A stretch of 32,000 nucleotides of DNA from Candidatus Velamenicoccus archaeovorus (lineage in GTDB: Bacteria > Omnitrophota > Gorgyraeia > Velamenicoccales > Velamenicoccaceae), in contig NZ_CP019384.1 in NCBI RefSeq assembly GCF_004102945.1, positions 570,001-602,000 on the forward strand, read 5' to 3'. This document shows, in pieces, positions 1 through 32,000 of this stretch; position 1 is the first letter of the stretch, and the number at the start of each line of letters is the position of its first letter. The notes beneath the pieces are model-generated. The model saw only the letters and a list, made by a program, of their open reading frames with translations, was not told the origin of the DNA and searched no databases. Both the position numbers and the translations under genes were made by a program.

Positions 1-1
1 T

Positions 2-64
2 GTGCTGGAATATTTGAAGAAGGAGCGGGCGCAGTCTTTTGATTTTGCGGGAGAAAAAGCATGA
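2..64 (+). CDS. 3' end of an upstream CDS (partial, product unknown)
   Basis: This frame is open from the window edge (..VLEYLKKERAQSFDFAGEKA*). Its TGA at 62-64 overlaps the ATG at 61 in an ATGA junction, a coupling seen repeatedly downstream. It is too short to assign a product. Confidence 0.3.
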   Translation: MLEYLKKERAQSFDFAGEKA

Positions 65-363
65 AGGGGTCGAAAGTTTACATGGTGATAGAGACCAAGA
101 TCAAGGACAAGGAAAAATACGGCCGGTATGTCGATGAAGTTTATGATATCGTGCGCCGTCATGGCGGCCGTTATCTGGTCAGGGGCGGCCGCGTCACGCC
201 CATGTTCGGAGGCTGGACGCCGGAACGGATGGTTGTGATCGCGTTCGATTCGCCGGAGGATTTAAAGAAGTGTTTCACATCTCCGGAATATTTGGCGGTT
301 GCACCTTTGAGGGAGACGTCGACCGAAACCAGGTCCGTCATCTTGGAGGGGTGCCAGCCATGA
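61..363 (+). CDS. DUF1330-family small protein
   Basis: 100-aa ORF whose pattern (VIETKIKDKEKYGRYV..GGRYLVRGG..ERMVVIAFDSPEDLKKCFTSPEY) I recognise as DUF1330-like. A purine-rich stretch (gggagaaaaagc) precedes the ATG. Confidence 0.75.
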   Translation: MKGSKVYMVIETKIKDKEKYGRYVDEVYDIVRRHGGRYLVRGGRVTPMFGGWTPERMVVIAFDSPEDLKKCFTSPEYLAVAPLRETSTETRSVILEGCQP

Positions 364-1223
364 GGGTCGCCGAAGGCATCCATGCTTTAAAGATCCCATT
401 CCGGCTTCCCGCCGGACCGGATAATTTCCTGGAACGGTTTGTTTATTGTTATCTGGTGTGCGGCGATACCGTCTGCTTGATCGACAGCGGCGTTGCAGGG
501 AGCCAAGAGATCATTTTTGATTATCTCGCATCTATCGGCCGCAAGCCGGAGGATATTTCCATCTTGGTCCTGACGCATAGCCATCCGGACCATATGGGCG
601 CCGCGCATGCAATCCGGGAAGCCACGGCGTGCACGGTGGCGGCGCATCTCTCGGAGAAAAACTGGATAGAAGATATCGATTTGCAGTTCAGGGAAAGGCC
701 GGTGGCTGGTTTTGAGACACTTGTCGCCGCCCCCGTCAAGGTCGATCGGGTACTTAAAGACGGAGATGTCCTGGGATTGGGGGGCGGTTTTGACATGGAG
801 GTTTTTCATACGCCGGGGCATTCCAGGGGCTCGCTATCATTGTTCTTGCGCAAGCAGAAGGTGCTGTTCTGTGCGGATGCCGTCCTCCTGCCGGGACAAC
901 TGCCTATTTATGACGACAATGAAGCATGCGTGCGGTCTGTCAATAAGTTGAAATATATGCGAGGTGTCGAGATCTTGCTTTCTTCCTGGGATGAGCCGAA
1001 ACGGGGTCCCGAGGTGCTCCGGGCCTTGGATGAGAGTCTTATTTTTCTTCGAAGCATTCAGCGGGCGGTGTTTGAGGTGATCAACGAGTATCCGACGGCG
1101 GACCTGATGGCCATGTGCGGACAAGTGGTCAGGATCATGGGCTTGCCGCCAGCGGCGCTCAATCCCCTGGTGGCCAGGTCATTGGCGTCGAGCCTTGAGA
1201 AAAAACGGCCGCGCGGACACTAA
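360..1223 (+). CDS. MBL-fold metallo-hydrolase
   Basis: Metallo-beta-lactamase signature THSHPDHMGA, with downstream HTPGHSRGS and CADAV. I moved the start from track position 270 to the in-frame ATG at 360, which overlaps the previous stop (ATGA). Confidence 0.85.
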   Translation: MRVAEGIHALKIPFRLPAGPDNFLERFVYCYLVCGDTVCLIDSGVAGSQEIIFDYLASIGRKPEDISILVLTHSHPDHMGAAHAIREATACTVAAHLSEKNWIEDIDLQFRERPVAGFETLVAAPVKVDRVLKDGDVLGLGGGFDMEVFHTPGHSRGSLSLFLRKQKVLFCADAVLLPGQLPIYDDNEACVRSVNKLKYMRGVEILLSSWDEPKRGPEVLRALDESLIFLRSIQRAVFEVINEYPTADLMAMCGQVVRIMGLPPAALNPLVARSLASSLEKKRPRGH

Positions 1224-1260
1224 TTTTCTACGGCTAGGGCCACGGACTCCAGAGGTCGGC

Positions 1261-1980
1261 ATGGACAACAGCTTGAAGATCGAAAATCTGACGGTGGAAG
1301 TGGGCGGCCGGGTGATCTTGGAAGATCTTAACCTGGAGATTTCCCCGGGCAGCACCCTTGTTTTGTTCGGGCCCAACGGTTCCGGAAAATCCACGTTGAT
1401 CAAGGCCATCATGGGGTTCGAGAATTATGCGATCACCCACGGGAAGATCGTCTTCGGAGGAGAGGTGATCAACGGTTTGTCGACGGATGAACGCGCCAAA
1501 AAAGGCATCGGCGTCCTTTTCCAGAACCCGCCGAAGATCAGGGGGATCAAGTTACGCCAGATGGTGGAGCTGGTCACACGGCGGCCGGCGCAGGAAGATA
1601 TCTTTGTCGATAAGCTCAACGTCGGGGAGTTGATGGACAGGGATCTGAATGTGAATTTTTCCGGGGGAGAGATGAAGCGTTCTGAATTGCTCCAGGTTTT
1701 GTCTCAGCGGCCGAAGCTCCTGCTTCTGGATGAGCCGGAATCGGGCGTCGACATCGAAAATATCGCCATGATGGGCAGGGTACTCAACGCCTTTATCCGC
1801 GAGCATGCCGTGGCTTCGCTCATCATCACGCACACCGGTTATGTCCTGGATTATGTCGACGCCCAACACGCCTGCGTGTTGATGGACCGCGATATCCGCT
1901 GTTATGACGATCCGCGCAAGGTTTTTGAAGATATCCGTCAATTCGGTTATGAAAAGTGCCGCACCTGCCGAGGACAATGA
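1261..1980 (+). CDS. sufC: Fe-S cluster assembly ATPase SufC-like (ABC ATPase)
   Basis: Walker A GPNGSGKST, ABC signature FSGGEMKR and Walker B LLLLDEPESGVD. The SufC-type N-terminus LKIENLTVEVGG is present. Start set at the ATG at 1261 (M23 of the track ORF). Confidence 0.8.
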   Translation: MDNSLKIENLTVEVGGRVILEDLNLEISPGSTLVLFGPNGSGKSTLIKAIMGFENYAITHGKIVFGGEVINGLSTDERAKKGIGVLFQNPPKIRGIKLRQMVELVTRRPAQEDIFVDKLNVGELMDRDLNVNFSGGEMKRSELLQVLSQRPKLLLLDEPESGVDIENIAMMGRVLNAFIREHAVASLIITHTGYVLDYVDAQHACVLMDRDIRCYDDPRKVFEDIRQFGYEKCRTCRGQ

Positions 1981-3080
1981 ACTTTATGGCTGATAAGGAT
2001 GCACATCTTGGAAAAGAGGAGACCCGCCGTCTGGAGCGCATCGGTTATGATGCATCCGAGAAGGAGCGCGCCGGTTCTTTTATCCAGCAGGACAGCGATT
2101 TGCTCCTGCGCAAGACGCTTCATGAGGATATCGACGTCATGGGCGTCGAAGAGGCCTTGAAGACGGTTCCCGACGCCGCGTCATACTACGGCAAGGCCTT
2201 TGCGGCGCTTGGCCGGGAATATCCGAAAGAAACGTCCGGCGGCTATTACATCAGGATCAAGGCCGGCAAGACCGTGCTTTTCCCCGTGCAGGCGTGCCTC
2301 TACCTCAAGAAGGCGAATTTCAAACAGAAAGTCCATAATCTCATCATCGCCGAACCCGGCTCAAAAGTCTACATCATCACCGGCTGTACGGCACACATCG
2401 ATTCGCAGGAAGCGTATCATTTGGGCATCTCGGAATTTTTTGTCGGCGCAGGGGCTTATGTGAACTTCACCATGATCCATAGCTGGACACGGGAGACGAG
2501 CGTCGAGCCCAAAAGCATCGCTATCGTCGATAAAGCGGGGGTGTTTATCTCCAATTACATCTGCCTGGATCCCGTCAAGAACATCACGATGTATCCGACA
2601 GCCGTTCTCGACGAGATGAGCACGGCCCATTTCAGCTCGCTGATGGTGGCCCATGAAGGTTCGGCCCAGGACATCGGCTCGCGCGTCATTTTTAACGGCA
2701 GGGGGTCTTCGGCGGAAATCATCTCGCGGGCCGTCAGCTTGGGGGGATCGGTTACTGCGCGCGGCCACCTCAAAGCCTCCTCGCCCGATATCAAGGCGCA
2801 TCTGGAATGCCGGGGGCTTGTCGTCAACGAAAAAGGCAGGATCCATGCCATCCCGGAGCTTGAAACCGAATACAGGGATGTGGATATGTCCCATGAGGCG
2901 GCGATCGGCAAGATCTCCAAAGAGGAGATCGAATACTTATGTTCCAGAGGGATTTCCAAAGATAAGGCGCAATCCCTTATCATCCGCGGTTTTGTAGATA
3001 CCAACATTCTGTCATTGCCTGAGTTGTTGAAGAAAGAGATCGATCAGCTTGCAGACCGGACATTGAAGTCTGGCCTTTGA
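1977..3080 (+). CDS. SufB/SufD-family Fe-S cluster assembly protein
   Basis: Lies immediately after sufC with an ATGA overlap at 1977-1980. The C-terminal half (..SRAVSLGGSVTARGHLKA..HLECRGLVV..IPELE..DVDMSHEAAIGKISKEEIEYLCSRGISKDKAQSLII.GF) matches my memory of the SufB/D beta-helix family. Confidence 0.75.
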   Translation: MNFMADKDAHLGKEETRRLERIGYDASEKERAGSFIQQDSDLLLRKTLHEDIDVMGVEEALKTVPDAASYYGKAFAALGREYPKETSGGYYIRIKAGKTVLFPVQACLYLKKANFKQKVHNLIIAEPGSKVYIITGCTAHIDSQEAYHLGISEFFVGAGAYVNFTMIHSWTRETSVEPKSIAIVDKAGVFISNYICLDPVKNITMYPTAVLDEMSTAHFSSLMVAHEGSAQDIGSRVIFNGRGSSAEIISRAVSLGGSVTARGHLKASSPDIKAHLECRGLVVNEKGRIHAIPELETEYRDVDMSHEAAIGKISKEEIEYLCSRGISKDKAQSLIIRGFVDTNILSLPELLKKEIDQLADRTLKSGL

Positions 3081-3204
3081 TTCTTTCCGGCGGCCGTCCT
3101 GCCTCGATGGGTTTCTTATGAGGGTTGCCCGATCCCGGCTGTCGCAAAGACAAAATACATCATCTCATTTCGTGCGAGAGGAGAGGAGCCAAGGAGGAGG
3201 CTGG

Positions 3205-3594
3205 ATGGAGAAGAGAAGGGTTCTGGTCGTGGATGATGAGGAGAATCTCCGTAAATTATTGAAGTTGAACCTGGAGGGGACCGGCAAGTTTACGGTTGAG
3301 ACCTTGGCGAATGCCAAAGACCTTATCGAGACGCTTCATATGTTCAAGCCCGAGGTGATCCTGCTCGATCTTTTGCTGCCCGGCCTCGGCGGCTTGGAGG
3401 CATGCGAGATGCTGAACAGGGATCCGCTGGGTCAGGGAGTGCCTATCATCGTTCTTTCTTCCCTGGCCAAAGACGGAGACAAGCGCGCCGCTTACGGCAA
3501 AGGAGTCGTGGATTATCTCGTAAAGCCCATTGAGAACGATGACCTTGTCGCCAAGATCGAAAAGGTCCTTTTGAATAAAGACAGTTCGTCATGA
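3205..3594 (+). CDS. Stand-alone response-regulator receiver (CheY-like) protein
   Basis: REC motifs VLVVDDEE, ILLDLLLPGLGG and DYLVKP, with no output domain. Start set at the ATG at 3205, which follows the RBS aaggaggagg. Confidence 0.85.
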   Translation: MEKRRVLVVDDEENLRKLLKLNLEGTGKFTVETLANAKDLIETLHMFKPEVILLDLLLPGLGGLEACEMLNRDPLGQGVPIIVLSSLAKDGDKRAAYGKGVVDYLVKPIENDDLVAKIEKVLLNKDSSS

Positions 3595-3639
3595 GAGGCA
3601 AAAAAGCGGCATCGGAATCATGGTGCAGGTCGTGATTGC

Positions 3640-6633
3640 ATGAAGACAAAGCTTAACAAACTCTTTTTCGTTGCGATTCCTCTGCTTTTGGCGGCGGGGA
3701 CGGTGTTGACCGGATGGGTTTTCCGCATCGAAGACAAGCGCATGCGTGAAGATTTCATGGTCGGGGCGCGCATCTTGAGGAGCGCCATCGACCCCTGGCG
3801 CATTCTGCGCCTCAAGGGTTCCGAAGCCGACCTTGTTTCTCCTGATTATCAGCGCCTGAAGGAACAATTGAGTCTGGCGCGTTTCTCCAACCCCGAATGC
3901 CGTTTCACCTACCTGATGGGCCGGCGGCCGGACGGTCAAGTCTTTTTCTTTCTGGATTCGGAACCGCCTAATTCAAAGGATTATTCGCCTCCCGGCCAGA
4001 TCTATACAGAAATCTCAAGACCCATGCGGGATGTCTTTGTGACCGGAAAAGAAGTTGTCGCAGGGCCGGCATCGGACCGGTGGGGGCGATGGGTCAGCGC
4101 GGCGGTCCCGATCGCAGATCCAGAAACAGGCAAGATCATTGCCGTGCTCGGCGTGGATATTGCGGCGCGTCACTGGACGGCGCTTATCGTCTACCATTCC
4201 CTTCCTCCGGCGGTCGTTACCCTGTTGCTCTTCATGATCGTCGGGACATTTTTGTCCATCCAGCAGAGGGATAAGCTGGAAAAGATGCGGCTTTCGGCCT
4301 CGCGGATGGCGTTGCAACAGAGCACGGAAAACTTCCAGAAGCTGTTTGAGAATATGGCCGACGGCATGGCCATCTATCGGGCTGTCGAGGAGGGTCGGAA
4401 TTTTGTCTTTGTCAATCTGAATAAGACAGGAGAGAAGATATCGCAGGTGAAGCGGCAAGACATTATCGGCAAAAAGATAACTGAAGTATTTCCCGCGGCG
4501 GCAGATATCGGTCTTGTGGAGGTCTTGCGCCGGGTCTGGAGCAGCGGCGTATCGGAATACCTCCCCGGCATCCTCTACAAAGATCAACGGATCGAGCATT
4601 GGACTGAGAATTATATTTTAAGGTTGCCGTCGGGCCTTGTGGTATCGATCTATTCCAATATCCCCAAACGCAGACAGGTCGATGAGGAGATTAAAAGTCT
4701 AGCAAAGTTCCTTGACGAGAGCCCCCGTCCGATCTTGCGCATTTCCGTCGACGGCAGATTGCTTTTCATCAACCGGGCCGGTCTGGATCAATTGGCGGAC
4801 TGGCACTTGCAAATAGCGCAGCCGGCTCCGCTTCACCTGAGAGATCTGGCGTTCAAGGCATTAGAGACCGGTTCAGGCCAGCATGCCGATATCGCTTACG
4901 GCCGGCAGGTATATTTTTTTCATGTGACGCCTGTCAGCGGATCCGGCTATGCGAATCTTTACGGCATCGACATCACTGAGCGCAAAAAGATGGAAGAGGA
5001 ATTAAAACGGAAGACCGAATTCCTGGAAGCCCAGACAGAAGCGTCCTTGGATGGGCTGCTCGTCGTTGATGAAAACGGAAGGAGATCTTTGACGAATAAA
5101 CGGTTGCTTGAGCTATGGCAGGTGCCGCAGGCCGTCGCCACCGATAAGGATGATGCGGCATTTTTGCAATTCGCAGCGAGCAGGGTGAAGAATCCCAAGG
5201 AATTTTTGGCTCAGGTCAATTATCTCTATGCCCACAGGAGTGAAACAAGCAAGGACGAAGTTGAGTTCAAAGACGGGATGATTTTTGAGAGATATTCTTC
5301 GCCCGTCATAGATAAGAACGGAAAATACTTCGGGCGTATCTGGACATTCCGCGATATCACCGAGCGCAAGCAGGCGGAAAGAAAGATCCTGGAATACACC
5401 AAGCGCCTGGGGTATTTGACGAAGTACGCCAATGATCTGATCATCCTCCTTGACGAAAATTTTAACCTTCTGGAAGTCAACGAGCGCGCCGAGGATGTTT
5501 ACGGCTATACCCGTGATGAGTTGGTCGGGAAGCATGCGACTTTTTTGCGCGCATCTGAAGTTCGGGAGGCATTCAGCCGACAGATTGCGTCGGTCCACGA
5601 GGGGGGCCGTGTCCTCTTTGAGACGGTGCATATGCGCAAGAACGGGGAAAAGTTTCCGGTCGAGATCAGCGTCAACACATTCGATGCCGACAAGAAAAGG
5701 TTCTATCTGGCCGTCATCCGCGATATCACCGAGCGCAAGAAGGCCGAGGAAAAGTTGAGCCGGGCCTTGGCAGAGGAGATCAAGCTCCGCGAAATGACCA
5801 CAAGCATGCTGGAAGACAACAAGCGGATCAGTGAAAAGCTGGAGAATAGCCTGGAGAGATTGAAAGAAGCCCAGATCCAGCTTGTCCATGCCGAAAAAAT
5901 GGAGGCCATAGGCCGGATGGCTTCCGGCATCGCGCACGAGGTTAAAAATCCCCTGGGGATCATCCTGCAAGGCATTAATTATCTCGAAGGGAAGCTGCCG
6001 TCTGAAGAGCAAGGCGATCGCCAGATACTCCAGATGATGAAGGACAGCGTCAAGAGGGCGGACGGTATTGTGCGCGCACTTCTCGATTTTTCCAGGACCG
6101 AAGGATTGAGGCAAGAACGCCAGGATATTAACGTCGTCATCGAGGGCAGCCTGGAACTGATGAGGCACAGGCTTAAACTTCAACCTGTAGAGCTTTTATT
6201 TCATCTGGAAAGAAACCTTCCGAAAATATTCATAGACCGAGGCAAGATCGAGCAAGTCTTCGTCAATCTGTTCAATAATGCCCTGGATGCCATGCCCCAG
6301 GGAGGGAAGCTTTATGTCCGTTCTTTTCTGTCTGAGATGAAAGCTCCCGGGGATAAGGTCGGGAACAGGAAAGGGGACGGATTCAAGGCAGGGGAAAAAG
6401 TTGTCGTGACGGAAATAGAAGACACCGGTGTCGGGATAGACGAGGGTATCGTCAACAAGGTGTTTGATCCGTTTTTTACGACAAAAGACAGAACGGAAGG
6501 GACTGGCCTGGGTCTTTCCATCGCCAAGAGCATTATCGAGATGCACAACGGCTTGATCAGGGTAGAGAGCGTCAGGGGCAAGGGGACGAAATTCACCATT
6601 CTTTTCAGGCTTTTCAAGGAAGACAGGGGTTGA
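3640..6633 (+). CDS. Multi-PAS sensor histidine kinase with an N-terminal membrane-bounded sensor domain
   Basis: An N-terminal TM segment and a second TM (about aa 185-207) flank a ~150-aa external region. Three PAS/PAC ends carry DITERK. H-box GIAHEVKNPL, N-box FVNLFNNALDAM, G1 DTGVGID, F-box FDPFFTTK and G2 GTGLGLSIAK are present. Confidence 0.9.
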   Translation: MKTKLNKLFFVAIPLLLAAGTVLTGWVFRIEDKRMREDFMVGARILRSAIDPWRILRLKGSEADLVSPDYQRLKEQLSLARFSNPECRFTYLMGRRPDGQVFFFLDSEPPNSKDYSPPGQIYTEISRPMRDVFVTGKEVVAGPASDRWGRWVSAAVPIADPETGKIIAVLGVDIAARHWTALIVYHSLPPAVVTLLLFMIVGTFLSIQQRDKLEKMRLSASRMALQQSTENFQKLFENMADGMAIYRAVEEGRNFVFVNLNKTGEKISQVKRQDIIGKKITEVFPAAADIGLVEVLRRVWSSGVSEYLPGILYKDQRIEHWTENYILRLPSGLVVSIYSNIPKRRQVDEEIKSLAKFLDESPRPILRISVDGRLLFINRAGLDQLADWHLQIAQPAPLHLRDLAFKALETGSGQHADIAYGRQVYFFHVTPVSGSGYANLYGIDITERKKMEEELKRKTEFLEAQTEASLDGLLVVDENGRRSLTNKRLLELWQVPQAVATDKDDAAFLQFAASRVKNPKEFLAQVNYLYAHRSETSKDEVEFKDGMIFERYSSPVIDKNGKYFGRIWTFRDITERKQAERKILEYTKRLGYLTKYANDLIILLDENFNLLEVNERAEDVYGYTRDELVGKHATFLRASEVREAFSRQIASVHEGGRVLFETVHMRKNGEKFPVEISVNTFDADKKRFYLAVIRDITERKKAEEKLSRALAEEIKLREMTTSMLEDNKRISEKLENSLERLKEAQIQLVHAEKMEAIGRMASGIAHEVKNPLGIILQGINYLEGKLPSEEQGDRQILQMMKDSVKRADGIVRALLDFSRTEGLRQERQDINVVIEGSLELMRHRLKLQPVELLFHLERNLPKIFIDRGKIEQVFVNLFNNALDAMPQGGKLYVRSFLSEMKAPGDKVGNRKGDGFKAGEKVVVTEIEDTGVGIDEGIVNKVFDPFFTTKDRTEGTGLGLSIAKSIIEMHNGLIRVESVRGKGTKFTILFRLFKEDRG

Positions 6634-6634
6634 C

Positions 6635-7012
6635 ATGAAAAAGACAAGGGTGATGATCGTGGACGACGAAGAAGATTTTCTCAAGATAATGAAGATCAAT
6701 CTGGAGGAGACAGGCCGTTTTGAGGTGGCAATAGTACAGGATGCTGCAGATATTGTGTGCCGGGTGAGGTTGTTTTGTCCCGATATCATTCTTCTCGACA
6801 TCCTTATGCCGAAGATCGGCGGCGTTGAAGTATGCAGGATGTTGAACGGAGATCCTTCGGGAAAAGACATTCCCGTGATCGTCGTCTCGGCGTTGGATAC
6901 GGAGAAGGACAGAAACACCATGAAAGAATTGGGCGCTGTTGATTTTCTCGTGAAACCCTTGGAAACAAAAGATCTTGTTTCCAGGATCGAAAAGGTCCTG
7001 CAAGGCCGATGA
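6635..7012 (+). CDS. Stand-alone response-regulator receiver (CheY-like) protein
   Basis: REC motifs VMIVDDEED, ILLDILMPKIGG and DFLVKP. It starts 1 nt after the kinase stop and is a paralogue of the 3205-3594 protein. Confidence 0.9.
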   Translation: MKKTRVMIVDDEEDFLKIMKINLEETGRFEVAIVQDAADIVCRVRLFCPDIILLDILMPKIGGVEVCRMLNGDPSGKDIPVIVVSALDTEKDRNTMKELGAVDFLVKPLETKDLVSRIEKVLQGR

Positions 7013-7049
7013 TTGTAGCGGCTCTATGCAAACCGGGGACCCCGGGATT

Positions 7050-7703
7050 ATGCAAAAATACATCACCCCTGCGGCTATGCAGCGGTTGGACAGACTGGCC
7101 GAAGAGAGATACGGCATTCCACCTTTGATTCTAATGGAGAACGCGGGCCGCAGTGCTGCGGAAGCGGTTATACGGCTGCTCAAAGGCAAAAGAAAGCGGG
7201 TTGTCTGTGTTGCGGGCCGCGGAAACAACGGCGGAGACGGTTTTGTCTGCTGCCGACACCTGCTGAACAAGGGTGTCCGCGTAGAAGCGTTCCTGATGGA
7301 TGGGAAGAAAGCATTGACGCCGGACGCCCGCCTCAACAGGGACATCCTTGAGAAGTCGGGATGCCCCGTGCGCCGGGTCGCGACACCGGCGGATGTCCGG
7401 CTCTTGCGTCAAAGCTTAAAACGCCGCGCCTGTGTCGTTGATGCCATCTTCGGCATCGGTTTTCGGGGCGCGCCCAGGACTCCTTACGATGAAGTGATCG
7501 CCGTCATCAATGCGTCCGGCAGTCCCGTTGTTTCGCTGGATGTCCCCTCGGGCCTCGACGCCTTGACAGGGCGCGCCCACGGCGCCTGCATCCGCGCCTC
7601 TGCGACCGTGACGTTCGGATACCCCAAAACAGGCCTTGCCCGTCACGACGGCCCTCTTTGCGCGGGCCGTATCCTTGTCGCAGACATCTCCCTGCCTCGA
7701 TAG
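7050..7703 (+). CDS. nnrE: NAD(P)H-hydrate epimerase (YjeF N-terminal domain only)
   Basis: Motifs LMENAGRSAAEAV, VCVAGRGNNGGDGFVCCRHL, VVDAIFGIGFRG and SLDVPSGLDALTG. Start set at the ATG at 7050 (MQKYITPAAM..). Confidence 0.8.
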   Translation: MQKYITPAAMQRLDRLAEERYGIPPLILMENAGRSAAEAVIRLLKGKRKRVVCVAGRGNNGGDGFVCCRHLLNKGVRVEAFLMDGKKALTPDARLNRDILEKSGCPVRRVATPADVRLLRQSLKRRACVVDAIFGIGFRGAPRTPYDEVIAVINASGSPVVSLDVPSGLDALTGRAHGACIRASATVTFGYPKTGLARHDGPLCAGRILVADISLPR

Positions 7704-7757
7704 TCACCAGCCGGACCCGGTGTTTTTCCAGGAAGATATACCGTCTTACGGGGTATT

Positions 7758-7785
7758 TTGTATTTCGGCGGTTCTCCTGTATAAT
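7758..7785 (+). promoter_or_regulatory. Candidate sigma70-type promoter upstream of crcB
   Basis: TTGTAT (7758-7763), a 16-nt spacer, then TATAAT (7780-7785). It sits 49 nt upstream of the crcB ATG in the only sizeable intergenic gap nearby. Confidence 0.3.
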
Positions 7786-7833
7786 AAGGACAAGTTGTTT
7801 TCTCTTTTAGGCTCCATCAGCGAAGGATATGTC

Positions 7834-8217
7834 ATGAAGTTTTTTTTGATCGGTCTTGGCGGCGCCATCGGCACGGTCTTGCGTTACATCATTTCCGGGC
7901 TGGATTATAAATATTCATACGGAATTTTTCCCATCAGCACCCTCGTGGTCAACTTGGCGGGTTCCTTTGCCATCGGATTTCTCTGGGGGCTTTTTGAGGG
8001 CGTAGCCATCTCTCCCCAGGTGCGTATGTTTATTTTTATCGGGGTCTTGGGAGGATTCACGACATTTTCGACGTTTGCTTTGGAAAATTTCAATTTGTTC
8101 CGGGACGGGGAACACCCTATCGCGCTTTTGAACATTCTCGTCTCCAATCTCTGTGGGATCTTTTTGGTCTTTGCCGGCTATGCCTTGGCCCGGATGTTCC
8201 TCGGCTTATTCAAATAG
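7834..8217 (+). CDS. crcB: Fluoride ion channel CrcB/FEX
   Basis: A ~127-aa four-TM protein with the CrcB hallmarks GGAIGTVLRY and GVLGGFTTFSTF. Start set at the ATG at 7834; the longer track ORF from 7636 runs through the nnrE 3' end. Confidence 0.85.
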   Translation: MKFFLIGLGGAIGTVLRYIISGLDYKYSYGIFPISTLVVNLAGSFAIGFLWGLFEGVAISPQVRMFIFIGVLGGFTTFSTFALENFNLFRDGEHPIALLNILVSNLCGIFLVFAGYALARMFLGLFK

Positions 8218-8229
8218 GAGGTCTTTTTT

Positions 8230-8565
8230 ATGAAATTACCGCAGGAAGGGATGTTATTGAGGGTCTTTGTCGGGGAGAGCGACGTGCACCAGGGGAAAGC
8301 CCTTTATGAGCAGATCGTCCTGAAGGCGCGCGAACTGAACCTGGCGGGCGCGACGGTTTTGCGGGGGATCATGGGATTCGGCGCCGACAGCCGCATGCAT
8401 ACGGCAAAATTATTACGGTTATCCGAAGATTTGCCGGTGGTGATAGAGATCGTCGATACGGAAGAGAACCTTAATAAGATCCTGCCATTTCTTGATGAAG
8501 TCGTCGCCGAAGGGCTGATCACCTTAGAGAAGGTCAAGGTCATCAAGTACCGGCATAAAGATTAA
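8230..8565 (+). CDS. DUF190 (PII-like) protein, a common crcB neighbour
   Basis: 111 aa with LLRVFVGESD..GKALYE.IV..AREL.LAGATVLRGI.GFG, typical of DUF190/UPF0166. The RBS aggagg lies upstream of the ATG. Confidence 0.8.
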   Translation: MKLPQEGMLLRVFVGESDVHQGKALYEQIVLKARELNLAGATVLRGIMGFGADSRMHTAKLLRLSEDLPVVIEIVDTEENLNKILPFLDEVVAEGLITLEKVKVIKYRHKD

Positions 8566-8641
8566 TCCCTGCGCCGGGGTCGTCTCTGACTGAAAGCCAG
8601 GGGCATGCCCGTGGGGTTTCGGGCGCAAAGAAGGAGGGACT

Positions 8642-9385
8642 GTGCCGTCTTATAAAACTTTGGGATGCGGCGTCGCCGGTTTGTTGTGGCTGGCGGCAGT
8701 GCCGTTTGTCTCTGCTGCGGAACTTAAACCTGCTTCGTCCGGGGCCGCCGGTAAGGCCATGGCGGCAGAGGAGGAGACGAATATTTCCGTCCTTGAAGAC
8801 CTGATGCGGGAGCACGGCGTCCTTGACCGGCTCCTTCTCATTTATGAAGAGCTTTTGAGACGGCTGGAGGCGGACAAGCCTTTTCCACCCGAGACCCTCC
8901 GTTCCGCAACGGATATCATCCGGGATTTCATCCAGGATTATCACGAGCGGCTCGAGGAAAAATATGTCTTTGTGAAGTTTCGTTATGCGCAGGCTTTTGA
9001 AGAGATGATCACAGCGCTCCAGCGTCAGCACGAGGCGGGGCGCTTGCTGGTTAAAGACATCGTTTCTTGCGAAGACCTTCGAAGCCCGGATGAAAAAAAG
9101 AAATTGATGGCGTCGATGCGCGCATTCATCCGGATGTACCGTCCCCATAAGGCCCGCGAAGACACTGTTGTCTTCCCGACTTTCCATGCCCTTACATATG
9201 TTTCCGAATACGATATGCTGGGCGATATCTTCGAGCAGGAGGAGGTCAGGCATCTGGGCAGTGGCGGTTTCGATAAGATCGTCAGCCGCGTGGAGGCCCT
9301 TGAAAAGAAACTCGGTATTTATGATTTATCGTCATTCACACCTCTGCCGGCCGCAGAGTCCCGCGGTAAGGGGGAGGGGGCCTGA
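8642..9385 (+). CDS. Secreted hemerythrin-like (HHE cation-binding) domain protein
   Basis: GTG start after the RBS aaggaggga. Signal-peptide-like N-terminus GLLWLAAVPFVSAAE. The helical body with LMREHGVLDRLL, DYHERLEEKYVF and HKAREDTVVFP resembles hemerythrin-type His/Glu ligand spacing. Confidence 0.65.
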   Translation: MPSYKTLGCGVAGLLWLAAVPFVSAAELKPASSGAAGKAMAAEEETNISVLEDLMREHGVLDRLLLIYEELLRRLEADKPFPPETLRSATDIIRDFIQDYHERLEEKYVFVKFRYAQAFEEMITALQRQHEAGRLLVKDIVSCEDLRSPDEKKKLMASMRAFIRMYRPHKAREDTVVFPTFHALTYVSEYDMLGDIFEQEEVRHLGSGGFDKIVSRVEALEKKLGIYDLSSFTPLPAAESRGKGEGA

Positions 9386-10863
9386 TGCCGGTATCCATTG
9401 AGTTCATTTTGCTCTGGGTTTCTGTACTGATTTTGATCAGTATTTTTTCAAGCAAGCTTTCGGACAAGTTCGCCGTCCCGGCGTTATTGTTGTTTTTGAT
9501 CATCGGGATGCTGGCGGGATTCGAAGGGCCCGGCGGGATCTATTTCGACGATCCGTATCTGGCGAAGACGATCGGCATCATCGCGCTCATCTTCATTATC
9601 TTTTCAGGCGGCCTGGACACCAGTTGGAAAGAGATCCGTCCCGTGGCCTTGCCGGGTTTTTTCCTCGCGACAGCCGGCGTTTTCCTGACGGCCTTCATCG
9701 TCGGGGTCTTCTCCGTCTTTATCCTGAAGTTTTCGCTCTTGGAGGGGCTATTGCTCGGCGCCATCGTTTCTTCCACGGATGCGGCGGCCGTCTTCAGCGT
9801 CCTGCGGTCCAGGCATATCAGTCTCAAGAGCCCTCTGAAGCCGATGCTTGAGCTGGAATCCGGCAGCAACGACCCCATGGCCGTCTTTTTGACATTGAGT
9901 TTCATCAGCATGCTGACGGTGAAAAACATAGGCGTCATCGCCTTGACGTCTCGTTTCGTGCTGGATATGGGCGGCGGCGCTCTTGTGGGATATGCCATGG
10001 CGAAGATGAGCGTCTGGCTCATCGGTAGGCTTAAGCTGGAATACGACGGGCTTTATCCGGTCCTGACGGTTTCGCTGGTGCTCCTGACGTATTCGCTGGC
10101 CGCGCTTTTGCAATGCAACGGGTTTCTGGCGGTTTTTCTGGTCGGATTGATCATGGGGAAGCATGAGTTCCTCAACAAAAAAATGATCATGAGGTTCCAC
10201 GACGGCCTTGCCTGGCTCATGCAGATCGTAATGTTCCTGACGTTGGGCCTTTTGGTTTTTCCATCCCATCTTTTGCCGGTCATGGGTGCGGGCCTTTTGA
10301 TTGCGATCGTCCTGATGGTCCTGGCTCGTCCCGTCAGCGTCCTGATGTGCCTTCTGCCATTCCCGATGGTCCTGAGGAAAAAGATCATGGTGGCGTGGGT
10401 GGGTCTCAGGGGCGCGGCGCCGATTGTCCTGGCTACTTTCCCTTTGCTTGCAGGCATTCCGCAGGCGGATACGATCTTCAACGTGGTTTTCTTTGTCGTC
10501 CTGACCTCAGTTCTGATCCAGGGGACATCCATTCCTCTTGTTTCACGGATCCTGAATGTTGACGCCCCTATGGCCAACAAGCGCCGCTATCCCATTGAAT
10601 TCGAGAAGATAGAAGGCATCGATGCGGAATTGACCGATCTGATCGTTCCTTATGTTTCAGAAGCGGTCGGCAAGCAGCTTATGGAATTAAACATGCCGGG
10701 CAAGTGTCTGATCGTGCTGATTTCCCGGGGGGACAGGTACATCATTCCTGCAGGCCAGACGGTCATTGAGGGCGGCGACGTATTGCTTGTGCTTGCCAAT
10801 GAGCACGACCTGGCTGCATTGCAAAAAAAACTGGCAAGCCTGAGGGAAGAAGACAATGCGTAG
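9385..10863 (+). CDS. Monovalent cation/H+ antiporter (NhaP2/CvrA type) with a C-terminal TrkA-C (RCK_C) domain
   Basis: About 11-13 hydrophobic segments and the ESGSNDPMAV motif typical of CPA1 exchangers. The C-terminal soluble domain (VSEAVGKQLMELNMPGKCLIVLISRGDRYIIPAGQTVIEGGDVLLVL) is TrkA-C-like. TGATG overlap with the previous gene. Confidence 0.85.
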   Translation: MPVSIEFILLWVSVLILISIFSSKLSDKFAVPALLLFLIIGMLAGFEGPGGIYFDDPYLAKTIGIIALIFIIFSGGLDTSWKEIRPVALPGFFLATAGVFLTAFIVGVFSVFILKFSLLEGLLLGAIVSSTDAAAVFSVLRSRHISLKSPLKPMLELESGSNDPMAVFLTLSFISMLTVKNIGVIALTSRFVLDMGGGALVGYAMAKMSVWLIGRLKLEYDGLYPVLTVSLVLLTYSLAALLQCNGFLAVFLVGLIMGKHEFLNKKMIMRFHDGLAWLMQIVMFLTLGLLVFPSHLLPVMGAGLLIAIVLMVLARPVSVLMCLLPFPMVLRKKIMVAWVGLRGAAPIVLATFPLLAGIPQADTIFNVVFFVVLTSVLIQGTSIPLVSRILNVDAPMANKRRYPIEFEKIEGIDAELTDLIVPYVSEAVGKQLMELNMPGKCLIVLISRGDRYIIPAGQTVIEGGDVLLVLANEHDLAALQKKLASLREEDNA

Positions 10864-11215
10864 GTCCCGGCGGAGACAAGGATCCAGGACGAAAAAACGA
10901 AAATTCAGGAGGAACGGCAGGTTTTTTGTCTATATCGTTGAATGCAGCGACGGCACGTATTATACGGGCTATACCCCTTGTTTGAAGAGACGGATCGGGC
11001 TGCACAACAAAGGCAAAGGCGCCAGGTATACGCGGGACAGAGGGCCGGTGAAACTCGTCTGGCACAAGCGGTACCGGAATTTCAAGCCGGCCTTTTTGGA
11101 AGAAAAGAGGATCAAGACCTTGACCCGTAGGCAAAAAGAGGCCCTGGTGAAGGGGCTCAAGTCGAGGGTAATCCTCAAAAAGGGCGGACGATCGGTAAAG
11201 AGGGGCCGTCGATGA
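10856..11215 (+). CDS. GIY-YIG nuclease-family small protein with an Arg/Lys-rich N-terminal tail
   Basis: FFVYIVECSDGTYYTGYT....R...HN.G.GA.YT matches the GIY-YIG (YhbQ-like) core. It overlaps the antiporter stop by 8 nt. Confidence 0.75.
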   Translation: MRRSRRRQGSRTKKRKFRRNGRFFVYIVECSDGTYYTGYTPCLKRRIGLHNKGKGARYTRDRGPVKLVWHKRYRNFKPAFLEEKRIKTLTRRQKEALVKGLKSRVILKKGGRSVKRGRR

Positions 11216-13035
11216 ATTTCAGGAAGGACCCGGATTCCCTGAAGAGAACTTTGTGCGCAGCCATGGGTCTCGTTCTTGTTTTTATCGTCTTTCGGCCTTT
11301 CTTTCATGCCCAATTTTTGAGTCTCGATGACCCCCAGTATATTACGCAGAATCCTCTTCTGGGGGCGTTCAGTTGGCACGCGGTTAGGCGTATTTGGGGG
11401 AATTTTTATTTCGGACAGTACCAGCCTCTCGTGCATCTGACCTATCTTTTGGAGCGCCACCTTCTTGGAAACGATCCCTTTGTCTACCGTTTCACGAACA
11501 TCCTTCTGCATGCCGCCAACACAGGTTTGGTCTATGTATGGATAAGCCGGCTGACGAAGAGCCGGTTGACGGGCATCCTGACGGCTTTGTTGTTCGGCTT
11601 GCATCCGTTACGCGTTGAATCCGTGGCCTGGCTCAGCGCCAGAAAGGACGTTCTGTTCGGTTTCTTTTATCTTTTGGGAATGAACGCTTACCTGGCCTAT
11701 CTCCGTTGCGGCCGGAAGCGTGACTATCTGTTCGCCGGGATATTTTTCTTTCTGAGCCTTTTGTCGAAAGCGGCGCTGGCCGTGACGTGGCCGCTGGCGG
11801 CAGTCATGGTAGACGGCTACGAAGGAAGATGGAGGGAGAAGGGGGCCTGGCTCGAAAAGATCCCCTTTTTCTTCCTGGCCTCCATTTTTATTTTTATCAT
11901 ATTTTCCGCGGCGCGGTCATTCCCGTTGATCGTCCTGCCGGCCCACTCTTTCGTTGCCTTCAGGGTGGCATGCAGTTGCAGCGCGATCCTGTTGTATGCG
12001 GGTAAAATGCTGTGTCCTGTCCGCCTATCGGCCGTTTACGCATGGCCGCTGGGATGGCAGATGGAGGCGGCCGCCGTTTTTCTTTCCTTGTTGCTTTTGG
12101 GCCTTGCGTATGCCGTCAGGCGGCTGCCGCCTTCGAGCCGGAGGAATATCTTTTTCGGTCTCGGCATTTTTTTGACAGGGATCCTTCCGGCATTGCATCT
12201 GTTCGCCGCCGGCCAGACGATGTTCGCCGCAGACCGCTATACCTATATCGCGTCTATCGGGTTGAGTTATCTTGCGGCCCTGGGAGGCGTGTGGTTATTT
12301 TCGATCGGGCGCAGGTTTTTCTTTGTCTGTTCTGTGACGGTTGCGGCCGGGATTTTTGCGCTGGGTGTTTTGACCTGGCAAAGGACGGCGGCATGGAAGG
12401 ACAATGGTGTTTTCTGGACAGACGTTTTGGCTAAATGTCCGTTGTTTATCGACGGCTACCTTAATCGAGGAGACTATTTCGTGGAACAGAAGGATGAAGA
12501 CAAAGCGCTGAAGGATTATGCCGCAGGCCTGGCGATGACCAGCCGTTTCTTTGCAGCTGAAGAAGCCGCGGAGGCGGGAGGGTTTTCTGAACGGCAGGGT
12601 TGGTCTGATGATCCATTCCTGCAGAACGAGTCCTTCTTCATCAAGGATGTCGATCCCCGTTCGAGGTTCCTTGTCCGGATGGCATTGGCCCGCGCTTTCA
12701 AAGGAGACGATGTTGCCAGCGCCGCTTTGCTCAAAAAGGCCTCGGATTATTTCGATGGCATCGGTTATTTTCCAAAAGATATCAGCCTCCAGAGCTATCT
12801 TTTAATGGGCTTTTTAAAACAGGCGGCCGGCGACCGGCAGGAGGCTGAGATCTTCTACCGCAAGGCCTGGGAGATTTATCCTCCTTACGCCACCGTTTTT
12901 AAGAATAGGGCGTATTTTTATATTGCGATCGGCCGGCCCGGCGAGGCGGTCGAGATGCTGCGGGGCCTGCAGGTCAATACCATGGGGGTCATTCCTTTTG
13001 CGGCCCACGGGGATGACTTTGATGCCCGCCGCTAA
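11212..13035 (+). CDS. TMTC/PMT_2-like polytopic membrane protein with a C-terminal TPR region (putative glycosyltransferase)
   Basis: N-terminal F.SLDDPQYITQNPLL motif followed by more than 8 hydrophobic segments, as in DUF1736/TMTC-like proteins. The C-terminal ~200 aa are helical-repeat-like. ATGA overlap with the previous gene. Confidence 0.7.
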   Translation: MNFRKDPDSLKRTLCAAMGLVLVFIVFRPFFHAQFLSLDDPQYITQNPLLGAFSWHAVRRIWGNFYFGQYQPLVHLTYLLERHLLGNDPFVYRFTNILLHAANTGLVYVWISRLTKSRLTGILTALLFGLHPLRVESVAWLSARKDVLFGFFYLLGMNAYLAYLRCGRKRDYLFAGIFFFLSLLSKAALAVTWPLAAVMVDGYEGRWREKGAWLEKIPFFFLASIFIFIIFSAARSFPLIVLPAHSFVAFRVACSCSAILLYAGKMLCPVRLSAVYAWPLGWQMEAAAVFLSLLLLGLAYAVRRLPPSSRRNIFFGLGIFLTGILPALHLFAAGQTMFAADRYTYIASIGLSYLAALGGVWLFSIGRRFFFVCSVTVAAGIFALGVLTWQRTAAWKDNGVFWTDVLAKCPLFIDGYLNRGDYFVEQKDEDKALKDYAAGLAMTSRFFAAEEAAEAGGFSERQGWSDDPFLQNESFFIKDVDPRSRFLVRMALARAFKGDDVASAALLKKASDYFDGIGYFPKDISLQSYLLMGFLKQAAGDRQEAEIFYRKAWEIYPPYATVFKNRAYFYIAIGRPGEAVEMLRGLQVNTMGVIPFAAHGDDFDARR

Positions 13036-13148
13036 AGATCGGCGGGTCCGCCTAAGTTGTGGTGGCGGAAATGCGGTTGCCTTTGGGAGGGAGCCCTCCC
13101 GGACAGCCAATAGGATTATTCGGAGAATTGTTCCCAAGAAAAAAGGAG

Positions 13149-13169
13149 CCCCGGACTTAAGGTCCGGGG
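13149..13169 (-). terminator. GC hairpin with a flanking A-run (terminator-like only when read on the minus strand)
   Basis: CCCCGGAC-ttaag-GTCCGGGG, an 8-bp stem. It is preceded on the + strand by aagaaaaaagga, so a U-tract follows the hairpin only on the minus strand. No U-tract follows it on the + strand. Confidence 0.25.
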
Positions 13170-13205
13170 GGATTCCACTGATTTAGAGCGAGGGGCCGAG
13201 GAAGA

Positions 13206-13667
13206 ATGTCCAAGAGAAGCATCAAGGATATGGTGAGCGCTTTGGCAAAGGTGCTTAAAGAGCACCATGCCCCGCATGAGGTCGCCCTGGGCGTCGCCAT
13301 CGGCGCTTTTATTGCCGTTTTGCCTTTGTACGGTTTTCACACATTGCTTTGCGTGATTGCGGCGGTTCTCGTCCCCCGCGCCAATAAATTAGCCATACTG
13401 CTGGGTACGAATATCTCGCTGCCTCCGACCATAGCCACCATTACATGGACGTCTTACGATATCGGCCGCCTGATCTTGGCTCACAAGCGCTACCCGCCGC
13501 TTTCCTGGGAATACGTCAGAAATTTCAGCATTTCCAGGTTCAACGAGTTCTATTACCCTTTGTTCACAGGAAGCCTCGTTTTGGGATTGATATGCGCCGT
13601 GGTTTTTTATGTGATCACATGGGCTGTCGCCAGCCGCATGGGGAGGAAGCATTCTCTTGGAAAATAA
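13206..13667 (+). CDS. DUF2062-family membrane protein
   Basis: P.E.ALGVAIGAFIAVLPLYGFHTLL...A......N....LLGTNISLPP pattern and 3-4 TM segments, as I recall for DUF2062. Confidence 0.7.
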   Translation: MSKRSIKDMVSALAKVLKEHHAPHEVALGVAIGAFIAVLPLYGFHTLLCVIAAVLVPRANKLAILLGTNISLPPTIATITWTSYDIGRLILAHKRYPPLSWEYVRNFSISRFNEFYYPLFTGSLVLGLICAVVFYVITWAVASRMGRKHSLGK

Positions 13668-14343
13668 TACCTCTTGCGTCATCCGTAAATATATTCCCAA
13701 CGACCGGCCTGCCGTGCGGCGGATCAGCGTGCAGACGGCATTGATGGGCGATCCGGGCACTGTTTTTTTTGACGACGATGAGACTCTCGCCGATGCCCTT
13801 ACGATTTATTTCACCGATCATGAGCCGGGATCGTGTTTTGTCGCCGTCTGCGGCGGGAAGGTCGCCGGCTATGTGCTGGGAGCCACGGATGTGCGGCGCA
13901 TGGATAAAATATTCGGGACAAAAATCCTCCCGTTTTTATTGCCGAAGGCTTTCCGCCGCGGGACTTTCTTGTGCAGGAAGAATCTGCGTTTTCTGTTTCA
14001 CGTGTTCCTGAGTTTGCTGAAAGGCGAATTCCGGACGCCGGTCTTCTCAGAGGAGTATCCGGCGGCCCTGCACATCAATATCGACAAGGAGTTTCGTGCG
14101 TTGGGAATCGGTTCAAAACTGATCCATGTCTACCTGGATTATCTGAAAAAAGAGGGGGTCGCGGGGGTCCATTTTGCGACCATGTCTGAAAAAGCGGCAG
14201 GGTTTTTCGAAAAGAACGGTTTCCGGCGCCTATTTTCGGGGAAGCGGTCTTATTTCAGGTACTTTTTAGGCAGGGATCTTCTCCTGGCTATTTATGGCAT
14301 GCGCCTGGCCCCGGCGAAAGCGCAGGTTTGTCCACAAAGATAA
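13657..14343 (+). CDS. GNAT-family N-acetyltransferase
   Basis: Acetyl-CoA-binding core HINIDKEFRALGIGSKLI and the C-terminal FFEKNGFRR. TTG start at 13657, preceded by ggaggaag; it overlaps the DUF2062 stop. Confidence 0.75.
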   Translation: MENNTSCVIRKYIPNDRPAVRRISVQTALMGDPGTVFFDDDETLADALTIYFTDHEPGSCFVAVCGGKVAGYVLGATDVRRMDKIFGTKILPFLLPKAFRRGTFLCRKNLRFLFHVFLSLLKGEFRTPVFSEEYPAALHINIDKEFRALGIGSKLIHVYLDYLKKEGVAGVHFATMSEKAAGFFEKNGFRRLFSGKRSYFRYFLGRDLLLAIYGMRLAPAKAQVCPQR

Positions 14344-14359
14344 AAGAGAGGGAGCGGGC

Positions 14360-16948
14360 ATGATCAGCACGGGAGACAAAGGGTTGGATCAGGTCATCAC
14401 CGGTTTGCAACTGGGGGACAATGTCGTCTGGCAGATGGATTCCATCGACGATTACCGGGGGGTTGTCCTGCCTTTTGTGAAAAAATCCTGCGAGGAGAAG
14501 AAGAGGGTCGTCTACATACGTTTCGCCAATCACAAGCCCCTTTTGAAAAGCTCCAAAAACGTCGTGACGTATCGGCTGGATGCCTCGGAGGGCTTCGAAT
14601 CTTTTTCGGCCCAGATCAACCGCATCATCCGCAAGGAAGGCGAGGGGGTTTATTACGTTTTTGATTGCCTTTCGGATCTTCTTTTCGCCTGGTCCAACGA
14701 CCTGATGATAGGGAATTTCTTTAAAATCACCTGTCCGTTTCTTTTCGAGCTGCATACGATCGCCTATTTTTCGATTTTGCGCCACCGGCATTCCTTCATG
14801 ACGGTGGCGCGTATCCGCGACACCACCCAGCTCCTTGTCGATGTCTACCATCACAAGAACAACTATTATATCCATCCGCTGAAGGTCTGGAACCGCTACT
14901 CCCCGACGATGTTTTTGCCCCACATCAGAAAAGGCGGCCGCTTCGTCCCTATCGCCAGCAGCGGCGATACGGCCCGGTTGTTCTCCAGCGTCTTTAAAAG
15001 CGGCGAGAGGAGCGTCAAGCAGAAACTGGACTACTGGGACAGGCTTTTTATGAAAGCCGAAGACCTTTGCAGCCGTGCGGGCGTCTCGCGCGCCAAAAGG
15101 GAACAGCTGGCCGGCCAGATCTCCAGGCTCATCATCTCGCGCGACGAGAAGATATTGCGGCTGGCTGAGGATTATCTGACGCTGGAGGATTTTTTGACGA
15201 TCAGGTCGCGGATGATCGGGACCGGTTTTATCGGCGGCAAGTCGGTCGGAATGCTGGTGGCCCGCAATATTCTCCTGAAGGAGAAAACGCTCCAGGCGGA
15301 GAAGTTTTTTGAGCCGCACGATTCTTTTTATGTCGGCTCGGACGTCTTCTATACCTATATCGTCGAGAACGGCTGGTGGAAGGAGCTGATGGCGCAGCGG
15401 ACAAAAGACGGTTATTTCAGGCTTGCCCGCGGCCTGCGGGATAAGCTGTCGGGCGGCGTTTTCCCCGAGGAGATCAAGGAGCAATTCCGGCGCATCATCG
15501 ATTATTTCGGCCAGTCGCCGATCATCGTGCGTTCCAGCAGCTTGCTGGAAGACAGCTACGGCAACGTCTTTGCCGGCAAGTACGAGAGCGTTTTTTTGGT
15601 CAATCAGGGGACGCCGGAAGAGCGGTTGGCCGCGTTCCTCGGGGCCGTCCACAGGGTCTACGCCTCGACCATGAGCGAGGATGCCCTGGCTTACCGTCTT
15701 AAACGGGGGTTGGACAAAGTCGACGAGCAGATGGCCTTGTTGGTCCAGCGCGTCTCCGGCGCCTTCCATAAGGGATATTTTTTCCCGGATGTCGCCGGTG
15801 TCGGGATCTCCTATAATACCTTTGTCTGGAATAAATCCATGGATCCGGAGGCCGGGATGTTGCGTCTGGTCCTTGGTCTGGGGACGAGGGCCGTCAACCG
15901 CGTCGAGGGCGACTATCCGCGCATTGCGGCTTTGGATGAGCCGTTGCTCAAGGCCCATGCCGGCGCCGGAGACGCGCGGAAATTTTCCCAGCATGACGTG
16001 GACGTGCTTCATATAAAAGAAAACGCCTTTCAGACGGTTTCTTTGGATGATCTTCTTGGCAAAAAGATAGATGTGCATCTGGACCTGATAGGGACGCAGG
16101 ATCATGAGGCCCAAGGCGCGGATGGCGGGCAGGAGCCCCGCTGGATCATCACCTTTGACAGGCTCCTGTCGCAGAACGGATTCAGGCAGAAGATGCAAAA
16201 GCTCTTGAAAGCCCTGGAGAAGGCCTATGGATACCCTGTCGATATCGAATTTACCGTGAATTTCAAGGAAAGAGGGGAATTCCAGCTCAATCTTCTGCAG
16301 TGCAGACCTATGTTGACCAAGGGCCTGGGGAGCAGGGTCGTCATTCCCGACAAGATAGCCGAAGAGGCCGTCGTTTTCGCATCCAGCGGCCACTTTATGG
16401 GCGGCAACATCTCTCTGGCCATCGACAGGATCATTTATGTGGATCCGCAGGCCTATTGCGCCATCGAGTCCCAATCCGGAAAATACGATATCGCGCGCGC
16501 CATCGGAGACATCAACAGGCAGGTTTCCGACAAGGAGAAATGCGCGGCCATACTGTTGGGGCCGGGCCGATGGGGGACGAGCACCCCGTCGCTGGGGGTC
16601 CCGGTTTCGTTTGCAGAGATCGACAATATGTCTGTCCTGGGGGAGCTGGCTTTCTCGGGCAACAATGTCATGCCGGAACTCTCCTACGGGACCCATTTTT
16701 TCCAGGATCTGGTGGAATCCGGCATTTTCTATCTGTCCCTTTACCCCGATAACCAGGGCGTATATATCAATCATAACATCCTGGATGCGCAATCAAAGAC
16801 GTTATCCGAATATTTCCCCCAATACAAAAAATATGAGCATGTCATCAGGATATTCGACGTCAAGGACAAAGGGGTGAGGCTTGCCGCCGACATCATGACG
16901 CAAAAAGTGATGTGTTATTTCAGCGAAACAGAGCCACAGAAGGGCTGA
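14360..16948 (+). CDS. PEP/pyruvate-binding (PPDK_N/PEP-synthase-like ATP-grasp) protein with an N-terminal KaiC/RecA-like domain lacking a P-loop
   Basis: The central region (GGKSVGMLVARNIL, IIVRSSSLLEDSYGNVFAGKYESV, MALLVQRV, EFQLNLLQCRPM) matches the PPDK_N family. The N-terminus STGDKGLDQVITGLQLGDNVVW resembles a KaiC-type fold. Start set at the ATG at 14360. Confidence 0.8.
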   Translation: MISTGDKGLDQVITGLQLGDNVVWQMDSIDDYRGVVLPFVKKSCEEKKRVVYIRFANHKPLLKSSKNVVTYRLDASEGFESFSAQINRIIRKEGEGVYYVFDCLSDLLFAWSNDLMIGNFFKITCPFLFELHTIAYFSILRHRHSFMTVARIRDTTQLLVDVYHHKNNYYIHPLKVWNRYSPTMFLPHIRKGGRFVPIASSGDTARLFSSVFKSGERSVKQKLDYWDRLFMKAEDLCSRAGVSRAKREQLAGQISRLIISRDEKILRLAEDYLTLEDFLTIRSRMIGTGFIGGKSVGMLVARNILLKEKTLQAEKFFEPHDSFYVGSDVFYTYIVENGWWKELMAQRTKDGYFRLARGLRDKLSGGVFPEEIKEQFRRIIDYFGQSPIIVRSSSLLEDSYGNVFAGKYESVFLVNQGTPEERLAAFLGAVHRVYASTMSEDALAYRLKRGLDKVDEQMALLVQRVSGAFHKGYFFPDVAGVGISYNTFVWNKSMDPEAGMLRLVLGLGTRAVNRVEGDYPRIAALDEPLLKAHAGAGDARKFSQHDVDVLHIKENAFQTVSLDDLLGKKIDVHLDLIGTQDHEAQGADGGQEPRWIITFDRLLSQNGFRQKMQKLLKALEKAYGYPVDIEFTVNFKERGEFQLNLLQCRPMLTKGLGSRVVIPDKIAEEAVVFASSGHFMGGNISLAIDRIIYVDPQAYCAIESQSGKYDIARAIGDINRQVSDKEKCAAILLGPGRWGTSTPSLGVPVSFAEIDNMSVLGELAFSGNNVMPELSYGTHFFQDLVESGIFYLSLYPDNQGVYINHNILDAQSKTLSEYFPQYKKYEHVIRIFDVKDKGVRLAADIMTQKVMCYFSETEPQKG

Positions 16949-16991
16949 CGGTCCGGTTTTGTCTGTTTGCTGCGCGGACGAGGAGGAAGAT

Positions 16992-17675
16992 ATGAACGGG
17001 AAATTGGTGGAGAATATCGCCAACAATATGCGGCCCAAAGACACCCGGGAATTGCTCGATCTTTACGTAGAAAATGACAGGGAACAATATTCCGAGGAGG
17101 CGTTCGAGGCGATCAGGCAATTGTTCCGGGAGAGGGGGCAGTCCATCCCTGCGCAAAAAGAAACGGCGCCGGCGAAGGAACAGGATGCGGCCGTTTCCCA
17201 GGCTGAAATTGAAAAGTCCGTAAAAATCAGCAGGAATACGCTGTTGATATGGGGGTGCATCGGGACGGCATTATGGTTTTTTGCCGGCGCCGAAGACAGA
17301 AGGATCATCACGGTCCATTTCGAGCCTCTCAGGCCTTTGCTGTGGTTCCTTGTATACGGCGGCTTAGTCATCGGCCTGATTATGCTCGCTTTAGGCATCT
17401 CGGCATTTTTCATCAAAAAAACCAAAACTCTGTTATTGACCGGGCTCATGTTGATGATGATCGGGATATTGAATATTGGATATCCCTTTTTGATCTCTTG
17501 GGCCCTTGGGGAATACGGCCACGACGTTGATCCGGCAGCAATCATTTTCGATGCAGGAAATAAATTCTGGATATTTCTCGGATTATTGCAGATGGGATGG
17601 GGTGTCACCAATGTTGAGATGTATCTGAAAATAAGACGCCATGCAGCCGCAGACAGGGTATCTTCAATCCGTTGA
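16992..17675 (+). CDS. Hypothetical membrane protein (soluble N-terminal helix region plus ~5 TM segments)
   Basis: The ATG at 16992 is preceded by aggaggaaga. Hydrophobic segments run from about aa 85 onward. I recognise no family. Confidence 0.55.
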   Translation: MNGKLVENIANNMRPKDTRELLDLYVENDREQYSEEAFEAIRQLFRERGQSIPAQKETAPAKEQDAAVSQAEIEKSVKISRNTLLIWGCIGTALWFFAGAEDRRIITVHFEPLRPLLWFLVYGGLVIGLIMLALGISAFFIKKTKTLLLTGLMLMMIGILNIGYPFLISWALGEYGHDVDPAAIIFDAGNKFWIFLGLLQMGWGVTNVEMYLKIRRHAAADRVSSIR

Positions 17676-17708
17676 TACAAGTCGTGCAGCGATCACCTGG
17701 GAGATGAG

Positions 17709-18521
17709 ATGAAAAATCTATGTTGGGTTTTATTGGGCACGGCATTCTTGGCGGGATGCGCCGCGAACAAGGTTTACGTGAATCCCGAGAAGACCATCCG
17801 TGAGATGACTCTCGACGAGACGGAGTGCCGGACTGTGGCCGATGCCTCGGACCTTCAAGATGACGCCGGCAGAAAAAAGGAATACGACCGATGCATGCAA
17901 CAGAGAGGTTACAGGCTTGTCGCGGAAAAGAACGCCAGGCGCGTCAAAGGTTTCAAGGAGGTATGGGTTGATCCTCTCGTGGATTTTAAAGTTTACGAGG
18001 CCATTGTTATCGACAAGGTGGATGTCAGCGAGGTCCAGGTCATGAATATGCGGGGGACCCCCGGCACAAAGGTCTCGGATGCGGATATCGACAGGCTTGC
18101 CGAGCGCATGCGTGACCGTTTCTCTGTCTTTTTGGGCGCGGTGCTGCCTGTCGTGCCGCAAGAGGAAGCCGGAAAGAGAAAGATTCTGCGCATCCGTCTG
18201 AGCCTTTTGGATATCGCTACGACGAATATCGGTGTTAACATCGCCCTGCAGGCCGTGCCCGTCCCTTATATGCCTGTTTCTTCAAAGGGATTGTTCAGTT
18301 TTGAAGGCACGATCACGGATTTCTCCAGCGGGAAAAAACTGGTGACGATGGCCGACAAGACAGGTTCAGGCAAAAATTCTTCTTTGATCGGCCTGGAAAA
18401 ATTCGATAAATGGAAATATGCCTATGAGACCATTGATTACTGGGCGGACTGCCTGGCGAAGTTCCTGGCCGACAAGCGGGGGGAACCCTATAAGTCCCAG
18501 CTTAAATTCAAATTTATTTGA
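17709..18521 (+). CDS. Putative lipoprotein (possibly DUF3313-like)
   Basis: Lipobox LLGTAFLAGC at the N-terminus. The family assignment is only a recollection of the F.VYEAIVIDKVDV-type motif. Confidence 0.65.
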   Translation: MKNLCWVLLGTAFLAGCAANKVYVNPEKTIREMTLDETECRTVADASDLQDDAGRKKEYDRCMQQRGYRLVAEKNARRVKGFKEVWVDPLVDFKVYEAIVIDKVDVSEVQVMNMRGTPGTKVSDADIDRLAERMRDRFSVFLGAVLPVVPQEEAGKRKILRIRLSLLDIATTNIGVNIALQAVPVPYMPVSSKGLFSFEGTITDFSSGKKLVTMADKTGSGKNSSLIGLEKFDKWKYAYETIDYWADCLAKFLADKRGEPYKSQLKFKFI

Positions 18522-18580
18522 GAAAAAACGATGCGGCACATGTTTTATCAGGGATATTCGACAAGGGGGAGCGGATCATC

Positions 18581-19342
18581 ATGAAAAGATGGTATGAGGC
18601 GTTGTTTGAGAATTATGCGCATAAATACGATCAAGAGTGTTATGTCCATGGAACATCCGGGGAATGTGATTCTATTGAACAGGAGATAAACCGCGATAAG
18701 TCAATAAAAATCCTGGATATCGGCTGCGGCACAGGCCGCCATGCCATTGAATTGGCGAAAAGAGGATATAACGTGACCGGCATCGACTTGTCGGCGGCGC
18801 AGCTCAAAAGGGCAAGGGAAAAGGCCCTAGAGGCAGGGGTGACCATCGACTTTCAGAAGCACGACGCCAGAAATCTTCCTTTTCAGGGCGAATTCGGTCT
18901 GGCGATCATGCTCTGTGAGGGCGGTTTTTCTTTGATGGAAACGGATGAGATGAATTTTGAGATACTTAAAGGCGCGACCAGGGCGTTGAAGAATAATGGG
19001 AAGTTCATATTCACCACATTGAACGCCTTGTTTCCGCTGTTTCATTCGGTAAAGGAATTTTATGGATCGGCGGGTAAAGAAGGGGGTTCGGTTTGTAAAA
19101 GCATATCCTTCGATTTGATGACGTTCCGCGATCATAATCGCGTTGAATTTGAAGATGACGCAGGGAATAAAAAAACATTGGAATGCAATGAGCGATGTTA
19201 TGTCCCCAGCGAGATCACCTGGCTGCTTCATTCGCTTGGATATAAGAAGATAGAGGTTTCTGGAGCTAAGCTCGGGGCATATTCAAGAAACGACAAGCTG
19301 ACCACCGAAGACTTTGAAATGCTCGTCATCGCTGAAAAATGA
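18581..19342 (+). CDS. Class I SAM-dependent methyltransferase
   Basis: Motif I ILDIGCGTGRH, followed by VTGIDLS and the acidic loop HDARNLPF. Start set at the ATG at 18581, after aaggggga. Confidence 0.85.
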   Translation: MKRWYEALFENYAHKYDQECYVHGTSGECDSIEQEINRDKSIKILDIGCGTGRHAIELAKRGYNVTGIDLSAAQLKRAREKALEAGVTIDFQKHDARNLPFQGEFGLAIMLCEGGFSLMETDEMNFEILKGATRALKNNGKFIFTTLNALFPLFHSVKEFYGSAGKEGGSVCKSISFDLMTFRDHNRVEFEDDAGNKKTLECNERCYVPSEITWLLHSLGYKKIEVSGAKLGAYSRNDKLTTEDFEMLVIAEK

Positions 19343-19352
19343 AAGAAGATAA
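19280..19352 (+). repeat. Direct repeat copy 1 (73 bp): last 63 nt of the methyltransferase CDS including its stop, plus 10 nt beyond
   Basis: Compared base by base, it is identical to 22309-22381 (tattcaagaaacgacaagctgaccaccgaagactttgaaatgctcgtcatcgctgaaaaatgaaagaagataa). Confidence 0.95.
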
Positions 19353-19491
19353 AAAAGTTTTCATTAAAAATTTCGGCTGACCGTTGATACAAGCTTGCCC
19401 TGAGCGAGCGACGCGAGTCGAAGGGTGGCGCGTGATGATTTTAGGCATTCGAAGGAAGTTAACTGATGAGCGCGAAAGGAGCTATTGAACA

Positions 19492-20277
19492 ATGAGCAAT
19501 GAATCGGCTGCAGTGATAAAAAACAGAGTTCCGCATATTATCTTTTTGTATTGGGTGATTAAGATAGTCTCGACCACTCTTGGCGAGACCGGCGCCGATA
19601 TGTTTTCCATGACGTTTAAGCTGGGCTATTGGGAAACGATCTTGATCTTTATGGGTTTATTTGTGATATTTCTGACGGTCAAACTTGCCTTGAAAGGCTA
19701 TCATCCCTGGATGTATTGGCTGACTTTTACCGCATCGGCCATAGCTGGTACAGCCATATCTGATTTCATCGATCGCACCTTGAAACTTGGCTATGCAAAA
19801 GGGGCCTTGATTTTAGTGGTACTTCTATTGATAATTCTCGCCGCCTGGTACAAGAAAGAAAAATCAATAAATGTTGAGTATATTACGACCTTCAGGGCTG
19901 AGTCTTTCTATTGGGTGGCATTTTTGTTTGCTAATACGCTGGGAACGGCCGCAGGAGATTTTCTTGCCGACAACATGGGGCTTGGATTTATGCACAGCGC
20001 AGTTTTGCTGTCAGCAATGCTTGTTGTTATAGCTCTGCTGCACTTGTATACCAAGGTTTCCAGTGTGATGTTATTCTGGCTGGCATTTGTTTTGACAAGG
20101 CCTTTTGGGGCTGCGTTTGGCGATCTTCTTACTAAACCCCATGCCTCAGGTGGATTGAATCTTGGAACGATTGGATCTTCGATTGTTATTTTGACAATTC
20201 TGTTTCTCGCGATTTCCAAAGAGTCTATGCTAGAGAAAGGAAGATTGGCAAGACATAAACACGGGCAATGGACATGA
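19492..20277 (+). CDS. COG4705-like polytopic membrane protein with an internal triplicated motif
   Basis: RBS aaaggag. Motif YW.IKI.STTLGETGADMF recurs as FYWVAFLFANTLGTAAGDFL and LFWLAFVLTRPFGAAFGDLL. I recall this as the uncharacterised COG4705 membrane family. Confidence 0.65.
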   Translation: MSNESAAVIKNRVPHIIFLYWVIKIVSTTLGETGADMFSMTFKLGYWETILIFMGLFVIFLTVKLALKGYHPWMYWLTFTASAIAGTAISDFIDRTLKLGYAKGALILVVLLLIILAAWYKKEKSINVEYITTFRAESFYWVAFLFANTLGTAAGDFLADNMGLGFMHSAVLLSAMLVVIALLHLYTKVSSVMLFWLAFVLTRPFGAAFGDLLTKPHASGGLNLGTIGSSIVILTILFLAISKESMLEKGRLARHKHGQWT

Positions 20278-20296
20278 AGAAATTAGAGGAGGCGCA

Positions 20297-20983
20297 ATGA
20301 GAAGGCCGGTAGCTCTTTATCCGTTTCATCTTCTTCTGGTTTGTCTGATAATTTTTATTTGCACAACTGGATATTGCGCGGCGCAGGATATTAAGGGGCC
20401 GGTGCCGGGAATAATTATTTCCGCCGCGGAGAACACGGAAGACGCAATAGACCGTTATCGAGCAGGTGATTGGGAAGGTGCAAAAAAGGTCGTGGACGAT
20501 ATAACCCTTAAAAGTCAGGATATTGAAGATATGCTTATAAGTAGCACGTTGCCGACGTCATCGCTGTATGAGTTTGGTTATTTGTTATTCAGGTTGAACG
20601 TGTTGACATCGGACAGAAAGAGCGCTGATCAGGCAGCGCTGACCGCGAATCAAATAACAGCGTTGCTGTTGGACCTTCAAAATCTTTATGAACAGATAAT
20701 TCCCGGCGAGATCGGCTGGATGGATTATCTGGGAAGAGAGATCGCGTTGTTGTCGAAGGTCGGTGAGAGTCATGGTCTGCTTAATAAGCGGATCGAACAG
20801 TTGAGCAGCGTATGGGGCAGGCTAAAACCTCGCGTTGAAGAGAAAAAAGGCCTTGAGGTCATTGCGGAGATGGATCGGACTATCAATGAACTAAAGGTCC
20901 AGAGGTCCCATTCCCGCATAACGATCCTTGCGGATACGATGCTTGAGTTGGTAGATAAGCTGGAAACCCTGTTCGAGAAATAA
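20297..20983 (+). CDS. Hypothetical secreted, mostly helical protein
   Basis: RBS agaggagg. Signal-peptide-like HLLLVCLIIFICTTGYCAAQD. It starts 20 nt after the membrane protein. No recognisable motifs. Confidence 0.55.
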   Translation: MRRPVALYPFHLLLVCLIIFICTTGYCAAQDIKGPVPGIIISAAENTEDAIDRYRAGDWEGAKKVVDDITLKSQDIEDMLISSTLPTSSLYEFGYLLFRLNVLTSDRKSADQAALTANQITALLLDLQNLYEQIIPGEIGWMDYLGREIALLSKVGESHGLLNKRIEQLSSVWGRLKPRVEEKKGLEVIAEMDRTINELKVQRSHSRITILADTMLELVDKLETLFEK

Positions 20984-21126
20984 TGAAGATATAAAAGGAG
21001 CTGAATTGCAAAAAAAGTTTTTCTCCGCACCCATGGTTGACTGCTGATGCAAGTGACGCGGAATGGCACTGGAGGTCTTGGAAAAGACGGGCGCTTGGGA
21101 ATATAGGAGTTATAAGGTTTGGGATC

Positions 21127-21172
21127 TAATTACCCAACAAGATGCACAATATTATTACTTGTTGGGTAATTA
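21127..21172. promoter_or_regulatory. Perfect 15-bp inverted repeat (candidate operator)
   Basis: TAATTACCCAACAAG (21127-21141), a 16-nt spacer, then CTTGTTGGGTAATTA (21158-21172). A third half-site TTACCCAACAAG lies at 21188-21199, inside the adjacent promoter spacer. Confidence 0.6.
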
Positions 21173-21177
21173 TTTTA

Positions 21178-21206
21178 TTGACATTTGTTACCCAACAAGT
21201 TATATT
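21178..21206 (+). promoter_or_regulatory. Strong sigma70-type promoter for the 21239-22238 gene pair
   Basis: TTGACA (21178-21183), a 17-nt spacer, then TATATT (21201-21206). A CTGTTA-gg-TAACAG palindrome and the RBS aggaggggg follow before the ATG at 21239. Confidence 0.55.
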
Positions 21207-21238
21207 ATAGTGTAGTCTGTTAGGTAACAGGAGGGGGT

Positions 21239-21559
21239 ATGCGAGGCGTAATAAAAGGGGTACTGGCGGAAGAGCTTGAAAATTCTCTTCGGATGAAAAA
21301 AGAATATGAGGAGGCTTTGAGCAGATTGCCTAAAGGGTGTCTTGCGCCAAGAAGGATACGTGGCCATGAATATTATTATCTGGTAAACAGGATAGGTAAA
21401 AAGGTAAGGTATGTCTACAAAGGAAAAATATCTCAAGAGGAAAAAAAGAAATATCAAGAGACCAAAGAATTAAGAGCAAAATACCGAAAATTATTGTCTC
21501 AAGTCAAAAAACAAATAAAATTCTTAAGGAGTTCTTTGCGTGGAAAAGAAGCAATCTGA
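21239..21559 (+). CDS. Small basic coiled-coil protein, putative partner or regulator of the downstream nucleotidyltransferase-fold protein
   Basis: 106 aa, Lys/Glu-rich. The central RRIRGHEYYYLVNRIGKKVRYVYKG looks like a beta-hairpin. It overlaps the next gene by 20 nt. I recognise no family with confidence. Confidence 0.6.
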   Translation: MRGVIKGVLAEELENSLRMKKEYEEALSRLPKGCLAPRRIRGHEYYYLVNRIGKKVRYVYKGKISQEEKKKYQETKELRAKYRKLLSQVKKQIKFLRSSLRGKEAI

Positions 21560-22238
21560 TTTATGCCTGGAAATCTTAAGAAGGTTCCATGCGGCAGGCA
21601 TCTTGGATGATTTAATTCTGATAGGCAGCTGGTGCGTTTATTTTTACCAGGATTATTTCGCGGGCGTGCCGTACATTGATCAAGCTGCCATAAAAACCAG
21701 AGACATCGATTTTTTGATTGATGCTCCTTCTAAGATAAGACATAACGTAAGCATCCCTGAGATTTTAAAGGATTTAGGCTTCGTTACCATTTATAAGGGT
21801 ACCAAAGGATACATCAAATTAGATCACCCGGAACTTATTTTAGAGTTTTTGGTTCCCGAAAAAGGAAAAGGTGTAGACAAGCCGGTTCCGCTTCCGAAGC
21901 TGGGTGTTAATGCCGTTGCCTTAAGATTTTTAAGCTTTCTCTCCGGCAATACCATTAAAGTTGAAGTAGAAAATTTCTCCGTTACTTTGCCCCATCCTGT
22001 CAATTTTGCACTTCACAAATTGATCATCTTTCAATGCAGGTTCAGGGAGGGAAAAGCGATAAAGGATAGAAATACCGCTGTCGAAATTTTGAAAGCATTG
22101 ATTAAGAAGGGGGATGTGGATATTCTTCTACAGATTTTTAATTCCATGATTCCAAAATGGCAGAAGAAAGTAATAAAGGGGTTGGAAGAAGCAAAAGAGA
22201 AAGATATTCTGAATATATTGGATAGAGATAAATCATGA
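21540..22238 (+). CDS. Nucleotidyltransferase-fold (pol-beta-type) protein, toxin-antitoxin-like
   Basis: GTG start 8 nt after aaggag. Minimal NTase signature hG-S (G29-S30, LILIGSW) and D-x-D (D55-I-D57, TRDIDFLID). The size and helical C-terminal half resemble AbiEii/GSU2403-type NTase-fold proteins. Confidence 0.7.
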   Translation: MEKKQSDLCLEILRRFHAAGILDDLILIGSWCVYFYQDYFAGVPYIDQAAIKTRDIDFLIDAPSKIRHNVSIPEILKDLGFVTIYKGTKGYIKLDHPELILEFLVPEKGKGVDKPVPLPKLGVNAVALRFLSFLSGNTIKVEVENFSVTLPHPVNFALHKLIIFQCRFREGKAIKDRNTAVEILKALIKKGDVDILLQIFNSMIPKWQKKVIKGLEEAKEKDILNILDRDKS

Positions 22239-22284
22239 CAGGAAATTCAGAAGCGATCCAGCGCCGGGCTCCCGAACCATTTAG

Positions 22285-22371
22285 ATTTTCTGGGCCAGAT
22301 TGGATGGGTATTCAAGAAACGACAAGCTGACCACCGAAGACTTTGAAATGCTCGTCATCGCTGAAAAATGA
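22285..22371 (+). pseudogene. Orphan 3' fragment of a SAM-methyltransferase gene (displaced copy)
   Basis: Reads IFWARLDGYSRNDKLTTEDFEMLVIAEK* directly after a TAG. The last 21 codons are nucleotide-identical to the end of 18581-19342. The preceding ~24 nt are diverged but alignable (tttctgg shared; AKLGAY versus ARLDGY). Confidence 0.7.
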
Positions 22372-22381
22372 AAGAAGATAA
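22309..22381 (+). repeat. Direct repeat copy 2 (73 bp)
   Basis: Identical to 19280-19352. Identity stops abruptly at both ends. Confidence 0.95.
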
Positions 22382-22419
22382 TTTTTAGACAATGTTCGAA
22401 CGAAGGATAAACGGCAGCT

Positions 22420-23496
22420 ATGACTATGCAAAAGGGAATGCAAATCAAACAGCATGAGGTGTTACCGCTGAGGGCGCCTTTAAGCCAGCCTTTTCGTACC
22501 GCGTTTGGTCAGCACGACACCTTGGATAATCTTCTTTTTAAGATTGAACTGAACAATGGTGTCGTGGGTTTTGGCGAAGCGGCGGTGGCCACGCACATCA
22601 CCGGCGAAACGCTCTCGCAAACGCAAAATAACCTTAAAAAGTGCGGGCAGAGTTTGTGCGGGCGTAATGTAGCCGACTATTTAAGCATCTCGTCTGCGCT
22701 CCACCGGCAGGTGCCGGACAACAAGGCCGCGCTTGCCGCTGTCGAAATGGCGGTTTTTGATGCGCTGGCGCGTTCTTTAAAGATACCGTTGTGGCGATTC
22801 TACGGCGAGAGGCCGGTAAAGCTGCATACCGATATTACGATCGTCATCGATAGCGTAGAAAACGCCCGAAAGAAGGCGCGCGAATTCTACGTCCGCGGTT
22901 TCAGGGCGTTTAAGATTAAGATCGGCCGTGATAGAGACCAGGACCTGGAACGGGTAATTGCGGTAGCCAAGATCGCCAAGAATTCAAAATTGTATTTAGA
23001 CGCTAATCAGGGTTATAGTGCGGAACAAACCTTAAAGTTCCTCAAAGACCTGGAAACATATAATATTATTCCCGATCTCATCGAACAACCGGTTCCCAAA
23101 AATGACAGGGAAGGGCTGAAAAAGGTGACGCGCCTTGCCAAAACAAAGGTTTGTGCGGACGAAAGCGTAAGGGATATGGCGGATGCCATTTGGGCGGTCA
23201 AGGAAAAGGCTTGCGATGTGATTAATATCAAGTTGATGAAATGCGGGCTTGTCCAGGCAAAAGAGATTGCGTTTTTGGCCAGGGCCAATCGCATGGGCCT
23301 TATGGTCGGCGGGATGATGGAAAGCAGCCTTGCCATGACCTGTTCGGCGCATATCGCATCCGGATTGGGATTCATTGATTATGTCGATTTGGATACGCCG
23401 TTCTTTTTGAAGGACAGGCACAGACATAAATTCCTTTCAAAGAGCGGGGAGTATGATCTCAGCAAGACAAAAAGTGGAATAGACATAATACCTTAA
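22420..23496 (+). CDS. Enolase-superfamily dipeptide epimerase (L-Ala-D/L-Glu epimerase-like, MR/MLE family)
   Basis: Motifs FKIKIGRD, LYLDANQGYS, IEQPVP, CADES, INIKLMKCGL and DLDTP give the characteristic K-x-K / D / E / D / K catalytic spacing. Confidence 0.85.
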   Translation: MTMQKGMQIKQHEVLPLRAPLSQPFRTAFGQHDTLDNLLFKIELNNGVVGFGEAAVATHITGETLSQTQNNLKKCGQSLCGRNVADYLSISSALHRQVPDNKAALAAVEMAVFDALARSLKIPLWRFYGERPVKLHTDITIVIDSVENARKKAREFYVRGFRAFKIKIGRDRDQDLERVIAVAKIAKNSKLYLDANQGYSAEQTLKFLKDLETYNIIPDLIEQPVPKNDREGLKKVTRLAKTKVCADESVRDMADAIWAVKEKACDVINIKLMKCGLVQAKEIAFLARANRMGLMVGGMMESSLAMTCSAHIASGLGFIDYVDLDTPFFLKDRHRHKFLSKSGEYDLSKTKSGIDIIP

Positions 23497-23500
23497 AGAA

Positions 23501-24670
23501 ATGGTCACAGATCCTTACGCCGTCATCGCCATCTTGGTTCTCATTGAGTTTTGTGTCCTGTATTTTTCCGGCAGGCAAAGATTTAAAAAATATTTCCATT
23601 TCATCCCGCCGGTTTTCTGGATCTATGCCATCCCTATGCTTCTTTCTTCGCTGGGCCTCATAGCCGCGGAAAATCCATTTTATAATATCATCGCATCCAA
23701 CCTGCTTCCGGCCAGCCTTGTTCTTCTTCTGCTGAGTACGGACCTTAAGGCGATCTCGAGGCTCGGTAAAAAGGCCTTGATGATGATGTTGAGCGGCAGC
23801 CTCTCCGTCATGGTTGCCGTCCCCGTGGTTTTTTATCTTTTTAAAGGCATAGTCGGTAACCGCATGTGGAGCGGTTTTGGCGCGCTTTCCGCCTCATGGG
23901 TGGGAGGCAGCGCCAATATGGTGGCCGTCAAGGAGGCATTAGGCGTCCCTGAACAGGTCTTCGCCCCCATGCTTGTCGTAGATACGGTCGTGCCTTATGT
24001 CTGGATGGCATTTTTGATCGCGGTCGTCGGGATGCAGAACATTTTCGATCAAAAGGTCAAAGCCGATAGCAAAGTCATGGAAGAGCTCAAGCGGCATCTG
24101 AGCGGCCGCCAGGAGCTTAAAAAAAGTTTTTCACCAAAAGGGACTTCTTGGATTATTTTTACCGCCGTGGCCGGCGTGGTTATCTCCAGGGTTTGCGCTT
24201 ATTACTTGCCGGCCGTTGAGAATACAATCTCGACATACACCTGGACAATCATCCTTGCCTCAACCCTGGGTGTTTTGTTGTCGCTGACGCCGGCAAGGAA
24301 ACTTGAACAGTCAAACTCGACCCTGTTCGGCTACTGGCTTTTATATTTTGTGCTTGCGACTATCGGCGCCAAGGCTTACATTCGCGATCTCAACGCTGCT
24401 TTGGTGCTTATTGGGGCGGGGTTTTGCGTGATCATTTTGCACGGCTTGATGATCGCCGCCTCCGCCAAGATAATACGCGCACCGATGTTTTTGGCAGCTG
24501 TTGCCAGTCAGGCGAATATCGGCGGCCCGGCCTCTGCGCCGGTTGTGGCAGCGGTATATCAGCCGGCATTGGCTTGCGTAGGAATCTTAATGGCGGTCTT
24601 GGGAAATTTGCTTGGAACATACACAGGCATTATCACCGGTTATGTCTGTAGATTAATTGCAAAGGCATGA
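23501..24670 (+). CDS. DUF819-family polytopic membrane protein (putative transporter)
   Basis: About 10-11 TM segments with WVGGSANMVAV and ANIGGPASAPVVA motifs, as I recall for DUF819. It starts 5 nt after the epimerase stop. Confidence 0.65.
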   Translation: MVTDPYAVIAILVLIEFCVLYFSGRQRFKKYFHFIPPVFWIYAIPMLLSSLGLIAAENPFYNIIASNLLPASLVLLLLSTDLKAISRLGKKALMMMLSGSLSVMVAVPVVFYLFKGIVGNRMWSGFGALSASWVGGSANMVAVKEALGVPEQVFAPMLVVDTVVPYVWMAFLIAVVGMQNIFDQKVKADSKVMEELKRHLSGRQELKKSFSPKGTSWIIFTAVAGVVISRVCAYYLPAVENTISTYTWTIILASTLGVLLSLTPARKLEQSNSTLFGYWLLYFVLATIGAKAYIRDLNAALVLIGAGFCVIILHGLMIAASAKIIRAPMFLAAVASQANIGGPASAPVVAAVYQPALACVGILMAVLGNLLGTYTGIITGYVCRLIAKA

Positions 24671-24760
24671 TGCGTAAACTATCGGTTCTGTTTGTTGCTT
24701 GGATAGGGAGGCGGTTTATTTTTAGGAGCCGATGAGCGCACGCGTATGTGGAAGGGAGAA

Positions 24761-24828
24761 GGTCTACCCTTTTCGGGTTAGGTCCTCCTCTATAACGGTA
24801 TGCGGAGACCTACCCTTTCTGGGTAACC
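24761..24828. promoter_or_regulatory. Two imperfect 45-nt-spaced copies of a TACCC-N5-GGGT(A/T) palindromic box
   Basis: ggtcTACCCttttcGGGTTagg at 24761-24782 and agaccTACCCtttctGGGTAacc at 24806-24828, in the 294-nt gap upstream of the TPR gene. Confidence 0.3.
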
Positions 24829-24836
24829 CCGCAGAG

Positions 24837-24869
24837 TATCGGAAAAATATCGAAGAGATTTTTCCGATA
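24837..24869. repeat. 12-bp AT-rich inverted repeat or hairpin
   Basis: TATCGGAAAAAT (24837-24848), loop atcgaagag, then ATTTTTCCGATA (24858-24869). The two arms are perfectly complementary. Confidence 0.5.
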
Positions 24870-24900
24870 TCTTACGAGGCACAGGTCTCCAGGAAAGAAA

Positions 24901-24920
24901 CCCCTGGCTTTAGCCAGGGG
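24901..24920 (-). terminator. GC hairpin, terminator-like only on the minus strand
   Basis: CCCCTGGC-ttta-GCCAGGGG. On the + strand it is preceded by aggaaagaaa, which is a U-rich tract after the hairpin when read on the minus strand. No T-run follows it on the + strand. Confidence 0.3.
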
Positions 24921-24964
24921 AAATTCATTGTGAAGCGTTGTTTCGAGAAAAAAGGAAGGGCGAC

Positions 24965-25525
24965 ATGAACGTTAAAGGTTTTTGGGTTTGTTTGTTACTT
25001 TTTTCTTTAGTTTCTTTTAACCTAGCATATTCTCAAGAAGAGTATGCTTGTTCGGGCCAAGCGAAGGAATTTGGATTGGAAGGTTCTCGATTAATGCAAC
25101 AGGGCCGTTTTCTCGAGGCAATCGATAGCTTTAAAAAAGCTTTGAATTGTGACTCGAAATGTCTGGTTGCCTATTTAGGAATCGGGGGTTGTTATTCTTC
25201 TCTGGGAGAGTACGAAAAAGCAATAGAAACATATGAGTCGGCTATTAAAGTGATACCGAGATATGCTTCGGTTTTTCGGAATAGTATCGCAGCGCAATAT
25301 ATGTTTCAAAAAGAGTACGAAAAAGCAATAAGTTATCTCAAGGAATCGCTGGAATTATTTCCTGAGGACCAACAAACATTTCTTGCTTTAGGCAGCGCTT
25401 ACTATAAAGCTGGAGATTTCCTGAATGCAAAGGATAATTTTCAGAAAGCATTAAATATTAGTTTGAAGAAAAACGATGATGCAACAGCTAAAGTAGCGCA
25501 AGACGCCCTAAACGCAATCCCGTAA
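24965..25525 (+). CDS. Secreted TPR-repeat protein
   Basis: The ATG at 24965 follows aaaggaaggg. Signal peptide FWVCLLLFSLVSFNLAYSQ. At least four TPR-like units (..AIDSFKKALNCD.., ..AIETYESAIKV.P.., ..AISYLKESLELFP.., ..AKDNFQKALNI). Confidence 0.8.
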   Translation: MNVKGFWVCLLLFSLVSFNLAYSQEEYACSGQAKEFGLEGSRLMQQGRFLEAIDSFKKALNCDSKCLVAYLGIGGCYSSLGEYEKAIETYESAIKVIPRYASVFRNSIAAQYMFQKEYEKAISYLKESLELFPEDQQTFLALGSAYYKAGDFLNAKDNFQKALNISLKKNDDATAKVAQDALNAIP

Positions 25526-25539
25526 TATTTCGTGATATA

Positions 25540-32000: not shown

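Follow-up and report, generated by a model that had tools for sequence, protein, structure and literature searches.

A 3,029-bp insertion between a methyltransferase (MT) gene and a dipeptide epimerase gene, in the 32-kb stretch of Omnitrophota DNA analysed here (the window), is a genuine polymorphism, four related lineages being without the insert, and we think it reasonably probable that it arose by Campbell-type integration of a circular two-cassette DNA through a junction formed by the MT 3' end and the 5' start of miaB. The locus belongs to a hot spot of gene shuffling, a stretch of variable cassettes, all in one orientation, that is retained in Omnitrophota between the MT gene and miaB and is marked by repeated decoy copies of the miaB start.

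The insert is bracketed by a direct repeat whose copies agree at 73 of 73 bases, as an earlier preliminary description had stated, and which is the sole long repeat within positions 17000-25000 (Table 1); the bases bordering the two copies differ on both sides (A/G before, A/T after). Copy 1 does complete an intact MT gene, again as described. The last 14 nt of the repeat (ATGAAAGAAGATAA) form a miaB-type start overlapping the MT stop codon and, since the repeat thus joins the MT 3' end to a miaB-like start, the duplicated segment is an MT/miaB junction. The 73 bp contain no hairpin (z = -0.09), and a tRNA search and an Rfam search for special DNA features gave no tRNA and no Rfam match. Candidatus Velamenicoccus archaeovorus, the archaea-killing bacterium from which the window comes, is represented by one strain with the insert.

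The empty site that the preliminary description predicted, with the MT gene, one 73-bp copy and then the epimerase gene, is present in nine contigs of three related lineages (L092/L093, L085-L087 and L088-L091), each holding exactly one copy. These sites equal the window's left flank, one 73-bp copy and the window's right flank, and the window therefore contains a clean insertion. The closest relative, the MAG L092, is 98.6-98.9 % identical to the window and identical over the 73 bp, with 0-1 differences within 450 nt left and 175 nt right of the insert; repeat copy 1 is likewise identical to the lone copy of L092/L093. As either copy matches the empty site exactly, there is no basis for saying that the element supplied a replacement gene end, as had been proposed. 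Short-read assemblers can be misled by repeats of such size, and a foreign 3-kb piece from another organism or strain could have been joined through the 73-bp overlap; such an artefact is nevertheless very improbable, as the window belongs to a 1,974,201-bp contig, 73 is unlike the assembler k-mer sizes generally known to be in use, both junctions are in register with meaningful homologies (to a miaB-like ORF at the left junction and to the MT frame at the right one), and a false join would still need a real molecule with the 73 bp at both insert ends.

Table 1. Features of the insertion and its flanks (positions in the window)
Feature	Position	Strand	Remarks
Methyltransferase (MT) gene	18581..19342	+	class I SAM-dependent, intact, 253 aa; Pfam Methyltransf_25/11/31
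Direct repeat copy 1	19280..19352		last 63 nt of MT including stop codon, plus 10 nt
Pseudo-miaB site A	19339..19448	+	nhmmer E = 3e-9 to 4e-11; insert part from 19353 onward
Cargo gene 1, DUF347 membrane protein	19492..20277	+	261 aa; PF03988, E = 4e-56
Cargo gene 2, 228-aa protein	20297..20983	+	N-terminal signal-like segment; no family match
Pseudo-miaB site B	21006..21064	+	leads second cassette; nhmmer E = 1e-6
Two palindromic operator-like repeats	21130..21227		TTACCCAACAAG...CTTGTTGGGTAA; overlap sigma-70-type promoter
Cargo gene 3, 106-aa partner protein	21239..21559	+	no known family; overlaps cargo gene 4 by 20 nt
Cargo gene 4, nucleotidyltransferase-fold protein (NTP_transf_8)	21540..22238	+	PF12281, E = 1e-21
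Diverged orphan piece of MT 3' end, carried by insert	22279..22308	+	in-frame TAG at 22282-22284
Direct repeat copy 2	22309..22381		then native sequence upstream of epimerase gene (TTTTTAGACAATG...)
Right flank as a whole	22420..24670		
Dipeptide epimerase gene	22420-23496	+	right flank
DUF819 membrane protein gene	23501-24670	+	right flank

The 2,956 bp between the copies are AT-rich, as reported previously, with a G+C content of 42.5 % (17/60 on the line starting at 21421) compared with 53.4 % in the upstream and 48.2 % in the downstream DNA. Four ORFs lie in this interval, in line with the four cargo genes of the preliminary description, but they are arranged as two separate, co-oriented cassettes, DUF347 with a secreted protein and the 106-aa protein with NTP_transf_8, and a decoy of the miaB 5' end stands in front of each. 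Neither the insert nor the rest of the 32-kb window has a recombinase or integrase gene; the preliminary description, too, identified no integrase. Homologues of cargo gene 1 in Omnitrophota metagenomes (70-83 % amino acid identity) are located in other contexts, while cargo gene 2 had no match in Pfam, NCBIfam, PADLOC or PHROGs, is the sole member of its own 90 % cluster and gained no relative from a scan of metagenome contigs. Cargo gene 3 is 63-86 % identical to its counterparts in L027, L030 and L067, always with an NTP_transf_8 gene alongside; the module as a whole shares 75 % nucleotide identity with L067, and the homology of the second cassette to L067:4391-5592 begins at 21009, within site B. 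A strong sigma-70-type promoter, TTGACA-17-TATATT (21178-21206, 11/12 promoter matches), accompanies the palindromes; the homologous modules of L067, L030 and L027 are preceded by the same palindromes, with matching changes in both half-sites in L030. We infer the functions of the cargo genes; the 106-aa and NTP_transf_8 pair looks like a self-regulated, toxin-antitoxin-like module.

Read as a circle, the insert holds one uninterrupted junction of MT 3' end and miaB 5' start, an arrangement indicative of one reciprocal exchange, of the Campbell type, with the junction in the chromosome. At its left end the insert carries the miaB-like ORF on in register (MKED/KKVFIKNFG, then stop): site A comprises a short ORF (MKEDKKVFIKNFG and stop, 19339-19380), a core (TTCGGCTGACCGTTG, 19372-19386) and a tail that extends to GTGATGATTTTAGGCAT (19432-19448). 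Site A was aligned with the MT-downstream sequences of L005, L025, L030, L017, L031, L010 and L041 and compared with the true miaB start of L001; the same in-register pattern occurs in the MT-miaB junctions of L001, L030, L010 and L017, and a junction of this kind is also found in other Omnitrophota.

At its right end the insert closes with an orphan MT 3' end of roughly 100 nt including copy 2. The preliminary description rightly took copy 2 for the tail of an orphan fragment with diverged but homologous sequence upstream, although the 'tttctgg' that it cited as shared is one base off register. In-frame MT homology extends upstream only to ~22279, and blastn alignments of the orphan to other MT genes reach 22277-22285; in frame, the fragment reads IFWARLDGY versus VSGAKLGAY in the window gene and IFGAKLGAY in the family consensus. 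With a position-specific profile made from 79 MT genes, the 30-mer at the in-register position falls in the top 8e-5 of all window 30-mers, its score being 5 bits versus 32 bits for the real gene. The rank shows that these ~30 nt do come from an MT gene, strongly diverged though they are. Similarly uneven divergence occurs in natural genes: the MT gene of L065 shares 87 % identity with the window across its final 63 nt and only 53 % across the 36 nt before them.

On the tree ((window, L092), L085, L088), with L152 as outgroup, the pattern takes one gain or else at least two or three losses, so that parsimony, over four lineages only, points to a gain. The converse is rather improbable: the filled state would be ancestral, with the cargo genes and the orphan MT fragment old, the 73 bp kept the same through conversion by the functional MT gene, and the block deleted in the relatives. 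Deletion between the 73-bp direct repeats would yield exactly the observed empty site, other genomes normally have a full-length pseudo-miaB after MT, as at copy 1, the 14-nt miaB stub follows the orphan fragment and is present in the empty sites as well, and the orphan's ~30-nt extension looks old; moreover, L081 has DUF347 a few genes ahead of the epimerase gene, and in L107 and L119 it lies ~2 kb upstream of miaB (in L115, of a pseudo-miaB site). However, at least two or three independent deletions would be required, one of them in L092, only ~1.1-1.4 % different from the window, a toxin-antitoxin-like module would be lost only against selection, the block has left no trace in any relative, and the cargo is not ameliorated (38-47 % G+C, against 53 % upstream).

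In the Campbell-type integration that we favour, the incoming circle would have carried the two cassettes and an MT 3' end/miaB 5' start junction, and the chromosome the same junction shortened to 14 nt of miaB; the chromosomal junction of the empty relatives has only these 14 nt of miaB 5' sequence, the pseudo-miaB core being absent. One reciprocal crossover between the two junctions would give exactly the order seen, and each end of the insert would then have a copy of the shared segment. Strand exchange would be limited to the 73 bp, the incoming copy being too diverged on the left and chromosomal homology ending on the right, and mismatch correction inside this stretch would leave two identical copies; the event would be one step in cassette turnover between MT and miaB. 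Because the insert encodes no recombinase, host homologous (RecA-type) recombination is the most likely agent, and we infer a circular intermediate.

Several points weigh against this reading. A 3-kb circle without replication or transfer genes needs a delivery route, and none can be named; homologous recombination is inefficient over ~73-105 bp of partly diverged sequence; and the identical copies need either an identical donor segment or full correction toward the recipient, which we assume. The defined core at the repeat boundaries of other arrays would fit a site-specific enzyme better than general recombination. Among 15 billion proteins, none is related to the cargo proteins at 90 % identity or more, and no donor was found.

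The MT gene forms the left, conserved border of the variable region. Its protein matches Pfam Methyltransf_25 at E = 8e-21, 253-aa homologues occur in many genomes (70-91 % amino acid identity), and the order PPDK_N - DUF3313 - MT is common to L085-L092 and L152; on the right, the epimerase and DUF819 genes directly follow MT in the empty-site relatives. The insert is part of a larger composite variable region, one of the options that the preliminary description had offered. Many loci hold variable inserts between MT and miaB; L152/L153, whose left flank is that of the window, have three small genes after MT and then miaB-miaA-hflX. Pseudo-miaB sites also delimit other cassettes of the region, some of which are bordered by near-perfect direct repeats of 28-130 nt, and other arrays have their repeat boundaries at a single defined core, TTCGG/NTGR/CCGWTGG. 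The interest of the locus lies in the pseudo-miaB cassette arrays rather than in the insert, which is not very unusual in itself.

These arrays bear on the site-specific integration (attL/attR) into the MT 3' end put forward in the preliminary description, which we hold to be unlikely, if less so than an ancestral filled state. The MT 3' end/miaB 5' junction would be attB, its incoming copy attP and the 73 bp the att core, and the integrase would act in trans, from elsewhere in the genome or another element, or have been lost. As in a classic gene-end-restoring island, identity spans the gene interior to just past its end, the insert has a diverged extension, and the insertion is clean relative to the empty site. 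The repeats flanking cassettes in L029, L025 and L038 begin or end inside one shared 4-nt window of the pseudo-miaB core, the decoy has a partial dyad, CGG-NTGR-CCG, created by its derived changes, and 78 of the 79 sites are co-oriented. Yet there is no sign of a dedicated integrase, given its absence from insert and window; ten ORFs from inserts at the same position in other genomes include no recombinase, and recombinase-like ORFs are rare, with only 5 across 1.5 Mb of related loci, and show no consistent link to the arrays. The MT 3' end is not duplicated at any of ~80 other MT loci, and, the chromosomal site of the empty relatives being without the pseudo-miaB core, a core-specific enzyme would have had no substrate.

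Among known systems, some islands and prophages enter the end of a protein-coding gene and bring a substitute for that end: e14 and phage 21 integrate in the icd 3' end and SXT/R391 in the prfC 5' end. With such gene-end islands and prophages the locus shares a direct repeat of the target gene's end around the insert, a gene left intact, a partly diverged extra gene piece in the insert and an exact empty site in relatives; it differs in that no integrase lies in or adjoining the insert, or is a consistent part of the arrays, only 3 kb and two cassette-like units make up the insert, the duplicated segment spans a two-gene junction (MT 3' end and miaB 5' stub), and the chromosomal site is without the conserved pseudo-miaB core. 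Similarly, dusA-specific islands integrate in the dusA 5' end (PMC4482086), resembling the Omnitrophota arrays, whose recurring target is likewise the 5' end of a tRNA-modification gene (miaB). Integron cassette arrays (attI/attC, IntI) are similar in having small units of one to three genes that share one orientation and mostly have no promoter, in the recurring short site that delimits each unit, in the strain-variable presence of units and in their frequent toxin-antitoxin cassettes, the cassettes being without a recombinase of their own; here, in contrast, no IntI was found, the sites are decoy 5' coding ends with no significant single-strand fold rather than attC hairpins, the array ends at miaB instead of starting at attI beside an integrase gene, and recombination at the pseudo-miaB sites is only putative. 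In Campbell-type insertion, a plasmid or cassette circle integrates via a shared segment; excision and reinsertion of segments between direct repeats is a second example. Its product (flank, shared segment, insert, shared segment, flank) is the one seen here, the insert ends extend homology on opposite sides and no element-encoded enzyme is required, although our shared segment is short (73 bp perfect, ~105-145 nt in all) and the circular form, origin and transfer route are hypothetical. Tandem accumulation of integrase-less modules at a chromosomal site, with a host recombinase acting in trans, is the feature shared with Xer-dependent integrative elements (IMEX) and pdif modules; the 73 bp and the pseudo-miaB core, judged by eye, are unlike the 28-bp dif site, and the location is a gene junction rather than the replication terminus.

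Alignment of positions 19280-19352 (copy 1) with 22309-22381 (copy 2) gave identity at 73 of 73 positions, with differing bases adjoining on both sides, and a match of this length is too long for chance to account for it within 32 kb. Copy 1 is the end of an intact gene encoding a 253-aa class I SAM-dependent methyltransferase (MT, 18581-19342) and extends 10 nt beyond its stop codon, whereas no gene lies upstream of copy 2: in-frame MT similarity ends ~30 nt back, at ~22279, and an in-frame TAG is found at 22282-22284. The 2,956 bp between the copies have 42.5% G+C, compared to 53.4% upstream, and contain four ORFs, none of them an integrase. On all these points our data agree with the preliminary description, which had reported a perfect direct repeat, a methyltransferase completed by copy 1, an orphan fragment ending in copy 2 and an AT-rich interval with four cargo genes and no integrase. 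It had also claimed a diverged MT homology just before copy 2. Using an in-register profile of 79 MT genes, the 30-mer at this position ranked in the top 8e-5 of all window 30-mers, with in-frame residues reading IFWARLDGY where the MT family has IFGAKLGAY; these ~30 nt are thus MT-derived and far more diverged than the real gene, though the tttctgg match cited for the homology proved to be shifted by one base from the true register.

The last 14 nt of the repeat, ATGAAAGAAGATAA, correspond to a miaB-type gene start overlapping the MT stop codon (ATGA). A gene for a MiaB-type radical-SAM tRNA methylthiotransferase starts at exactly the same spot in many other Omnitrophota (MKEDKKKVFIKNFGCQMNVRDSE... 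in L001; handles of this form denote contigs and loci fetched from related genomes and metagenomes), and its UPF0004/Radical_SAM/TRAM architecture (Pfam) was observed in L081 and L152. As the repeat holds this miaB start together with the MT 3' end, it constitutes an MT-3'/miaB-5' junction. Beyond copy 1 the miaB-like frame goes on in register, AAAAGTTTTCATTAAAAATTTCGGCTGA (MKED-KKVFIKNFG-stop, the first hyphen marking the end of the repeat), and then diverges from miaB, while beyond copy 2, and in every empty site found in relatives, the miaB-like sequence ends after 14 nt. The left end of the insert (AAAAGTTTTC, from 19353) hence prolongs the homology to the right of the repeat, and its right end (...GGATGGG, to 22308), the diverged MT piece, prolongs it to the left. 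The insert is circularly permuted relative to the junction: in a circle the 73 bp would bridge both ends into one uninterrupted junction of ~145 nt, the hallmark of one reciprocal exchange between a circle and the chromosome (Campbell-type).

The preliminary description had named an empty site, with MT followed directly by the dipeptide epimerase gene, as a check on the insertion. Exact-protein look-ups with the window's MT and epimerase returned no record; relatives were reached via cluster members, and nine contigs were fetched from three related lineages. L092 and L093, which come from a V. archaeovorus MAG (GCA_041890195.1) and from a read-run assembly, match the window at 98.6-98.9% identity across the >12 kb of flanks that they share with it, and the other assemblies are about 93.6% (L085-L087) or 93.9% (L088-L091) identical. 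All nine show the order PPDK_N, small gene(s), DUF3313, MT, epimerase and DUF819, with about 48 nt from the MT stop to the epimerase start, and thus present the predicted site. Base by base, it consists of the window's left flank, one 73-bp copy and the window's right flank (TTTTTAGACAATG...), the single copy being identical to the window's in L092 and L093 and differing from it at one position in L085 and at three in L088. Close to the insert, L092 departs from the window at 1 position in the 450 nt leftward and at none in the 175 nt rightward. Relative to these relatives, the window carries a clean insertion of 3,029 bp with exact junctions. That the insert is an artefact of assembly is unlikely, since meaningful homologies run in register across both junctions, and the window lies within a 1.97-Mb contig (1,974,201 bp).

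It is possible that the insert is ancestral and was lost repeatedly in the relatives. The tree obtained from the identities places the window with L092, then L085 and L088, with L152 (85%) outside; one gain in the window lineage fits this tree, while under the alternative, which is less parsimonious, the insert would have been lost two or three times independently. We searched the flanks for donor-derived SNPs and found none beside the insert, the sole cluster lying about 380 nt off. This cluster, at 18874-18897 within MT, holds six of the few window/L092 differences in 24 nt and resembles a short patch acquired from another MT allele by recombination or conversion. Several other candidates were dismissed: the MT-like gene ahead of the epimerase in L094, considered as an older empty site, is an unrelated methyltransferase; a presumed second MT paralogue in the genome (a 254-aa cluster member) is MT itself, annotated from a different start; and the unusual EVSG motif of the window's MT was ruled out as a scar of the event, given that the empty L092 already has EISG. 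Elsewhere in the left flank, the window, L092 and L088 have, upstream of DUF3313, an intact gene for a 238-aa membrane protein, of which two short fragments (a 52-aa ORF) are left in L085-L087.

Site-specific integration into the MT 3' end, with the repeats as attL and attR, was the mechanism first proposed. Its premise of a real insertion and an empty site was borne out, but the integrase and a recurrent duplication of the MT 3' end were not found: no second copy of this end exists at about 80 other MT loci, and the window holds no recombinase, as judged by Pfam/NCBIfam searches of all ORFs in 17709-31211 and further window ORFs, and by phmmer with approximate XerD and Hin queries. An integrase is also absent from ten ORFs of same-position inserts in other genomes, which include a radical SAM protein, DUF2971, ArsP, AbiEii and LysR, and only five recombinase-like ORFs, with no consistent linkage, occur in all fetched loci (1.5 Mb). 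No tRNA or tmRNA is present as a target, and among structured RNAs of known kind Rfam gave only one sub-threshold chance match. The 73 bp contain no hairpin, and the repeat region together with the pseudo-miaB sequence that follows copy 1 is no more stably folded than shuffled sequence (z = -0.09), by which an attC-like hairpin was rejected.

We infer instead that the insertion was made by recombination through the duplicated gene junction. A circle of two cassettes, plausibly cut out of another array by recombination between two pseudo-miaB sites, would have integrated through the shared junction by host homologous recombination. Identity would end on the right where chromosomal homology stops, after the 14-nt stub, and on the left where the incoming MT piece was presumably too diverged for strand exchange; heteroduplex would thereby be limited to 73 bp, whose correction to one sequence would yield two identical copies. 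Uneven divergence of this kind is seen in natural MT genes: in L065, identity to the window is 87% in the final 63 nt and drops to 53% in the 36 nt before them.

Pseudo-copies of the miaB 5' coding end, hereafter decoys, are not confined to the insert. A profile of MT-downstream sequence, run over the 1.5 Mb of fetched loci, gave 79 matches, 78 of them on the MT/miaB strand. About 25 are true miaB starts, in which a Cys codon is followed by CA[AG]ATGAA and a long ORF; the remaining matches are decoys, with TGA or TGG at the Cys position and then CCG[AT]TGG. Decoys encode a short ORF, M..KKVF[IL][RK]TFG-stop or ...FGWPMADL-stop, with the core TTCGG-NTG[AG]-CCG[AT]TGG, and their tails are miaB coding sequence in further decay. 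The changes derived relative to true miaB are common to most decoy copies and create a small dyad, CGG-NNNN-CCG. Decoys recur ahead of unrelated, co-oriented genes; 60-370 nt separate them from the ORF that follows, of whatever kind, and this ORF is often MT itself. In other Omnitrophota arrays, near-perfect direct repeats of 28-130 nt bracket single cassettes and their ends coincide with the decoy core, and the window's 73-bp repeat is one more such case, nearly of the same length as the 74-nt repeat of L029. An alternative to host recombination is a recombinase acting in trans at the MT/miaB junction, a possible reading to which these defined core boundaries lend some support; yet the chromosomal site of the empty strains lacks that core. 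When relatives are compared, the breakpoints at pseudo-miaB sites do not all map to one position. No Rfam family corresponds to the decoy, and our literature search found no paper connecting Omnitrophota with miaB.

Coordinates of features in the window and in loci fetched from related genomes and metagenomes
Feature	Sequence	Position	Remarks
Decoy site A (unit A)	window	19339-19448	pseudo-miaB
DUF347 membrane protein (unit A)	window	19492-20277	
228-aa protein (unit A)	window		signal-like N-terminus, no known family
Second decoy site (unit B)	window	21006-21064	pseudo-miaB
Putative strong promoter (unit B)	window		TTGACA-17-TATATT, embedded in two palindromes; from sequence motifs
106-aa protein (unit B)	window	21239-21559	overlaps next gene by 20 nt
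Nucleotidyltransferase-fold protein (unit B)	window	21540-22238	PF12281, E = 1e-21
Further decoy sites	window	25849-25997, 26996-27063	
Decoy sites	L029	2599, 5461, 8274	
Decoy sites	L038	5642, 7652, 7774	
Decoy sites	L025	6853, 7897, 8759	
Decoy sites	L067	4392, 6666	
Decoy sites	L030	3609, 7914, 10034	
Decoy site	L085	13183	
Decoy site	L088	16098	
Decoy sites	L092	18164, 18297	
Direct repeat	L029	2565-2637 and 8240-8313	74 nt, 98.6%; ends at ...TTCGG
Direct repeats, two adjacent pairs	L038	5553-5685 and 7686-7818	78 nt (98.7%) and 48 nt (100%); flank 2-kb cassette
Direct repeat	L025	7932-7959 and 8803-8830	28 nt; starts at CCGTTGG, flanks MT
238-aa membrane-protein gene	window	16959-17675	
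Inverted-repeat-rich intergenic stretch	window	25541-25848	about 54% G+C
Low-G+C block	window	26996-32000	36.5% G+C
Conjugation-type genes	L085	13418-20762	
Conjugation-type genes	L092	18670-20137	
DUF347, deaminase, cupin, epimerase, DUF819, miaB	L081	8373-13628	
Hydrolase, epimerase, DUF819, NlpC/P60, MT	L084	8604-13789	
GIY-YIG gene	window	10856-11215	
GIY-YIG gene	L067	11529-11822	
GIY-YIG gene	L152	10584-10877	
GIY-YIG gene	L032	7667-8029	
GIY-YIG gene	L044	6060-6377	

The MT protein is 70-91% identical across Omnitrophota, Ignavibacteria, Bacteroidales, cyanobacteria, Elusimicrobia and others (loci L001-L080); its neighbours hardly ever match across genomes, and in many of them a decoy lies 57-230 nt upstream, which suggests that MT is a mobile cassette in its own right. 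At loci in which miaB can be seen, MT lies either directly next to it or 0.8-7 kb away, with unrelated, co-oriented genes in between, and in L152 and L153 the window's left flank is followed by MT, three small genes, miaB, SPOR/TPR, miaA and hflX. Both observations mark the MT-to-miaB interval as a variable region, which in the window exceeds 12 kb without miaB being reached. Array content differs among the window, L092, L085, L088 and L152. Downstream we found conjugation genes (TraG_N, relaxase-like, coupling protein, TraE) in L085-L087 and L092, an ABC transporter and DsrE/TauE in L088-L091, and TPR and a hydrolase in the window, followed there by a low-G+C block that contains a candidate defence gene (PADLOC).

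Some of these regions have features of their own. The conjugation-type genes, including superinfection immunity, stand directly behind a decoy in L085, L086, L087 and L092. The low-G+C block, absent from the fetched stretches of L085-L092, begins right at a decoy and encodes three proteins: one of 417 aa matching PDC-S54, a candidate defence family of PADLOC (E = 1e-125), one of 330 aa with a ParB_N domain and one of 505 aa without a known family. The inverted-repeat-rich stretch between the TPR gene and a decoy is kept in L088 and L092, and has no convincing ORF and no Rfam match. In L081 and L084, which are more distant relatives, these genes stand in other orders, and DUF347, the epimerase pair and MT appear to be members of a gene set that shuffles upstream of miaB. 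Small genes with a GIY-YIG nuclease domain (about 100-120 aa) occur in 12 MT loci, several of them immediately upstream of MT or miaB, and these nucleases are possible candidates for the breaks that seed cassette exchange.

The insert itself comprises two cassettes, units A and B, each headed by a decoy. Taken whole, unit B shares 75% nucleotide identity with L067:4391-5592 and also occurs, with the same palindromes, in L030 and L027, L030 having changed matchingly in both half-sites; its gene pair is conserved in all three loci. With two small overlapping genes, a family domain and what appears to be its own promoter with a palindromic operator, its layout is typical of an autoregulated toxin-antitoxin pair, and we refer to it as a putative toxin-antitoxin-like module; no PADLOC or PDB relative of it was found. 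Among 15 billion proteins, the cargo proteins of the insert have no relative of at least 90% identity, and in metagenome contigs the 228-aa protein has no relative at all. Relatives of the DUF347 protein (70-83%) have the coding region alone in common with the window, none of them adjoining MT, the 228-aa gene or site A. In viral contigs there was no match to NTP_transf_8 or to a strict pseudo-miaB pattern, and those to MT were irrelevant fragments only; a donor was found in neither metagenome nor viral contigs.

The insert is thus a real, recent, integrase-less insertion of two cassettes, a freshly exchanged block of accessory genes that distinguishes two strains, diverged by only about 1%, of an uncultured predatory bacterium. 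Alone this is a modest finding, and its wider value lies in the context that it exposes: a hot spot of Omnitrophota, between the highly conserved MT and miaB, which gathers co-oriented, decoy-separated cassettes (toxin-antitoxin pairs, defence candidates, transporters and conjugation genes) with no integrase in sight. As far as could be checked, such arrays are undescribed, and they deserve a study of their own. A more far-reaching model, which we put forward only tentatively and regard as rather doubtful, is that Omnitrophota possess an undescribed cassette system resembling integrons, with the pseudo-miaB sequences as its recombination sites. The miaB 5' end would serve as primary attachment site, and each cassette's decoy would carry derived changes (Cys codon to TGA or TGG; CAGATGAA to CCGWTGG) that make a small dyad core. 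The cassettes would be moved in trans by a recombinase or nuclease, for which a host enzyme and the small GIY-YIG genes recurring beside MT and miaB are candidates; the widely spread MT would be one such cassette, and the 3-kb insert would represent a circle of two cassettes soon after its entry into a strain. Were the decoys true recombination sites, they would represent a new way of building cassette arrays and offer a means of studying gene flow in a phylum for which metagenomes are almost the only source of knowledge.

Known islands that insert into the end of a gene and carry a replacement for that end include e14 in icd and SXT in prfC. The dusA islands are a further example (PMC4482086). 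The insert resembles such islands in being flanked by repeats of a target-gene end and in having an unoccupied single-copy site in L085-L093, but it has no tyrosine or serine recombinase in or beside it and its target end is not reused at the other MT loci; as the defining integrase was sought and not found, we did not assign the insert to this class. It also differs from transposons and insertion sequences, having neither a transposase domain nor terminal inverted repeats at its ends, and being bounded by a duplication that, at 73 bp and with homology to the insert ends, is unlike their short target duplications. With integron arrays, the Omnitrophota arrays have in common small co-oriented cassettes, a recurring site, strain-variable content and cassettes that carry no recombinase; they differ in that no IntI-type integrase was found in the window or the sampled arrays, and in that their sites, rather than being of the attC type, are decoys of the miaB 5' end.
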